Source: an uncultured bacterium
GTDB taxonomy: Bacteria; Actinomycetota; Coriobacteriia; Coriobacteriales; Eggerthellaceae
Direction: 5' to 3'
NCBI GenBank assembly: GCA_905214325.1
Contig: CAJMLT010000003.1
Location: forward strand, 382-64,381
Length of the DNA stretch: 64,000 nucleotides
Shown here in pieces: positions 1 to 64,000 of this stretch (its first letter is position 1; every line of letters begins with the position of its first letter). The notes beneath the pieces were generated by a model. That model worked only from the letters and a program-made list of their open reading frames with translations. It ran no database searches and was not told where the DNA came from. The position numbers and the translations under genes were made by a program.

Positions 1-890
1 TCATCATCTCGGATGACGCCGATAGGGTTCTCGATGAATGCGATCCCCACATCGCCATTCTCACTCTCTTCAGCTTCATGGACGACATGGAAGAACATCT
101 GCTGAAGTGCGTGGAGCGCGGCATCAACGTCGTGACCACCTGCGAGGAGGCCATCTATCCTTGGACCACCTCCGCGCAGATCACCAACCGCATCGATGCG
201 ATAGCCAAGGAAACGGGATGCACGGTCACCGGTGCCGGCATGCAGGACATCTACTGGATCAACATGATCGGCTGCATCGCCGGAGGCGTTCACACCATCG
301 ATCGCATCGAAGGAGCCACCAGCTATAACGTGGAAGATTACGGCCTCGCCCTTGCCGAAGCGCACGGATGCGGGCTTTCACCCGAAGAATTCGAGGCGAA
401 AATAGCCCATCCGGAAACACTCGAGCCTTCCTATGTATGGAACTCGAACGAATCGTTGTGCAACCTGTTCGGGTGGTCCATCAAAACCCAGTCCCAAAAA
501 TGTGTTCCCTATATCGTCGATCACGATGTTTGGTCGGAAACGCTGGGGAAAACCATCCCCGCGGGCAACTGCATCGGAATGAGCGCGGTCGTCACCACCG
601 AAACCTATCAGGGCCCCGTGATAGAAACTCAGTGCATCGGTAAGGTCTACGGACCCGATGATGGCGATATGTGCGATTGGAAGATCATCGGGGAGCCCAA
701 TGTCTCCTTCGGTGTCATCAAGCCCGCTACCGTCGAACACACCTGTGCAGACATCGTCAACCGTATTCCCAGCGTTCTCATGGCTCCGGCGGGATTCGTT
801 ACCGTCGACAAGCTGGAGGCCGCGGAATACCTTTCCTATCCCCTACACCTCTACACGGTGGAAAACAAAGGATGCGGCTGTCATCACTGA
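1..890 (+). CDS. DapB-like NAD(P)-dependent amine dehydrogenase family oxidoreductase (2,4-diaminopentanoate dehydrogenase-like); 5' end lies outside the window
   Basis: Frame 3 is open from position 3 ([25 protein letters not shown]...) into listed ORF 78..890. The sequence [15 protein letters not shown]...[10 protein letters not shown] looks like the DapB-like amine dehydrogenase family from memory. One of only three plus-strand genes. Confidence 0.55.
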
Positions 891-921
891 GGCCCATGAC
901 TCCGTACGACAAGCCCTGACG

Positions 922-948
922 ACGAGAGCCCGATTTCCGGGCTCTCGT
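922..948. terminator. GC-rich hairpin between convergent genes (bidirectional terminator candidate, no U-tract)
   Basis: Perfect 11-bp stem ACGAGAGCCCG / CGGGCTCTCGT with loop ATTTC. It lies between the stop of the plus-strand gene (890) and the uvrB stop (982). Confidence 0.4.
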
Positions 949-981
949 TCATGATAGGCGATGAATCCGCATCCGAAGAAA

Positions 982-3105
982 CTAGCGCTTCCGACGACCG
1001 TATTGGGAACCCTTGCGCGCCGTCTTTCTCAGGTCGCCCAAGATATCCTCTTCGCTCTTTCCCTCGAGTTGGCCACGCAATCTGACCACTTCGTCACGCA
1101 GCGATGCCGCCTGCTCGAAATCCATAGCCCCCGAAGCGCTGATCATCTCTTCTTCAAGCGACGCGATCAACCGCAACACCTCACCACGGGAAAGACCCGC
1201 AAGCTCCTTGTTGATGTCTTCGGCCGAGCGCTTGGCCTCGTCGGTGTCCATATAGTCGATCAGGTCACTGATGGCCTTACGGATGGTTTGCGGTTCGATG
1301 CCATGCTCTTCGTTATAGGCAATCTGCAGAGCACGGCGACGTTGCGTCTCCCTTATGGCACGCTCCATGGAGTCGGTGATCTTGTCGGCATACATGATCA
1401 CCTGACCGCTCACATTACGAGCGGCACGCCCGATCGTCTGGATCAACGAACGGTGATTGCGCAAAAACCCTTCCTTATCGGCATCCAGGATGGCGACCAG
1501 AGACACCTCCGGCAGGTCAAGCCCTTCGCGCAACAGGTTGATCCCCACCAGTACATCGAATTCACCCTTGCGCAGATCACGCAGGATTTCGACGCGTTCG
1601 AGAGTCGCGATGTCCGAATGCATATAACGCGCCCTCACGCCCTGATCGAGAAGGTGTTCGGTCAGGTCCTCGGCCATCTTCTTCGTGAGCGTGGTGATCA
1701 GCACGCGCTCACCGCGGCGCGCCCGCTCCTTCGACGCATCGATGATGTCATCGATCTGGGAGAGCGTGGGCTTGACCTCTATTTCAGGGTCGAGAAGTCC
1801 GGTGGGACGGATGATCTGCTCCACCTTGTCCTCGCTCACCCGTTCCTCATAATCCCCCGGCGTCGCCGACACGTAGACGAACTGCGGAACACGTTCCTCG
1901 AATTCATCGAAACGAAGCGGACGGTTATCCAAACACGATGGCAGGCGGAAGCCGTGTTCGGCAAGCGTGATCTTTCGGGAACGGTCCCCTTCGTGCATAC
2001 CGCGTATCTGAGGAACCGTCACGTGACTCTCATCGATGAAGCAGAGAAAATCCTTGGGGAAATAATCGATCAGCGTATAGGGAGGCTCACCGGGTGAGCG
2101 CGCGTCGAGATGACGCGAATAGTTTTCGATACCGGAGCAAAACCCCATCGTCTCGATCATCTCGAGATCATAGGAGGTACGCATTTCAAGCCGCTGTGCC
2201 TCGAGCAGCTTGCCCTGTTCCTTGAATTCGCTCAGACGTGATTGCAGTTCATCACGGATCGTGTCAATGGCGTGCTCCAGCGCAGGTCTCGCCGCCACGT
2301 AATGCGATGCGGGCCACAAAGGAAGAGCTTCGTATTCCGTGATCACCTCACCCGTCACCTTGTCCACTTCGGCGATCTGCTCTATTTCATCCCCGAAGAA
2401 TTCAACCCGCAGCGGATTATCGGAATAGGGCGGGAAGATATCGAGAGCATCCCCCCTCACGCGGAAGGTACCACGCTTGAGTTCGTAGTCGTTGCGGTCG
2501 TATTGGATGTCGATCAGCGACGTGATCAGCTTGTCGCGGTCCTGTTCGACTTCCTTGTCGAGGAAAATAGCCATACCCGCATACTGGGCGGGAGAGCCGA
2601 TACCGTAGATGCAGGAAACCGAAGCCACCACGATGACATCGCGACGCGACAGCAGGGCCGCCGTCGCCGCATGACGCAGTTTCTCCACCTCTTCGTTGAT
2701 GGAGGCATCCTTTTCGATGAAGGTGTCGGTGGTGGGCACGTAGGCTTCTGGCTGATAATAGTCGTAATAGCTTACGAAGTAAACCACGGCGTTATGGGGA
2801 AAGAAGTCCTTGAGCTCGGCGGCAAGCTGGGCGGCCAAGGTTTTATTGGGCGCTAAGACAAGCGTGGGTTTCTGAAGCTTCTCGATGGTTTTCGCCATCG
2901 TGTAGGTTTTACCCGATCCCGTCACACCCAAAAGGGTTTGATAGCGCATGTCCGCCTCCACGTTGGCGACAAGACGCTCTATCGCTTTGGGCTGGTCTCC
3001 GGCGGGTTCGTAGGGGGAAACGACTTCGAGGGCATGGGTGGACAGACGCGCATCGGCGATTTTGCCTTCCATGGCTTTCCCCTCGAGACTGGAAAGGTGA
3101 CTCAT
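982..3105 (-). CDS. uvrB: excinuclease ABC subunit B
   Basis: 707-aa ORF with Walker A GVTGSGKT, helicase motifs and a C-terminal UVR-type helix ([19 protein letters not shown]). Unmistakable UvrB layout. Confidence 0.97.
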
Positions 3106-3114
3106 ATAACCATC

Positions 3115-3720
3115 CTATCGGATATGATAGGTTTCCTTGAACCGATCCCACCATACCTTGATCTGATCCGTGAAATCCTGCAGCGTCGTGTTGTTGGTGA
3201 ACACCACGTCGGCTATGCTGAGACGCTGCTCTTCCGGCACCTGACTGGCCAAGCGGTTGCGGGCATCCTCTTCGGTGAAGCCCCTCGACGCCATGAGACG
3301 CGCCACCCGCACTTCGGGAGACGTGGTGACCGCGATGACGATGTCGGCGTTTTCGTGGAAATCATCACGTCCGTCGAGAATGGCCATCTCCAAAACAACG
3401 ACCTGATGGGTTTTGCCCAATTCGTCGATAGCGGCCAAACAGCGTTCGTAAAGGCGATGTTGGGTGATGGCATCCAAACGGGCCGTCATCTCGTCGGAAA
3501 CGAACGCCCGTGCAGCCAACGCCGGGCGCATGACCTGCCCCTGTTCATCGAAGATGTCGGGGCCGAACGCAACACGGAGTTCGTCCTTCACTTCGGGGTC
3601 GAACAACAGTTCATGGCCCACAAGATCAGCCTGAACCGTTGCGGCACCTGCTTGCTCCAAGAATTTGATGAGGGTGGATTTGCCGGAACCGACACCACCG
3701 GTAACGAATATCTTAATCAT
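3115..3720 (-). CDS. coaE: dephospho-CoA kinase
   Basis: 201-aa ORF with an N-terminal P-loop GGVGSGKST. CoaE length. It sits immediately upstream of uvrB, as in other Actinomycetota. Confidence 0.9.
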   Translation of the reverse strand: MIKIFVTGGVGSGKSTLIKFLEQAGAATVQADLVGHELLFDPEVKDELRVAFGPDIFDEQGQVMRPALAARAFVSDEMTARLDAITQHRLYERCLAAIDELGKTHQVVVLEMAILDGRDDFHENADIVIAVTTSPEVRVARLMASRGFTEEDARNRLASQVPEEQRLSIADVVFTNNTTLQDFTDQIKVWWDRFKETYHIR

Positions 3721-3856
3721 GCTTTCATAGTAACAAAACTCACCACTTTGGGAAGGAGGGACTTTTCCCCTTCGAACCTCCCGCCCGGCTTTCGATGACG
3801 GTCATGCGTTTGCGACAAAGGCGTATGCAAGGTCCAGAGGCATCATGTCCGCCCCT

Positions 3857-3919
3857 CCCCTCCACCACCAAAAGCGATGGAGGGGATCGGTTGAGCTTTG
3901 CGCGGGGGACAAGCCCCCG
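3857..3919 (-). terminator. two GC-rich hairpins just downstream of the surface-protein gene (U-tract-less terminator candidates)
   Basis: Stem CCCCTCCA/TGGAGGGG (3857..3885, 13-nt loop) and stem GCGGGGG/CCCCCGC (3901..3919, loop ACAAG). The gene's stop is at 3931. Confidence 0.4.
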
Positions 3920-3930
3920 CAGATGCGAAA

Positions 3931-6783
3931 TCAGAACGAGAAGCAGGGGATAACGGCTAGAGCACGGTAGGCAATCCGATAGTAGGTCAAACCTTCGCCC
4001 TTACGCACGTTCATGAAGGTCGTGGTGCCACCCGGCTCAGTCGAACGCTCCCACCATTCGCCCGCAGAGAAAATTCCCGAGGGCCCACCACCGGCACGGG
4101 TTCTGCCTAAAGCAGTATCATCACTCGCACTTTTACCGATCCAGTAGGCGTACTGGGAGCCCTCAGATTGAGTCTTGTACTCTAGAGTCGTCTGTCCCGT
4201 CAACTCACTATAGGACATGATCCAGAGCTTGTCGGAGGTTGTGGTGGTGGAGGTGGAAGCGCCACCGATAGCACTTACCTTGGTCACCGATTTCAACTGA
4301 GAGGTGAAGTTGGTGTCGAAGAGGTTGTAGATGGTACCACTGTTCATGCTGGTGCGCAGGGACATCTGGGCCCAACCACCGGAATTGGAGTCGCTTGTGT
4401 TCATCTGGTAAGCCATAGGTAGTGAGTGAACGGCTTGGAAGGTGAGACCGGAGCCATCAGAGTCATGTGGTCCTACTTGTACGATACGGGCTTCGAGATA
4501 GGTTCCGTCAGTAAGCATGGTATAGAGATGGTAGGTGTCGTTGGTCATGTAGGTTCTGTAGGTGGAGTAGTAGGTTGAGCTGGTTCCCTTGGAAGCGATG
4601 TCGGTGGCGGCTGCTTTGATCTGGGAGTTGGTTTGGACGATACCTTGCGTGGGATTGCTTGCTCCCGCAGGGGCTAACCAGAAGCCTTTCACCTCTTCCC
4701 ATTGTGCGGTGTAGGTAGCGTCATCAGCAGGAACGGTGGTGCCGGGAGTGATGGTGGTGCCCGATGTATCTTTCCAACCGGTGAATACCCAGTCGTCACT
4801 ACGGGTGGGCTCTCCCACACCAAGGGCTTTGTCTCCCGGGGTTACCTGTTCGGTCTTAGTGACGGAGCCATCACTGAATGTTCCTGCTCCTGCATCCCAG
4901 GTGATGGTGTAGGCTTCTTTCCATTGGGCGGTATAGACGGCATTACCGGTAGGGTTGGAGCCTATGGGGTTTTCAGCTCCGGTGCCTTCGGTGAGTTTCC
5001 AACCATCGAAGCCCCATCCTGATTTCTTAGGGTTACCGGGGTTGGAGATGGTGTCGGTCATTCCAAGTTTTTGGGACTTGGTAGTAGACCCATCGGTAAA
5101 GACACCACCATCGGTGTTGAAGGTGATGGTGTAGGTATAGGTACCATCGGTTGAGGTTTCCTTGGCTATGTCGATGCCACCGTAGAGGGCGGTTAACGTT
5201 ACATCGGCATCGGGAATGGTAAAGGGTTCTCCCGCCTTGATGAAAGCAACATGGTCTGTTTTGTCTTCATTGGTCCATATTGCCTTCCAACAAGAGAAAG
5301 TATTGCCCTCGTTAACAAGAGTAGAGCCATCGAACGAAGTGATGGTAGTGCCTGCTTTGTAAGTCTTAGCAGAAGGTAAGGTAGCACCTGTGCCTCCTGC
5401 TGCATCATAGGTGAGGGTGTGTTCTGTTCCGTAGTCCACCTGTAGGGTAAAGGAGATGGGCTTAGAGCTGATGGTGTCAGAGGTACCTTGTGCGTTAGCT
5501 TGTTCCGAGTAGAGAGATACTTCGGCTTTGCTGCCCGCCAGTTTGTTGTTCACCAAGTTGGTGACATCGAGCGTGACCGAATCACTACCTGCCTCAGCTA
5601 CTTCACCATAGAGAGTAGACTCGTTTGCTGTGTCCACAAGTGCCGAGAGATAATTTGCATTGGTAGAGGTAACGGGGATGGTGATCTTCGTTGCTCCCCA
5701 AGGGACTTTGACGGTAGAACCACTAACGGTGACAGCACCTTTATCGGTAACGGCATTAGCGAGTGCTGCTGAGATAGTGGTATCGGTGTCTTTAACCACG
5801 GCCTTGTAGGTAGAACCATTACAGGCAGTGGATGTGGGATTGCCGTCGGTGAGAGTGTTCACCGTGGTCAAGCTGGTGCCACTGGTAGACTCTCTTAGGA
5901 ATGCGATCTTAGACGTATCGATATCCATAGAGGGACGTACACCGTAAGAGCCTGCTGTGAGGGTAGAGCCGATGATGGGAGTATCTTTCGCATAAAACTT
6001 AGACAAGCCATAGACGCTTCGTGTTTCTATGTAGCCTTGTACCGTGATGGTAGAAGATGCTCGAGCAAAGCCTATCCATGACGAGGAAGAGGCAGCGAAG
6101 TTACTCGGATCTACCAGTTGGTGTTGCCAGAACTGAAAGCAATACATGCATACCGTACCGGCAGGGATGACATCTCCCGGCTTTGCTTGAACGATACGGT
6201 TGTTCTTAACGTAGGCAAAGATTCTATTACCACCATCGAGGTACATGTTTCTGATGGTGGTTGAGGCATAGGGGCGTCCTCCTGCATCGACTCCTGAGCT
6301 TTTAAGGTTGAAGTTGTTGTAGAAGGTATCTCCATTGTTAATGAACTGAGCAGAGGTTCTATACTCATCGAGGCAAACGGTGGTAGCACGATCCAAGTCC
6401 CAGCTACCTCCGGCACTTGCCGTGTAGTTATTCAAGTTGTAGTTCTGTGACCATGCGTAGGGTCCTTTTGCTACAAGAGTGTCATCATATTGGGAGCCGT
6501 TGAGTTCTCCCGATACTCTTAGATCATTGGATGAGGTGGTGTTGTTGGTGTTGGCATAGGCTTGCCAAGACAGCGAATTGGATGATCCTGAATCGCTTAA
6601 CCAGTAGGCTTTGTCACTGGAGGGAAGTACGCTTCTCCATGAGATGAGATCGGATACGGAAGGGATACTCACGTTGGAGAGTATTCCTTTTACTGCATCA
6701 CTTCCGTATTGGTTGGTGGTGAAGGAGTTTCTCTCCGAAGTGATACCACTCGCATTGACCACACTGCTGGTGGTGTCGGCCAT
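3931..6783 (-). CDS. large secreted surface/adhesin-like protein (main ORF). It carries Listeria-Bacteroides type repeats and a C-terminal WWxRS-motif domain. Its true 5' end is probably ATG 7054, across a G10 tract.
   Basis: 950-aa ORF that is Ser/Thr/Gly/Asn-rich. It has three approx 75-aa repeats with T-Y-T-x-T-F/W-D/N..GG...GW...YTAQW. The C-terminus shows LWIMSYSEL...EWWERS. No LPXTG motif is seen. GC is clearly lower than in the neighbours. Confidence 0.85.
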   Translation of the reverse strand: MADTTSSVVNASGITSERNSFTTNQYGSDAVKGILSNVSIPSVSDLISWRSVLPSSDKAYWLSDSGSSNSLSWQAYANTNNTTSSNDLRVSGELNGSQYDDTLVAKGPYAWSQNYNLNNYTASAGGSWDLDRATTVCLDEYRTSAQFINNGDTFYNNFNLKSSGVDAGGRPYASTTIRNMYLDGGNRIFAYVKNNRIVQAKPGDVIPAGTVCMYCFQFWQHQLVDPSNFAASSSSWIGFARASSTITVQGYIETRSVYGLSKFYAKDTPIIGSTLTAGSYGVRPSMDIDTSKIAFLRESTSGTSLTTVNTLTDGNPTSTACNGSTYKAVVKDTDTTISAALANAVTDKGAVTVSGSTVKVPWGATKITIPVTSTNANYLSALVDTANESTLYGEVAEAGSDSVTLDVTNLVNNKLAGSKAEVSLYSEQANAQGTSDTISSKPISFTLQVDYGTEHTLTYDAAGGTGATLPSAKTYKAGTTITSFDGSTLVNEGNTFSCWKAIWTNEDKTDHVAFIKAGEPFTIPDADVTLTALYGGIDIAKETSTDGTYTYTITFNTDGGVFTDGSTTKSQKLGMTDTISNPGNPKKSGWGFDGWKLTEGTGAENPIGSNPTGNAVYTAQWKEAYTITWDAGAGTFSDGSVTKTEQVTPGDKALGVGEPTRSDDWVFTGWKDTSGTTITPGTTVPADDATYTAQWEEVKGFWLAPAGASNPTQGIVQTNSQIKAAATDIASKGTSSTYYSTYRTYMTNDTYHLYTMLTDGTYLEARIVQVGPHDSDGSGLTFQAVHSLPMAYQMNTSDSNSGGWAQMSLRTSMNSGTIYNLFDTNFTSQLKSVTKVSAIGGASTSTTTTSDKLWIMSYSELTGQTTLEYKTQSEGSQYAYWIGKSASDDTALGRTRAGGGPSGIFSAGEWWERSTEPGGTTTFMNVRKGEGLTYYRIAYRALAVIPCFSF
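4696..5421 (-). repeat. three tandem Listeria-Bacteroides (Flg_new-type) repeat modules inside the surface-protein gene
   Basis: Module 1: HTLTYDAAGGTGATLPS...SCWKAIW...VTLTALYG. Module 2: YTYTITFNTDGGVFTDGS...GWGFDGWKL...AVYTAQWKE. Module 3: AYTITWDAGAGTFSDGS...WVFTGWKD...ATYTAQWEE. Confidence 0.65.
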
Positions 6784-6967
6784 GAGTGTGCCACTGTCGT
6801 TTACGGCTGTGGCTGTTTTGTTGTTGAGGGAGAGTTTTGCACCCTGATAGATTGATACATCGTTGAAAGAAGGTGCATCGGCGGCATAGGCTGCTTGGGT
6901 GGAGGGAGATGATACGAGGGGAATAAGGGTTACTACCAGTATGAGTGCCAGTACTATACGGAAGGCT

Positions 6968-7054
6968 TTAGAAAGATGCCCCCCCCCCGAAGATGGTATT
7001 CAGCAGGGGTGAGTCTGCCCTACCATCCATCACACTGGTGCGGTAATCGTTCAT
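6968..7054 (-). other. out-of-frame 5' fragment of the surface-protein gene (start codon plus N-region), ending 3 codons after the G10 tract
   Basis: ATG 7054 is preceded by GAAGGAAAAGG ending 4 nt upstream. It reads MNDYRTSVMDGRADSPLLNTIFGGGASF and stops at TAA 6970..6968. With one G fewer it would read on into HLSKAFRIVLALILVVTLIPLVSSPSTQAAYAADAP and the main ORF. Confidence 0.65.
6979..6988 (-). repeat. homopolymer tract C10 on the plus strand, G10 on the coding strand
   Basis: Counted directly: positions 6979..6988 are all C. Cross-checked by the plus-strand ORF 6976.. reading ATG CCC CCC CCC CGA. Confidence 0.95.
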
Positions 7055-7281
7055 GGTGCCTTTTCCTTCGCTCTCGGTTCCAACGAACTCGCACGCCTCC
7101 AAGTAAGACCTGCGAATCCTCGATCAGCAAGACACCCTACACCACTCTGTGCATCAAAAGCGCATCAGGGATTGGAGAACGATCGGTAATCATGAATGTC
7201 CTGTTTCACGGGTATCCCTATCAAAGGATCCGCCCCGGCACCATAAGGGAAAACAAAGGAATTCAGTGGAGCCGGCAACCG

Positions 7282-8400
7282 TTAGAGCGTCTGCGCGAAC
7301 CGCACTGAGGAGATAACCCCTCCCCCACAGAGCAAGTCGCCCTGATAGAAAACGGCATATTGTCCCGGTGCCGTCAGAGACTGGTTATTCAAGAAGGTAA
7401 CCCTCACCCGCTTTTGCCCCAACGGAGTAACGGTACAGGGAACCGCCTTGGAGCGATAACGGATTTTAACGCTGCATTCAAAGGGTTTTTCACAAGAGTC
7501 GAAGGCCATCCAATTCAACTGATCCACCTCGACGGAATCAATGAGGGATTCCTCTTCGAACCCCACCACCAACGTATTGTCGTCCGTGCGCTTTTCCACG
7601 ACGAAACAGGGCCGACCGAGAGCGACCCCCAAACCCTTGCGCTGACCTAAGGTGTAGTGGTGAAGGCCCTTGTGCTCCCCAACCACCTTGCCGGAGTGCA
7701 GAACAATGGGACCGGGATCGTCGGGGATACCCTGGGCGAGCAGGAAATCACGATAATCGCCGGGAACGAAGCAGAGATCCTGACTTTCGGGGCGGGTCGC
7801 AACGGGAATACCCAAGGAAGCGGCGTGCGAACGCACCTCCTGTTTGGTGTAGCCTCCCAACGGCAGCACAAGACGGGAGAGCTGATCCTGATCGAGCAGG
7901 GAAAGCATGTAGCTCTGATCTTTGTTGTGATCGAGTGCCACCTTGAGCGTAAAACGACCTTGATCGACCAGTTCGACCACCCGAGCGTAATGACCTGTGG
8001 CAACTTTTTCGCATCCCAGATCGTCGGCCGCCTTGAGAAGGACGGGTATTTTGCAGTTGCGGTTACAGAACACGCAGGGACTCGGCGTCATACCTTGTGC
8101 GCATAAACGACAGAAGGGGTTGATTACCTGCGCTTCGAAAAGAGCACGGGCATCGTAGACGAAATGGTCGATCCCCAGATGGCGACAGACCATTTCGGCG
8201 TTTTTCACGGCATCCGCACTTGCTTCGTCATCGACGAAACGGCAGGTCACACCAATGACGCGATACCCTTGGGCAATAAGAAGAGCGGCGGAGGTCGCAC
8301 TATCGACCCCGCCGCTCAAACCTAATACTATGCTCGATTGCTTATTCGGCAACGATTTCTTCTTGCGCCTCTTCTTCGGGCTTGGGCTCAGGCTCTTCAA
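7282..8400 (-). CDS. mnmA: tRNA 2-thiouridine(34) synthase MnmA
   Basis: PP-loop LGLSGGVDS, conserved Cys region PSPCVFCN, MnmA-like length. The listed start 8400 overlaps rpsA by 59 nt. An in-frame TTG at 8352 is a more likely start. Confidence 0.88.
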   Translation of the reverse strand: MKSLSPSPKKRRKKKSLPNKQSSIVLGLSGGVDSATSAALLIAQGYRVIGVTCRFVDDEASADAVKNAEMVCRHLGIDHFVYDARALFEAQVINPFCRLCAQGMTPSPCVFCNRNCKIPVLLKAADDLGCEKVATGHYARVVELVDQGRFTLKVALDHNKDQSYMLSLLDQDQLSRLVLPLGGYTKQEVRSHAASLGIPVATRPESQDLCFVPGDYRDFLLAQGIPDDPGPIVLHSGKVVGEHKGLHHYTLGQRKGLGVALGRPCFVVEKRTDDNTLVVGFEEESLIDSVEVDQLNWMAFDSCEKPFECSVKIRYRSKAVPCTVTPLGQKRVRVTFLNNQSLTAPGQYAVFYQGDLLCGGGVISSVRFAQTL

Positions 8401-9517
8401 CGGTGATCTCGATACCGAGTTCTTCCGCAGCGGCCTTCATGGACAAGGAGATACGACGACGCTCTACGTTGACGTCCATAACCTTGATCTTCACCTGATC
8501 GTCGACATGGACGACCTGTGCAGGCGAATCGATGTGTTTGAGCGCCATCTCGGAGATGTGAACGAGACCTTCGACGTTGTCGCCCAGTTCGATGAAAGCA
8601 CCGAAGGGAACGATCTTGGTGACCTTACCGTCGACGATGGTGCCGACCGGATAGGTTTCGACGAGCTTGGTCCAGGGATCTTCGGTGGTCTGCTTGAGAC
8701 CCAAAGAGATACGCTCACGCTGCAGATCGACGTCGAGAACCTCGACCTCGACCTCTTCGCCGACCTTGACAACCTCGGAAGGATGGTTGACGTGGCTCCA
8801 GGAGAGTTCGGAGATGTGGATGAGACCGTCGATACCACCGAGGTCGACGAAAGCGCCGAAGTCGACGATGGAGGAAACGGTACCCTTGAGGCGCATACCC
8901 TTGGAAAGCTTCTCCAGAATTTCGGCGCGCTCGTTCTTGCGGCCTTCCTCGAGAAGGACACGACGGGAGAGAACGACGTTGTTGCGGTTGCGATCCATCT
9001 CGATGACGCGAGCTTCGATTTCGGTTCCGAGATATGCGGTGAGATCCTTGACGCGACGAAGATCGACCAAGGAAGCAGGCAGGAAGCCACGCAAACCGAT
9101 ATCGAGGATCAAGCCGCCCTTGACGACTTCGATAACTTCACCGGTGACGATTTCCCCGGCCTTGAACTTATCTTCGACCTGGATCCACGCACGCTCGTAT
9201 TCGGCGCGCTTCTTGGAAAGAATCAGACGACCGTCCTTGTCCTCCTTCTGAAGAACCAGAGCTTCGAGCTTGTCACCTAAATTGACGACCTCGGAAGGAT
9301 CGGCATCTTTACGGATGGAAAGCTCACGTGCGGGAATAACACCTTCGCTTTTGAATCCGATGTCGACGAGCACTTCATCATGCTCGATCTTGACAACCGT
9401 ACCATCGATGAGATCGCCCTCGTCGAAATCGGTCAGGGTGCCATCGATCATCTGGTTCATTTCCTCATCGGAAATGTCCTCGAATTCGATAACGGACGTG
9501 TTTTTAATTTCGGTCAA
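8342..9517 (-). CDS. rpsA: 30S ribosomal protein S1
   Basis: 391 aa with four S1/OB repeats: GDLIDGTVVKIEHDEVLVDIG, GEIVTGEVIEVVKGGLILDIG, GMRLKGTVSSIVDFGAFVDLG, GTIVDGKVTKIVPFGAFIELG. Confidence 0.96.
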   Translation of the reverse strand: MTEIKNTSVIEFEDISDEEMNQMIDGTLTDFDEGDLIDGTVVKIEHDEVLVDIGFKSEGVIPARELSIRKDADPSEVVNLGDKLEALVLQKEDKDGRLILSKKRAEYERAWIQVEDKFKAGEIVTGEVIEVVKGGLILDIGLRGFLPASLVDLRRVKDLTAYLGTEIEARVIEMDRNRNNVVLSRRVLLEEGRKNERAEILEKLSKGMRLKGTVSSIVDFGAFVDLGGIDGLIHISELSWSHVNHPSEVVKVGEEVEVEVLDVDLQRERISLGLKQTTEDPWTKLVETYPVGTIVDGKVTKIVPFGAFIELGDNVEGLVHISEMALKHIDSPAQVVHVDDQVKIKVMDVNVERRRISLSMKAAAEELGIEITVEEPEPKPEEEAQEEIVAE

Positions 9518-9666
9518 AACGGACCCCTTTCAAACTTTTCGGGGACCCTTCGTCATGATTGCAGCTACATCTACCATGTATGTCGTACTCGAAAACATCG
9601 CGCACTAACAACAAAACATGTCTCGGGGGCCTACACTAACATATCTGTCGCTAGACAGACCGTTTG

Positions 9667-9675
9667 AGTATACCA
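9667..9675 (-). promoter_or_regulatory. extended -10 promoter candidate for rpsA (TGGTATACT)
   Basis: The minus strand reads TGG-TATACT about 150 nt upstream of the rpsA ATG. No good -35 is seen, which fits a TGn extended -10 promoter. Confidence 0.3.
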
Positions 9676-9781
9676 TACGCTCCGTATGCCATAGGTATAA
9701 CTTTTGAGGAAATCGGACTTCTTGCGAAAAGGATCCGCAAACGTGCTTCCCCTCCCCCGAACGAAGGGGAAACCGATGCCG

Positions 9782-10183
9782 TCAGTGGGCGTTTCGGCAC
9801 TGAGCGCACAGACCTTCGAAGGATAATGTATAGCCCTCTATGGCGAAGCCCTCGGATTCGAGAATATCAAAATGAAGGGCGGTGTCATCGAGAAATACGT
9901 CATCGACACGCCCGCACTTACGACACGTCACGTGATAATGGGGCGCGATCGTATGATCGTAGCGATCGATGTCACCCGGAATCTGAACGCGGCGAATGGC
10001 TCCCTTGTCAACGAGAAGGTGCAGATTGCGATACACCGTGGCCCGCGAAATTCCGGGATAGTCCCGCTTGATGGAGTCGAACACCTCGTTGGCGCTGGGG
10101 TGGTTGGAGAGATTCTTAACCGCATCGAGAACGAGCGTGCGCTGGACGGTGTTGCGCGTTGCGCAACGGGTGCTGGTGGACAT
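9782..10183 (-). CDS. Fur-family metalloregulator (Fur/Zur/PerR type not resolved)
   Basis: 133 aa with a winged-helix segment ATVYRNLHLLVDKGAI and two CxxC pairs (CRKCG, CAQC) typical of the Fur-family structural Zn site. Confidence 0.85.
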   Translation of the reverse strand: MSTSTRCATRNTVQRTLVLDAVKNLSNHPSANEVFDSIKRDYPGISRATVYRNLHLLVDKGAIRRVQIPGDIDRYDHTIAPHYHVTCRKCGRVDDVFLDDTALHFDILESEGFAIEGYTLSFEGLCAQCRNAH

Positions 10184-10210
10184 CTATCTCTCCTCCTTAG
10201 AACAAAACTT

Positions 10211-10232
10211 AATGATAATGAATACTGATAAG
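10211..10232 (-). promoter_or_regulatory. Fur-box-like AT-rich operator in the leader of the Fur-family gene
   Basis: The plus strand reads AATGATAATGAATACTGATAAG and contains GATAAT/ATTATC-type hexamers. It lies just downstream of the -10 candidate and about 30 nt upstream of the ATG. Confidence 0.35.
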
Positions 10233-10238
10233 ATACCA
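10230..10238 (-). promoter_or_regulatory. extended -10 promoter candidate for the Fur-family gene (TGGTATCTT)
   Basis: The minus strand reads TGG-TATCTT about 47 nt upstream of ATG 10183, directly after the serA terminator. Confidence 0.3.
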
Positions 10239-10257
10239 AATATCTTTCCGCTACACA

Positions 10258-10290
10258 ATAGAAAAGGCCCGCCTGAATGATAGGCGAGCC
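10258..10290 (-). terminator. intrinsic terminator after serA
   Basis: The minus strand has GGCTCGCC-TATCATTCA-GGCGGGCC (8-bp stem including one G-U) followed by TTTTCTATT. Confidence 0.6.
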
Positions 10291-10319
10291 GAAAGGTGAC
10301 GGATGATAGGTGATGGCGA

Positions 10320-11900
10320 CTAGAGCTTGATGGACCAAAGATTGCGGAAATCAATCCGGGAGCGCAGTTCATCGAGCATCTCATCGGAAAGATCGTCGTC
10401 GACGTTCATGATCATGAGAGCGCAGCCTTCATCATCTTTTTTGCATATCTGCATTGTGGAGATATTGACCCCCGCCTCACCGAGAACGGAACCGATGGCC
10501 CCGACGCGACCGGGCTGATCGGCGTATTCGAATATGAGGACGTGCTTGCTCGGGGTGATGTCGCATTGATACCCCAGGAACGAAACGATACGGGGATTCT
10601 GGGCGATACCCGCCAACGTGCAAACGATCTCCCGTCCGTCAGCGGTCAGGGCGATGGTGGAAGCGTACTCCTGCGCATCGACATCGGAGGTGGTTTCCAT
10701 CTTGATGCCGTGACGTTGGGCAACGGCGTCGGCGTTGACCGGCGTGACCGTGGTGCGTTTCCGGTAGGAAAGAAAACCGTCGAGGGCACCAGCGCACAAA
10801 ATACCCAGATCCGATCCGGCCAAAGAGCCGGCGGCGGTTATCTTGAGGGTCGAAGGAATATCGCCATAGGAAAGCTGAGAAAGGATGGATCCCATCAGCT
10901 GACATGCGGGAACATAAGGTCCGACGAGATCCATGACTTCGGGGGGAACGGGAGCCATGTTGACCGCGGTAGGCACGATGGACCCGTCAAGACCGGCAGC
11001 CACGAATTCGGCGATCTGGACACCGGCACGTAGCTGGGCTTCCTTGGTCGAAGCGCCGAGATGCGGCGTGAGTGTGGCGTTATCGAAACAATGAAGCGGG
11101 CTATCGGTGCAGGGCTCGCTCTCCCATACATCGATACCGCAGGCTGCGATCTTGCCCGCCGCCACGAAGTCGGCCAGAGATTTCACGTTGTATATTCCAC
11201 CACGGGCAACGTTGACCAGGATGACACCATCTTTCATGGCCGCATATTCTTCAGGACCGAACATGCCGATGGTCTCATCGGTTTTGGGAAGATGAACCGT
11301 GATGAAATCCGCCAGAGGAACTATCTCCTCGACGGTATCATAGAGTTTCACCCCTAAAGATTCCGCCCTTTCAGAAGAACAGTAGGGGTCGTATCCCACC
11401 AGATTCATTCCGAAGGAACGGGCGCGTTTGGCCACCAGCCCACCGATGCGTCCAAGACCGAATATGGCAAGCGTCTTGTTGTAAAGCTCGACTCCGGTGA
11501 AGTCGGCCCGTTCCCACTTGCCTTCCTTCATCGACCTGTCCGCAGCGGCGATATTGCGAGCCGAAGCTAACAGGAGAGCCATGGTCTGCTCGGCTGCGGA
11601 GATGATATTGGACGTGGGGGCATTACATACGACGATACCCTGCTCGGTTGCAGCATCGACATCGACGTTGTCGACCCCGACACCGGCGCGACCGATTATC
11701 TTGAGGTGCGTCGCCGCCGCGATGACATCCGCACTCACTTTCGTGGCGGAACGCACGATCAGCGCATCGTAGGAAGGGATCGCGGCGATGAGGCCTTCCT
11801 GATCGAGGTCGAGCAGAATATCGACTTCGTACCCTTTATCACGAAGGATCTCCAGTCCCGCATCCGCGAGCTTTTCGGTCACCAACACTTTTTTAGCCAT
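10320..11900 (-). CDS. serA: D-3-phosphoglycerate dehydrogenase (long form with C-terminal ACT domain)
   Basis: 526 aa with a 2-hydroxyacid dehydrogenase fold, the NAD motif GLGRIGGLVA, and a C-terminal ACT-like segment (HVLIFEYADQPGRVGAIGSVLGEAGVNI). Confidence 0.93.
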   Translation of the reverse strand: MAKKVLVTEKLADAGLEILRDKGYEVDILLDLDQEGLIAAIPSYDALIVRSATKVSADVIAAATHLKIIGRAGVGVDNVDVDAATEQGIVVCNAPTSNIISAAEQTMALLLASARNIAAADRSMKEGKWERADFTGVELYNKTLAIFGLGRIGGLVAKRARSFGMNLVGYDPYCSSERAESLGVKLYDTVEEIVPLADFITVHLPKTDETIGMFGPEEYAAMKDGVILVNVARGGIYNVKSLADFVAAGKIAACGIDVWESEPCTDSPLHCFDNATLTPHLGASTKEAQLRAGVQIAEFVAAGLDGSIVPTAVNMAPVPPEVMDLVGPYVPACQLMGSILSQLSYGDIPSTLKITAAGSLAGSDLGILCAGALDGFLSYRKRTTVTPVNADAVAQRHGIKMETTSDVDAQEYASTIALTADGREIVCTLAGIAQNPRIVSFLGYQCDITPSKHVLIFEYADQPGRVGAIGSVLGEAGVNISTMQICKKDDEGCALMIMNVDDDLSDEMLDELRSRIDFRNLWSIKL

Positions 11901-12031
11901 AACTTCGCCTACCTATCCTTTCGCTGCACGCAGCCGTATATCGCACGTTATCGGATGGCGGAATACTCGCATCCGCTCCATCGCGGTGCCCTCGGAGTAT
12001 CCTCCCGCATCCGATCAGGCATCCGAAGGGT

Positions 12032-13114
12032 TTATGAATGGGCCCTCTCGAAAGCCTTCATGAAATCGACGAGACGCTCGACACCTGCTTTCGGCATGGC
12101 GTTGTAGATGCTCGCCCGCATACCCCCAACACTTCGATGACCTTTGAGGCTTTCGAGCCCCTCCTTCTTCGCCTCGGCGACGAAGAGAGCATCGAGATCG
12201 GCATCACCGGTGACGAAGGGAACGTTCATGAGGGAACGATCCTGCTTGCGCACCGTACCCCTGAACAGGTCGCTTTGATCGAGGAAATCATAGAGGATCG
12301 CCGCCTTTTCGGCATTGCGCTGACCCATGGCTTCGAGACCGCCCTGCTCCTTGATCCATTTGAACACCTTGCCGCAGATGTAGATACCGTAAGCGGGAGG
12401 AGTGTTGTAGAGAGAATCGGCATCGGCTTGGGTCTTCCATTTGAGCATGGTGGGAGTACCCGCCATGACGTCATCGCGGATCAAATCCTCGCGGATGATG
12501 GAAATCACCACACCGGCGGGGCCGATGTTCTTCTGAACGCCTCCGTACATGACCCCGTAACGGGTGATATCCACCGGCTCTGAAAGGAAACAGGAGGAGA
12601 CATCGGAAACGAGATCTTTGCCCTTGGTGTTGGGAAGCGTGTGGAACTTCGTTCCGTAGATGGTATTGTTCTCGCAGATGTAGACGTAGTCGGCGTCTGC
12701 TGAGATGGGAAGATCGGAACAGTCGGGAATGAAGGAGAAGGTTTCATCCTCGCTGGAGGCGATAGCCCGCGCATCCCCGAAGAGCTGCGCTTCCTTCCAA
12801 GCCTTCTTGGCCCAGGCTCCCGTGATGATATAGTCGGCAATGCCGTTTCTCATAAGGTTCAAAGGCACTGCGGCAAACTGCTGCGAAGCGCCTCCCTGCA
12901 GGAACAGAACCTTATACGTGTCGGGAATGCCGATCAGATCACGAAGGTCGGCCTCTGCCGTTTCGATGATTTCGGCAAAGGTTTTGGAGCGATGACTCAT
13001 CTCCATGACCGACATACCGCACCCGCGGTAATCGAGCATCTCATCTGCTGCTTCGCGCAATACCTCTTCCGGCAAAACCGCAGGACCGGCCGAAAAATTG
13101 TATACCCTACCCAT
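12032..13114 (-). CDS. serC: 3-phosphoserine aminotransferase
   Basis: The N-terminus MGRVYNFSAGPAVLPEEVL is typical of SerC. The start is set at ATG 13114, with AAGGAG 9 nt upstream. The listed longer ORF (13183) has no RBS. Confidence 0.92.
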   Translation of the reverse strand: MGRVYNFSAGPAVLPEEVLREAADEMLDYRGCGMSVMEMSHRSKTFAEIIETAEADLRDLIGIPDTYKVLFLQGGASQQFAAVPLNLMRNGIADYIITGAWAKKAWKEAQLFGDARAIASSEDETFSFIPDCSDLPISADADYVYICENNTIYGTKFHTLPNTKGKDLVSDVSSCFLSEPVDITRYGVMYGGVQKNIGPAGVVISIIREDLIRDDVMAGTPTMLKWKTQADADSLYNTPPAYGIYICGKVFKWIKEQGGLEAMGQRNAEKAAILYDFLDQSDLFRGTVRKQDRSLMNVPFVTGDADLDALFVAEAKKEGLESLKGHRSVGGMRASIYNAMPKAGVERLVDFMKAFERAHS

Positions 13115-13200
13115 GAATACGTTCTCCTTACCCGACGGCCGCACACCCATACCGGCCGAAGACCATCGTTCAACGTTTTTCACCGTCAGTTATCACGACC

Positions 13201-13240
13201 CCCATAATAACAGAGACCCTTGCGTGTCCAAGGGTCTCTG
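13201..13240 (-). terminator. intrinsic terminator after ilvC
   Basis: Perfect 12-bp stem CAGAGACCCTTG/CAAGGGTCTCTG with a 6-nt loop, followed on the minus strand by TTATTAT. Confidence 0.65.
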
Positions 13241-13281
13241 AAGGTCGGTGGATTAGTCTGCCGTTCGACGTGCAGAAAACC

Positions 13282-14277
13282 CTATTTCTTGATCCATGAG
13301 AACATGGAGCGGATCTTTTCGCCCGTCTTCTCGATCTCATGCTCGTTGATGGCGGCACGCTGCTCGAGCAACCACTTGTGGTCGTTGGCGCAATCGTCCA
13401 TGAAGTCCTTGGCGAAGGAACCGTCCTGAATACGCTTCAGGATGAGTTTCATGGCTTCGCGGGATTCGGCGTTGATGACCTTGGGGCCGGCATAGTACTC
13501 GCCGTATTCAGCGGTATTGGAGATGGAGTAGTTCATGAAGTTGATGCCGCTTTCGTACATGAGGTCGACGATCATCTTCATCTCATGATAGACCTCGAAG
13601 TACGCGAGCTCGGGAGGATAACCCGCCTCGGTCAGGGTCTCGAATCCGGCCTTGACCATCTCGACGAGACCGCCACAAAGAACCGCCTGTTCACCGAAGA
13701 GATCCTCTTCGGTCTCTTCCTTGAAGGTTGCCTTGATGATGCCGGAACGGGCACCGCCGACACCCCAAGCGTAGGACAGGGCGAGGTCCCAAGCATGACC
13801 GGTGAAGTCCTGATAGACACATGCCAGATCGGGAACACCGGAGCCTTCGGTATACTGACGACGCACGATATGACCGGGGCCCTTGGGGGCGATCATGATG
13901 ACATCGACGAATTCGGGAGCCTTGATGTAACCGAAATGGATATTGAAGCCGTGAGCGAAAGCAAGCGCGTCGCCCTCTTTGAGATGGGAGGCGATGTGCT
14001 CTTCATAGGTTTTCGCCTGAATCTCATCGGGGACCAGCATCATGATGAGGTCCGCTTCTTCGGCAGCCTGATCGATGGTGCAGACCTTCAAGCCGGCCTC
14101 TTCGGCCTTTGCCCACGAGGAAGAACCTTCGCGAAGACCGACACGCACGTCACAACCCGAATCCTTCAGATTGAGCGCATGGGCATGACCCTGCGAACCG
14201 TAGCCGATAACGGCTATCTTGCGTTCCTGGATGATCTTCGGATCGACATCCTGTTCGTAATAAATTGTTACAGCCAT
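13282..14277 (-). CDS. ilvC: ketol-acid reductoisomerase
   Basis: 331 aa. The sequence [21 protein letters not shown] and the rest are a classic class I KARI. Confidence 0.96.
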
Positions 14278-14361
14278 GTTTTCTTCCCTTCTGCTTATGA
14301 CTGATGGTCACTTTCATTATCTAATCGGTGGAAAACCACCCGATTATTCAGTGGTGATGCA

Positions 14362-14847
14362 CTAGCTGACCTTGGGGCCACGCGACATGGCGATGACACC
14401 CGTTCTGATGATTTCCTTTATACCGTATGCACGGAGAAGGTCTTCGATACCCTGTAGCTTCGATTCGGTACCTGTGGCCTCAATGGTAAGAGAAGTCTTG
14501 CCCACATCGACGATTTTCGCACGAAAAACATTGGCGATCTCGATGATCTCGCTGCGCTTGTCGGGCGTGGCATGCACCTTGAACAACACCAGTTCGCGTT
14601 CGATGGCCGCCTCGTCGGTGAGGTCGGTGATCTTATGAACGCTGATGAGTTTGTGAAGCTGCTTGGTGATCTGCTCATAGGCGACATCATCGGCGACCAT
14701 GACGATCGTGAGACGAGAAAGCGTCGGATCTTCGGTCGGGCCGACCGAAAGGGATTCGATGTTGAAACCTCGACGCGAGATAAGACCCGCCACGCGGCTC
14801 AGGACACCGGATTTGTTCTCAACGAGCACGGAGAGAATATGCCTCAT
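14362..14847 (-). CDS. ilvN: acetolactate synthase small (regulatory) subunit
   Basis: 161 aa with an N-terminal ACT domain (MRHILSVLVENKSGVLSRVAGLISRRGFNIESL), directly downstream of ilvB. Confidence 0.93.
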   Translation of the reverse strand: MRHILSVLVENKSGVLSRVAGLISRRGFNIESLSVGPTEDPTLSRLTIVMVADDVAYEQITKQLHKLISVHKITDLTDEAAIERELVLFKVHATPDKRSEIIEIANVFRAKIVDVGKTSLTIEATGTESKLQGIEDLLRAYGIKEIIRTGVIAMSRGPKVS

Positions 14848-14849
14848 GA

Positions 14850-16658
14850 CTATCGACCCCCTTCATGTTCGTCGATCATTTCCGAAATGGGACCGACGTT
14901 TATCGCTCCGATGATGTCATCGAGGGGAGCCCCCGGAGCAACCATCGGGAAAACGTTTTCCGAACGATCGAAGCGCATATCGAGCAATGCGGGACCCTCG
15001 GCGGCGATCAGGCGCTTCATGGCCGCCTCGAGTTCCTCGGGCTTATCGACCCGCTCGGCACTCCAGCCGTAGGCTTGCGAAAGCTTCACGAAATCGGGGC
15101 TGTCGGGCAGCACCGTTTCACTGTAGCGCTCACCATAGAACAGACCTTGCCACTGATGGACCATTCCCAGCGCCGAGTTGTTCATCAACAACACCTTGAC
15201 GTTGATACCGTTGATGGCCGCAGTCGCCATTTCCTGAACATTCATCTGGAACGATCCGTCACCGGCGACGCAGACCACCTCCTTTTCGGGATAGCCCACC
15301 TTCGCTCCGATCGCAGCCGGGAAGCCGAATCCCATCGTTCCCAAACCACCACTGGTGAGAAACGTTCGGGGAACATCGCGATCCACATGCTGAGCGGCCC
15401 ACATCTGATGTTGACCCACTTCAGTGGTGACGATGGAGCGTGCGGGATCGAGAAGATCGGAAAGCAGATCGAGCGCACCTTCCGGGGAGATGGTGCCTGC
15501 AGGAGTCGCCAGACCGGGACTGTAGAACGGATGGGCTTTGCGCCATTCTTCGATCTGAGCGAGCCACGGACCCGTGACGGTGGAGGGCTCCTCTTTGGCA
15601 AGCTGCTCCTCCACTCCCATCAAAACGATCTTGGCGTCACCGACGATGGGGATCTGGGGAAGACGGTTCTTTCCGATCTCAGCGGGATCGACATCGACGT
15701 GGATGACCTTCGCGTGGGGTGCGAAATCCGCAAGACGACCCGTTACGCGATCGGAGAAACGCGCACCGACGGCGAAGAGCAGATCGGCATTGGTAACGGC
15801 ATAGTTGGCATATTTCGACCCGTGCATTCCCACGTGGCCGAGGTTCAAAGGATGGGAAGCCGGGAAGGCCCCCTTGCCCATCAGCGTGGTGACCACCGGG
15901 ATCTGAAGGGTTTCCGCGACCTTGAGCAGTTCCTTTTCGGAATGAGAGGCGATGATACCGCCACCCACATAGAGTATGGGGCGCTTCGAGGCCTTGATCA
16001 TGTCGACCGCCTGGCGTATCTGGCGCGTATTGCCCTTCACCGTGGGACGATAGGAGGGAATACGGATATCCTCGGGATATTCGAACACCATTTCGGCACC
16101 CGCCAAATCGGAAGGAATATCGATGAGCACCGGACCGGGGCGCCCCGAATTGGCGATGTAGAACGCCTCACGGAACGTCTTGGTCATATCCTCGCAACTC
16201 TGCAGCAGATAGCTGTGCTTGACGATGGGCATGGTGATGCCGACGATGTCGGATTCCTGAAAGGCGTCGGTGCCGATGACGCTGCGGGGAACCTGGCCGG
16301 TGATGACCACCATGGGAACGCTATCCATGTAGGCGGTGGCGATACCGGTAACCGTATTGGTGGCACCGGGACCACTGGTCACGATAACGACGCCGGTCTT
16401 ACCCGTCGCACGGGCGTAACCGTCGGCTTCATGGGTGGCACCTTGCTCGTGGCGAGCCAGGATGTGCTTGATTTTCTTGGAGTCGTAGAGGGCATCGTAG
16501 ATCTTGATCGCCTGGCCTCCGGGATACCCGAACACCGTATCCACCCCTTCGGCTTCCAAGGAGGCGATGATGGCCTGAGCGCCGGTCATCGTCTGACCCT
16601 GTTTTTCCGTATGGGGACCCAATCCCTCTTTTTCTTCGTAATCCTTATCGATTATCAT
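14850..16658 (-). CDS. ilvB: acetolactate synthase large subunit
   Basis: 602 aa, a ThDP enzyme ([16 protein letters not shown]). ATG 16658 overlaps the ilvD stop as ATGA, which implies translational coupling. Confidence 0.95.
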
Positions 16659-18319
16659 CCAAAATACGCCCCCTTATCAGCGCTGGAAACAAGTTTGGCA
16701 TAGCGAGCCAACACGCCGGTCTCATACTTGGGCTCAGGCGCGCTCCAAGAAGCACGGCGCTGGGCCAATTCTTCATCGGACACTTCGAGCTGCATGATTC
16801 CCGCATCGATATCGATGGAGATGATATCCCCTTCTTCGACCAAGGCGATGGGGCCACCGGCATACGCCTCGGGGCTCACATGACCGATGGCGGGACCCTT
16901 CGTCGCTCCCGAAAAACGACCATCGGTGATGAGAGCGACGCTTTTATCGAGACCCATACCGCAGATAGCCGAAGTGGGCGTGAGCATCTCACGCATTCCG
17001 GGACCACCGGCAGGACCTTCGTAACGGATGACGATAACATCGCCTTCACGAATCTGGCCTCCGAAGATAGCCTCGCACGCTTCCTCTTCACTGGAGAAGA
17101 CGCGGGCGGGACCGCGGTGCTGGCGCATATCGTCTGCCACGGCACTTTGCTTGACGACACCGCAATCGGGAGCGATGTTGCCACGCATGACTCTCAGGCC
17201 ACCGACGGGAGAGTAGGCGTCTTCGACACGACGAACGACCTGCCCATCGACATCGGGACAACACTCGACCCATTCGGCCATCGTTCCATGACAGGTGAGG
17301 GCGGACAGGTCCAAAAGACCGTGACGACCCAGTTCGCCGACGATGGCACTGACGCCACCGACATCGTTGAGATCTTGGATGTGAAGCGGACCGGCCGGCG
17401 CGATTCGGGTGATATTGGGAATACGCGAACAGACTTCATCCCAATCATCCATGGTAATGGGACACCCGGCGGCATGGGCGATGGCGGTGAGATGCAGCAT
17501 GGTATTGGTGGAGCCGCCGAAAGCCATATCGAGAGCCATACCGTTATGGATGGCCGCCTCCGTGATGATATCGAGAGCCTTGATGTCTTTCTCGATCAGT
17601 TCCATGATCTTCATGCCGGCATGTTTGGCCAAACGGATGCGCTCGGAATAAACGGCGGGAACGGTGCCGTTACCGGGAAGGGCGATACCTAAACCTTCGG
17701 AAAGACAGCATATGGAGTTCGCGGTGAACATACCCGAACAGCTGCCGCATGTCGGGCAGGCGCTCTCTTCGAACCACTTACATTCCTCTTCGGTCATCGT
17801 GCCGTTGGTCACCTGACCGACCGCATCGAAAAGCGTGTTGAGGTCGGTCTGGTTTCCGCACTTATCCCGCCCCGCGAGCATGGGACCACCGGAAACGAGA
17901 ACGGTGGGAATGTTGAGGCGACAGGCGGCGAGCAGCATGCCCGGCACGATCTTGTCACATGAGGGAATGAGAACCATAGCATCGAACTGATGACCCTGAA
18001 CGGCGCACTCCACCGAATCGGCGATGACTTCGCGACTGGTGAGCGAGTAGCGCATACCCTCATGATTCATGGCGATACCATCACACACGCCGATGGTGGT
18101 CATCTGGACGGGCGTACCTCCGGCCATGCGAACGCCCGCTTTGACCGCGTCGGCAATGGTCTGGAGATGGATGTGGCCGGGAATGATCTCGTTTTGCGAG
18201 GAAACGACGGCAACGAGGGGCCGTTCCAATTCCTCATCGGTGAACCCGTCAGCCTTAAGAAGGCTTCTGTGCGGCGCACGCGCGAGACCTTTTTTGATCG
18301 AGTCGCTTCTCATGTGCAT
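16655..18319 (-). CDS. ilvD: dihydroxy-acid dehydratase
   Basis: IlvD/Edd family ([20 protein letters not shown]). The start is set at ATG 18319 with GGGAG 5 nt upstream. The longer listed ORF (18430) would run through the leader terminator. Confidence 0.95.
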
Positions 18320-18348
18320 ACCTGCTCCCTTTCTGCATCGGATGCAAT

Positions 18349-18381
18349 AAAAAAAATCCCGTACAGTAAGCTGTATCAGGA
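18349..18381 (-). terminator. attenuator terminator of the ilv leader
   Basis: The minus strand has TCCTGATAC-AGCTTACT-GTACGGGA (8 bp with one bulged A and one G-U) followed by T8, about 30 nt upstream of the ilvD ATG. Confidence 0.6.
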
Positions 18382-18606
18382 CTTCGTCAAAAGGGTAGCC
18401 AATGCCACCGCGACCGATCACGGGAGTCACCGATTCAACCTACTGATCAGACAGACACTCGGAGATCGTCCGAGATGGTTACCTGAAGTTCAGATCGAAC
18501 AGCTCGAAGGTGGCTTTCGGACCGTCCACCGTTGGCTTCCAGCAAACGCCAACTCTCTGGGGGATGGATTCGTCCCTACTTTTCCTCGTCAAAGCTTTTC
18601 AAGTGA
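18349..18606 (-). promoter_or_regulatory. T-box-like riboswitch leader of the ilvD-ilvB-ilvN-ilvC operon
   Basis: Stem I elements read by eye: GACGAGGAAAAGUA (18590..18577; GA/K-turn plus AGUA), CCAGAGAG (AG bulge), hairpin UUGGC-GUUUGCUGGAA-GCCAA (distal loop), specifier-side GAAAGCCA-CCUUCGAGCU (18518..18501). The last closely parallels glyQS GAAGGCA-CUUCGAGCA as I recall it. Also seen: AGUAGG, an F-box-like CUCCCGUGAUC, GGUGGCA (T-box core, 18407..18401 = UGGCAUU), and a terminator whose 5' arm can alternatively pair upstream. Confidence 0.6.
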
Positions 18607-18610
18607 AGCT

Positions 18611-18616
18611 ATTATA
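18611..18616 (-). promoter_or_regulatory. -10 box (TATAAT) for the ilv leader transcript
   Basis: Perfect TATAAT on the minus strand just 5' of the leader. The -35 is poor (CTGGTA at 17-nt spacing). A second TGGTAT motif lies 13 nt upstream. Confidence 0.4.
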
Positions 18617-18755
18617 GCGCGACATGAACGCAATACCAGAAAAATCTGGAGTATGATACGAAATCTTACGGGAAAGCGGAATTACTTCCCTTCTGCGTGA
18701 CACATCGTGCCGGGGAGTACACCGACAATGCAACCCTCCCCGACACGGATGCTCC

Positions 18756-20033
18756 CTAGCGCGGAGAATGCGGGCCGTAACTGGGCTCGAAGACGGAATC
18801 AGGCAGCGGCTGTCCGGAGTAACAGGAGATGGCCTGACCGTTTAGGCGATCGATGTCGTCTTGGGAATACCCATATTCGCTCATGATGCGCGCCGTATCA
18901 TAGCCGACCGGTTTGCTTTTGTAGAGCACCGGATCCCCCAAACTACCGAACCGTATGGGAGAGGTGGTCAGCACCTTGTCCCCGAATGCGTCATAGGACA
19001 GCGGACGGAGGATGTCATTGGCGTAGGCCTCCTCGTCGGCAAGAATGTCGGCGCTTTTATAGAGACGCTGATAGGGTATCTCCGCTTCTTTGAATATCGC
19101 CTCCCAATGGTCCCACGGCTGCGTGAGGAACTGCTGTTCCATCATCTTGATGACCTCGGTATTACCGCCACCTCCATCATTGATCGCATCGGAGGTGGTA
19201 TAGCGTTCATCACCAAGCAGGGAGGTGAGACCGATGGAAGTCATGACATGTTCGAAATAGATGTCATAGGATCCGAAGCAGATGATGAACCAGATACCAT
19301 CTTTCGAACAGTAGGTGTTGTTCGTCGGACACGTCGCGTTGTATCGGGACTTCGGCCATACATCACCGAATTGGGAAGCGGCCAACATGACCTGCATGGT
19401 CCATAGGGCACAATGGTAGAGATTGACCGTGACCTTGTCCCCCACTCCGCTGCGCTCCTTGCGCACCAGAGCGCCGAGCAGACCGGCCGTCAAGGCTATC
19501 GAGGCGTTCCAGTCCCCTATCGCCGGTGGCCAGTTGATGGGCTGGTAATGCTCGTCGGCCTGCGGCAGAGAGGCGAAATAGCCGCCACGGGCGGCATAGG
19601 AAGTGGTGTCGAAACCCTTCGTATCCCTTTCCGGGCCGTATTCGCCATAGCCCCGCACCTGCCCCCATACGATATGGGGATGACGCTCGTGTACCGATTC
19701 GTAATCGAGCTTCAGCTTCCGAAGCGCACCGTCGCGAAAACTCGTGACCATGATGTCGGCATCCGAAAGCAGACGATCGAGAAGAACCATCCCATCGGGA
19801 TCCTTCAGATTGATGCTGAGGAAGTTCTTATTGAGCGACGCGAGATCGAACGCGGGGTCGTCGATGTCGGTTTTCTGCATACCGAAAGCCGGACCATTCG
19901 TTCGATACTCATCCCCCGTAAAAGGCTCTATCTTGTAAATCGTCGCGCCCATTTCCCCCAACACCCTCAAGCTGGCGGGTGCCGCAACATAACCGGTCAG
20001 TTCGATGACCTTCACACCCTCTAATCCTTTCAT
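18756..20033 (-). CDS. family III CoA-transferase (CaiB/BaiF/HadA/FldA-like)
   Basis: MKGLEGVKVIELTGYVAAPASLRVLGEMGATIYKIEP...GYGEYGP...GFD..SYAARGG matches the CaiB/HadA-type N-terminal and central motifs. The start is set at ATG 20033 with AAGGAGG upstream. The listed longer form would overlap the upstream gene by 109 nt. Confidence 0.85.
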   Translation of the reverse strand: MKGLEGVKVIELTGYVAAPASLRVLGEMGATIYKIEPFTGDEYRTNGPAFGMQKTDIDDPAFDLASLNKNFLSINLKDPDGMVLLDRLLSDADIMVTSFRDGALRKLKLDYESVHERHPHIVWGQVRGYGEYGPERDTKGFDTTSYAARGGYFASLPQADEHYQPINWPPAIGDWNASIALTAGLLGALVRKERSGVGDKVTVNLYHCALWTMQVMLAASQFGDVWPKSRYNATCPTNNTYCSKDGIWFIICFGSYDIYFEHVMTSIGLTSLLGDERYTTSDAINDGGGGNTEVIKMMEQQFLTQPWDHWEAIFKEAEIPYQRLYKSADILADEEAYANDILRPLSYDAFGDKVLTTSPIRFGSLGDPVLYKSKPVGYDTARIMSEYGYSQDDIDRLNGQAISCYSGQPLPDSVFEPSYGPHSPR

Positions 20034-20068
20034 AACCCCTCCTTGTGTCGTGTCCCCATCACCGTTTT

Positions 20069-20866
20069 CTATCTGCCGCTCCAGACAGGCTTGCGCTTTT
20101 CCTTGAACGCGGTCGTTCCTTCCTGAGCATCGGCCGAAGCTTTCGCACGCTCGTTCAGCTCTTCCATCATGCGCCATCCACTTGACTCGGAAAGAAAGCT
20201 CTTATCCATACAGTCATAGATCGCACGCTTGGTCATACGAACGGCAAGCGGCCCGTTATCCATGATGGAACGAGCGAGGTCCATAGCGGCATCGAGCAGA
20301 TCCTCTTCGGCGACGACATGGTTGACGAGCCCCCAGGCGAGCGCCGTGTCGGCATCGATGGGCTTACCCGTCAGCAACAGTTCGACGGCATGCTTGAGAT
20401 GAATGGAGCGCCCGATACGCAACGGAGCGCCACCTCCGCCGGGAAACAGAGCGTTCTTCACTTCGGGAAAGGAAACGGACCCATCGCTTGAAAGAAGAGC
20501 CAGATCGCTTGCGAGAAGCATCTCGGCACCTCCCCCGACCACCTTACCGTTGGCGGCGAGAATGATGGGCTTATCCCAATAACGCCGCGTCATGCCGCCC
20601 GTACCCCAACTCTCCCTCCCGACGGGAGGATTGAGGGTATGGGTGTTGTATTCCTTGAGATCGGCTCCGGCGCAAAACACTTTCCCGGTGTTAGTGATGA
20701 TGGCGACGGACAGATCATCGCTACGGTCGAAATGGAAGAATGCGTCGCACAATTCCGCCCACATCGCCGAATTGATGGCATTACGTGCCTGAGGACGATC
20801 GAGGGTTATGATGAAGATGCCCTCCCTATCCTCGGTTTTTATGAATTCGAATTCTCTTTCCGACAT
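20069..20866 (-). CDS. enoyl-CoA hydratase/isomerase (crotonase) family protein, CaiD-like
   Basis: 265 aa with the crotonase fold signature ITLDRPQARNAI...FCAGADLKE...ANGKVVGGGAEM and a C-terminal EGTTAFKEKRKPVWSGR. Confidence 0.88.
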   Translation of the reverse strand: MSEREFEFIKTEDREGIFIITLDRPQARNAINSAMWAELCDAFFHFDRSDDLSVAIITNTGKVFCAGADLKEYNTHTLNPPVGRESWGTGGMTRRYWDKPIILAANGKVVGGGAEMLLASDLALLSSDGSVSFPEVKNALFPGGGGAPLRIGRSIHLKHAVELLLTGKPIDADTALAWGLVNHVVAEEDLLDAAMDLARSIMDNGPLAVRMTKRAIYDCMDKSFLSESSGWRMMEELNERAKASADAQEGTTAFKEKRKPVWSGR

Positions 20867-20892
20867 CCTTGATTCCTTCCCTTAAAAATTTG

Positions 20893-20944
20893 ACACTTCC
20901 TGATTCCTGCACAATTTTCGCGCGTCCCTTGTTACACTTCCTGA
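20893..20944. repeat. direct repeat T(G/T)ACACTTCCTGA x2 in the divergent lysR / crotonase promoter region
   Basis: ACACTTCCTGA occurs at 20893..20903 and again at 20934..20944, with starts 41 bp apart, inside the 94-bp divergent spacer. Confidence 0.7.
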
Positions 20945-20960
20945 AAAGTAAGGAGTCGCT

Positions 20961-21854
20961 ATGAACCTCTCTCACCTTTACTATTTCAAAACCCTGGCGG
21001 AGACGAAGAACTATCAGAAAACCGCCCAGGCCGTCTCCGTATCGCAACCCACGCTCTCGCTTGCCATCAGTGGCTTGGAGAAAGAACTCGCCGTTCCCCT
21101 GTTCGTGAGGAAAAAGGGTTCGGTAGAACTTACCGATGACGGAAGAGCGTTCTATCAATACGTCTCCACGTCCCTTCGCTTCCTCGATAAAGGCCTCGAT
21201 CTCATGAAGGAGCGATCGGGTAACACCAAGCGCGTCATCAACATCGGTACCATCTATTCGGCGCAAAGCACGGACTGGTCACAGCTCATCTATGACTTCC
21301 GTCGCCAAATGCACGGCGACGTCCAAATCAACATCAAGCAATCCACTACACCCGACCTTCTGCGCAAGATCAAAAACGCCACGATCGATGTTGCCTTCGC
21401 CGGAACGATGGGTCCCGATCCCGACCTCGTATTCCATCCCTGCTGGACCCAGGAGGCGACCCTGGTAGTCAATCGACTTCATCCCTTCAGCGACAGGGAA
21501 TGGATTTCCCTTGACGATTTGCGTGGGCACTATGTGATCTCCTATGACCTCAGAGGTCCCCTCGGTCCCGAGCTGACCGATTTGGTGGGACATCACAACC
21601 TCTCCATCGACTACAACTACGCCGATGAGATAACCCTCGCCTCCATCGTGGCCGCCAACCCCGACATCATGGCCATCGCCTGTCATTCCTGGCTGCTGAA
21701 TTCCTACGACGAAGAGATACGAACCGTCAAAATCGCCGAAGCGCCTTCTGTTTTTCGGCAGCTTTTCACGATCTATCGATCCGATGTCAAGCACCCCTAC
21801 ATAGTCAACGAATTCATCAAACTCGCCCGTTCGCTTTATCCGGATCAGGAATAA
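20961..21854 (+). CDS. LysR-family transcriptional regulator
   Basis: 297 aa with an N-terminal wHTH MNLSHLYYFKTLAETKNYQKTAQAVSVSQPTLSLAISGLEKEL. AAGGAG lies upstream. It is divergent from the crotonase/CoA-transferase pair. Confidence 0.92.
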   Translation: MNLSHLYYFKTLAETKNYQKTAQAVSVSQPTLSLAISGLEKELAVPLFVRKKGSVELTDDGRAFYQYVSTSLRFLDKGLDLMKERSGNTKRVINIGTIYSAQSTDWSQLIYDFRRQMHGDVQINIKQSTTPDLLRKIKNATIDVAFAGTMGPDPDLVFHPCWTQEATLVVNRLHPFSDREWISLDDLRGHYVISYDLRGPLGPELTDLVGHHNLSIDYNYADEITLASIVAANPDIMAIACHSWLLNSYDEEIRTVKIAEAPSVFRQLFTIYRSDVKHPYIVNEFIKLARSLYPDQE

Positions 21855-22226
21855 TCGTCTCGGCGGAGAAAAACGCTCCCGACCCGAATCGACACCGTTG
21901 GTGCACCCTCCCTTCCGCGTCGCCTCCGTGGATCGAACCTGCCCCTCCACCAAAGGCGCTGATGAATCGGCGCGACAAGGATAAGACAGGAAACCTATCC
22001 TCTTTTTATCCTTCTTCCGAAGAATTGGAAAATTGTTTCTTTTGAACTCCGAGGGGACTTTTTTGTTTTTCCAAAAACCAAGGGGGGCAGCAGTATCCAT
22101 ATGGTCATTCGTCGCTTTTTGGGGGGAATATATCTCGAAAAACGACCGTATGGAATCTTGACATTCGCCATGGTCTGTCTTGGGTATCGATACAATGAGA
22201 GGAGCTGCAAGACCTTGCTTGGCCTC

Positions 22227-22253
22227 CTTCGGGAAAGCTATACTTTTCCGAAG
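22227..22253 (+). promoter_or_regulatory. 5'-UTR hairpin upstream of the gamma-CA-like gene
   Basis: CTTCGGGAAA-GCTATAC-TTTTCCGAAG (10-bp stem with one G-U), 34 nt upstream of ATG 22287, with no U-tract after it. Confidence 0.35.
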
Positions 22254-22286
22254 TGGCCCGAACACGAAAAAGGAAGTGTCCGATTC

Positions 22287-22859
22287 ATGAAACTCAACGA
22301 CGTCCGTCTTCACCCCGAATGCTACCTCGCCCCCAACTGCACCGTCATCGGAAGCGTTTCCGTAGGGCGATATTCCTCCCTGTTCCCCGGTGTAGCCATT
22401 CGTGCCGATCGCGATCGCGTCGTCATCGGCAGCAACACCAATGTTCAGGAAAATGCCATCATCCATGTCGAAGAGGGATTCCCCTGCATGATCGGCGACA
22501 ACGTAACCATAGGACACGGAGCCATCGTCCACGCCTGCACCGTCAAAAACAACAGCATAGTGGGAATGGGGTCGATCGTCATGGACGGTGCCGTGGTGGG
22601 AGAAAACTGCCTCATAGGATCGGGGGCTGTGATTTCCAAAGGGGTTGTGATCCCCGACAACTCGGTGGTCATGGGGCTGCCGGGCAAGGTCAAAAGAACG
22701 ATAAGCGACGAAGAGATCGCCTATAACAGGGAGTCGGCCGATATGTATGCCGAAAACGCCCGACAACTCGTAGCTGCGGGGTTTTTCTTCACCGGCGACA
22801 CGCTCCCTCGGGATATCCGAACCATCACACGTGCGCAGGCGTGTCCATCTGCAGAATGA
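22287..22859 (+). CDS. gamma carbonic anhydrase-like / left-handed beta-helix hexapeptide protein (YrdA/PaaY/CaiE family)
   Basis: Hexapeptide repeats (VIGSVSVGRYSSLFPGVAIRAD...VIGSNTNVQENAIIH...MIGDNVTIGHGAIVH). The start is set at ATG 22287 (MKLNDVRLHP). Upstream residues of the listed ORF lie in AT-rich non-coding-looking sequence. Confidence 0.85.
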   Translation: MKLNDVRLHPECYLAPNCTVIGSVSVGRYSSLFPGVAIRADRDRVVIGSNTNVQENAIIHVEEGFPCMIGDNVTIGHGAIVHACTVKNNSIVGMGSIVMDGAVVGENCLIGSGAVISKGVVIPDNSVVMGLPGKVKRTISDEEIAYNRESADMYAENARQLVAAGFFFTGDTLPRDIRTITRAQACPSAE

Positions 22860-23676
22860 AGGCGTTCATGAGACGGGCGAAATTCCCCTCGACACCTTGA
22901 GCGACCTCCATGACTTCTTCCGAAGTGGGGTCTCCCCCTTCCACGCCACAGGCCATATTGGAAACGAGTGAAAGACCGACGACACGCATACCCACATGCC
23001 GTGCGGCGATGACCTCTTCGACCAAACTCATGGCCACCGTGTCGGCACCCCAGTGTGCGAACATGCGGATCTCGGCGGGGGTTTCGAAGCTCGGGCCGAG
23101 GAGGCCCAGATATACCCCCTCATGCACCAGAACCCCTTCTTCGGCGGCGACGCGCATCAGAGACGCACGGAGAGTCGAATCGTAGGCATCCATCATGGGA
23201 ACGAAACGCTCCGCCATATAGTGAGGCTCCAAACCGACGATGGGGTTGCGCCCGGTGAAGTTGATGTGATCCACCATCGCGCAGAAACTACCCACCAGAT
23301 AGGAAGGGTTGATGGCACCGGCGGCGTTGGTGGTGATGAGGGTATCGATGCCGGCAGCCTGCATGACCCATACGGGGAAGGCGACCTCCTGAGCCGTATT
23401 CCCTTCGTAGCCGTGAAGGCGCCCCTGCATGCAGAGCACCCAGACATCGCTTCCCGGTACTCGACCGAGGACGAAACGACCCCGATGCCCTTCGGCGGTC
23501 GACACCTTCAAATGGGGAACTTCGCCGTAGGGAAGAACCTGCGTCTGCTCAAGGGTGTCGGCATAGGGATTGAGACCGCTTCCCAGAATCAGAGCGCAAA
23601 CGGGCTTCCTTCCACCAAGAAACGAGACCAGAGCCTCTTTCGCTTCGGCAATGTGATTACGCAGGGGTGCTTCCAT
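22825..23676 (-). CDS. punA: purine nucleoside phosphorylase (PunA/PNP family)
   Basis: Motifs ALILGSGL, STAEGHRGRFVLG, CMQGRLHGYEG. The start is ATG 23676, with GAGGAGG upstream. The 3' end overlaps the convergent gene by 35 nt. Confidence 0.87.
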   Translation of the reverse strand: MEAPLRNHIAEAKEALVSFLGGRKPVCALILGSGLNPYADTLEQTQVLPYGEVPHLKVSTAEGHRGRFVLGRVPGSDVWVLCMQGRLHGYEGNTAQEVAFPVWVMQAAGIDTLITTNAAGAINPSYLVGSFCAMVDHINFTGRNPIVGLEPHYMAERFVPMMDAYDSTLRASLMRVAAEEGVLVHEGVYLGLLGPSFETPAEIRMFAHWGADTVAMSLVEEVIAARHVGMRVVGLSLVSNMACGVEGGDPTSEEVMEVAQGVEGNFARLMNAFILQMDTPAHV

Positions 23677-24619
23677 GGTATTCCTCCTCAAAGGGTATGC
23701 GGGCAATGAGAACACGATCGCGACCGGCGAGATCGGATGCGATGCGGACGCGATCGAATCCCGCTTTTCGGGCAAGGGCGGCAGCTTCGATGAGCGATTC
23801 TTCGAAAAGTTCCACCGCCAAAACACCATCGGGCTTCAGATATCGTGGAGCCCTATCGATGATGCACCTGAAAAACGACAGCCCATCGTCTCCCCCATCG
23901 AGGGCGAGAGCGGGTTCGAAATCAAGAACTTCGGCTTCCAAGGTTGTGACGAGGGCATGGGGGATGTAGGGAGGGTTGGATATGATGAGGTCGAATGTTC
24001 CTTCGTCGCTTTCGTCAAGCGCCGAGAAAAGATCGCTCTTCACCACGCTCACCCGCTCATCCAGCCCGAGTTCGACGACGTTTTCGCTTGCCAAAGCACA
24101 TGCCTCGTCCGAAACGTCGAGCGCGAGAACCTCCATGGCACGATACTCGGATGCAAGCGCACAGGCGATGCAGCCGGAACCCGTGCAAAGATCGAGAGCC
24201 CGGAGCATCTCGGGGTCGGAGGGGGACAGCAATTCCCCGTCATCTGAGGAGAGCATATGGTCAACCGTCGTGGAAAGATCGAGTTCGCCGAGCGCCTCAC
24301 TCACGAGAACCTCGGTCTCCGGACGTGGGATCAAAACACCCTGTCTCACCGACAGGGAAAGATAACGGAAAGGAGCTTTCCCGCAGATCAGCTGCAGAGG
24401 TTCGCCCTGAGCACGACGGCGCACCCAACCACGGAGAACATCGCGTTCGTCCCGCGACAGGGGACGATCGAAATTGACGTAGAGATCGATACGGGAAAGA
24501 TGGGTGGCTTCGCTGAGAAGCCACTGTGCCGACAGGCGGGGAGATTCGTCCCCGTTGCGCTCAAGATACCCTTCGGTCCAGTCGAGGGTTTCCCGTATGG
24601 TCCATATATCGTCGGTCAC
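23657..24619 (-). CDS. prmC: peptide chain release factor N5-glutamine methyltransferase
   Basis: SAM motif DLCTGSGCIA and catalytic NPPY (ISNPPYIP). It lies directly downstream of prfA. Confidence 0.9.
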   Translation of the reverse strand: MTDDIWTIRETLDWTEGYLERNGDESPRLSAQWLLSEATHLSRIDLYVNFDRPLSRDERDVLRGWVRRRAQGEPLQLICGKAPFRYLSLSVRQGVLIPRPETEVLVSEALGELDLSTTVDHMLSSDDGELLSPSDPEMLRALDLCTGSGCIACALASEYRAMEVLALDVSDEACALASENVVELGLDERVSVVKSDLFSALDESDEGTFDLIISNPPYIPHALVTTLEAEVLDFEPALALDGGDDGLSFFRCIIDRAPRYLKPDGVLAVELFEESLIEAAALARKAGFDRVRIASDLAGRDRVLIARIPFEEEYHGSTPA

Positions 24620-24632
24620 GAGTGCGCAATCC

Positions 24633-25700
24633 CTAGAGGGCGGATTCGAGTTTCTGGGCGCGACTGGCCGCTTGCAGAGCCGTAATCAATTCGCCGAGGC
24701 CGTTGCCCCCGGCACCAAGCAGGATGCCGTTATACGTACCGTTGTAGCCGATGCGGTGATCGGTGACGCGATCCTGGGGACCGTTGTACGTACGGATCTT
24801 CTCGGAGCGGTCGCCGGTACCGATCTGGCTGCGCCGCTGCGCCCCTTCGGCCGCCTGCTGCTCGGCGAGCATCTTTTCGTAAAGACGGGCACGCAGAACG
24901 CTCATTGCGGCGATCTTGTTCTGCAACTGTGATTTCTGATCCTGGGATTGAACGACCAAACCCGTAGGCAGATGGGTGATACGCACCGCCGAGTCGGTCG
25001 TATTGACGCATTGTCCGCCGGGGCCGCCCGCACGATACACATCGATACGCAGGTCGTTTTGATTGATATCGACCTCGACTTCATCGGCTTCGGGAAGAAC
25101 GGCGACCGTCGCCGTGGAAGTATGGATACGTCCCTGGCTTTCGGTCTTGGGCACACGCTGGACGCGATGAACCCCGCTTTCGAATTTCATGACCGAATAG
25201 ACTTTATCGCCGAGTACCTTGAACTGGATTTCCTTATAGCCCCCTGCTTCAGAGGGATGCACGTCCATGGTTTCACACTTCCATCCCTGTTCGGCGGCGA
25301 AACGTGTGTACATAGCATAGAGATCACCGGCGAATATGGCGGCTTCGTCGCCACCTGCTCCGGCGCGGATCTCGACGATGATGTCTTTCTCGTCGGCGGG
25401 ATCAACCGGGATGAGCATGAATTTGATGTCTTCTTCCAAGGCGGGAATACGCGCCTCTATCGAAGCTATCTCCTCCTGGGCGAATTCCTTCATATCGTTA
25501 TCGGAGAGCATCTCCTTAGCGGCAGCCAGATCATCGAGCGCACGGATGTATTCCTTTGATTTAGCCACAAGCGGCCCCTGGTCGGAATAGCTTTTCGCAT
25601 ACTTGTTGTATTCGCTCTGATTCGCAACGACATTCGGATCTCCCAGCTTCGCTTCGAGATCCTTATATGCCTTGATGATTTTTTCGAGTTTCTCTCGCAT
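24633..25700 (-). CDS. prfA: peptide chain release factor 1
   Basis: 355 aa with the GGQ motif ([25 protein letters not shown]) and an RF1-type layout. Confidence 0.97.
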
Positions 25701-25735
25701 GATCTTCCTTCATGGGTCGATAAGGTGATGACGAA

Positions 25736-25764
25736 CGATAAGCTCCGACGAACGGAGCTTATCG
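25736..25764 (-). terminator. hairpin terminator candidate after trxB (no U-tract)
   Basis: Perfect 12-bp stem CGATAAGCTCCG/CGGAGCTTATCG with loop ACGAA (UUCGU on the minus strand). Confidence 0.5.
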
Positions 25765-25787
25765 ATTACCCGTAAGAAGGTATCTTA

Positions 25788-26699
25788 TCACGAAGCAAGG
25801 AACTTGGCAGCAGCCTCCGCAGCAATAGCACCATCGGAGGTAGCCGTCACCACCTGACGCAACAAAGTGGTTCTCACGTCTCCCGCCACGAAAATTCCGG
25901 GAGTGGATGTTTCCGTATCATCGGAAGCGACCACGTATCCCCGCTCGTCACGCTCGACGATGCCGGAGAGCCAGTCGGTATCGGGGGTGGATCCTATGGC
26001 CACGAACAACCCCGCACAGGAAATGTCTTCGCGTTCATGCGTGAAAACATCCTCCACGCTCACCGAAGCAAGCCTACCCCCTTCGTCGGTGAGGGCGACG
26101 GGGACGGAATTCCAATGAATAGTGACGTTGGGCAAAGACGCCACCTTCTGCGCATACCAATAATGGGCACGCAAGGTGTCGCGACGATGGACGAGATGCA
26201 CCTGAGAACAGATACGGGAAAGATAGAGGCAATCGGCACACGCCGTATCACCGCCACCCACCACCACAACATCACGACCCGCGAAGAAATTACCGTCACA
26301 GGTGGCGCAATACGAAACCCCGCGACCTTCCAAGGATTGCGTGTCCACGTTCGGCAGTTTACGGGGTTTCGCCCCCGTTGCCACGATGACGCTTCGGGCT
26401 TCATGAGTGGAAGCGGAGGTGGATAGGGTAAAACCCTCATCACCCGATACGATCGAGAGCACCTTTTCCGATAGAACGCGGGCACCGAAACGACGCGCCT
26501 GCTCGCTCATGGAAAAGGCGATATCGAACCCATTCACCCCTTCGCTGAATCCGGGATAATTCTCCAAGGTGTCGATCGAGGTCAGCTGCCCACCAACCGT
26601 AAGCTCTTCGAAAACAACGGTATCGAGTCCCGCACGCGCGGCGTAGATGGCCGCCGAAAGACCGGCGGGGCCGGCTCCTATGATGGCAACGTCTATCAT
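25788..26699 (-). CDS. trxB: thioredoxin-disulfide reductase
   Basis: FAD motif IIGAGPAGLSAA, redox centre CATCDG, 303 aa. Confidence 0.94.
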   Translation of the reverse strand: MIDVAIIGAGPAGLSAAIYAARAGLDTVVFEELTVGGQLTSIDTLENYPGFSEGVNGFDIAFSMSEQARRFGARVLSEKVLSIVSGDEGFTLSTSASTHEARSVIVATGAKPRKLPNVDTQSLEGRGVSYCATCDGNFFAGRDVVVVGGGDTACADCLYLSRICSQVHLVHRRDTLRAHYWYAQKVASLPNVTIHWNSVPVALTDEGGRLASVSVEDVFTHEREDISCAGLFVAIGSTPDTDWLSGIVERDERGYVVASDDTETSTPGIFVAGDVRTTLLRQVVTATSDGAIAAEAAAKFLAS

Positions 26700-26715
26700 G
26701 ATCGTCTCATTTCGA

Positions 26716-27024
26716 TCACGACAGAGCGTCGAGCAGAACCTGCTTGGATTGCACGCCGATGAACTGCTTGACGGGTTCGCCCGCCTTGAAGACGATCAGC
26801 GTAGGAACACTCATGACGTTGAACTGCTGAGCCAAAGCCGTTTCGCGGTCGATGTCGACCTTGTATACCTTGGCCTTATCCGCCACCTCCGTGGAAAGCT
26901 CATCCAGAATGGGAGCCATCATCTTACAGGGACCACACCAGGTGGCGAAGAAATCGACCAATACGGGCAGCGAGGAATCGAGAACCTTGCTCTGAAACTC
27001 TGCGGAGGAAATCTGCTCACTCAT
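26716..27024 (-). CDS. trxA: thioredoxin
   Basis: 102 aa with a WCGPCK active site. Confidence 0.95.
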   Translation of the reverse strand: MSEQISSAEFQSKVLDSSLPVLVDFFATWCGPCKMMAPILDELSTEVADKAKVYKVDIDRETALAQQFNVMSVPTLIVFKAGEPVKQFIGVQSKQVLLDALS

Positions 27025-27081
27025 TTGACTACTCCCATCACATAGATACTACGTACCTCTCATTGTAGATCACCCAACGCG

Positions 27082-27106
27082 AAGGGGCACCACGAAGGTG
27101 CCCCTT
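27082..27106 (-). terminator. hairpin terminator candidate after thrS (no U-tract)
   Basis: Perfect 10-bp stem AAGGGGCACC/GGTGCCCCTT with loop ACGAA, 30 nt downstream of the thrS stop. Confidence 0.5.
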
Positions 27107-27136
27107 GAAACTCTTTCGTTACTCTTGTCCGTTACC

Positions 27137-29056
27137 TTAAAGAGCGGCCTCGCGAATCACTTCGAGAAGTTGATCCACGCTCCAAAAACCAAGGTCTCCC
27201 TCATGGCGTTCACGCACCGAGACGCCACCCTGCTCAAGCTCCTTGTCGCCGACGATGCCCATATAGGGAATCTTGTCCGCTTGAGCCTTCGCGATCTTGA
27301 CGCGCATGGGTTCATTCTGCTCATACACTTCGACACGACCACCCGCTGCGGTGATGAGACGGGCTAGGCGTTTGCACTCTTCGATATGACGATCGGCCAA
27401 GGGTAGCAAAACCACCTGCACCGGAGAGAGCCATAGAGGCAAAGAACCCGCATAGTGTTCGATCAGAATACCGAAGAAGCGCTCGATCGAACCGAAGATG
27501 GCACGATGGAGCATCCAGGGTTGCTCCTCGGTGTTTTCGGCCGTGCGATAGGTGAGATTGAAGCGCTCGGGGAAATTGAAGTCGACCTGAACGGTGGAAC
27601 ACTGCCACATACGACCGATGGCATCCTTGACCTTGATGTCGATCTTGGGGCCATAGAAAGCGCCGTCCCCTTCGTTGATTTCGTAATCGAGATCACGGAT
27701 CTTGCAAGCCGCCTTCAAAGCATTGGTCGCATGATCCCACATGTCATCGGTACCGATACTCTTGACCGGACGCGTTGATATCTCGGCCATGTATTCGAAT
27801 CCGAAGGTCGTCATGATATGGTCGACCAGATCAAGAATGGCCACCACCTCTTCGACGACCTGATCGCGCGTGCAGAATACGTGGGCATCATCTTGCGTGA
27901 ATCCACGAGCACGTAAAAGGCCGTGGACAACGCCGCTCATCTCATGACGATAGACCGTACCGAACTCGAACAAACGCAAGGGAAGATCACGATAGGAGCG
28001 GATCTCGTTGCGATAGAGCATGACGTGACCCGGACAATTCATGGGTTTCACGCCGTATTCGCTCAAACGGGGGTTTTCATCGCTGCCCTCGTTGATATTG
28101 AAGAAGTACATATTCTCTTTGTAGAAGTCATAATGTCCGGACGTCTTCCACACATCGGCCTTATAGATATGCGGCGTGATGACTTCTTCGTATCCACGGG
28201 CATAGAGATCGCGGCGCAGCCACTCCTGAAGCAAGCGGATGACGCGGGCACCCTTGGGCGGATAGAGAGGCAGACCGACGCCGGCGGCATCATCGAGCAT
28301 GAACAGGTTGAGCTCACGACCGAGCTTGCGGTGGTCACGCTTTTCCGCTTCCTCGAGATTATGCAGATGGGCTTCGAGGTCCTTTTTCTTGAAGAAGGCT
28401 GTGCCGTAGATACGCTGAAGCATTTCACGGTCGGAATCCCCCTTCCAATAAGCACCGGCCACTTTCATGAGCTTGAAGGCACCGATCTTACCCGCCGAAG
28501 CGACATGGGGACCGCTGCACAGATCGACGAAATCGCCATGACGGCGGATGATGATCTCCGCTTCCGGAGCAAGTTCCCGAATGTGTTCGAGCTTGAAGCG
28601 TTGATCGGCGAATATCGCCTCCGCTTCCTCTCGCGTGACAACTTCACGGATGAAAGGCTCATCGGCCTTGATGATGTCGGCCATCTTGGCTTCGATCAGA
28701 GGGAAATCGTCCGTCGAAAGAGAGCGGGACAGCTCGAAATCATAGAAGAATCCATCTTCGGTCTGAGGGCCGAAGGCGATTTGAGCCCCGGGAAAGAGAA
28801 TCTGTATTGCCTCGGCCATGACATGAGCTGCCGAATGGCGCATGATACCGAGCGCCTCAGGCGATCGATCGGTAATGATCTCAACGAGGGCGCCATCGTG
28901 AACCGGGGAGTCGAGATCGGCGAAGGAGCCGTCGATTTTACCTGCAAGCGCCGCTTTGGCGAGACCGGATCCGATAGAGGCGGCCACATCCCCGACCGTA
29001 GCCGGCTGATCGAGCGTTTTCTTAGAACCATCGGGCAAGATGATTTCCATATCCAT
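27137..29056 (-). CDS. thrS: threonine--tRNA ligase
   Basis: TGS-like N-terminus (EIILPDGSKK), second additional domain and class II core (FRDLPLR..., HRAIFGSIERF). The start is likely ATG 29056 or 29050 (GGAAAGGA upstream). The listed start 29092 is a GTG without an RBS. Confidence 0.95.
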   Translation of the reverse strand: MDMEIILPDGSKKTLDQPATVGDVAASIGSGLAKAALAGKIDGSFADLDSPVHDGALVEIITDRSPEALGIMRHSAAHVMAEAIQILFPGAQIAFGPQTEDGFFYDFELSRSLSTDDFPLIEAKMADIIKADEPFIREVVTREEAEAIFADQRFKLEHIRELAPEAEIIIRRHGDFVDLCSGPHVASAGKIGAFKLMKVAGAYWKGDSDREMLQRIYGTAFFKKKDLEAHLHNLEEAEKRDHRKLGRELNLFMLDDAAGVGLPLYPPKGARVIRLLQEWLRRDLYARGYEEVITPHIYKADVWKTSGHYDFYKENMYFFNINEGSDENPRLSEYGVKPMNCPGHVMLYRNEIRSYRDLPLRLFEFGTVYRHEMSGVVHGLLRARGFTQDDAHVFCTRDQVVEEVVAILDLVDHIMTTFGFEYMAEISTRPVKSIGTDDMWDHATNALKAACKIRDLDYEINEGDGAFYGPKIDIKVKDAIGRMWQCSTVQVDFNFPERFNLTYRTAENTEEQPWMLHRAIFGSIERFFGILIEHYAGSLPLWLSPVQVVLLPLADRHIEECKRLARLITAAGGRVEVYEQNEPMRVKIAKAQADKIPYMGIVGDKELEQGGVSVRERHEGDLGFWSVDQLLEVIREAAL

Positions 29057-29104
29057 TCCTTTCCGTGCCGGGTGCGCACAAAGCACCTGCACATCCTTAT
29101 AATG

Positions 29105-29125
29105 AAGCCGCCCTGACGGCGGCTT
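29105..29125 (-). terminator. GC hairpin between the zinc-ribbon membrane protein gene and thrS
   Basis: 8-bp stem AAGCCGCC/GGCGGCTT with loop CTGAC and no U-tract. Confidence 0.35.
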
Positions 29126-29205
29126 TCAAAACCATGGTATCAGGAGAAAAGACGACTACACCCTCCAAGCGGGAATAAGACGATATCAACAGGAGAAAAA
29201 ACCTG

Positions 29206-29790
29206 CTATTCGGCCATACCCGTCGTCGTATCCGACTGATCGGCACGTGCCGAAGCGGGACGCTGACGAAGGCCGTCGGCGGTCATGTCGGCGCGATGCG
29301 GCATACCGGAACGAGCCTGAGCCGTAGGAGCCTGACGATGAGCACGCGAAGAAACGCCCTGACCTCCGATGGGAGTCGTGCAGTACGGACAAACCGACCA
29401 ACTGGGACTGAGCGCGTGATGGCATGTGGGGCAAAGATTTTTCAGGCGCTGATGGCAATTGGGACACATCACGTAATCGGATTCGACGGGATAACCACAA
29501 TTGGCACATTCGCCGTACTTCATCAGCTCGCGCTGTTTGAGGGCGACCTCGAGTTCCTGTTCATCTCTATCGATCTGCAGCAGAGGGGGACGCAGAAGGC
29601 AATACGCGATGACGCCGACGATGGGAATCAGTGCAACCAAGCCCCATACATACCACGTGACACCGCGATGATACGCATCACGGATAACCCAGATAACCGA
29701 AAGCACATAGAGCGCCAAAAGCATGATGACGAGAACAACGAACAGAATTTGGAGTTCCGGCACCCACAATTGCGACAACAACTCAGACAT
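29206..29790 (-). CDS. membrane protein with two N-terminal TM helices (PLD-N-like) and a cytoplasmic double zinc-ribbon
   Basis: Two hydrophobic helices (ILFVVLVIMLLALYVLSVIWVI, WGLVALIPIVGVIAYCLL), then CANCGYPV..CPNCH..CPTCH..CPYC. The start is set at ATG 29790 with AAGAGGA upstream. Confidence 0.7.
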   Translation of the reverse strand: MSELLSQLWVPELQILFVVLVIMLLALYVLSVIWVIRDAYHRGVTWYVWGLVALIPIVGVIAYCLLRPPLLQIDRDEQELEVALKQRELMKYGECANCGYPVESDYVMCPNCHQRLKNLCPTCHHALSPSWSVCPYCTTPIGGQGVSSRAHRQAPTAQARSGMPHRADMTADGLRQRPASARADQSDTTTGMAE

Positions 29791-29877
29791 GATTTCCTCT
29801 TTCTCGCACACGGAACTCCGTATGCACCATGGTCGTTGTATATTATTCTAACAAAGAAACTCTACTAACTCGAATCT

Positions 29878-32535
29878 CTAACCCATTTCGGCAAGCTGGG
29901 TTTCGAGTCGTTGATATCGCTCGGTCAGATCGGCAAGCTTCGCCTTATCCTTCTCTATGATTTCCGGCGCCGCTTTCGAAAGGAATCCGGGATTGGAAAG
30001 CTTCTTTTCGAACTTTGCCCGGTCTTTATCCAACGTGGCCATCTCCTTTTCCAAGCGGGTACGTTCCGCCTGAAAATCAACGAGACCCGTCAAGATGACG
30101 AACACCTCGGCACCTTCGGCGAGACACAACGTCGAATCGGTGGGCTTGGCGGCCTCAACACTCATATCGAGTACCGAAACATTGGCAAGGGCCTTGAAGA
30201 GCTCGACCTGTTCTTCGAACAGAACAAGGCTCTCCCGACCATCGGGCTTGACGACGACATCGAGGGTCACACGAGGAGAGATGCCGTAACGGGCCCGCGT
30301 GGATCGGATACCCGAAACCGCCTGAGTCACCATGGCAAGCGCCCGTTCCGCATCCTTGTCTATGTAGACGGCAAGGTCGCGGGCATCGGGCCAGGAGGCC
30401 ATCATGAGAGAAGGTGTTTGCTTCTCGCCGGGAAGTTCTCGGTATATCTGCTCGGTGACGAAAGGCATGATGGGATGAAGGAGGCGCAACGCCGTATCGA
30501 GAACGAAAAGAAGGTTACGCTGACAGACGAGACGATCCTCCCCTCCCGCATTGAGACGGGGCTTCGAAAGTTCGATATACCAGTCGCAGAATTCATTCCA
30601 GAAGAACGCATAGAGCTCACGGGTTATCTCACCGAACTCGAAGTCCTTGTAAGCCTTGTCGAGCGAAGCCACCAGTGAGGCCAGGCGTGAGAACATCCAG
30701 CGATCCGCCGGGGTCGAAGGGTTCGGCGTACCGGGACGGTAGTCCTCCAGATTCATCATGACAAAGCGAGCGGCATTGCGGATCTTGTTGGAGAAATTAC
30801 GACTACTTTCCAATTTACTCTCGTTGAAACGCATATCCTGAGCGCCGGTCACCTGCATGAGCAGACCGAACCGCATGCCATCGGCGCCGTAGTCCTCCAT
30901 GAGCTTGAGCGGATCGACACCGTTGCCGCGACTCTTCGACATGGGCTTACCGTCGGCGGCCATGACCGTCGGATGGATAATGACATCCCGGAAGGGAATT
31001 TCATCGGTGAAATACAGCGAGGACATCACCATACGGGCAACCCAGAGGCCCATGATGTCACGAGCCGTGGAGAGGACCTGAGTGGGATAGACTTCTTCGA
31101 GCGCGGAAGCGTCATCGGGCCATCCCTGCGTGGCGAAGGGCCATAGCTGGGAAGAGAACCAGGTATCCAGAACATCTTCATCCTGACGAACCGGAGCACC
31201 ACAGACGGGACAGGTCTCAACATCTTCGAGGCAGGCATCCTCCCACCCGCACGTATCACAATAGAACATCGGGATACGGTGTCCCCACCAAAGCTGACGG
31301 GAAATGCACCAATCCTTCAGGTTTTCCATCCAATCGAGATAGACCTGCTTCCATCGGTCGGGATGAAAACGGATTTCATCCTGTTCCACGACGCGGGCCG
31401 CATCCTTCTTGAGGCGATCGACGGCGACGAACCACTGCTCGGAAAGCCACGGTTCGAGTTTGGTGTGACAGCGATAGCAGGTCATAACCGAATGGTCGTG
31501 GTCTTCGACATGATCGAGAAGACCCAACGCCTCGAGTTCGGCAACCACCGCCTCCCGCGCCTCATCGCGCGTCATGCCGCTGAACTTGCCGTAGCCTTCC
31601 ACGACGACGGCATGCTCGTCGAAGATATTCACCTGTTCGAGGTCGTTGCGCTGGCCCATGACATAGTCGTTGGGGTCGTGCGCGGGGGTCGTCTTCACGC
31701 ATCCGGTACCGAATTCCGAGTCGACGTAGTAGTCGGCGAAGATGGGAATCTCGCGCCCGACGATGGGGAGCGTGACCTTCTTGCCCACCAAGTGCTTATA
31801 ACGATCGTCTTTCGGACTCACCGCGACACCGGTGTCTCCTAGCATGGTTTCCGGACGTGTCGTCGCGACGACGAGGTATTCAAGGCCATCGACCGGTTCG
31901 GTGAGGGGATAGCGCAGATACCACAGATGACCCGACTCATCAACGTATTCCGCCTCATCGTCGGCGATCGCGGTGGTACAGGAGGGACACCAATTGACGA
32001 TACGCTTTCCCCGATAGATCAAATCGTCATGATACCAATCGCAAAACACCTTACGCACCGCATGGGCGTATTCTTCCGAAAGCGTGAACTTCTCATCGTC
32101 GTAATCGCACGAGCACCCCATCGCCTTGATCTGATTGACGATGGTGGTACCGTACTCTTCGCGCCATTCATAGCAGGCTTCGAGAAAGGCCTCTCGGCCG
32201 ATCTCGAGACGGGAAATACCCTCGTCGGCAAGCTTCTTGTCAACCTTGGTCTGCGTGGATATCCCGGCGTGATCCGTTCCGAGAATCCAACGCGTACGAT
32301 AACCCTGCATGCGGGCGCGACGGATACAAGTGTCCTGAATCGTATCGTTCAAGGCGTGACCCATGTGAAGGACGCCCGTCACATTGGGGGGCGGAATGAC
32401 GATGGTATAAGCCGAAGTGGCCTTTTCGCCGAAACCGGGAGTGCGCGTGAAGTAACCCTGCTCCTTCCATGCGTTGAAGAGAGGAGTTTCCCATTCGCTA
32501 TAGGCCTGACGTTCTTTCTTCTTGTCGGATGCCAT
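29878..32535 (-). CDS. valS: valine--tRNA ligase
   Basis: 885 aa with the HIGH motif (LHMGHALN), KMSKS (GKPMSKSRGN) and a C-terminal coiled coil. Confidence 0.97.
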   Translation of the reverse strand: MASDKKKERQAYSEWETPLFNAWKEQGYFTRTPGFGEKATSAYTIVIPPPNVTGVLHMGHALNDTIQDTCIRRARMQGYRTRWILGTDHAGISTQTKVDKKLADEGISRLEIGREAFLEACYEWREEYGTTIVNQIKAMGCSCDYDDEKFTLSEEYAHAVRKVFCDWYHDDLIYRGKRIVNWCPSCTTAIADDEAEYVDESGHLWYLRYPLTEPVDGLEYLVVATTRPETMLGDTGVAVSPKDDRYKHLVGKKVTLPIVGREIPIFADYYVDSEFGTGCVKTTPAHDPNDYVMGQRNDLEQVNIFDEHAVVVEGYGKFSGMTRDEAREAVVAELEALGLLDHVEDHDHSVMTCYRCHTKLEPWLSEQWFVAVDRLKKDAARVVEQDEIRFHPDRWKQVYLDWMENLKDWCISRQLWWGHRIPMFYCDTCGWEDACLEDVETCPVCGAPVRQDEDVLDTWFSSQLWPFATQGWPDDASALEEVYPTQVLSTARDIMGLWVARMVMSSLYFTDEIPFRDVIIHPTVMAADGKPMSKSRGNGVDPLKLMEDYGADGMRFGLLMQVTGAQDMRFNESKLESSRNFSNKIRNAARFVMMNLEDYRPGTPNPSTPADRWMFSRLASLVASLDKAYKDFEFGEITRELYAFFWNEFCDWYIELSKPRLNAGGEDRLVCQRNLLFVLDTALRLLHPIMPFVTEQIYRELPGEKQTPSLMMASWPDARDLAVYIDKDAERALAMVTQAVSGIRSTRARYGISPRVTLDVVVKPDGRESLVLFEEQVELFKALANVSVLDMSVEAAKPTDSTLCLAEGAEVFVILTGLVDFQAERTRLEKEMATLDKDRAKFEKKLSNPGFLSKAAPEIIEKDKAKLADLTERYQRLETQLAEMG

Positions 32536-32619
32536 GCTCGCCTTCCTTTTTTATCACGTGGTCTTCAAGCTGAAAGTGCCCCTTCGTTTCAAGGGACACT
32601 TTCTAACAGGTATGTATGG

Positions 32620-33990
<1,371 letters not shown>

Positions 33991-33995
33991 ACGTC

Positions 33996-34619
33996 CTACG
34001 CCTTTTCGTCGGTCGCGAAACGGGAGGTGACAACCTTGTCGACAAGGCCATAGGCACACGCATCATCGGCGCTCATGAAATTGTCGCGTTCGGTGTCGGC
34101 GTTGATCTTCTCCAAAGGCTGCCCGGTACGCTCGGCCAGAATCTTATTGAGCTTCTCACGGCAATAAGCGATTTCCCGCGCGGCGATTTCGATCTCGGTC
34201 TGCTGCCCTTGAGCTCCCCCGGAGGGCTGGTGGATCATGACGCGGGAGTTGGGCAGAGCAGAACGCTTACCGGGAGTGCCGCAAGCCAAAAGGACGGCGG
34301 CCATGGAAGCCGCCTGCCCCAAGCAGATCGTGGCAACGTCACATTTGATGTAGTTCATCGTATCGAAGATAGCCAGACCGGCGGTGATGACGCCTCCGGG
34401 CGAATTGATATAGAGGGAGATATCTTTATCGGGGTCGGCCGACTCGAGGTGAATCAGCTGAGCCACGACCGTATTGGCGACGGCATCATCGATGGCCTCA
34501 CCCAGAAAAACGATACGCTCGTTGAGCAAACGGGAATAGATATCGTAACTGCGCTCCCCACGGGGAGACTGCTCGACAACGTAGGGGATAAGTGCGGATT
34601 GACCGGGATTATAGAACAT
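33996..34619 (-). CDS. clpP: ATP-dependent Clp protease proteolytic subunit
   Basis: Motifs [26 protein letters not shown] (active Ser), MIHQP. The start is set at ATG 34619 with GAGG 5 nt upstream. The listed GTG 34658 lacks an RBS. Confidence 0.95.
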
Positions 34620-34676
34620 GATTACCTCACTTCTTTCGCTCGACTCGCTGACTGACACGCATCACCGAATCGATGA

Positions 34677-36062
34677 TTATTCCTCTTCGGCCTTTTCAGC
34701 CTTTTTGACGGCCTTTTTGGCAGCAGGTTTCTTTTCTTCCTTCTTCTGAGCGGCAACCTCGGTGACCTTGGCCTTTTCGACAACGTCAAGCATGGCGTTG
34801 GTCCTCAAGACGCCCTCGCGAATAAGGGGAATGCGACCACTTTCACGCCACTCGGCTTCAACGGCGATGGGATCGTCGACGTCAGCCTTGGCGAATTCGG
34901 CGGAAATCTCCTCGTCCGTTGCCGTAAGACCATAATGACGGGCCCAAGCATCGAGAGCGAGATCCTGTCGGACCAGGTCGGCAGCTTGTTTCTTCATGTC
35001 TTCCTTGAACTGCTCAGGGGTCATCTCCATCGAGGAGAGATACTGATCGAAGGAAAGATTGGACTGGGAGAGCTGACGATAGAAGGACTGGAGCAGATTC
35101 GCTTCCTCCAGCTCACACATACCCTCGGGCAAATCACCCTCGATACGCTGCGAAACAGCATAGAGACATTCACTTTCCTTACGACGGGGCATGCTGGTTT
35201 CCTTCTGCTCCTTGACGCTCGAAGCGATTTTCTCACGCATGTCGGCGAGACTTTCGAAGCCGAAGGTCTCGATGGCCCACTCCTCGTTGACTTCGGGAAG
35301 AATCTTACGCTTGATGACGTCGAGCGTAAGATCGAAGTGGTACTTGCCCTTCTCATCACCGAGCGTCATGGCGATCATGGACGTATCGTCGGACAGATCG
35401 AGATCGAAGCTTTTCTGCTCGCCCTTCTTCATACCGATGAGTTCGGCGTCGAAGGATTCGGGGAACAGGTTCGCACCCAATTCATAAAGCCGATTCTCGG
35501 CACACAGAGCGGTGACTTCCTTACCCTTCTCGTCGGTGACCTTCATGGTGAACTCGACGAACTCCTTGGGCTTCACCTTGGTGTTTGCAGGAGCGTCTTT
35601 GAAATCATGGTAGTAGTTACGCAACTCCTCGATCTGAGCCTCGATTTCGTCATCGGTGGCGTCCGTGGTGGGGATTTCCACCTCGACGGGCTCGTAGCTG
35701 GTCAGCTCGTAGGAAGGCTTAACCTGAATGGTGGCGGTGAACTTGAAGTCCTTACCTTCTTCCACCATATCGGTCTCATACTCGTATTCAGCCTTAAAAA
35801 GAGGTACGAGATTGTTCTCGTCGAGGGCTTTGGGGTAAACGTCGTTGACAAGGTCTTCGGTGACCGTGGCCTTCACCGCGTCGGCACCCAACATATTGTC
35901 GATGACGGGACGGGGAGCTTTCCCAGGACGAAAACCAGGAAAGTTATACCTTTTTGCGAAATCCTTGTACGTGCGCTTGATGCGAGAATCGACATCGGCG
36001 GCTTCGATTTCAAAAGCAATCTTAACCTGATTGTCTTTCAGAGTCTCAACTTTGGTGTTCAC
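34677..36062 (-). CDS. tig: trigger factor
   Basis: Ribosome-binding motif GFRPGKAPR and an acidic/Lys-rich tail. The start is set at GTG 36062 with GAAGGAG 8 nt upstream. The listed longer ORF would run into the tRNA gene. Confidence 0.92.
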   Translation of the reverse strand: MNTKVETLKDNQVKIAFEIEAADVDSRIKRTYKDFAKRYNFPGFRPGKAPRPVIDNMLGADAVKATVTEDLVNDVYPKALDENNLVPLFKAEYEYETDMVEEGKDFKFTATIQVKPSYELTSYEPVEVEIPTTDATDDEIEAQIEELRNYYHDFKDAPANTKVKPKEFVEFTMKVTDEKGKEVTALCAENRLYELGANLFPESFDAELIGMKKGEQKSFDLDLSDDTSMIAMTLGDEKGKYHFDLTLDVIKRKILPEVNEEWAIETFGFESLADMREKIASSVKEQKETSMPRRKESECLYAVSQRIEGDLPEGMCELEEANLLQSFYRQLSQSNLSFDQYLSSMEMTPEQFKEDMKKQAADLVRQDLALDAWARHYGLTATDEEISAEFAKADVDDPIAVEAEWRESGRIPLIREGVLRTNAMLDVVEKAKVTEVAAQKKEEKKPAAKKAVKKAEKAEEE

Positions 36063-36100
36063 GAAATCTACTCCTTCTGGGATACAACGTATAGCCGAAA

Positions 36101-36186
36101 TGGTGCGGGTGAAAGGACTTGAACCTTCACGGGGGTTGCCCACCAGAACCTAAACCTGGCGCGTCTGCCAATTCCGCCACACCCGC
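36101..36186 (-). tRNA. tRNA-Leu (anticodon UAG), class II with long variable arm, CCA encoded
   Basis: Folded by eye. The acceptor is GCGGGTG/CACCCGC. The anticodon stem is CCAGG/TCTGG with loop TT-TAG-GT. The variable arm is long. The T arm is GAAGG-TTCAAGT-CCTTT. The discriminator is A, followed by CCA. Confidence 0.9.
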
Positions 36187-36227
36187 TTTTCATTCGGATC
36201 ATCGTCAGCTGCGACGACAACCTCGTA

Positions 36228-36236
36228 ATGATAACA
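36228..36236 (-). promoter_or_regulatory. extended -10 promoter candidate for tRNA-Leu (and possibly tig): TGTTATCAT
   Basis: The minus strand reads TGT-TATCAT about 42 nt upstream of the tRNA 5' end, right after the upstream hairpin. Confidence 0.3.
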
Positions 36237-36247
36237 AATAGGCCTAG

Positions 36248-36280
36248 CGTTGTGCTTAACAATGTGAGAAAAGCACAACG
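36248..36280 (-). terminator. hairpin terminator candidate after the membrane-anchored hypothetical gene
   Basis: Perfect 10-bp stem CGTTGTGCTT/AAGCACAACG with a 13-nt loop. The trailing sequence is moderately T-rich. Confidence 0.45.
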
Positions 36281-36314
36281 GTGCAAGCCGAAACAACGAT
36301 GGGCGGAAAAAATG

Positions 36315-37100
36315 TCAGAGAGTGGATACGTCCTTAGCGCTGATAACCTTGCTCGGGGAGACCAGAATGGTACCCACTTCACTTGTCAACGCAGCATCGT
36401 TGTAGAAGACATCATCAACAGTGACCCCCATGGGGAAAAGACCCTCATCTTTGGTGGATATGACGATATCCACTTCGGAACAACACTTCTCGACGAGAGC
36501 AAGATCGCTCGCGACCATGATGATGAAGTCGACCTTGGCGTTTTTGTACTCACCCACGCGTTGTGCGGCATACTCCCTCGTCGCGTTCGTCTCGTCGAGC
36601 GAGAAAACACCGAACGAGTATTTACCGGCACGGATGACCGTACGGTTTTTGTAGACTTCGGGATGAGCGACATCAAGCACGAATACCGATGCGTCCTTTT
36701 CGACGTAGGAGCGTTTCAAGGAATCGACCGTCAATTTCGCCGCTACATCCGTCTCCTCCTGCGGGACCGCTTCCGAGGCGGTCAACTCGTCCCCTTCGGG
36801 AGTCTGCCCGGTCGTTCCCTCCTCGCGAGCCTTCTCGTTGAGCTCGGTAGCGGAGGCGTCGGCCCCGGACGATGGCGACGAAGTCGAAGCGTCTTTTTTC
36901 TGAGTGACGACACCTTCATAGAGAATGGCCGTGTAATCATTCATCTGCCCGGTGGCGTCGTCGATATTGCTTGCCGCCACATTCCACGAATGACCGATCG
37001 AAGCAATATAGAAACCGAGGGCTCCCAAACCGACGACGATGAGGAGCGCGAAGAAGGCAAGCGCTGTTTTTTCTCTTGAAAGACGTTTCATAGCCACCAT
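36315..37100 (-). CDS. membrane-anchored hypothetical protein (N-terminal TM helix, acidic/Ser-Thr linker, C-terminal alpha/beta-looking domain)
   Basis: 261-aa ORF with a TM segment ALAFFALLIVVGLGALGFYIA. I recognise no family. Coding-like codon usage matches the neighbours. Confidence 0.6.
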   Translation of the reverse strand: MVAMKRLSREKTALAFFALLIVVGLGALGFYIASIGHSWNVAASNIDDATGQMNDYTAILYEGVVTQKKDASTSSPSSGADASATELNEKAREEGTTGQTPEGDELTASEAVPQEETDVAAKLTVDSLKRSYVEKDASVFVLDVAHPEVYKNRTVIRAGKYSFGVFSLDETNATREYAAQRVGEYKNAKVDFIIMVASDLALVEKCCSEVDIVISTKDEGLFPMGVTVDDVFYNDAALTSEVGTILVSPSKVISAKDVSTL

Positions 37101-37144
37101 ATTCTAGTGGGAACCTCGCTGACGATACCCCACGAATCGACGAA

Positions 37145-39970
37145 TTACAGAATACGCCTGAGAAAGCGTCCCGTGTGACTCTCTTTCACACGTGCGATCT
37201 CCTCCGGGGTTCCTTCGGCAACGATCGTACCACCGCGGCTTCCCCCTTCGGGACCCAGATCGATGATATAGTCGGCGGCCTTGATGATGTCGAGGTTATG
37301 TTCGATGACCAACACGGTATTGCCCGAATCGACGAGGCGCTGCAGCACCTCGAGCAATTGACGGACATCATCGAAATGAAGACCCGTCGTTGGTTCATCG
37401 AGAATATAGAAGGTTCTCCCCGTTTGGCGCCGTTGCAGTTCGCTGGCCAGCTTGACCCGCTGCGCTTCGCCACCCGAAAGAGTGGTCGCGGGCTGACCGA
37501 GACGGATGTATCCCAATCCAACATCATGGAGGGTTTCGAGCTTGCGCTTCAACGAGGGGATCTTGGAGAAAAAGTCGAGACCTTCGTCGACGGTCATGTT
37601 CAGGATATCGTAGACGTTCTTGCCTCGATACGTGACCTGAAGGGTCTCGCGATTGTAACGCTTGCCCTCACAGACTTCGCAATCGACGTACACGTCGGGG
37701 AGAAAATGCATCTCTATCTTCTTCTGCCCATCGCCTTTACAGGCTTCGCAGCGTCCACCGGCCACATTGAAGGAAAATCGCCCGGGTGCATACCCCCGTG
37801 CCTTGCTTTCGGGAGTCGAAGCGAAAAGAGCACGTATGTCATCCCATAGGCCGATATAGGTAGCGGGGTTGGATCGCGGGGTACGTCCAATGGGGCTCTG
37901 ATCGATGTTGATGACCTTGTCGATCAGTTCGGTGCCCATGAGTTTCTTGTACGCTCCGGCCTTACGATGGGCATGGTTGACGCGATTGGCGAGTGCGGGT
38001 GCCAAGGTGTCGGTGATCAGCGAACTTTTCCCCGAACCGGAAACCCCCGTGATGAGCGTCAGGGTACCCAATGGAATGCTGGCATCGATCCCCCGAAGGT
38101 TATTCTCGCTCGCGCCTTTGATTTTGATTGAACCCCGTGCCGGTTTGCGCCGCTGTTCGGGATAGGGAATGGTCTTTCTGCCGCTCAGATACTGGGCGGT
38201 CAAAGACTCTTCGACCTCCATGATTTCGTCGGGCGTCCCCGCCGCGACGACGAAGCCTCCGTGTTCTCCGGCACCCGGCCCCATATCGATCACGTAATCG
38301 GCACTTCGGATGGTATCCTCGTCATGTTCCACGACAACGACGCTGTTACCGAGATCCCTCAGATGTTCCAGAGTACCTATCAGGCGTTCGTTGTCCCTTT
38401 GATGAAGACCGATCGAAGGCTCATCGAGAATATAGAGAACCCCCATCAAACCCGCACCTATCTGCGTGGCGAGACGGATGCGCTGCGCCTCGCCACCCGA
38501 GAGGGTAGCGGTGGCACGCTCGAGGGTGAGATAATCGAGCCCGACATCGACGAGAAATTGCAATCGAGCGCAGATTTCCTTGACGATAGGACCCGCAATC
38601 TGGTTTTGAACGTCGGAAAACGACAGAGACTGGAAAAAACGCAACGAATCCTGTGCGCTCATCTCGCAGACTTCGTGAATATTCTTTTCGGCTATCGTGA
38701 CGGCGAGGATCAAGGGATTGAGGCGTTTGCCACCACACGTCGCACACGCGACGATGGAGAAGAACTGCTCGTAGCGTTGACGCTGCTTGTCGGAAGACGC
38801 TTCCTTGTAGCGATGCATGACCGCGGCACAGATGCCCTCCCAATCGATATACCAGTAGGTTTCCCGTCCATCGACGGTTACGTAATCAACGCGAATCTTC
38901 TCCCCAGGCGCTCCGTAGAGCATGGCTTTCTGCACCTTGTTGGGGATATCCTCCCAAGGGGTATCGGGGTCGACTCCGTAATGCAGCAACACGGCGCGCA
39001 TGACCTGGGGATAATAATTGCCAGTCCGAAAGGGAGCGACGGCACCTTCGGCAAGGGAAAGAGAGCGATCGGGAATTACGAGACTCGGATCGATCTCCTC
39101 ACGGCTACCGATTCCCAAACAGTCGGGGCAGGCACCATAGGGTGCGTTGAAGGAAAAATCACGCGGCTGGAGTTCGTTCATCGAGTACCCGTGTTCGGGG
39201 CAGGCCAGAGCAAGCGAGAACACCCGTTCCCGCTCTTCACCGGTGCCATCAATGAACTGCACCAGCACCCTTGAGTCGGTAAGTTTGATCGCCAGCTCGA
39301 CCGCTTCGGCGATACGACTCGAAGATTCCGCTTTGATATTCACGCGATCGACCACGACGTCGATGGTGTGCTTATAACGCTTATCGAGCTTGACCTGCTC
39401 ACCGGTGAGCTTGGTGATTTCACCATCGATACGCACACGCGCGAATCCTTCTTTGGTGAGATCGGCGAAAAGTTTCGTGAACTCCCCTTTGCGCCCCACG
39501 ACCACCGGGGCCATGATCAAGGCCTTCGTGCCATCGCCGAAAGCGAGAATCTCATCAACCACCTGATCGGTGGTCTGCGCCTTGATCTCCCGTCCGCATT
39601 CGGGGCAGTGGGGCACACCGACGCGAGCGAAAAGAAGACGCAGATAGTCATATATCTCCGTTACCGTGCCCACCGTCGAGCGGGGATTTTTGCTGGTCGT
39701 TTTCTGATCGATGGAAACCGCCGGAGACAATCCATCGATGGAGTCGAGATCCGGTTTACTCATCTGTCCCAAGAACTGACGGGCATAGCTGGAGAGGCTT
39801 TCGACATAGCGACGCTGTCCTTCGGCGTAGACGGTGTCGAAGGCGAGAGAACTCTTCCCCGAACCGGAAAGCCCCGTGATAACCACCAATCGATCACGGG
39901 GAATATCAATATCGATGTTCTTGAGGTTATGCTCTCGGGCTCCCCTGATTGCAATCTCTGTCTGCGCCAT
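37145..39970 (-). CDS. uvrA: excinuclease ABC subunit A
   Basis: Two ABC modules ([23 protein letters not shown]), zinc-finger Cys pairs, LSGGEAQR x2. The start is set at ATG 39970 ([19 protein letters not shown]). Confidence 0.97.
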
Positions 39971-40108
39971 ACCATTCCCATCCGTTGAGACATCCGAAAA
40001 TTCGCGACTTCTCATGATAATCCAGAAAAAGCCAGCTGGGAGAAATCTCCAAGACACCAACAATCATCGAGTGCGCTCACGCATGAGACAAGCCGGAGCA
40101 CCGGTCGA

Positions 40109-41068
40109 TCAGGCGCGAGGATGGGCGTGCTTATGGGCTTGCTTGAGGTGTTCGGGGGTCAGATGGGTGTATATCTGCGTCGTGGAAAGGCTCGCATGCC
40201 CCAACATCTCCTGCACCGAACGAAGATCGGCTCCCCCGGCAAGCAAGTCAGTGGCGAACGTGTGACGCAACACGTGAGGCGAGAGCGTCTCATCCATCCC
40301 GGCACGGCGAAGAGCCTCTTTGAAAACAAGACGTATCGCCTGCGTGGTCATCATGTTGCCTCGCGTCGAAACGAATACGTAGGGCACCGCGTTTCCGCGG
40401 GACAGATCCGGTCTCCCCTTTTCAAGATACAGACGCAGCGAATCGATCCCCAAAGCATGCATCGGCACGAGTCTCTCCTTGCTCCCCTTGCCGAAAACCT
40501 TCACCAAACCCCGATCGAGATCGACATCGGATAGGGTCAGCCGAGAAGCTTCGGACACACGGGTGCCACAAGCATAGAGGAATTCGAGGAGGGCCTGGTT
40601 GCGATAGTCGAGCGCACGAGGCGGGGTCGGAGATTCGGGATCCACGAAAACCGACAGAAGGGCCTTCATATCCTTTTCCGTCACCACGCGAGGCAGAGAG
40701 TGAGACTGCTTGGGGCCCTGAAGAACCACGGTCGGATTCACTTCGATATGGCGAACCACGACAAGCCATTGGTAAAAGCTCTTTATCGAACTCAGATGAC
40801 GGTTTACCGTACGACGGGAGTACCGAGCGCGATCGAGATCCGCAAGATAGAGACGCAGCTGCTGATGCTTGAGAGCAAGCAACGCGATACGATTGCGCCC
40901 GCACCAACGGGAGAATGCCCGAAGATCGCTTCGATAGGCACGTACGGTGTGGTCGGAAGCATTACGTTCGACGATGAGTGCGTTACAGAATTCCTCGATC
41001 AGAAGCGCATCTTCAGGCGAAATGAAAGCATCCGAGGATTCCGAAGCCCCCTCTCCCGAGAGCATCAT
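40109..41068 (-). CDS. xerC: site-specific tyrosine recombinase XerC/XerD family (chromosome dimer resolution)
   Basis: N-terminal SAM-like core-binding domain ([31 protein letters not shown]) and the catalytic block [27 protein letters not shown]...TQIYTH. Its position right after trmFO mirrors the Bacillus trmFO-codV arrangement. C versus D is not resolvable by eye. Confidence 0.8.
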
Positions 41069-42480
41069 CGCTCGTCCCCCAACAAACCCACCTGTCGCAA
41101 TCGGTCGGCATAGGCATCGATAGCCGACTTTCCCCGTAGAGCGTAGGCGGCATAGCGCTCCCGTTTGTTACGAATTCTCGACTCCAAAGGTTCCATGATG
41201 CCGAAATTCACATGCATGGGCTGATAATCCTGAGTCTGAGATGAAGTAGCGTAAGACAGAAGCGCCCCGAAAGCGGATTGGGATGGAAGTGGTTCGAAGG
41301 GTAGATCACAAAGATGAGCCACGATACCCAAACAGGCCACGACTCCACTTGCGATGGCTTCACAATATCCTTCGGTACCTCCCAGCTGACCGGCAACGAA
41401 CAAAGGAGGGACGGGTTGAGAGAGCGGCGCCTTCAAACGGAGAGATTCGTCGAGAAGATGCGGTGCGTCAAGGAAGGTGTTGCGGTGCATCACCCCATAA
41501 CGGGCAAATTCGGCTTCGGCGAGACCGGGAATCAGACGGAACACCCGCTTCTGCTCCGGAAACGTCAGGTTGGTCTGAAAACCGACGAGATTATAGCTTT
41601 GCCGATGGGCATCTTCGGCACGAAGCTGCACCACCGCCCAAGGACGATGACCGGTGGAGGGGTCACGTAAGCCGACGGGCTTGAGTGGGCCGAAACGCGG
41701 GGCATCGAAACCCTTGCGGGCGATTTCCTCTATAGGCTGGCACGCTTGGAACAGATCACGCGTTTCGAATTCTTTCTTTATCACGCATTCCGCTCGAATC
41801 AATTCGTCGATGAAGTGCTCATAGGCATCCTTATCGAAGGGAGCATTGAGATAGTCTCCTGGCTGATCATCCTCATAGCGACTCTGCCTGAACACCGTAT
41901 CCCGATCAAGTGAATCCGCGAATACGATGGGTGCGGCGGCGTCATAGAAAGAAAGGTATTCGCATCCCGTGATCCTCTGAAGCGATGACGCCAGATCGTC
42001 GGAGGTGAGAGGCCCCGAAGCCACCAGGATGGCATCGGCCTTATCGCCGAGAGGATGGCTTTCGTCTTGCCCTTCCCCTCTGATTTCCAAAAACCCCTCG
42101 ACGGTAATACCCGTCACCTCGGCACGAACACAGGTGATGTTGTTCTGCGCGAGGATGGCTTCGGTCACCGCCCGGGAAAAAGCCTTCCTGTCAACGGCAA
42201 GAGCGCCCCCGGCGGGAACACGATGGCGATAGGCCAGCTCCAGAAGAAAGGATCCCAGGGATTCAAGTTCATACTTCAACATGCCGGCAGCACTATCGGA
42301 CTTGGTCGACTTGAGCGAATTAGAACAAACCAATTCGGCGAAATCATCCCCCTGATGAACCCCCGTGGTAGCGAAGGGTCGCATTTCGAAAAGACGTACC
42401 GAATACCCCCGATGAGCCAACTGGAGTGCCGCTTCGCTTCCGGCGAGTCCTCCACCTATTATGTCTATCTTTTTCATCAT
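41065..42480 (-). CDS. trmFO: methylenetetrahydrofolate--tRNA-(uracil54-C5)-methyltransferase
   Basis: Motifs IIGGGLAGSEAA and AELVCSNSLKS, Gid/TrmFO family. The start is set at ATG 42480. There is a 4-nt overlap with xerC. Confidence 0.92.
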   Translation of the reverse strand: MMKKIDIIGGGLAGSEAALQLAHRGYSVRLFEMRPFATTGVHQGDDFAELVCSNSLKSTKSDSAAGMLKYELESLGSFLLELAYRHRVPAGGALAVDRKAFSRAVTEAILAQNNITCVRAEVTGITVEGFLEIRGEGQDESHPLGDKADAILVASGPLTSDDLASSLQRITGCEYLSFYDAAAPIVFADSLDRDTVFRQSRYEDDQPGDYLNAPFDKDAYEHFIDELIRAECVIKKEFETRDLFQACQPIEEIARKGFDAPRFGPLKPVGLRDPSTGHRPWAVVQLRAEDAHRQSYNLVGFQTNLTFPEQKRVFRLIPGLAEAEFARYGVMHRNTFLDAPHLLDESLRLKAPLSQPVPPLFVAGQLGGTEGYCEAIASGVVACLGIVAHLCDLPFEPLPSQSAFGALLSYATSSQTQDYQPMHVNFGIMEPLESRIRNKRERYAAYALRGKSAIDAYADRLRQVGLLGDER

Positions 42481-42493
42481 GACATCCAGATTA

Positions 42494-43456
42494 CTATATC
42501 CGCGCCGGACCGTAACGCCCATCGGGAAACCTCGCAATCAAACCATCCCGCTCAAGTTCCGCTATTCGCACCATTAACCAAGTGAGTTTATCCGAATAAG
42601 CATCGTCAACCTCCAAATCGAGAGCGATCATATCATCCAAGCGAAGAGGGTCGGCGTTGAGCGCGTTCAGAAGAGGGTCAGAGACGTCTGTCTTTCCATT
42701 ACCCATGTGTTGTGCCCTCAAGCATCCGAACAAAGCGTTTAAGACGTCTTCGAACGTTTCCTCATCCACTATCGGAACCGCTCCTTGGTAGATGAGACGA
42801 TTGGCACCACGGGAAGTGGGAGAGGTGATGGCCCCGGGGACAACCAGCACTTCCTTATTCGCCTCAAGCGCATCGTCGGCCGTAGAGAAGGTCCCCGAGG
42901 GAAGACCCGCTTCAACGATCAGGGTCGCCTTACTCATGCCGGCAATGATGCGGTTGCGCGCACGAAAGGTATAGGGCAAGGGTGGGAAGTTCCAGTGCCT
43001 TTCGGAAATCACCGCTCCCCCTTTGTCGATTATCTCCTGAAAAAGCGCCCTGTTCTCCTCGGGATACAAACGATCACAACCGCCACCCAGAACAGCGACG
43101 GTCTTTCCTTCGGACCCAAGTGCCGCCCTGTGAGCCGCGCTATCACACCCACGCGCTCCTCCGGATACGATGGTAACCCCTCTTGCGGCGGCAAGGGAGG
43201 AAAACGTCTTCGCGGCCGCAAGGCCATAGGGTGTTGCCTTGCGGGCACCTATCACAGCCAAGCCTTCCTGAAGCGCATCGACATCCCCAACGACATAAAG
43301 TTCATCCGGTGGTTTCGGGATAGACATAAGAGCATCGGGATAACCACACGTCCCTCTGGAAAGTACCGTTCTCTTTCCCTTGAGAGGCAGGGATTCTATC
43401 TCGGAATAACGTTGACGGTGAAGTCGATTCGCCTCATGAACAGACAGTTCTCTCAT
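42494..43456 (-). CDS. dprA: DNA-processing protein DprA (Smf)
   Basis: Motifs VIGARKATPYG...IVSGGARGCDSAAHRAAL. ATG 43456 overlaps the comM stop as ATGA, with GGAGAGAGG upstream. Confidence 0.88.
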   Translation of the reverse strand: MRELSVHEANRLHRQRYSEIESLPLKGKRTVLSRGTCGYPDALMSIPKPPDELYVVGDVDALQEGLAVIGARKATPYGLAAAKTFSSLAAARGVTIVSGGARGCDSAAHRAALGSEGKTVAVLGGGCDRLYPEENRALFQEIIDKGGAVISERHWNFPPLPYTFRARNRIIAGMSKATLIVEAGLPSGTFSTADDALEANKEVLVVPGAITSPTSRGANRLIYQGAVPIVDEETFEDVLNALFGCLRAQHMGNGKTDVSDPLLNALNADPLRLDDMIALDLEVDDAYSDKLTWLMVRIAELERDGLIARFPDGRYGPARI

Positions 43457-44949
43457 GCCTCTCTCCCCTCTTTGAAACGAAGCGCACAAGCTTGAGCGAC
43501 ATGCTCCTTCTCAACGGTTGATGATCTTTCCAAATCGGCAATGGTACGAGAAAGAAGGAGGACCTTACGAAGCGAACGAACACTCATGCGATAGGTATTA
43601 CTCATCGTATGTAGAAAATCACCTGCGGAATCCCGCAGAGCGCAACCCTCCAACAGTTCCTTGAAATTGCCTTTCGCATACGCATTCCCTCCCCCTGTCC
43701 GATGAAGAGCGAAACGCTTTGCCTCAACGACTTCGTCCCTCATTTCCGCAGAAGACCGTCCGCTCGTCGAAGAGGTAAGAGTCGCATAATCACTGCGCCA
43801 AACATCTATACGAATATCTATTCTGTCCAACAGGGGCCCACCTATTTTGCCTTGATACAGACGAATCTGCGACTCACTGCATCGACATTCTTTTTCCGGA
43901 TCACCGAAGTAGCCACATGGGCAAGGATTCATAGCTGCAAGAAGCAGAAAACGGGAGGGAAACTCATACAGTCCTTCCGCCCGGGTAAGACGCACGACTC
44001 CCTCTTCGAGAGGTTGACGCAACGCTTGCAGTACGCCTGACCTGAATTCGGGCAACTCATCAAGGAAAAGAACTCCTCTATGGGCCAAAGATATCTCCCC
44101 CGGCCTCACCGGGGAACCACCTCCGATAAGACCCGCACTCGTCGCACTGTGATGCGGCGCGCAATAAGGTCGCACCCCGGCCAAAACCGACGACATATCC
44201 TCGCCCAGAACCGAACGTATCAAAGCGGCCTCTATGATCTCCGATTCATCGAGCGGAGGCAGAATGCTGGGAAAACAACGCGCAAGCATCGTTTTCCCCG
44301 ATCCCGGTGGTCCGACCATGAGAACCCCATGCTCCCCCACCGCGGCAATCTGTAGTGCTCTTTTCGCCATTTCATGACCACCGACCTCAGAAAAATCGGA
44401 CGGTACGGTAACCGTTTCCGAAGACAATGCGGGCATGAGAGGTAAATCCTTCAAACGAATCCGGGAAAGACGATCGATCGCATAACAGTTCACCCCCGAA
44501 ACCGACACAGCCCCCTTATCGCAACGACCGGTAATAAGAGAACAGTTGAGCTTTTTGGCACATTGCTCATAAGCAAGTAAACCGTTAACGGCACTCACCT
44601 GTCCCTCAAGCGAAAGCTCACCCGTCACGAGAGATCCAGCGATGATCCGATGATCGATTTGATTGGTGGCAACAAGAAGACCCAAGGCGATAGGGAGATC
44701 GAATCCCGTTCCACTTTTCTTCAAAGACGCAGGAGCGAGATTGACGACGATTTTGTCCGAAGGCATAACGAAACCACATGCTCGAATGGCGGCACGCACA
44801 CGTTCCCGCGATTCCTGAATGGCCGCATCGGGCATACCGACGATGGAAAACGACGGGATGCCGTTTGATATGACAACCTCAACGGAGACGGGAACCGCTT
44901 CCACGCCACGGAGAGTAGCACCTTGTACGACACATGAAAAATAGGCCAT
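43453..44949 (-). CDS. comM: YifB/ComM family Mg-chelatase-like AAA+ ATPase
   Basis: N-terminal Lon-protease-like domain (GVEAVPVSVEVVISNGIPSFSIVGMPD), Walker A GPPGSGKT, and a C-terminal Mg-chelatase-like domain. Confidence 0.9.
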   Translation of the reverse strand: MAYFSCVVQGATLRGVEAVPVSVEVVISNGIPSFSIVGMPDAAIQESRERVRAAIRACGFVMPSDKIVVNLAPASLKKSGTGFDLPIALGLLVATNQIDHRIIAGSLVTGELSLEGQVSAVNGLLAYEQCAKKLNCSLITGRCDKGAVSVSGVNCYAIDRLSRIRLKDLPLMPALSSETVTVPSDFSEVGGHEMAKRALQIAAVGEHGVLMVGPPGSGKTMLARCFPSILPPLDESEIIEAALIRSVLGEDMSSVLAGVRPYCAPHHSATSAGLIGGGSPVRPGEISLAHRGVLFLDELPEFRSGVLQALRQPLEEGVVRLTRAEGLYEFPSRFLLLAAMNPCPCGYFGDPEKECRCSESQIRLYQGKIGGPLLDRIDIRIDVWRSDYATLTSSTSGRSSAEMRDEVVEAKRFALHRTGGGNAYAKGNFKELLEGCALRDSAGDFLHTMSNTYRMSVRSLRKVLLLSRTIADLERSSTVEKEHVAQACALRFKEGREA

Positions 44950-44958
44950 AGGAGAAAC

Positions 44959-45435
44959 CTAGCAGATACCGAAAGCATCGGTGTGCATACGTAAAAAAGC
45001 CCTGGTGTCCGACAAGACCAAAATGGAAATCACATCAAAACGCACGCGTACATCGACGAAATCAGCATGCTGCTGCAAATAACAAGCGGCGATCTTTTCG
45101 TAGCGGGCACGTTTCTTATCGTTTACCGCTTCTGCCGGAAACCCCTTTTCAAGGCCACGGCGGGTTTTCACCTCAACGAAGCAAAGAATATCGTCGCAAC
45201 GAGCGATGATATCCGCTTCACCGGCGAAACAAACCCAGTTCCTCTCGAGGATCCGATAACCTTTCCTTTCGAGAAAAAGCTGCGCGGCATGTTCACCTTT
45301 TTGCCCCAGCTCCCGATTGGAGAGAGCTGGGGCGGTGGTTGCTCGACTTCTCTGAGATCCTTTCTTCAACGATACCTCATTACGGACCTCATTAGAATTT
45401 ATGTTTTGTTTTTCAGGGTCATACAAGTCAAGCAT
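44959..45435 (-). CDS. yraN: YraN-family (UPF0102) endonuclease
   Basis: GEHAAQLFLERKGYRILERNW...GEADIIA...CFVEVKTR is the YraN signature. The start is set at ATG 45435 with GGAAGGAG 5 nt upstream. Confidence 0.85.
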   Translation of the reverse strand: MLDLYDPEKQNINSNEVRNEVSLKKGSQRSRATTAPALSNRELGQKGEHAAQLFLERKGYRILERNWVCFAGEADIIARCDDILCFVEVKTRRGLEKGFPAEAVNDKKRARYEKIAACYLQQHADFVDVRVRFDVISILVLSDTRAFLRMHTDAFGIC

Positions 45436-45636
45436 TTGATCTCCTTCCACAAGAAAGAAGATACGCATCAGATCTTGAATTACTTTGAAAAAAATTGGAA
45501 ATTTATTTGAAATAAAATCGGTTTGACCTGCAAAGATAACCGCCAATGACAGAAAAAGGGAGATCAGTCCCGAAAAACATGCATCCGAAACGATGGAAAC
45601 ATCGAAACCGAAAGACAGGTATGTGATGCGTAGACC

Positions 45637-46428
45637 CTAGAGAAAGAGTGTTTCCTGAAGAAAGTTTTGGCAGAAGGAAACACGATGAATGGGAGTCAAG
45701 CCCTTCTGTTCTATAGCCTGACGATGGCGTTCGCTGCCATATCCCTTCGAAGAGGCAAAATCATAGCCGGGGTATTGATGGTCGTAAGCAACCATCAGCT
45801 GATCGCGGGTGACTTTCGCGATCAACGATGCTGCCGCAATGGAGGCGCAACGGGCATCCCCCTTCACAACGCTGATTTCCCTCGTATCGAAATGAAGAGG
45901 GTTTCCGTCGAGCAGGATAACCTCGGGAACAATTCCCTGACCCTCTATGTCCGACACAGCCTGAGAAAAAGCCCGTTTGAGACAGGCGGTCATGCCCAGC
46001 TCATCGATCATCGCCGGTTCGATATGGACAACAGACCAAGCGATAGCCTCTTCTTTGATTTCTTCAGCCAAATCCGGACGACGGGCAGCCGCCACCTGTT
46101 TGGAGTCATTGAGAAGCGGAATATGACGTGCGTGAAAGGGAAAGACCACACCCGCAACCGTAAGAGGTCCGGCCAAGGGCCCACGTCCGACCTCGTCAAG
46201 TCCGACGGCGATACGATCCCGCGTCAATTCGCTTTCGAAGGAGTACAGCCCGTCGAGACGACGCTGCTCTTCGGCTTGAGCTGCAAGACGTTTTTTCGTC
46301 GCGGCAAGCGCAGCCTGAACCCCCTTGCGCGTATCGGCGCACAGAGAGCGTTCCAGAACCTGAAACTCCTCTTGCGTCACTTCCTTCAAGCGGGATCGTA
46401 TGTCGGAGACGGTTTGCAGAAGAACCAC
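45637..46428 (-). CDS. rnhB: ribonuclease HII
   Basis: Motifs GLDEVGRGPLAGPLTVAGV and DSK, with a long N-terminal extension as in actinobacterial RnhB. Confidence 0.92.
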   Translation of the reverse strand: MVLLQTVSDIRSRLKEVTQEEFQVLERSLCADTRKGVQAALAATKKRLAAQAEEQRRLDGLYSFESELTRDRIAVGLDEVGRGPLAGPLTVAGVVFPFHARHIPLLNDSKQVAAARRPDLAEEIKEEAIAWSVVHIEPAMIDELGMTACLKRAFSQAVSDIEGQGIVPEVILLDGNPLHFDTREISVVKGDARCASIAAASLIAKVTRDQLMVAYDHQYPGYDFASSKGYGSERHRQAIEQKGLTPIHRVSFCQNFLQETLFL

Positions 46429-46491
46429 CTAAAAACGATAAAGGCACGATACACAAAGGTATCGTGCCTTACTTTTCGTAACGGGAAAAAA

Positions 46492-46836
46492 CTAGAATGC
46501 CTTTTCCTTGATTTTCGCAGCTTTACCAACCTTGTCACGAAGGTAGTAGAGCTTCGCACGATTGACATCGCCATGACGGACGACTTCGATCTTTTCGATC
46601 TTGGGAGAATGAACGGGGAACGTACGCTCGACACCGATGGAGAAGCTGATCTTACGGACGGTGAACGTCTCGCGATTGGATGCCCCATGACGACGAATGA
46701 CATCACCCTGGAAAACCTGAACACGCTCACGGTTTCCCTCTTTGATGCGATAGTGAACCTTCACGTTGTCGCCGACGTTAAAATCAGCAACTTCGGGATT
46801 GACTTGCTGTTGTTCGATTGCGCGGATGATATCCAT
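46492..46836 (-). CDS. rplS: 50S ribosomal protein L19
   Basis: 114 aa. The sequence [29 protein letters not shown]... is a classic L19. Confidence 0.97.
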
Positions 46837-46902
46837 TTTCTGTTCCTTCTATAAACTCAATACTTCGATTGTGATCATAAGATGTCAAAGACACGGCTAG
46901 TT

Positions 46903-46931
46903 ATTATACGTTGGCTCGAGATATGACGCAA
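46903..46931 (-). promoter_or_regulatory. sigma-70-type promoter for rplS: TTGCGT-17 nt-TATAAT
   Basis: On the minus strand, -35 TTGCGT is at 46931..46926 and -10 TATAAT at 46908..46903, with an exactly 17-nt spacer. It lies about 67 nt upstream of the rplS ATG. Confidence 0.5.
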
Positions 46932-47006
46932 GGACTAAATTCGTTTTGTCCATATATTTCATACGGGCATCCGGCCGAGCGTGAAATTCCCCGCCGGCCT
47001 CCCGCC

Positions 47007-47339
47007 TCATATAAGCAACAAAACACCGTAAGCACCTACACCGACAACGATGCAACCCATGAGTGATTTCGTTTTGATGGCCACGGGAACGACGATCAGC
47101 GCGGCGACGAGCGGCAAGGCCCCCGGCCAAACCCCTCCCTCGAACATGGTCGGCGAAAGAAGATCGTTGGCTATGAGAGCGGCGAATGCAGCGGGCGGAA
47201 TGAACGTCAAGGCGTTGGAAAGCCAGCCCGGCAATTCCTTGCCCCGCAACAAAAACAACGGTGCACTACGACAGATGAAGATCGTCACGGCGCACCCCAA
47301 GGCGATGACCAGGAAATCATTCCAGGATATCGGTTCCAC
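47007..47339 (-). CDS. azlD: branched-chain amino acid transport protein AzlD
   Basis: Small hydrophobic protein that follows and overlaps azlC. The start is set at GTG 47339 with GAGGAGG 7 nt upstream. Confidence 0.8.
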   Translation of the reverse strand: MEPISWNDFLVIALGCAVTIFICRSAPLFLLRGKELPGWLSNALTFIPPAAFAALIANDLLSPTMFEGGVWPGALPLVAALIVVPVAIKTKSLMGCIVVGVGAYGVLLLI

Positions 47340-48018
47340 GACGACACCTCCTCGATACCACAATCCCCGCAAGCACCCCGAGAAGAGCTCCGATCAGAAT
47401 AGCCGGACCGCTGAGACCGACGAGCTTACAGAGAAACACGCCCACAACCGCAACGAGAGCCGCGGCGATATTGCCCGCCGTCGGACTCTGAGAGAAAAGA
47501 AGACAGAGGAAGATACTCGTCATAGCGAATGAAGCAAGAGCGGTCGGAACCGTTAAGAGATTACCCAGGACGACTCCGACGACATTGGCGAGCGCCCAGC
47601 ATGATTGAGAAAAAAGGTTAACGAGTGTGGCCCCTTTGACACTCCAGTTCCCCAATTCGAATTTGGCAAGGTTGACCGCAAACGATTCATCGGTCACCGT
47701 GGCTCCGAATAGAAAAGCCAGACCTTTCTTCGAATCGGCGCAGAAACGCGACAGTGAGGCTCCATAGAGAATCTGACGGGAATTGACCAGCGTCACACTG
47801 GCTATGATCGCCGAAATGGGCGATCCGGCAAGCCACATATTCGAAATCATATACTGACCGGCACCCGAGTAGAAAAGAGCACTGAGAAGAAAAACCTGAA
47901 GGGCATCGAGCCCGACCTGTTGGGCGAGAATGCCGCAGGGGATTCCCAGAAAAATATAGCCCACCATAATAGGCGCAGCGCAAACAAAAGCTTCTTTGAT
48001 CGTGGAAGTATTAGCCAT
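47317..48018 (-). CDS. azlC: AzlC-family branched-chain amino acid permease/exporter subunit
   Basis: 233-aa polytopic membrane protein. Motifs GIPCGILAQQVGL...FYSGAGQYM are typical of AzlC. Confidence 0.87.
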   Translation of the reverse strand: MANTSTIKEAFVCAAPIMVGYIFLGIPCGILAQQVGLDALQVFLLSALFYSGAGQYMISNMWLAGSPISAIIASVTLVNSRQILYGASLSRFCADSKKGLAFLFGATVTDESFAVNLAKFELGNWSVKGATLVNLFSQSCWALANVVGVVLGNLLTVPTALASFAMTSIFLCLLFSQSPTAGNIAAALVAVVGVFLCKLVGLSGPAILIGALLGVLAGIVVSRRCRRGTDILE

Positions 48019-48027
48019 AGCCGAGAA

Positions 48028-48056
48028 AGTATACCGCGCTCAAAGCGCCTTGATAA
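48028..48056 (-). promoter_or_regulatory. promoter candidate for azlCD: TTATCA-17 nt-TATACT, only 9 nt from the ATG
   Basis: On the minus strand, -35 is at 48056..48051 and -10 at 48033..48028. The azlC ATG is at 48018 and no Shine-Dalgarno is visible. Confidence 0.4.
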
Positions 48057-48120
48057 CCCCGCAAATACAAAAACTCGGCTCGAGGCGAATCCTCACCAAA
48101 CGGAATTCTCCGATTGGATG

Positions 48121-49164
48121 TCAACGACTCCAAGAATGGGGAATGAACATATCCATGAAGTAATTCTTAGCGAAGCGATCCGTCATGCCGGCCACATAAT
48201 CGGTCACCGCACGCAAGGGATCACCTTCGGAAATATCCTTATACTCTTGGGGAACCTGCTCGTAGTGGTACACGAAATAGTCGAACAGGTCCTCGATCAG
48301 ATGTTCCGCCTTGTATACTTCCCTCATAACCGGCTCGGAAGTGTACACCCGCTCGAAAAGAAATCCCCGCAGTTCCATCATGGCTTCCCAGATAGGTTCG
48401 CTCATCCAGATATCATCGCGCTCGACCGAAGTCTCTATCATGTCATGGACCAAAGTTTGGATACGCGATGAATGGTTCGCGCCCAGAAGACGATGGGTCG
48501 ATTCCGGCAGCTCCTCCTCTTTGAGCTGACCGGCACGAATGGCATCATCGATATCGTGGTTCACGTAGGCGATTCGATCCGCCGTCGCGACGATACGTCC
48601 TTCGAGGGTTTCCGCCCGCTGTGAACCGGTGTGGCAGACGATACCGTCACGCACCTCGCTCGTGAGGTTGAGCCCCTGTCCCTCTTTTTCTATGACATCG
48701 ACCACCCGTAGACTCTGAATATTGTGGCGATAAAGATCCTTGTTTTCCGGCGCTTCGGGATCGAGACCCCGATGACGCGCCAAGCACAGAGAGATCGCCT
48801 GCTCCCCCACATGCCCGAAGGGAGTATGACCTAAGTCGTGACCGAGTGCGATCGCCTCGGTGAGATCCTCGTTGAGGGCGAGTGCGCGGGCGATCGTTCG
48901 GGCTATCTGGCTGACTTCGAGGGTATGGGTGAGTCTGGTTCGATAATGATCTCCCGTAGGAGCCAGAAAAACTTGGGTTTTATGCGAAAGTCGACGAAAC
49001 GCCTTCGTATGGAGAATCTTATCGCGATCCCGCTGGTATTCGTTACGATAGAGATCGAATTCACCCGACCCCATCCGCCCTTCGCTCTCATCCGAAAACG
49101 AAGCATCGGAAGCGAGCTGGAGATGCTCCCGGTCAATCTGCGTTTCGCGCGTTACCAATTCCAT
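48121..49164 (-). CDS. dgt: dGTPase-like HD-domain triphosphohydrolase
   Basis: Motifs YQRDRDKILHTKAFRRL, RLTHTLEV, HDLGHTPFGH. Short dGTPase-like family. Confidence 0.87.
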   Translation of the reverse strand: MELVTRETQIDREHLQLASDASFSDESEGRMGSGEFDLYRNEYQRDRDKILHTKAFRRLSHKTQVFLAPTGDHYRTRLTHTLEVSQIARTIARALALNEDLTEAIALGHDLGHTPFGHVGEQAISLCLARHRGLDPEAPENKDLYRHNIQSLRVVDVIEKEGQGLNLTSEVRDGIVCHTGSQRAETLEGRIVATADRIAYVNHDIDDAIRAGQLKEEELPESTHRLLGANHSSRIQTLVHDMIETSVERDDIWMSEPIWEAMMELRGFLFERVYTSEPVMREVYKAEHLIEDLFDYFVYHYEQVPQEYKDISEGDPLRAVTDYVAGMTDRFAKNYFMDMFIPHSWSR

Positions 49165-49177
49165 GGCATACCCCCGC

Positions 49178-50083
49178 TTATCTATCCAGTCGATACGTCA
49201 CCTTGGCAATAGGAGACTCCCAAACAGACACTTCGGTCAGTTCGATATGAGCAGGAAGAGTCGATGCGAGTCGGTGATATATGACGCGGGAAAGATGTTC
49301 GGCCGTAGGATTGATGGTATCGAAAGGAGGAACATCGTTGATGTAGGTGTGATCATACGCATCCAAGATGTCATGAAGATCACGCTTGATATCCTTGAAG
49401 TCGTAAAGAATACCAACCTCATCGAGTTGGGAGCCCGACAAAACCACTTCGATATCCCAGGTGTGTCCATGAAGGAATTGACAAGGACCGTCATAGCCGA
49501 CCAGCGCATGAGCCGCATCGAAATGATCCTTCACCGTCAACGAATACATATGCTTCTCCTTTTCGTCGAAGAGGGAATCCTCCTCTTTTCCGATCGAATC
49601 CACCCGCTCCTCGGCATCATCGAAGAGCATAGGAGCTTCTTCTCGCGCGTTTCCGTCGAGATCACACACGAAAGACCCCACCGCCGAACGTGCGTCCATC
49701 GCCGCATTGGCCATGCGGTCGGCATCCTTGTTATGATCTCGATACACATGAGAAATGGAAAAGTCCTCAAAAGCACTCAGCAACGAAGACGCCTCGGTGT
49801 GTAACGGCTTGAGATCCTTCGACTTCACCTTATAGAGACCTTGTATCTGCTTGACCATGAGTTCCGAATCGGCCTTGACCGTAAGGGAGGTGACCCCCAA
49901 TTCCCGCGCATTGCGAAGACCCCACAACAACGCCGAATACTCGGCGACGTTATTGGTCACGCTACCTAGAAACCATCCACCCTCGTACACACGGGAATCA
50001 TCCAATTCCAGCCTGAAACCACTTCCCGCCGGTCCCGGATTACCACGTGAGCCCCCATCGACGAACAACACTGCGGATTTCAT
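49178..50083 (-). CDS. fusion protein: N-terminal RNase HI-type domain plus C-terminal 6-carboxytetrahydropterin synthase (QueD/PTPS) domain
   Basis: Residues 1-135 carry the DEDD set (FVDGGS, VAEYSAL, ADSELM, DADRMAN). Residues about 180-302 carry the PTPS signature (FDAAH...PCQFLHGH...DH.YIND...PTAEHL). ATG 50083 shares its A with the upstream stop (TGATG). Confidence 0.85.
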   Translation of the reverse strand: MKSAVLFVDGGSRGNPGPAGSGFRLELDDSRVYEGGWFLGSVTNNVAEYSALLWGLRNARELGVTSLTVKADSELMVKQIQGLYKVKSKDLKPLHTEASSLLSAFEDFSISHVYRDHNKDADRMANAAMDARSAVGSFVCDLDGNAREEAPMLFDDAEERVDSIGKEEDSLFDEKEKHMYSLTVKDHFDAAHALVGYDGPCQFLHGHTWDIEVVLSGSQLDEVGILYDFKDIKRDLHDILDAYDHTYINDVPPFDTINPTAEHLSRVIYHRLASTLPAHIELTEVSVWESPIAKVTYRLDR

Positions 50084-50817
50084 CACAAACCCATCTCCTC
50101 ATCGACGATCAGTAGGCGCTGGCAGAACGGGCACTGCGACACGGGTGCCTGAGCACGAGCCTGACTCAAACGCCCCTGATCGAATGTTGCCCGACAAGCA
50201 CCACAGCGGTCTTTTTCCAGGCGGGCAAGCGCGATACCACCACACCGTTTCGATGCGGTATCGTATGCCGCCAGAAGGTCCTTGCTCAGATGATCGGCTA
50301 TGGCACTATGAGCTTGCTCCCCCTCGGTGATACGGGCCTTGAGAGTGCAACCCTGCTGCTGAAAGGAAGCAACCAGACGTTGTTCCTGCTTGTCGAGTTC
50401 TTCACATGCTTGCATGATCTGCTTCATAACGGGACTGATACGGGCGACCTGATCCTCCACGGCTTGAAGGTCGGCGGTGATCTTCGCGCGGCGCTTCACG
50501 ATACCGTTCAGTTCCTTGCTATGGGCTTCAACGCTGCGGAAGTCACCCTGCACCTGCGAGAGCGTATCTTCGGCATCCTTTTGCTTGATGGCGAGTTGGC
50601 CATCTTCGGCGCTCAGGGTATCGAGCTCCTCTTCGGCCGCATCCAGCATATCCTGCACCTGGGTCTTCTTCTTCAAGACACCGCTCATCTTCTGACGAGA
50701 ATCCAAAATAGCCTGACGATGAGGTAATTCCTCGAATTCCTTACGGGCGGATAGCACATCCCTGTCAACCTCTTGCAGCTTCTGTAAAAGTACGATTTCC
50801 TGATCGGTGGCACGCAT
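50083..50817 (-). CDS. COG1579-type coiled-coil protein with C-terminal C4 zinc ribbon
   Basis: 244 aa with a long coiled coil, then CGACRATF...CPFCQRLL. It has the same position as the COG1579 gene next to RNase H in other Actinomycetota. Confidence 0.8.
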   Translation of the reverse strand: MRATDQEIVLLQKLQEVDRDVLSARKEFEELPHRQAILDSRQKMSGVLKKKTQVQDMLDAAEEELDTLSAEDGQLAIKQKDAEDTLSQVQGDFRSVEAHSKELNGIVKRRAKITADLQAVEDQVARISPVMKQIMQACEELDKQEQRLVASFQQQGCTLKARITEGEQAHSAIADHLSKDLLAAYDTASKRCGGIALARLEKDRCGACRATFDQGRLSQARAQAPVSQCPFCQRLLIVDEEMGL

Positions 50818-50842
50818 ATCTATCTACACCCTTCTGGAGAGA

Positions 50843-51715
50843 TTAACGCCTGATGGATTCAGGCGTCGACCAGTTATCCGGCTGATTAAGTATGGTAATG
50901 CAAGATTCATCAACCCCTGCGGCGATGATCTCGGAAGCAAGTAAAGCGCACAAAGGGCGCTCCGAAACATCGTGACCCAACTCGATTATGCACAAACCCG
51001 ATTCACGGGCGTTGAGCGCATCGTGGTATTTCACCTCACCGCACACCAGGCAATCGATCGAAGCAGACAGGCACATCTGCAAAGAATCCGATGCCGACCC
51101 CCCACAGACCGCAATACGTTCAAGACGTGTGGAAGAGGCCCCCCAAACCCGGGGAAGCATTTCAAACACCGACACGCAACGGGCTGCGAGGTGCTTGAGG
51201 TCCAATGATTCACCATCGGGAACACAGACACAGGCGAAACCTTTGGTCGGGTCATGGGGTAAAGGATCGAGCGGAGCGATGGTCTTCAGGCGTAGAAGGC
51301 CCGGAAGAACGGCAAGTCCTTTTCGCGATACGTCGCAGGCCGTATGGAAGGCCATACAGCAAAGACCGTGTGTAAGAGCGAAATGGACACCGGCACCGGA
51401 GGTCTGTCCTTCCAGATCAAACGGCATGAAACGATCGGGCGGATCGAGAAAAAGTGGATGATGGGTAACGAGCACATTCGCCCCATTCTCCACCGCCGAG
51501 CGCATCGTTGCCACCGTTGGATCGAGTGCCACGACAACACCCTCGATCTGCGCACGGGGATCCCCGACGGACAAGCCCGTACGATCCCATGAACAAGCAT
51601 CCTCGGCAGGAAAAACCTTCAGAAGCGCTCTCTCAAGATCACCCACATACAATACGCCGCCCCTCGCGGCTATACTCCCCGAAGACGTTTTCCTCAAAGA
51701 CTTCGAATCTTCCAT
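50843..51715 (-). CDS. Nif3-like dinuclear metal centre protein (GTP cyclohydrolase 1 type 2 homologue family)
   Basis: Motifs VLVTHHPLFL, then an inserted domain, and a C-terminal GHDVSE-type motif (IELGHDVSERP). Confidence 0.87.
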   Translation of the reverse strand: MEDSKSLRKTSSGSIAARGGVLYVGDLERALLKVFPAEDACSWDRTGLSVGDPRAQIEGVVVALDPTVATMRSAVENGANVLVTHHPLFLDPPDRFMPFDLEGQTSGAGVHFALTHGLCCMAFHTACDVSRKGLAVLPGLLRLKTIAPLDPLPHDPTKGFACVCVPDGESLDLKHLAARCVSVFEMLPRVWGASSTRLERIAVCGGSASDSLQMCLSASIDCLVCGEVKYHDALNARESGLCIIELGHDVSERPLCALLASEIIAAGVDESCITILNQPDNWSTPESIRR

Positions 51716-51735
51716 GACGTCTACCTCCCCTGATT

Positions 51736-52545
51736 CTATTCAAGCGGCATGACCCGCCTCCCGCCACCGGGCAGAACCACCGTGACTTCCCGATAACCCG
51801 CATCATACATCAGACGGTATCCCTCCATGATATCCCTATTGACATGCATGGGTGTATGGGCATCGGCACCGATCGTGACCGGAATACCGGCACGATTGAA
51901 TTCTCGGAGCAAACCTTCGTTGGGATACATTTCCTTACAAAGATAATAGTTTCCCGAAGTGTTGACCTCCACCATACGTCCGCCTGCCCGCGCAGCTTCT
52001 GCGGCTTCGCGGTAAAGACGCTGCGGATCGAAAGAAGGATAGATGTTGAATTTCTTCACCAAATCGGGATGGGCCATAACCGTGAAAGGAGCCGAAGAAG
52101 TCACCGCTTCACACCAGATCTCGAAATAGCGACGCCAGATGACATCGGGGCCCAATTCGTCCCAATGGCCTCTCTGCGCAGGATCATCGAAAGGCCATGC
52201 ATCGACGAAATGGACGGACCCGATGATGAGATCGAAGCAATCGAATTCATCGGGGGCGAAGGTTCTATCCTCATCGGACCCGAGCCAATCAAGTTCGCAA
52301 CCGAGCACCACTTCCATATCGGGATAGAGTTCACGCTGGCTGAGGACGTCACGACGATAGTGTTCGAGAGCGCTTCGGGGCATCGATATATAATTGTCAG
52401 GATCGAAATCGGCACTCAAAGGGTAATGCTCCGTCACGGCGATATTCTTCATTCCCACGCGATGAGCCCATGCCGCAAGCTCCCCGATACTCCCCTCCCC
52501 ATGACCGGTGAGATTGGTATGGTTATGCTGACTGACGAGATCCAT
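51736..52545 (-). CDS. PHP-family histidinol-phosphatase (HisJ type)
   Basis: Motifs HNHT..., TEHYP, GSVHF, AHPDL, EVNTSG, GADAH. The start is set at ATG 52545. The longer listed form lacks an RBS. Confidence 0.8.
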   Translation of the reverse strand: MDLVSQHNHTNLTGHGEGSIGELAAWAHRVGMKNIAVTEHYPLSADFDPDNYISMPRSALEHYRRDVLSQRELYPDMEVVLGCELDWLGSDEDRTFAPDEFDCFDLIIGSVHFVDAWPFDDPAQRGHWDELGPDVIWRRYFEIWCEAVTSSAPFTVMAHPDLVKKFNIYPSFDPQRLYREAAEAARAGGRMVEVNTSGNYYLCKEMYPNEGLLREFNRAGIPVTIGADAHTPMHVNRDIMEGYRLMYDAGYREVTVVLPGGGRRVMPLE

Positions 52546-52570
52546 GTTCCTTCTTTCCATCGTTAAACGA

Positions 52571-53764
52571 TTAACGGACGATACTATCGAAGATCGCAAC
52601 GAAGCGATCGATGTCCTCATCCGTGGTCAACCTTCCCAGGGAAATACGGAGAGAACCGAGTGCTTTTTTCCTTTCGATACCCAATGCGCTCAACACATGG
52701 GAAGGGTCGAGGGAATGCGACGAACAAGCCGATCCGCCCGAAACGCAAACCCCCCGATTGTCGAGGTCGAGGATAAGTGTTTCGCTTTCCATACCCTCAA
52801 CGAGCACGTTGACGATATGAGGAGCGTAGCGCAGATCCCCCTCTTTCCAGGGTACGCTTGCCTCCACGCGCGGGTTGTCCAATAGAGCCCGGTAACAACG
52901 ATCGCGCAGCTTCCGCAAGCGCGCCGGCTCGCTTGCCAATTCCGCAACCGCCTGTCGCGCAGCGGCGGCGAATCCACAGACACCGCACACGTTCTGCGTA
53001 CCGCTGCGTTTGGCGGATTCCTGACCACCACCGACCATTTGAGCGGAAAACGGAGTTCTCGCCTTGAGGTAAAGGGCACCCACACCCTTCGGGCCCCCGA
53101 CTTTATGCGCGGATAAGGAAAGCGCATCGACGTTCCACCCCTTGACATCGAGAGGCATCTTCCCGAGCGCTTGCGTGGCATCGGTGTGGAACAAAGCCCC
53201 CCGTTCATGGGCGACACGCGCCAAGGCACCCACATCCATGATGCTTCCCACCTCATTGTTGAGGGTCATGATCGAAACGAGGATCGTTTCGTCGTCTATG
53301 ACCTCCTCAAGCGCCTCCGGGCTTACGCACCCCGAAGAATCAGGGTCGACGAAGACGATCTGAGCCCCCCATGTATTGAGGAGACGGGCAGCCGCGAGAA
53401 CGGCATCGTGCTCGATGGAGGAGATGATTATCTTCGGCACACACCCATGGTCGCCCGATTGATCGGCGCGCATCATGAGGGCATCGGTAATACCGAACAG
53501 AGCCGCGTTATCGGCCTCCGTAGCACCCGAAGTGAAAATAACCTCATCGGGACGAGCACCACCCATCGCTCGACCGATGTCCTTACGGGCTGCTTCGAGA
53601 TGACGGAAGGCATCGCGGCCCGCGGTATAGAGGGAATTGGCATTGGCCGATCCATGCGCGATCCCTTCGATCCCGGGCGTGAGAAACGGCTGCATGGCTT
53701 CGGCGGCAGCAACAGACAAAGGCGCGGTCGCCGCCCAATCAAGATAGAGAAAATCGGATGTCAT
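52571..53764 (-). CDS. cysteine desulfurase (NifS/IscS class V aminotransferase)
   Basis: PLP lysine context SAHKVGGPKG and active-site loop GGSACSS. 397 aa. Confidence 0.9.
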   Translation of the reverse strand: MTSDFLYLDWAATAPLSVAAAEAMQPFLTPGIEGIAHGSANANSLYTAGRDAFRHLEAARKDIGRAMGGARPDEVIFTSGATEADNAALFGITDALMMRADQSGDHGCVPKIIISSIEHDAVLAAARLLNTWGAQIVFVDPDSSGCVSPEALEEVIDDETILVSIMTLNNEVGSIMDVGALARVAHERGALFHTDATQALGKMPLDVKGWNVDALSLSAHKVGGPKGVGALYLKARTPFSAQMVGGGQESAKRSGTQNVCGVCGFAAAARQAVAELASEPARLRKLRDRCYRALLDNPRVEASVPWKEGDLRYAPHIVNVLVEGMESETLILDLDNRGVCVSGGSACSSHSLDPSHVLSALGIERKKALGSLRISLGRLTTDEDIDRFVAIFDSIVR

Positions 53765-54450
53765 CGACCCTGCGCCTTTCTTCCTGCTTCACGTATAGCG
53801 CGCACTGCTTCACGGGGATCATCAGCCGCGAACACCCCAGAACCCGCCACCAGAACGTCAGCACCTTCGGCACACACGAGACCTGCGGTCCGCGATGCAC
53901 CGATACCCCCATCCACTTCGATGAGAAGATCGGGGTTCACCTGGCGGGCCCTACCCGCGATCTGAGCCACGCGTCGTTCGCTTCCCTCTATGTAGGATTG
54001 GCCGGAAAAACCCGGATAAACACTCATGATCAACACCATATCGAGATCGGCGATGAAAGGCTCGATGGTGCAGATGTCCGCATCGGGTCTGAGGGTGAGA
54101 GCGGGACGCGCGCCTGCCTCCCTGATGCGCTCGATCACCTCGGCCGTCTCCTTCGCATCCTTCAAAGCTTCGATATGCACGGAAACCAGATCGGCTCCGG
54201 CATCGAGATACCAGTCGATCTGGTCGAGGGGGTTGGTGATCATGAGATGAACGTCAAGGGGTAGATCGGTGATGGCTCTCAGTTGTTTCACGAAGGGAAC
54301 ACCGAGAGTAAGGTTGGGAACGAAATGACCGTCCATGACGTCAACATGAATGAAATCCGCTTGGGCTTCTTCGAGCATACGGATATCTCGACCGAAATTC
54401 ATGAAGTCAGCCGAGAGGATTGAGGGAGCTATCTTGATATCACCGAACAC
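53761..54450 (-). CDS. rpe: ribulose-phosphate 3-epimerase
   Basis: The sequence IAPSILSADFMNFGRDI...HVDVMDGHFVPNLT is a classic Rpe. There is a 4-nt overlap with the downstream gene. Confidence 0.94.
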   Translation of the reverse strand: MFGDIKIAPSILSADFMNFGRDIRMLEEAQADFIHVDVMDGHFVPNLTLGVPFVKQLRAITDLPLDVHLMITNPLDQIDWYLDAGADLVSVHIEALKDAKETAEVIERIREAGARPALTLRPDADICTIEPFIADLDMVLIMSVYPGFSGQSYIEGSERRVAQIAGRARQVNPDLLIEVDGGIGASRTAGLVCAEGADVLVAGSGVFAADDPREAVRAIREAGRKAQGR

Positions 54451-54542
54451 GCGTTTTTCCTTCCGAATGGTATATCGTTGCCTTCATTCTACGCAGACAG
54501 TGGGATATCGAGAGGAAAAATCAGGTGAAACGCAGAGGACGA

Positions 54543-55016
54543 TCACGTATGATGCGCTTCGAGTTCGAGAAGGAAGCGCTTGATTTTGAGATCCGCCACA
54601 TAACCGACCGGGTCACCGTGGGCGCCGATGACCCGATGGCAGGGGATCAACAGGGGTAGAGGATTTTTATTGTTGGCCCCGCCGACGGCACGTAGAGCGG
54701 AAGGGTTGCCCACCATCGCCGCGACTTCGCGATAGGTGCGGGTCTGGCCGTAGGGAATCGTTGAAAGGGCGTCCCATACCTTCAACTGGAAAGCACTTCC
54801 CCGAGGCGCAAGGGGAACGTCGAAGGAAGACCGCTTGCCGGCAAGATATTCCTGAAGCTGATTGGCTACCTCATTGGTGAGGGTGCTTGCCCGGTAACTC
54901 CCCTCGAGTTGCTGCGCTCCGAAAGCGACACGGATAATCGCCGATCCATCCGAAGCGATGGAGACGCGCCCCAAGGGAGTGGGGTAGACGAAAAATGTGG
55001 CATCATCCGTTTTCAT
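54543..55016 (-). CDS. ogt: methylated-DNA--protein-cysteine methyltransferase
   Basis: Active site IPCHRV. The start is set at ATG 55016 with GAAGGAG 5 nt upstream. Confidence 0.88.
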   Translation of the reverse strand: MKTDDATFFVYPTPLGRVSIASDGSAIIRVAFGAQQLEGSYRASTLTNEVANQLQEYLAGKRSSFDVPLAPRGSAFQLKVWDALSTIPYGQTRTYREVAAMVGNPSALRAVGGANNKNPLPLLIPCHRVIGAHGDPVGYVADLKIKRFLLELEAHHT

Positions 55017-55045
55017 GGATACTCCTTCTCCCCTGAAAATCCCGA

Positions 55046-56086
55046 TCATCGCCTGGAAGCGGTTCCACCCTCATCCCCGTTGGATTCAAAACCCCAGAAC
55101 TCGGTGGTCAAAGGGCGGTTGAAAAGTGCTTCGGATGCCTCACGTAGCGGAGTGTTCTCCCAAACGATCGCACGGACGACCTGAGCAATGGGGAGCTCCA
55201 CTTGATATCGATCAGCGAGAGGACAAATCGTGCGACACGCCAAAGCCCCCTCGACAACCATGTGGGTCGACTCCTCGTACGCGGCAAGAGAGCCACCCTG
55301 GGCGAGCATCTTGCCGAACGAGCGGTTACGCGAATGCTCGGAGGTGCATGTCGCAATCAAGTCACCTGCACCAGCAAGTCCCATGACCGTCATGGCGTCT
55401 CCCCCGCAGGCCAGAACGAGACGACCCATCTCGGCCATACCGCGCGTCATAAGCATAGCCGCCGTATTGTCGCCATACCCCAAGCCATAGGCACCACCGA
55501 CGGCGATGGCGATAACGTTTTTGAAAGCCGCACACACTTCGACGCCGAGATAATCGGACGAAACGTAACAGCGAAAATACGATGTGGTGAAAAGATCCCT
55601 GAAAAACCGTGCCGTCTCATCGCTGCGGGAGGCGATGACGGTACCGGTGGGAACCTGCGTTATGACTTCTTCCGCATGGTTGGGCCCCGAAAGCACCGCC
55701 AGACGATCAAGTCCCCCCATCACCTCATCGAACACTTCGATCGGCAGAAGAGAGGTGTTTTCCTCGACGCCCTTAGAGCAGATGACGATAGGGGTGTCAT
55801 CGGAAACGAAAGGATGAATTCTGATGGCAAAATCCCTCATAAGACGAGAAGGGGTCACCATTACAACAGCCTGAGCGCCGGTGAGGCACCGCTCGAGATC
55901 GTGCGTGGCGGAAACGGCCTCGTCCAATCTTACGTCGCTCAGGTAACGTGGGTTGCGATGCTCCTGCGTGATAGCCGAAGCAACCTGCGGCTTACGCGCC
56001 CACATGACAACCTCGTTACCCGCATGTGCAAGGGTTTGTGCAAGCGCCGTACCCCACGACCCCGCACCGATGAGGGCTACCTTCAT
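55046..56086 (-). CDS. gpsA: NAD(P)H-dependent glycerol-3-phosphate dehydrogenase
   Basis: Motif KVALIGAGSWGTALA, GpsA family. ATG 56086 shares its A with the plsY stop (TGATG). Confidence 0.93.
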   Translation of the reverse strand: MKVALIGAGSWGTALAQTLAHAGNEVVMWARKPQVASAITQEHRNPRYLSDVRLDEAVSATHDLERCLTGAQAVVMVTPSRLMRDFAIRIHPFVSDDTPIVICSKGVEENTSLLPIEVFDEVMGGLDRLAVLSGPNHAEEVITQVPTGTVIASRSDETARFFRDLFTTSYFRCYVSSDYLGVEVCAAFKNVIAIAVGGAYGLGYGDNTAAMLMTRGMAEMGRLVLACGGDAMTVMGLAGAGDLIATCTSEHSRNRSFGKMLAQGGSLAAYEESTHMVVEGALACRTICPLADRYQVELPIAQVVRAIVWENTPLREASEALFNRPLTTEFWGFESNGDEGGTASRR

Positions 56087-56733
56087 CACGCCTTCTCCTT
56101 CTTGGATCCGATGCGGTTTTCCTTGTGGTGTATCAAGCGGTCGATGTTCTCCCTATGAGCGAACACCACATTGAGCGCGGCAAGGGTCAAGATCGCGATG
56201 GCCGCCCAATTTCCCCAAAAATAAAACGACGCGAAGAACGGACAGGCGAGAGCCGCAGCGATGGACCCCACGGACACATAGCGCGTAAGGATGACCAATA
56301 CGGCGAAAAGAAGTAGTTCGAGACAGGCACCAACGGGTCCGAAGATGAAAAAGAGCGACCCGACGGCGACGGCGATACCCTTCCCCCCATGGAATTTCAG
56401 CCAAGGGGAATAGATGTGCCCGACCGTACACCCAGCAAACGTGATGGCCATACAGATGCCACCCGTTATCGAAGTGATATCGCAGGCAAGAAAAGCGGCA
56501 CATACCGTCCCCAGATAACCGGAAAGAACCCCCTTCCCGAAATCAAGCAGAAAAACAGCCGATCCACCAACCTTGCCCAAAGACCGCATGGCATTGGTGG
56601 TTCCTATGTTGCCGGATCCTTCCTTGCGGATATCCTTTTTGAATACCAACTGGGAAATTATGAGACCGAAGGGAATCGATCCCAGAAGAAACGTAACGAC
56701 GAAAAGCAGGCTTATCGCTGCAAAGGCTTCCAC
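56086..56733 (-). CDS. plsY: glycerol-3-phosphate acyltransferase PlsY
   Basis: 215-aa membrane protein with motifs GSGNIGTTNA and HGGKGIA. Confidence 0.93.
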   Translation of the reverse strand: MEAFAAISLLFVVTFLLGSIPFGLIISQLVFKKDIRKEGSGNIGTTNAMRSLGKVGGSAVFLLDFGKGVLSGYLGTVCAAFLACDITSITGGICMAITFAGCTVGHIYSPWLKFHGGKGIAVAVGSLFFIFGPVGACLELLLFAVLVILTRYVSVGSIAAALACPFFASFYFWGNWAAIAILTLAALNVVFAHRENIDRLIHHKENRIGSKKEKA

Positions 56734-56740
56734 TTCGACT

Positions 56741-58051
56741 TCAGTCCTTTCGCTTGAATTTCAGACGTATGGGGGTTCCCGAAAGATCGAACGACGATCG
56801 CAGACGATTTTCGAGATATCGCTCAAACGAGGGCTCGATGATATCGGGGTGATTGCAGAAAAACGTGAACTGGGGCGGACGAGATGCGGTTTGGGTCACA
56901 TACTTTATCTTGAGCAACTTCTTGCCCTTCGAAACGGTATGCCCGAAATCACGTATCTCCTGAAGCCAATTGTTCAATCGGCTCGTTGAAATGGTTTGCT
57001 CGTAATTCTCATAAGCCGTTTCGATCGCCGTCCATATACGATGGACGTTCTTGCCCGATAACGCCGAAATGGCGATGACGGGAGCATACCCCACGAAGGT
57101 AAGACGGTCCTCGATACGTTCACGGATCCGCGCTTTCGCCTCAGGACCTTCGACGAGATCCCACTTATTGAGGATGACCACCATAGCGCATCCTCTCTCG
57201 GCGGCCATGCCGGCAACCCTCTGGTCCTGATCGGTCAGACCGAGCGTGGAGTCGATGACGAGCAACACGACCTCGGCACGATCGATGGCACGCAATGCAC
57301 GAACGAAACCATAGTATTCCACATCCTCATCGATGACACTCTTGCGGCGAAGACCTGCGGTATCAACGATGGTGTAATAGCGGTCCTCGTGGTAGACCGT
57401 CGTATCGATGGCATCGCGCGTGGTTCCCGCAACATCGGAAACGATCGAGCGTTCGTCGTCGGTCATTTTGTTGGTGAGGGAGGACTTCCCCGCGTTGGGT
57501 CGACCGATGATCGCCACGTTGATAGATTCGATAGTTTCCGGCATCGCGTTCTCATCGGGGAAACGAAGAATCATCTCATCGAGCAGATCACCGGTTCCCG
57601 TACCATGCAATGCCGATACCGGCCAAGGCTCCCCGATACCCAAACGCATGAATTCCCACATCGCATCGTTGCTGTCGGGATTATCCATCTTATTGACCAC
57701 CAGTAAAACCGGTTTCTTCGTTTTGCGCAGAATGGAGGCGACCGCTTCGTCGTCGGTATTGATGCCCGTACGTCCATCGACGATGAAGATGATGACATCG
57801 GCCTGCTCGGTAGCCACCAACGCCTGGGAGCGGATAGAGCTCTGGAACGAATCGTCCCTACCCATTTCTATGCCGCCCGTATCGATCAAGGTAAAGGATC
57901 GACCGTTCCAGTCGGCCTCATGATACGATCGATCGCGCGTAACCCCACGCATCTCATGGACGATGGCTTCGTTGTTCTGCGCGATACGGTTGACGAACGT
58001 CGACTTTCCCACATTGGGACGCCCGACGACGGCGACGATTGGCAATGCCAT
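56741..58051 (-). CDS. der: ribosome biogenesis GTPase Der (EngA)
   Basis: Two tandem G domains (GRPNVGKST and GRPNAGKSS) plus a KH-like C-terminus. Confidence 0.96.
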   Translation of the reverse strand: MALPIVAVVGRPNVGKSTFVNRIAQNNEAIVHEMRGVTRDRSYHEADWNGRSFTLIDTGGIEMGRDDSFQSSIRSQALVATEQADVIIFIVDGRTGINTDDEAVASILRKTKKPVLLVVNKMDNPDSNDAMWEFMRLGIGEPWPVSALHGTGTGDLLDEMILRFPDENAMPETIESINVAIIGRPNAGKSSLTNKMTDDERSIVSDVAGTTRDAIDTTVYHEDRYYTIVDTAGLRRKSVIDEDVEYYGFVRALRAIDRAEVVLLVIDSTLGLTDQDQRVAGMAAERGCAMVVILNKWDLVEGPEAKARIRERIEDRLTFVGYAPVIAISALSGKNVHRIWTAIETAYENYEQTISTSRLNNWLQEIRDFGHTVSKGKKLLKIKYVTQTASRPPQFTFFCNHPDIIEPSFERYLENRLRSSFDLSGTPIRLKFKRKD

Positions 58052-58083
58052 GATTCATCCTAACTCGTGTTTTTTCGTAACTC

Positions 58084-58092
58084 AGAATACCA
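58084..58092 (-). promoter_or_regulatory. extended -10 promoter candidate for der (TGGTATTCT)
   Basis: The minus strand reads TGG-TATTCT about 33 nt upstream of the der ATG. Confidence 0.25.
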
Positions 58093-58143
58093 CGATGCAC
58101 GACCCCGCAAGAAAAAAGCTCGTGCTTCGACCGAGAAGATAGA

Positions 58144-59001
58144 TCAATCTCCGCAGTCGAGACCTTCGAGATAGGCGATAACCGATTCTATCTGATCCTC
58201 GGGCGTTGAAGCTCCCGCGCTGACTCCCACGATACGGCAACCGGCGAACCACTGGGGGTCTATTTCCTCCACCGTTTCTATATGATGGACCGATTCGCAA
58301 CCATGCTGACATATTTCATAGAGCCGGGTGGTGTTAGACGAATTGCGACCGCCGATGACGATCATGACGTCAACCTGTCCGGCGAGTTCGGCCGCTGCGA
58401 CCTGACGCTGAGTCGTTGCGAAACAGATGGTATCCTTCACCAGAGGCTCGAATCCACGGGCACGGCACGCGGCGACGATGCGGTCCAGCTTCTCATGGGA
58501 CTGAGTCGTCTGCACAACAATACCGACGGGATCGGCAAGGTCGGAGGGAATGTCGGCAACATCACCCACGATCGTGCAAACTCCCCCCACCCCACGTGCA
58601 TGAGCGGAGATGCTCTCCACTTCGGGATGCCCCTCCTCCCCCACGACGAGAACGTGATAGCCTTCTTTGGCCAAGCGGGCGGCAGCGCGTTGCGCCCGCA
58701 TGACATGAGGGCATGTCGCATCGATGACATCGATATGAAGCCGCTCGAGCGCATCGATGACATCGGGCACCACTCCATGGGAGCGGATCACGATCGTCTC
58801 GGTCGCGATGTCGTCGAGGGAGTCCGCCACCTCCACCCCTTGTCGCCTCAGGCTTTCGACGACACGGGGATTGTGGATCAAAGGACCGAGTGTGGAAACG
58901 CTTTTCTCGGCGGCCGAAGCGCTCTCGACCATATCGAGTGCCCGCTGCACGCCGTAGCAGGCTCCGGCGAAGTCAGCTCTTTTCACGATGAGGGAAGCCA
59001 T
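58144..59001 (-). CDS. ispH: 4-hydroxy-3-methylbut-2-enyl diphosphate reductase
   Basis: LytB family (AGACYGVQRAL, DATCPHV, ICFATTQRQ carry the three Fe-S Cys). ATG 59001 lies 1 nt after the plsC stop. Confidence 0.93.
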   Translation of the reverse strand: MASLIVKRADFAGACYGVQRALDMVESASAAEKSVSTLGPLIHNPRVVESLRRQGVEVADSLDDIATETIVIRSHGVVPDVIDALERLHIDVIDATCPHVMRAQRAAARLAKEGYHVLVVGEEGHPEVESISAHARGVGGVCTIVGDVADIPSDLADPVGIVVQTTQSHEKLDRIVAACRARGFEPLVKDTICFATTQRQVAAAELAGQVDVMIVIGGRNSSNTTRLYEICQHGCESVHHIETVEEIDPQWFAGCRIVGVSAGASTPEDQIESVIAYLEGLDCGD

Positions 59002-59002
59002 G

Positions 59003-59842
59003 TTATTTCTCGCTTTCGACAACGTAGTCTTCGAGCGCATCGAGAGACATCGGAGAAATGGGGTTCTCACGAAAAACACCCGTGTAATCTTTCGAGTCGG
59101 GGAAGAGCGCGGTCATATCCACCTCTTCAGCCGAGACACCACGTGAGAGAGCGAAGGATTCGCGCATGACATACCAAACACATCCTTCCAGGCGCTCCTC
59201 CTTAGCCAGAAAATCGAATGAGGATACCTCGATGGGGTCACCGAACGTCGCGGTGATTTTAGGAAAGCGGAAGAACTTACCCTTCTGCTTCACAAGATCG
59301 ATATTGGTGAGGCCCAAAGGAATCAGCGGAGCTTTCCCCATACGGGCCATAAGTGCAGCCCCACCGTGCAGGGAGGGAATCTTGTCGCCCTTTCCCCGAC
59401 GGGTGCCTTCGGGGAACACCCCGAGAAGTTCACCGTTCTTCAGAATACGTGTAGCCCGTTTGATGGCGGTTCTGTCCGCTGAATCCCGTTTGACGGGAAT
59501 AGCCCCCACCCGGGAGAGTATCTGCCCGAACAAACCACCCGCGATATCGAAAAGCGAATCCCTCCCCAAAAGACGAATCCACTGTCGGGGACGCGCGGAA
59601 AGAAAGATGATGACCACATCGAGGTAGGACACATGGGGCGCGACGACGACCGCCCCGCGCTTCTTTCCTTCGAAAGCCCGCAGAACCTCTTGATTGTCGA
59701 TGCGATAACGGAAAAGGATTTTACAGAGAAAACCGAAGAGACCGGAAAAAAAACGACCCCACCCATGGGGAATTTCGTCGCTCGTGTCGTTGCCGCCCAA
59801 CGATTTATCCCACAACTGTTCACGGGAATAGAATAAAGCCAT
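59003..59842 (-). CDS. plsC: 1-acyl-sn-glycerol-3-phosphate acyltransferase family protein
   Basis: HX4D motif (PHVSYLD) and FPEGTRR. Confidence 0.85.
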   Translation of the reverse strand: MALFYSREQLWDKSLGGNDTSDEIPHGWGRFFSGLFGFLCKILFRYRIDNQEVLRAFEGKKRGAVVVAPHVSYLDVVIIFLSARPRQWIRLLGRDSLFDIAGGLFGQILSRVGAIPVKRDSADRTAIKRATRILKNGELLGVFPEGTRRGKGDKIPSLHGGAALMARMGKAPLIPLGLTNIDLVKQKGKFFRFPKITATFGDPIEVSSFDFLAKEERLEGCVWYVMRESFALSRGVSAEEVDMTALFPDSKDYTGVFRENPISPMSLDALEDYVVESEK

Positions 59843-59845
59843 GCG

Positions 59846-60520
59846 TCAAGACATCCTTTTGCGCGCCATCGAACAGATACGATCGATGATATCTTCGATA
59901 TAGGAATCGGTGGAGTCGAGGTGTAGAGCATCTTCAGCCTGCATCAAAGGAGAAGCCTCACGATTCGAATCAACCGTATCGCGGCGTTCGATATCGGCAA
60001 GCACCTCCCTATAGTCGATGGAGCCGACCCCCCGATCAACATTCTGGCGGACACGACGATGGGCACGCTCTTCGGCGGAGGCGGTTAGAAACACCTTCAC
60101 TTCCGCTTCGGGAAAAACGACCGTTGCGATATCGCGTCCCTCCACCACGTAATTTCCCGCCTCACCGATACGACGCTGCTGTTCGACAAGAGCTTCGCGC
60201 ACGGCGGGAACCGCCGAAACAGGGGAAACCGCCTTGTCTATTTCCGCGCTACGTATCGCGTCGGTTATCTCAGCCCCATCGATAAAGACACGACGAGCAA
60301 CGGGATTACCCGATTCGTGACCGAAGGATATCTCACAATCGAGGGCTACTTTTCCAAGAGCGTCCCCGTCATCGAGAGACACACCCCGTTGCAAAGCCTT
60401 CCACGCAACCGCGCGATACATCGCCCCGGTATCCAAACAGGAAAAACCCAGCTTACGGGCTACCGCCTTCGCGACGGTTGATTTTCCCGCACCCGAAGGA
60501 CCATCTATTGCAATGATCAT
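59846..60520 (-). CDS. cmk: cytidylate kinase
   Basis: Motifs IIAIDGPSGAGKST and LDTGAMYR. Confidence 0.95.
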   Translation of the reverse strand: MIIAIDGPSGAGKSTVAKAVARKLGFSCLDTGAMYRAVAWKALQRGVSLDDGDALGKVALDCEISFGHESGNPVARRVFIDGAEITDAIRSAEIDKAVSPVSAVPAVREALVEQQRRIGEAGNYVVEGRDIATVVFPEAEVKVFLTASAEERAHRRVRQNVDRGVGSIDYREVLADIERRDTVDSNREASPLMQAEDALHLDSTDSYIEDIIDRICSMARKRMS

Positions 60521-61845
60521 CGTGCCAACCTTTCAAGACTCGTGAGGAACTGAGGGAAACTGACCTTAACCGAATCGAAATCAACAATATCGACCGCCTG
60601 ATCACCGCAAAGGCCCACAAGGGCCCACGTCATGGCCAGACGATGATCCTTACGGGAATCGAAGACAAGCCCTTCGGGAATCCGAAGATCGGGCTGTCCC
60701 TCGATGAACAGATCATCGTTTTCGCTCCACGCGTTGACACCGAGAAGACCCAATCCCTCGATGACGGCCTCCAAACGGTTCGATTCTTTCTTGCTGAGCT
60801 CGGAAACCCCCCTGAACACCGTCATTCCCGAAGCGAAGGCGGCAACAAGGGAAAGGACGGGAATCTCATCGATAACGCTGGCGATATGCTGGGAGGGAAT
60901 CTCGCAACCGACGAGACGATCGCTGTAGGCAGCCTCGATCATACCGTAAGGCTCCTTGCCCTCAGCCCCCATATGACGCACTTCGACGGAAGCCCCCATG
61001 CGCTCAAGCGTGCGGGTGAACCCTATACGCGCTGTATTGAGGCTCACATTCTCTATCTGAATGGAGCTCCCCTTTTTAAGAAGAGCAGCACAGATCAAAA
61101 ACGCTGCAGAGGAAGGATCACCGGGAACATCGACTTCCGAGGCACGGAGAACGACCGGACCCCGCACCGAAGCACTTCGATACGCCGCCGAAGTTTCGGC
61201 TCCGTATTCGGGCAACATCAATTCGGTGTGATTGCGTGAAGGAGCCGGTTCGTTTACCGTCGTCACCCCATCGGCCGACAAGCCGGCAAGAAGCACAGCC
61301 GTCTTCAACTGGGCGGATGCCATGGGGGCATCGTAGGTCATGGCCTTCAGCTGTTCGGTTCCCGTCTCAACCACGGGAAGATGCTCGGTCATCTCGGGCT
61401 CGAAACGCACCCCCATCTTCATGAGGGGAGCTATGATGCGGCGCATCGGCCTCGTCTTGAGAGAGTCGTCACCGGTTATCTCGACACGCACAGGCCAAGG
61501 CGCCAAAACCCCCATCAACAAACGGGCGGTCGTACCCGAATTACCACAGTCGATGGGACCATCGGGTTGATTCGGGCCCTTCGCCCCCCACCCCGTGATG
61601 CCCCCTGCGAGAGATCCGTCTATCTGGCGCTCCAAACTGACCTGAGCACCGAGGGCACGAACGGCCGCCAGAGACGAACGGATATCGGCCGAATCCAGCA
61701 CCCCCGTCAAGCGGGATGTCCCCTCAGCCATAGCCGAGAAGAGAATGGCTCGATGGGATATGGACTTATCACCGGGAACCCGCAAGGACCCATCGAGAGG
61801 AGCTGACAGGGGTTCGATGTGGGTTGTATTCAAGGGCTTAGTCAT
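60517..61845 (-). CDS. aroA: 3-phosphoshikimate 1-carboxyvinyltransferase (EPSP synthase)
   Basis: Motifs LRVPGDKSISHRA and NSGTTARLL. 442 aa. Confidence 0.95.
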   Translation of the reverse strand: MTKPLNTTHIEPLSAPLDGSLRVPGDKSISHRAILFSAMAEGTSRLTGVLDSADIRSSLAAVRALGAQVSLERQIDGSLAGGITGWGAKGPNQPDGPIDCGNSGTTARLLMGVLAPWPVRVEITGDDSLKTRPMRRIIAPLMKMGVRFEPEMTEHLPVVETGTEQLKAMTYDAPMASAQLKTAVLLAGLSADGVTTVNEPAPSRNHTELMLPEYGAETSAAYRSASVRGPVVLRASEVDVPGDPSSAAFLICAALLKKGSSIQIENVSLNTARIGFTRTLERMGASVEVRHMGAEGKEPYGMIEAAYSDRLVGCEIPSQHIASVIDEIPVLSLVAAFASGMTVFRGVSELSKKESNRLEAVIEGLGLLGVNAWSENDDLFIEGQPDLRIPEGLVFDSRKDHRLAMTWALVGLCGDQAVDIVDFDSVKVSFPQFLTSLERLAR

Positions 61846-62980
61846 GGTCGCTCTCCTTTGAAAACAGGGGATTGAATGAAATACTGAATCCGGCTTTGAT
61901 GAGCTGGGTGGATAGCTTTCCGATGTCGCCTTCGTCGGTCAGAACCAGGCTGAGAACTGCGCTGGAAGAAGTAATATGGTCGATCTCGATCGACTGGATA
62001 TTGCAACCGACCTGACTCGCGATCGTCGTGACCTCAGCCACGATTCCCTTGCGATCCGTAAGGGGAATGCGCACTTCGAGAAGATCTTCGGTGGCGGGAA
62101 CCCATTTGACGGGCAGCGAGCGCCGTGCGTCGGCGGCGCGCTGGAGAAGGCGGGAAAACTCTTTTTCGTCAGCCTGTTCGAGTGCATCGGAAAATTCCTT
62201 CAAGATGGTTTGCACCTCTTTGAGACCCTCGACGATAGCCTGTGAATTATCGAAGGCGATACCGGTCCAAAGGGCGGGGGAACCCGCAGCGATGCGCGTC
62301 GAGTCCTTGAAACCTCCGGCGGCAAGACGAAACAGGGCTTCTTGGTCTCCCGCATGACGAACCGCCAGTTCAACCAAGGAAGAAGCGACGAAATGGGGAA
62401 CATGACTCACGATGGCAACCGCCTCATCGTGATTTTCCCGCGAGAGGGCGACCACACGGGCTCCCAACGAAGTAAGCATCTCATGAAGCGCGGCGAAAAG
62501 CTCGGCAGGGGTGGTTTCGTCGGGGCACAGCACCCAATGAGCCCCTTGGAACAGATCCTCCCGAGCACCGGCTATACCGCTTTTTTCAGAACCCGACATC
62601 GGATGACCGGGAATGTAGTTATCGGGATATCTTAAAAGATTCTGGGCCTCTTGTACGACCAGAGCCTTCGTGGAACAGGCATCGGTGACGATACCTTTAT
62701 AATCGCTTTCGGCGATCAAGGCGAAGTAGTCGGGAGCACAGGACACCGGGGTGGCTATCATTATCAGATCGACCGTCGGAAACACGTCGACCAAAACGGA
62801 ATCATCGGAGAGAAATCCCTCATCGATCCAACCGCGCTCCCTACCCTGATCGAGCGCGTCGGAACAACGATCGATACCGACGATTCTCGCTGCGGGATAT
62901 GCTCTACGATAGGCGGCGGCAAACGATGCGCCGATAAGACCGAAACCGACCACTGCAACGGATTTGAACTGGCTACTCAT
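61838..62980 (-). CDS. tyrA: prephenate dehydrogenase with C-terminal ACT domain
   Basis: Motifs VAVVGFGLIGASFA and HPMSG, with an ACT-like tail. The start is set at ATG 62980. There is an 8-nt overlap with aroA. Confidence 0.87.
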   Translation of the reverse strand: MSSQFKSVAVVGFGLIGASFAAAYRRAYPAARIVGIDRCSDALDQGRERGWIDEGFLSDDSVLVDVFPTVDLIMIATPVSCAPDYFALIAESDYKGIVTDACSTKALVVQEAQNLLRYPDNYIPGHPMSGSEKSGIAGAREDLFQGAHWVLCPDETTPAELFAALHEMLTSLGARVVALSRENHDEAVAIVSHVPHFVASSLVELAVRHAGDQEALFRLAAGGFKDSTRIAAGSPALWTGIAFDNSQAIVEGLKEVQTILKEFSDALEQADEKEFSRLLQRAADARRSLPVKWVPATEDLLEVRIPLTDRKGIVAEVTTIASQVGCNIQSIEIDHITSSSAVLSLVLTDEGDIGKLSTQLIKAGFSISFNPLFSKESDHD

Positions 62981-63047
62981 AGATTCTCTTACCTGACTTC
63001 TCTTCGACACCCATCGTATTCGATGTATCAATTCTAGCACGGGGTCA

Positions 63048-63767
63048 TCAAAGAACAGATGAGAGCTCTTCTATCTCCTCCGAGGTAAGGACCCGATACT
63101 CTCCCAGCTCAAGATCACCCAAACCAAGCGGCCCGAAAAGACTGCGATGGAGCGTACGAACGGGATGACCCACGGCCTCGCACATGCGACGAACCTGTCT
63201 CTTACGTCCTTCGTGAATCGTAATCTCCAGACAGGTGGTGTTCTTCGGGTGGCGCGATGATCCGAAATCGACACGGGCAGGCTGAGTCATACCATCTTCA
63301 AGCTCGATTCCCACACGCAAACGCTCCACGTCATCCGACGACACCTTGCCCTCAACAAGCGCTTCATAGGTTTTCTCGACATGCCTACTCGGATGGAGAA
63401 GCGCGTTACCCAGTTCACCATCGGTCGTGAACAAAAGCAAACCCGTCGTATCCTTATCGAGCCGTCCGACGGGAAAAAGAGACGGATAGCGGTCAAGGGG
63501 AAGTAGGTCGGCAACACAGGGCCTGGCAAAAGGGTCGGCCATGGTGGTAAGGTAGCCCGCCGGTTTATTGAGCATGATGACGACCGTCTGATCGACAAGC
63601 GCAACGGATTCTCCATCGAGACGAACATCGTCGGTACCGGGTCGCACCTTCGTGCCCAACAGCGAAACCACCTGTCCGTTCACGCTTACCCGACCATCGA
63701 GGATCAGCGCCTCGCAAGCCCGCCTGCTCGCCACCCCTGAGCGAGCAAGATACTTTTGAAGGCGCAT
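63048..63767 (-). CDS. rluB: pseudouridine synthase, RsuA/RluB family
   Basis: S4 domain MRLQKYLARSGVASRRACEALILDGRVSVNG and the catalytic motif GRLDKDTTGLLL. The start is set at ATG 63767. The listed start 63803 is a TTG that overlaps the upstream gene. Confidence 0.88.
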   Translation of the reverse strand: MRLQKYLARSGVASRRACEALILDGRVSVNGQVVSLLGTKVRPGTDDVRLDGESVALVDQTVVIMLNKPAGYLTTMADPFARPCVADLLPLDRYPSLFPVGRLDKDTTGLLLFTTDGELGNALLHPSRHVEKTYEALVEGKVSSDDVERLRVGIELEDGMTQPARVDFGSSRHPKNTTCLEITIHEGRKRQVRRMCEAVGHPVRTLHRSLFGPLGLGDLELGEYRVLTSEEIEELSSVL

Positions 63768-63789
63768 GGGGGTAGCATCATCTCTGTCG

Positions 63790-64000
63790 TCAGTCCTCTT
63801 CAAAGATCAATCCCTCGAAATCGATCTTCTCGACCACGCCGGCACTCGAACTCAGCGCATCGGAAAGCATCGTCTGCATTGCCTGCTGCATGGATTCACC
63901 CCGAGCTCGGTTCGGTTCATCGCTCCCCTCTTCGAGAGGAGATTCGTAAGTATAGTCGCTGCGAACCACCTTGAGCCTATCGGCGATAAACGCCCGCGTG
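63790..64000 (-). CDS. 3' end of an upstream gene, possibly segregation/condensation protein ScpB (5' part lies outside the window)
   Basis: The open frame reads ...TRAFIADRLKVVRSDYTYESPLEEGSDEPN...EKIDFEGLIFEED and stops at TGA 63792..63790. The scpB call rests only on the common scpB-rluB gene order and an acidic tail. Confidence 0.4.
   Translation of the reverse strand, partial: TRAFIADRLKVVRSDYTYESPLEEGSDEPNRARGESMQQAMQTMLSDALSSSAGVVEKIDFEGLIFEED

Follow-up and report, generated by a model that had tools for sequence, protein, structure and literature searches.

A G10 tract in the export leader of an accessory secreted-protein gene from a gut Eggerthellaceae bacterium is a candidate slipped-strand switch

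Our analysis of the window, by which we mean the whole stretch of 64,000 nucleotides studied here, indicates that a G10 tract in an uncultured gut member of the Eggerthellaceae (Coriobacteriia), an organism represented solely by metagenome assemblies, probably acts as a slipped-strand contingency switch in an accessory gene for a secreted protein (we put the probability at about 0.6). Switching, its heritability at the DNA level and the surface exposure of the product would be expected from the layout of the gene. Most likely, the tract is a poly-G on/off switch of a known kind, and the literature that we searched holds no earlier description of one from Eggerthellaceae. A sequence-only reading of the same DNA had put the tract forward as a candidate switch, and this proposal is supported by the start sites of homologues, by recurrent G10 in other alleles, by an omega of 0.25 in the ORF and by the repeats that relatives carry at this site in both reading registers.

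Read on the minus strand, the sequence across the tract is ...atcttcGGGGGGGGGGcatctttctaaagcc. The frame that opens at ATG 7054 runs for 25 codons into the tract and then meets TAA 6970..6968. The frame of the large ORF is open from TGA 7002..7000, reads IPSSGGGHLSKAFRIVLALILVVTLIPLVSSPSTQAAYAADAPSF and has its first ATG, GTG or TTG at ATG 6783, which gives the 950-aa ORF (3931..6783). The tract, the start codon with its ribosome-binding site 4 nt away, the TAA and the open frame that lacks a start codon before 6783 had all been described beforehand, and our inspection of the minus strand and its translation bore them out. When the tract length was varied in a simulation, G9 gave a protein of 1040 aa and G12 one of 1041 aa, in agreement with the earlier expectation of a protein of about 1040 aa fused to ATG 7054, with G10 as the OFF state. 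Tracts of G7, G8, G10, G11 and G13 ended within 27-33 codons, and the full protein was obtained only with tract lengths divisible by 3. Gain or loss of units in this way exchanges a full-length for a truncated product, and G10 falls within the range of about 8 or more in which G/C homopolymers count as hypermutable. The slippage-proof counterpart of the tract is defined as GGAGGTGGC+1.

In the mechanism that we propose, initiation would take place at ATG 7054. At G10, the ribosome would end at the TAA after 28 codons and no exported product would be made, because the gene body has no start codon, ribosome-binding site or signal peptide of its own. Strand slippage during replication which removes one G (G9) or adds two (G12) would join the leader of 25 codons with the signal-peptide sequence, and the ON state would yield a 1040-aa precursor. 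Since the repeat would lie within a long N-terminal n-region that is cut off by signal peptidase, the glycines encoded by the tract would be absent from the mature protein and the repeat would be free to vary in length.

Table. Features of the candidate switch locus, in window coordinates
Feature	Position	Strand	Details and basis
Conserved upstream block	7121..7170	-	Promoter-like; contains GGTGTAGGGTGT, with TAGGGT at 7139..7134
Shine-Dalgarno-like purine run	7059..7069	-	GAAGGAAAAGG; 4 nt between its end and ATG 7054
Predicted true start codon of the surface-protein gene	7052..7054	-	ATG context and leader conservation
Upstream reading frame in the G10 state	6968..7054	-	28 codons and TAA; translation MNDYRTSVMDGRADSPLLNTIFGGGASF
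G10 homopolymer, proposed slippage switch	6979..6988	-	C10 on the plus strand; OFF as sequenced, ON at G9 or G12
Signal-peptide coding region	6883..6978	-	HLSKAFR, h-region IVLALILVVTLIPLV at 6913..6957, SSPSTQAAYA; from translation
Mature protein	3931..6882	-	Beta-rich N-terminal part of about 590 aa, Flg_new repeat in two copies, C-terminal DUF6273; from Pfam and AF2
GC-rich hairpin	3902..3920	-	GCGGGGGC-TTGT-CCCCCGC, directly after the stop codon; possible terminator

Conservation argues that the surface-protein gene truly starts at ATG 7054. All alleles have the ATG context (ACACCATGAAC.ATTACCGCACC) and a leader MN[DN]YRT in common with an intact homologue, P0003 (1993 aa, 48% identity), the N-terminus of which is MNNYRTVVSGGKATAALLNASRGKG...LLGKALRVVFSAVLVV. 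In this homologue a MNNYRT... leader without a tract is in frame with the signal peptide and colinear with the leader and signal peptide of the window. At the DNA level, too, the P0003 locus keeps the ATG context and the upstream block; the latter is nearly invariant among the window, the two other alleles (L001 and L021) and this paralogous locus (L018), whose genomic surroundings are different. The GAAGGA core of the Shine-Dalgarno-like run is kept in L001 and L021, and three of the four leader substitutions between the window and L001 fall on third codon positions of the upstream frame. Since a strict sigma-70 consensus scan returned no promoter upstream of ATG 7054, we infer a promoter function of the block only from its conservation.

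A G/C run of at least 10 somewhere in 64 kb is in itself not very rare by chance: an iid model predicts 0.24 and extrapolation from the observed run lengths about 0.10, and 41 of 300 first-order Markov simulations held such a run. The G10 is the sole G/C run of at least 7 in the 64-kb window, with none of length 7-9 against about 11 expected (iid). Moreover, GGG accounts for 2 of the 91 Gly codons in the gene body versus 15% in neighbouring housekeeping genes, while the tract amounts to three successive GGG codons at the junction of start codon and signal peptide. Because long G/C runs are purged from the window and GGG is shunned in the gene body, the tract is out of character with its surroundings. 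The 64-kb window contains no other noteworthy tandem or simple repeats.

The searched collections hold three alleles with the tract region, and all three carry exactly G10: the window, L001 (183..192) and L021 (615..624). The latter two are assemblies of other samples, with the contig name k127_52080 (L001) and a SPAdes-style NODE name (L021). A fourth allele (P0004/L029) is represented by a 1-kb contig which stops short of the 5′ end. The leaders of the three alleles differ at 4-7 of 66 nt (6-10%), but no variation in tract length was found among them and all are in the OFF state. The window and L001 have intact ORFs that differ with dS 0.75, dN 0.19 and omega 0.25 over 948 codons. As the ORF has stayed intact at this omega across such a dS, the gene is under purifying selection and is unlikely to be a dead gene or pseudogene. 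In the 5′ 180 nt, dS between alleles is 0.09-0.24 versus 0.75 in the body, and the window and L001 match at 100% over about 110 nt that include the tract, in contrast to the flanks. The frame of L021 is disrupted at a further point, and its contig name gives a coverage of 1.72. What speaks against a switch is that classic contingency loci usually differ in tract length among strains, whereas here all copies are G10 despite the divergence of the leaders; because three of three alleles at the locus are G10, switching is something we infer rather than observe.

More distant members of the family place other repeats at the same site. The N-terminal domain gave 71 homologous matches. In L023, the leader upstream of the signal peptide contains G8, which is OFF and would be ON as G7 or G10. 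In L026 it contains (AG)11, again OFF, with (AG)9 or (AG)12 as ON states, and the leaders of L027, with (AG)9, and L028, with (GA)8, are both ON. The repeat number thus differs among homologous dinucleotide leaders ((AG)8, 9 and 11). The comparison of orthologous tracts that had been suggested with the original proposal yields G10 in L001 and L021, and G8 or (AG)n in distant members, in ON as well as OFF registers. Length variation of a long G tract is seen in the P0003-bearing organism, where L018 and L019 represent two near-identical strains (99.93% identity). Over 12 kb these contigs show a single indel, G11 as against G12, in a tract a short way upstream of a lipoprotein gene, and yet another contig breaks at this tract. 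An A10 tract in L025 was dropped as evidence, since it possibly lies in a TTG-initiated leader and the start is uncertain. As a separate observation, the sequence context G(n)CAT[CT]TTT recurs at three unrelated loci, namely in the window, L018 and L027.

The encoded product is probably a secreted, cell-surface protein, with export and surface retention predicted from the signal peptide and the domain content. The signal peptide which had been proposed to follow the tract is readable in the translation as an h-region and an AYA motif, and this layout of h-region and AxA motif is kept in homologues (QNSANA/A; TQAYA/VD); cleavage after AYA is predicted from the (-3,-1) rule. Pfam assigns Flg_new (7.5e-15, 55.3 bits, cut-off 27) and DUF6273 (1.7e-07, 31.7 bits, cut-off 23.5). 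An AF2 model (pLDDT 89) is mostly beta, and a fold search with it gave no enzyme fold and weak matches to Ig/FN3-like adhesins, pilins and S-layer proteins (TM 0.2 or lower for the whole model). Between the window and L001, codons 211-360 form a hypervariable stretch. An export signal, Flg_new repeats, a beta-rich adhesin-like fold and allelic hypervariability are together what would be looked for in a surface protein engaged in host interaction. The C-terminus (...ALAVIPCFSF) carries neither LPXTG nor another known anchor, and there is no adjacent sortase.

The closest system to the proposed G10 switch appears to be bbr_1889 of Bifidobacterium breve. In strain UCC2003, G tracts inside bbr_1889a/b (G10) and bbr_0113a/b (G11) act as switches (Penno et al. 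2022, PMC9187656). The sequence-only reading had also named G tracts in Bifidobacterium pilus loci, and this precedent is real: the reference G10 of bbr_1889 is OFF and the gene becomes productive at G9, after the loss of one G (PMC9187656). Cultures contain 93% G10 and 6.5% G9, and the ON state is enriched in the mouse gut (PMC9187656). Both cases concern a gut member of the Actinomycetota, a large surface protein and a reference that is OFF and becomes productive from G10 to G9, and in both a poly-G tract close to the 5′ end divides the gene into a first ORF, which has the ribosome-binding site and the start codon, and a long one with no initiation signals of its own. However, the B. breve gene encodes a sortase-dependent pilin, whereas the window gene is a stand-alone Flg_new/DUF6273 gene, and the LPXTG pilin, further pilins and dedicated sortase of a Bifidobacterium-type pilus cluster are absent here. 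Furthermore, the window gene has its tract in the n-region leader, ahead of the signal peptide, while the B. breve signal peptide is in the upstream ORF. The hosts also differ in class, and switching has been measured in B. breve and is proposed here for a member of the Coriobacteriia.

The identical tract length in all three alleles invites another explanation, namely programmed recoding on a fixed G10, either by RNA polymerase slippage that generates G9 mRNAs or by a +1 shift of tRNA-Gly on GGG GGG GGG G. The full protein would then be made constitutively at a low or tuned level without heritable change of the DNA, and such recoding would be compatible with DNA slippage. G10 in all alleles despite diverged leaders would be the signature of a conserved recoding site more than of a repeat that drifts freely, to which the identical segment around the tract can be added, and the required +1 shift (one mRNA base fewer) is perfectly re-pairable inside the run. 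We nevertheless consider recoding rather unlikely. Three alleles are too small a sample, an equilibrium of 93% G10 as in B. breve predicts three of three anyway, and the distant homologue P0003 has no tract. No stimulatory RNA structure was detected, the MFE of 6890..7060 being no better than that of shuffles (z = +0.85), and the codon which follows the run is GCA and not a stop, so that there is no obvious pause signal. Moreover, repeat types and registers vary among the relatives, which mutational switching fits better, and the analogous G10 of B. breve acts as a DNA-level switch. The gene could also be an inactivated remnant, in which a former G9 encoding Gly-Gly-Gly suffered a +1 frameshift and the resulting G10 spread by recombination of the 5′ segment. 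Every observed copy is OFF, the low dS in the 5′ 180 nt fits a recently shared segment, and frame lesions occur elsewhere, with an in-frame TGA near the 5′ end in L024 and L022 and the extra disruption in L021. A remnant is improbable, however, given about 1000 codons that are open in both full-length alleles at omega 0.25, mostly synonymous changes in the leader frame between the window and L001, and the retention of three GGG codons at the tract in a gene that otherwise avoids them; the additional L021 lesion, for its part, comes from the low-coverage contig.

An error in homopolymer length during sequencing or assembly had been named as the trivial alternative; the true tract would then be G9 and the gene simply intact. 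Long G runs are difficult to sequence, Illumina artefacts at G tracts and database tract lengths that differ from measured ones have been described (Penno et al., PMC9187656), and one of the three contigs has the coverage of 1.72 in its name. A one-off assembly error is unlikely, because G10 occurs in three independent assemblies made with different assemblers and in diverged alleles. Two of the assemblies come from other samples, a systematic +1 bias would need to have had the same effect in each case, and the layout recurs, likewise out of frame, in relatives with repeats of another type, which together leave an artefact very unlikely. The annotations of gene callers (P0001, P0002 and P0047) agree with a further possibility, a 950-aa cytoplasmic product from the internal ATG 6783 with the upstream part as 5′ UTR. 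This we find hardly credible: no purine-rich ribosome-binding site lies ahead of ATG 6783, the 90 upstream codons, signal peptide included, are conserved at the protein level and present in homologues, and the domains are of extracellular type (Flg_new and beta-rich adhesin-like folds). It had been conceded beforehand that orthologues starting at ATG 6783 without a signal peptide would count against a switch, and this objection is removed because homologues start at the equivalent of ATG 7054.

The slipped-strand switch that we favour shares features with several known systems. The CTCTT repeats of Neisseria opa genes and the CT repeats of Helicobacter pylori oipA, sabA and hopZ sit in signal-peptide coding regions. 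As in these genes, the repeat of the window gene would lie in a cleaved export leader, be absent from the mature protein and set the reading frame by its number, and L026, L027 and L028, with their (AG)n leaders, provide the direct dinucleotide counterpart. The opa and H. pylori genes belong to Gram-negative pathogens and carry their repeats in the hydrophobic core or early signal sequence, whereas here the repeat is found in an unusually long n-region (about 30 aa) before the hydrophobic core and in monoderm gut commensals. The known bacterial sites of programmed transcriptional slippage, as in Thermus dnaX, Shigella mxiE and IS element transposases, are mostly A/T runs, often with a hairpin close by; a 2016 review by Atkins and colleagues reportedly touches on them. 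The window tract resembles these sites in that a homopolymer of fixed length links two frames and the genome keeps the out-of-frame state, here in three of three alleles, but it is a G run without such an RNA structure, and the repeat types of its relatives vary. Two reviews treat the poly-G/C contingency loci of Campylobacter jejuni and Neisseria meningitidis (PMC8355987, PMC5084427), which are likewise intragenic G/C homopolymers of 8 or more in surface-structure genes with ON/OFF states set by the frame. Both species have dozens of tracts with well-documented length polymorphism within and between strains, compared with a single tract in the 64-kb window, at whose locus no polymorphism has yet been seen. 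Within the Actinomycetota, the 7C tract of Mycobacterium tuberculosis glpK is described as homopolymer phase variation (PMC10334774). It is similarly a short G/C homopolymer whose frameshift constitutes a reversible switch, reversibility being proposed for the window gene; glpK is a metabolic enzyme gene with a shorter tract in its middle, in contrast to a secreted-protein gene with the tract at the leader/signal-peptide junction.

Contingency genes with simple repeats belong to the textbook knowledge of mucosal pathogens, with few documented cases in gut commensals, such as the B. breve pili. The phase variation of Eggerthellaceae in the literature that we searched consists of large DNA inversions (PMC13131767). 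Genetic tools are available for Eggerthella lenta (PMC9734109). If our reading is true, a strain-variable and apparently adhesin-like secreted protein under a poly-G switch would give the Eggerthellaceae a second mechanism of phase variation. The export leader of the wider protein family is also a repeated site of G(n) or (AG)n tracts. A further step, which we regard as doubtful, leads to one of two broader proposals. Either the long, cleaved n-region leader may be a family-wide landing pad for interchangeable repeats (G10, G8, (AG)n and possibly A10), which may amount to a convergently evolved contingency architecture at the family level in monoderm gut commensals, with a locus GC of 38-56%; or the strictly conserved G10 and the recurring G(n)CAT[CT]TTT may mark an RNA-level slippage or recoding signal and not a mutational switch. 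Because gene callers systematically annotate signal-less proteins of 950 aa or 888 aa, secretome and adhesin surveys of gut metagenomes miss such genes. Counts of tract lengths in metagenomic reads could read out ON/OFF selection in vivo.

The gene is an accessory insertion flanked by mnmA and coaE, with coaE/uvrB on one side and mnmA/rpsA on the other. It is missing from the syntenic rpsA-(mnmA)-coaE-uvrB site of relatives in a CoaE scan of GTDB representative genomes, and a protein-pattern scan of these genomes returned no relative of it. JGI metagenomes gave no match, either in a protein scan or with a DNA pattern that tolerated every tract from 6 to 16 in length, and a word-indexed protein search matched the window's own ORF and one allele and nothing else. 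The ON-state N-terminus as query against protein databases had no match, but it missed its own protein too, which makes this search insensitive and its result uninformative. A plasmid origin was considered and dropped after a megablast search of the 5′ region against plasmids gave no match. At the other end of the gene, the hairpin behind the stop codon delimits the inserted cassette on its 3′ side and may possibly act as a terminator; it has no T-run, was missed by a terminator scan, and no canonical terminator was called. A comparable hairpin follows the stop codon in L001.

The large surface-protein gene of the window lies out of frame with its own start codon, and we consider a slipped-strand contingency switch at its G10 tract the best-supported model, with a probability of roughly 0.6. 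The sequence across start and tract reads cgaaggaaaaggcaccATGaacgattaccgc...accatcttcGGGGGGGGGGcatctttcTAAagcc on the minus strand. Translation from ATG 7054 (MNDYRTSVMDGRADSPLLNTIFGGGASF) ends at a TAA (6970..6968), and the long-ORF frame, open since a TGA at 7002..7000, reads IPSSGGGHLSKAFRIVLALILVVTLIPLVSSPSTQAAYAADAPSF... and has its earliest ATG, GTG or TTG at ATG 6783, giving the 950-aa ORF 3931..6783. Upon in silico reconstruction of the gene with 7 to 13 G's, a continuous protein was obtained only at G9 (1040 aa) and G12 (1041 aa), and the remaining lengths terminated within 27-33 codons. The tract, start codon, frames and G9/G12 fusion described in the sequence-only reading were thus all correct. 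A G/C run of at least 10 somewhere in 64 kb is by itself not extremely rare: at 55% GC, the expected number is 0.24 (iid model) or about 0.1 (extrapolated from the observed run-length decay), and such a run occurred in 41 of 300 first-order Markov simulations. The tract gains its significance from its context, since the window has no G/C runs of 7, 8 or 9 (about 11 expected, iid), GGG is avoided in the gene body (2 of 91 glycine codons vs 15% in the surrounding housekeeping genes), and the only long run, composed of three GGG codons and a further G, falls precisely at the junction of start codon and signal peptide.

The N-terminal region was used as query in an exhaustive HMMER search, which recovered 71 family members (24 with E < 1e-30). 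Closest among the intact ones is P0003 (1993 aa, 48% identity, N-terminus MNNYRTVVSGGKATAALLNASRGKG...AGLLGKALRVVFSAVLVVSLLPVLPYTGLSTQAYAVDAPAF); it has leader, hydrophobic core and AxA site as in the window protein, all in one frame and without a homopolymer. At the DNA level, the ATG context ACACCATGAAC.ATTACCGCACC is conserved in the window, both alleles with a 5' end and the P0003 locus, which has another genomic context; an upstream block GATACGCTTTTGAT...GGTGTAGGGTGT is likewise conserved in the window, L001, L021 and the P0003 locus. Because P0003 is colinear, both elements are conserved and many further family members carry leaders of 30-60 residues ahead of the hydrophobic core, the fused reading of leader, signal peptide and body is the ancestral gene structure. 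Homologues start at the leader and not at ATG 6783 without a signal peptide, the pattern that the sequence-only reading had named as evidence against its proposal. The upstream block, GAT(G/A)CGCTTTTGAT..GGTGTAGGGTGT, is common to the gene and its 48%-identical paralogue in a different context and is likely a shared promoter or regulatory element; a sigma-70 consensus scan made no call at the window block.

Three further alleles were found in public assemblies, two of them with the 5' end. Both carry the leader, exactly G10 and then the same TAA, and at 4 (L001) and 6 (L021) of 66 positions their leaders differ from that of the window, which shows that the three do not derive from a single copied sequence. 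Over 948 aligned codons, window and L001 have diverged to dS 0.75 and dN 0.19 (omega 0.25) with both ORFs intact. A dead gene would hardly have kept its ORF open across this distance, and a random assembly error, the trivial alternative in the sequence-only reading, is made unlikely by the recurrence of G10 in three assemblies with diverged leaders. On both grounds we take the out-of-frame G10 to be real and the majority state in three samples.

Coordinates and repeats of the window gene and its relatives (L001, L021, L029: other alleles; L018-L020: contigs of the organism with P0003; L022-L028: loci of more distant family members, with protein, identity to the query and locus GC where given)
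Locus	Position	Feature	Remark
Window	6979..6988	G10 run, minus strand	read directly
Window	7069..7059	purine run GAAGGAAAAGG, minus strand	precedes ATG 7054
Window	7121..7170	upstream block	
L018	5880..5935	upstream block	
Window	5900..6350	hypervariable segment	codons 211-360 of fused protein
Window	3931..3960	C-terminal motif	VIPCFSF
Window	8342..8400	overlap of mnmA ORF as listed (TTG 8400) with rpsA 3' end	59 nt
L001		5' end present	ENA ERZ919792, human gut, contig k127_52080
L021		5' end present	ENA ERZ1309671, contig NODE_36875, coverage 1.72 in contig name
L029		mid-gene fragment	5' end not reached
L023 (P0005, 38%, GC 40%)		G8, 8 codons past ATG with ribosome-binding site	OFF; G7 or G10 would give 1035/1036 aa
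L026 (P0007, 36%, GC 38%)		(AG)11 after ATG 1508, AAGGAG ribosome-binding site	OFF; (AG)9 or (AG)12 would give 1131/1133 aa
L027 (P0013, 33%, GC 43%)		(AG)9 at homologous 'ERERES' position	ON
L028 (P0066, 33%, GC 40%)		(GA)8 at homologous 'ERERES' position	ON
L024 (P0010, 34%, GC 40%)		interrupted (AG)4..(AG)4	in-frame TGA ahead of hydrophobic core
L024	2779..3000	in-frame TGA near 5' end	
L022	100..160	in-frame TGA near 5' end	
L018	1949..1959	G11	
L019	1948..1959	G12	
L020	1..11	contig break at tract	
L027	5001..5011	G11	
L025	322..331	A10	codes L-K-K-K-E
Window	6968..6988	G tract with context	GGGcatctttc
L018	1949..1966	G tract with context	GGGcattttc
L027	5001..5018	G tract with context	GGGcattttt

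The strongest new evidence comes from the leaders of more distant members: wherever their 5' DNA was readable, a simple repeat was again present ahead of the hydrophobic core. One functional slot, the segment that signal peptidase would cleave off the precursor, holds different repeat types in both registers. When restored, the L023 leader matches those of the intact relatives P0008, P0009 and P0026 (...HVDGLAHIHEGAKAFQ).

Neisseria opa and Helicobacter outer-membrane protein genes have classic signal-peptide repeats, and the window switch would work alike. G9 or G12 would be ON. At G10 the gene would be OFF: a 28-codon peptide would be translated and the ORF body would not, and transcriptional polarity of the kind described in B. 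breve may add to this. This would also be the working principle of the B. breve G-tract switches, shown experimentally for two pilus clusters by Penno et al. (PMC9187656). The bbr_1889 reference likewise has an out-of-frame G10 that becomes productive by loss of one G; cultures contained 93.4% G10 and 6.5% G9, and the productive length was enriched after passage through the mouse gut (PMC9187656). From a population with about 90% G10, every assembly would yield G10, which fits the G10 in 3/3 alleles. The same fixed length and the perfect identity of 110 nt surrounding the tract lean towards a G10 that is maintained because the shift takes place on RNA, through polymerase slippage or a +1 tRNA-Gly shift; the lack of any stimulatory structure and the mixed repeat types and registers of the relatives lean against this. 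We regard such an RNA-level shift as unlikely; it and a DNA-level switch are not mutually exclusive. Overall, the phase variation proposed in the sequence-only reading is supported and extended by a real start, a recurring G10 and repeats in the leaders of relatives, from which we infer the switching itself.

The window gene has the structural features of simple-repeat contingency loci and does not belong to the Bifidobacterium pilus class, differing in its domains and in the lack of LPXTG and sortase. In the literature searched we found no report of simple-repeat phase variation in Eggerthellaceae; the phase variation described for E. lenta consists of megabase inversions (PMC13131767). The candidate switch would extend a known mechanism to another host family and another protein family, both new for it. 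The mechanism will not surprise the specialist; of value is the family-wide pattern, in which the long leader appears to host repeats repeatedly, a useful generalisation. Moreover, such genes are being called as signal-less proteins, and tract switching is readily testable in existing metagenomic reads.

The G9 product comprises two Flg_new (Listeria-Bacteroides) repeats and a C-terminal DUF6273, and no Pfam family covers its first ~590 mature residues. For this region, an AlphaFold model from 16 homologues is confident (pLDDT 89) and nearly all beta, with only weak Foldseek matches in the PDB, to tandem Ig/FN3-like modules of adhesins, pilins and S-layer proteins. The protein, in which the LPXTG motif is absent, is predicted to be secreted and probably surface-associated, and we read it as adhesin-like. 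Between alleles, a hypervariable segment (pN 0.40, nucleotide identity 46-62%) lies between well-conserved segments, with hardly any difference in the 5' 180 nt; the result is a mosaic of the kind that diversifying selection or recombination typically produces in surface proteins. A conserved motif, [VI]-x-P-C-F-[SA]-[LMF], closes DUF6273 at the extreme C-terminus, also in P0005, P0010, P0011 and P0014, and might be a candidate sorting or modification signal.

The surroundings are ordinary chromosome, with UvrB, dephospho-CoA kinase, MnmA, ribosomal protein S1, SerA, IlvB/D, ThrS, ValS and UvrA as neighbours by NCBIfam. The best CoaE relatives (64-72% identity) come from Eggerthellaceae MAGs such as 'Eggerthella sp. 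CAG:368', whose gene order rpsA-(mnmA)-coaE-uvrB includes no counterpart of the large gene. Given this absence, the lower GC3 (0.56 vs 0.64-0.70 in neighbours) and a different upstream gene in the third allele (L021), the surface-protein gene is an accessory insertion of ~3.3 kb, from roughly 7190 to a hairpin at 3902..3920. The listed mnmA ORF overlaps rpsA, and its true start is probably further downstream, since the MnmA HMM match opens only at residue 24.

Other G tracts were also found. L018 and L019, from different samples, carry an identical P0003 gene and share 99.93% identity over 12 kb (7 mismatches); their sole indel is G11 vs G12 in a tract that precedes the ATG of an SBP_bac_8 lipoprotein gene by 7 nt. 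Gene callers differ on the start of this gene (2027 vs 1910), and L020, from the same strain, breaks at the tract. The difference reflects either hypervariability or ambiguous sequencing of G11-12, and in both cases the length of the tract is the labile character; a second site of phase variation or of expression tuning may lie here. In L027, the gene directly downstream of the family member with the (AG)9 leader encodes a 1703-aa surface protein whose N-terminus is DUF11/CLIPPER-like; the G11 run precedes its ATG (5057) by ~46 nt. CAT[CT]TTT follows three unrelated G tracts (on the opposite strand, AAA(A/G)ATG and then a C run); a rough estimate, based on three loci, makes it very unlikely that they share this context by chance.

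Two low-GC members have 5' in-frame TGAs, that of L024 exactly between leader and hydrophobic core, where a homologue has Arg. Since neighbouring genes look normal under code 11, both copies are probably nonsense-inactivated, which again hints at frequent 5' inactivation in the family. Finally, the A10 run just upstream of the P0020 signal peptide in L025, located where the tail of the preceding protein, of LPXTG type (LAKTG), adjoins, is possibly a further leader repeat with a TTG start, the start codon being uncertain.
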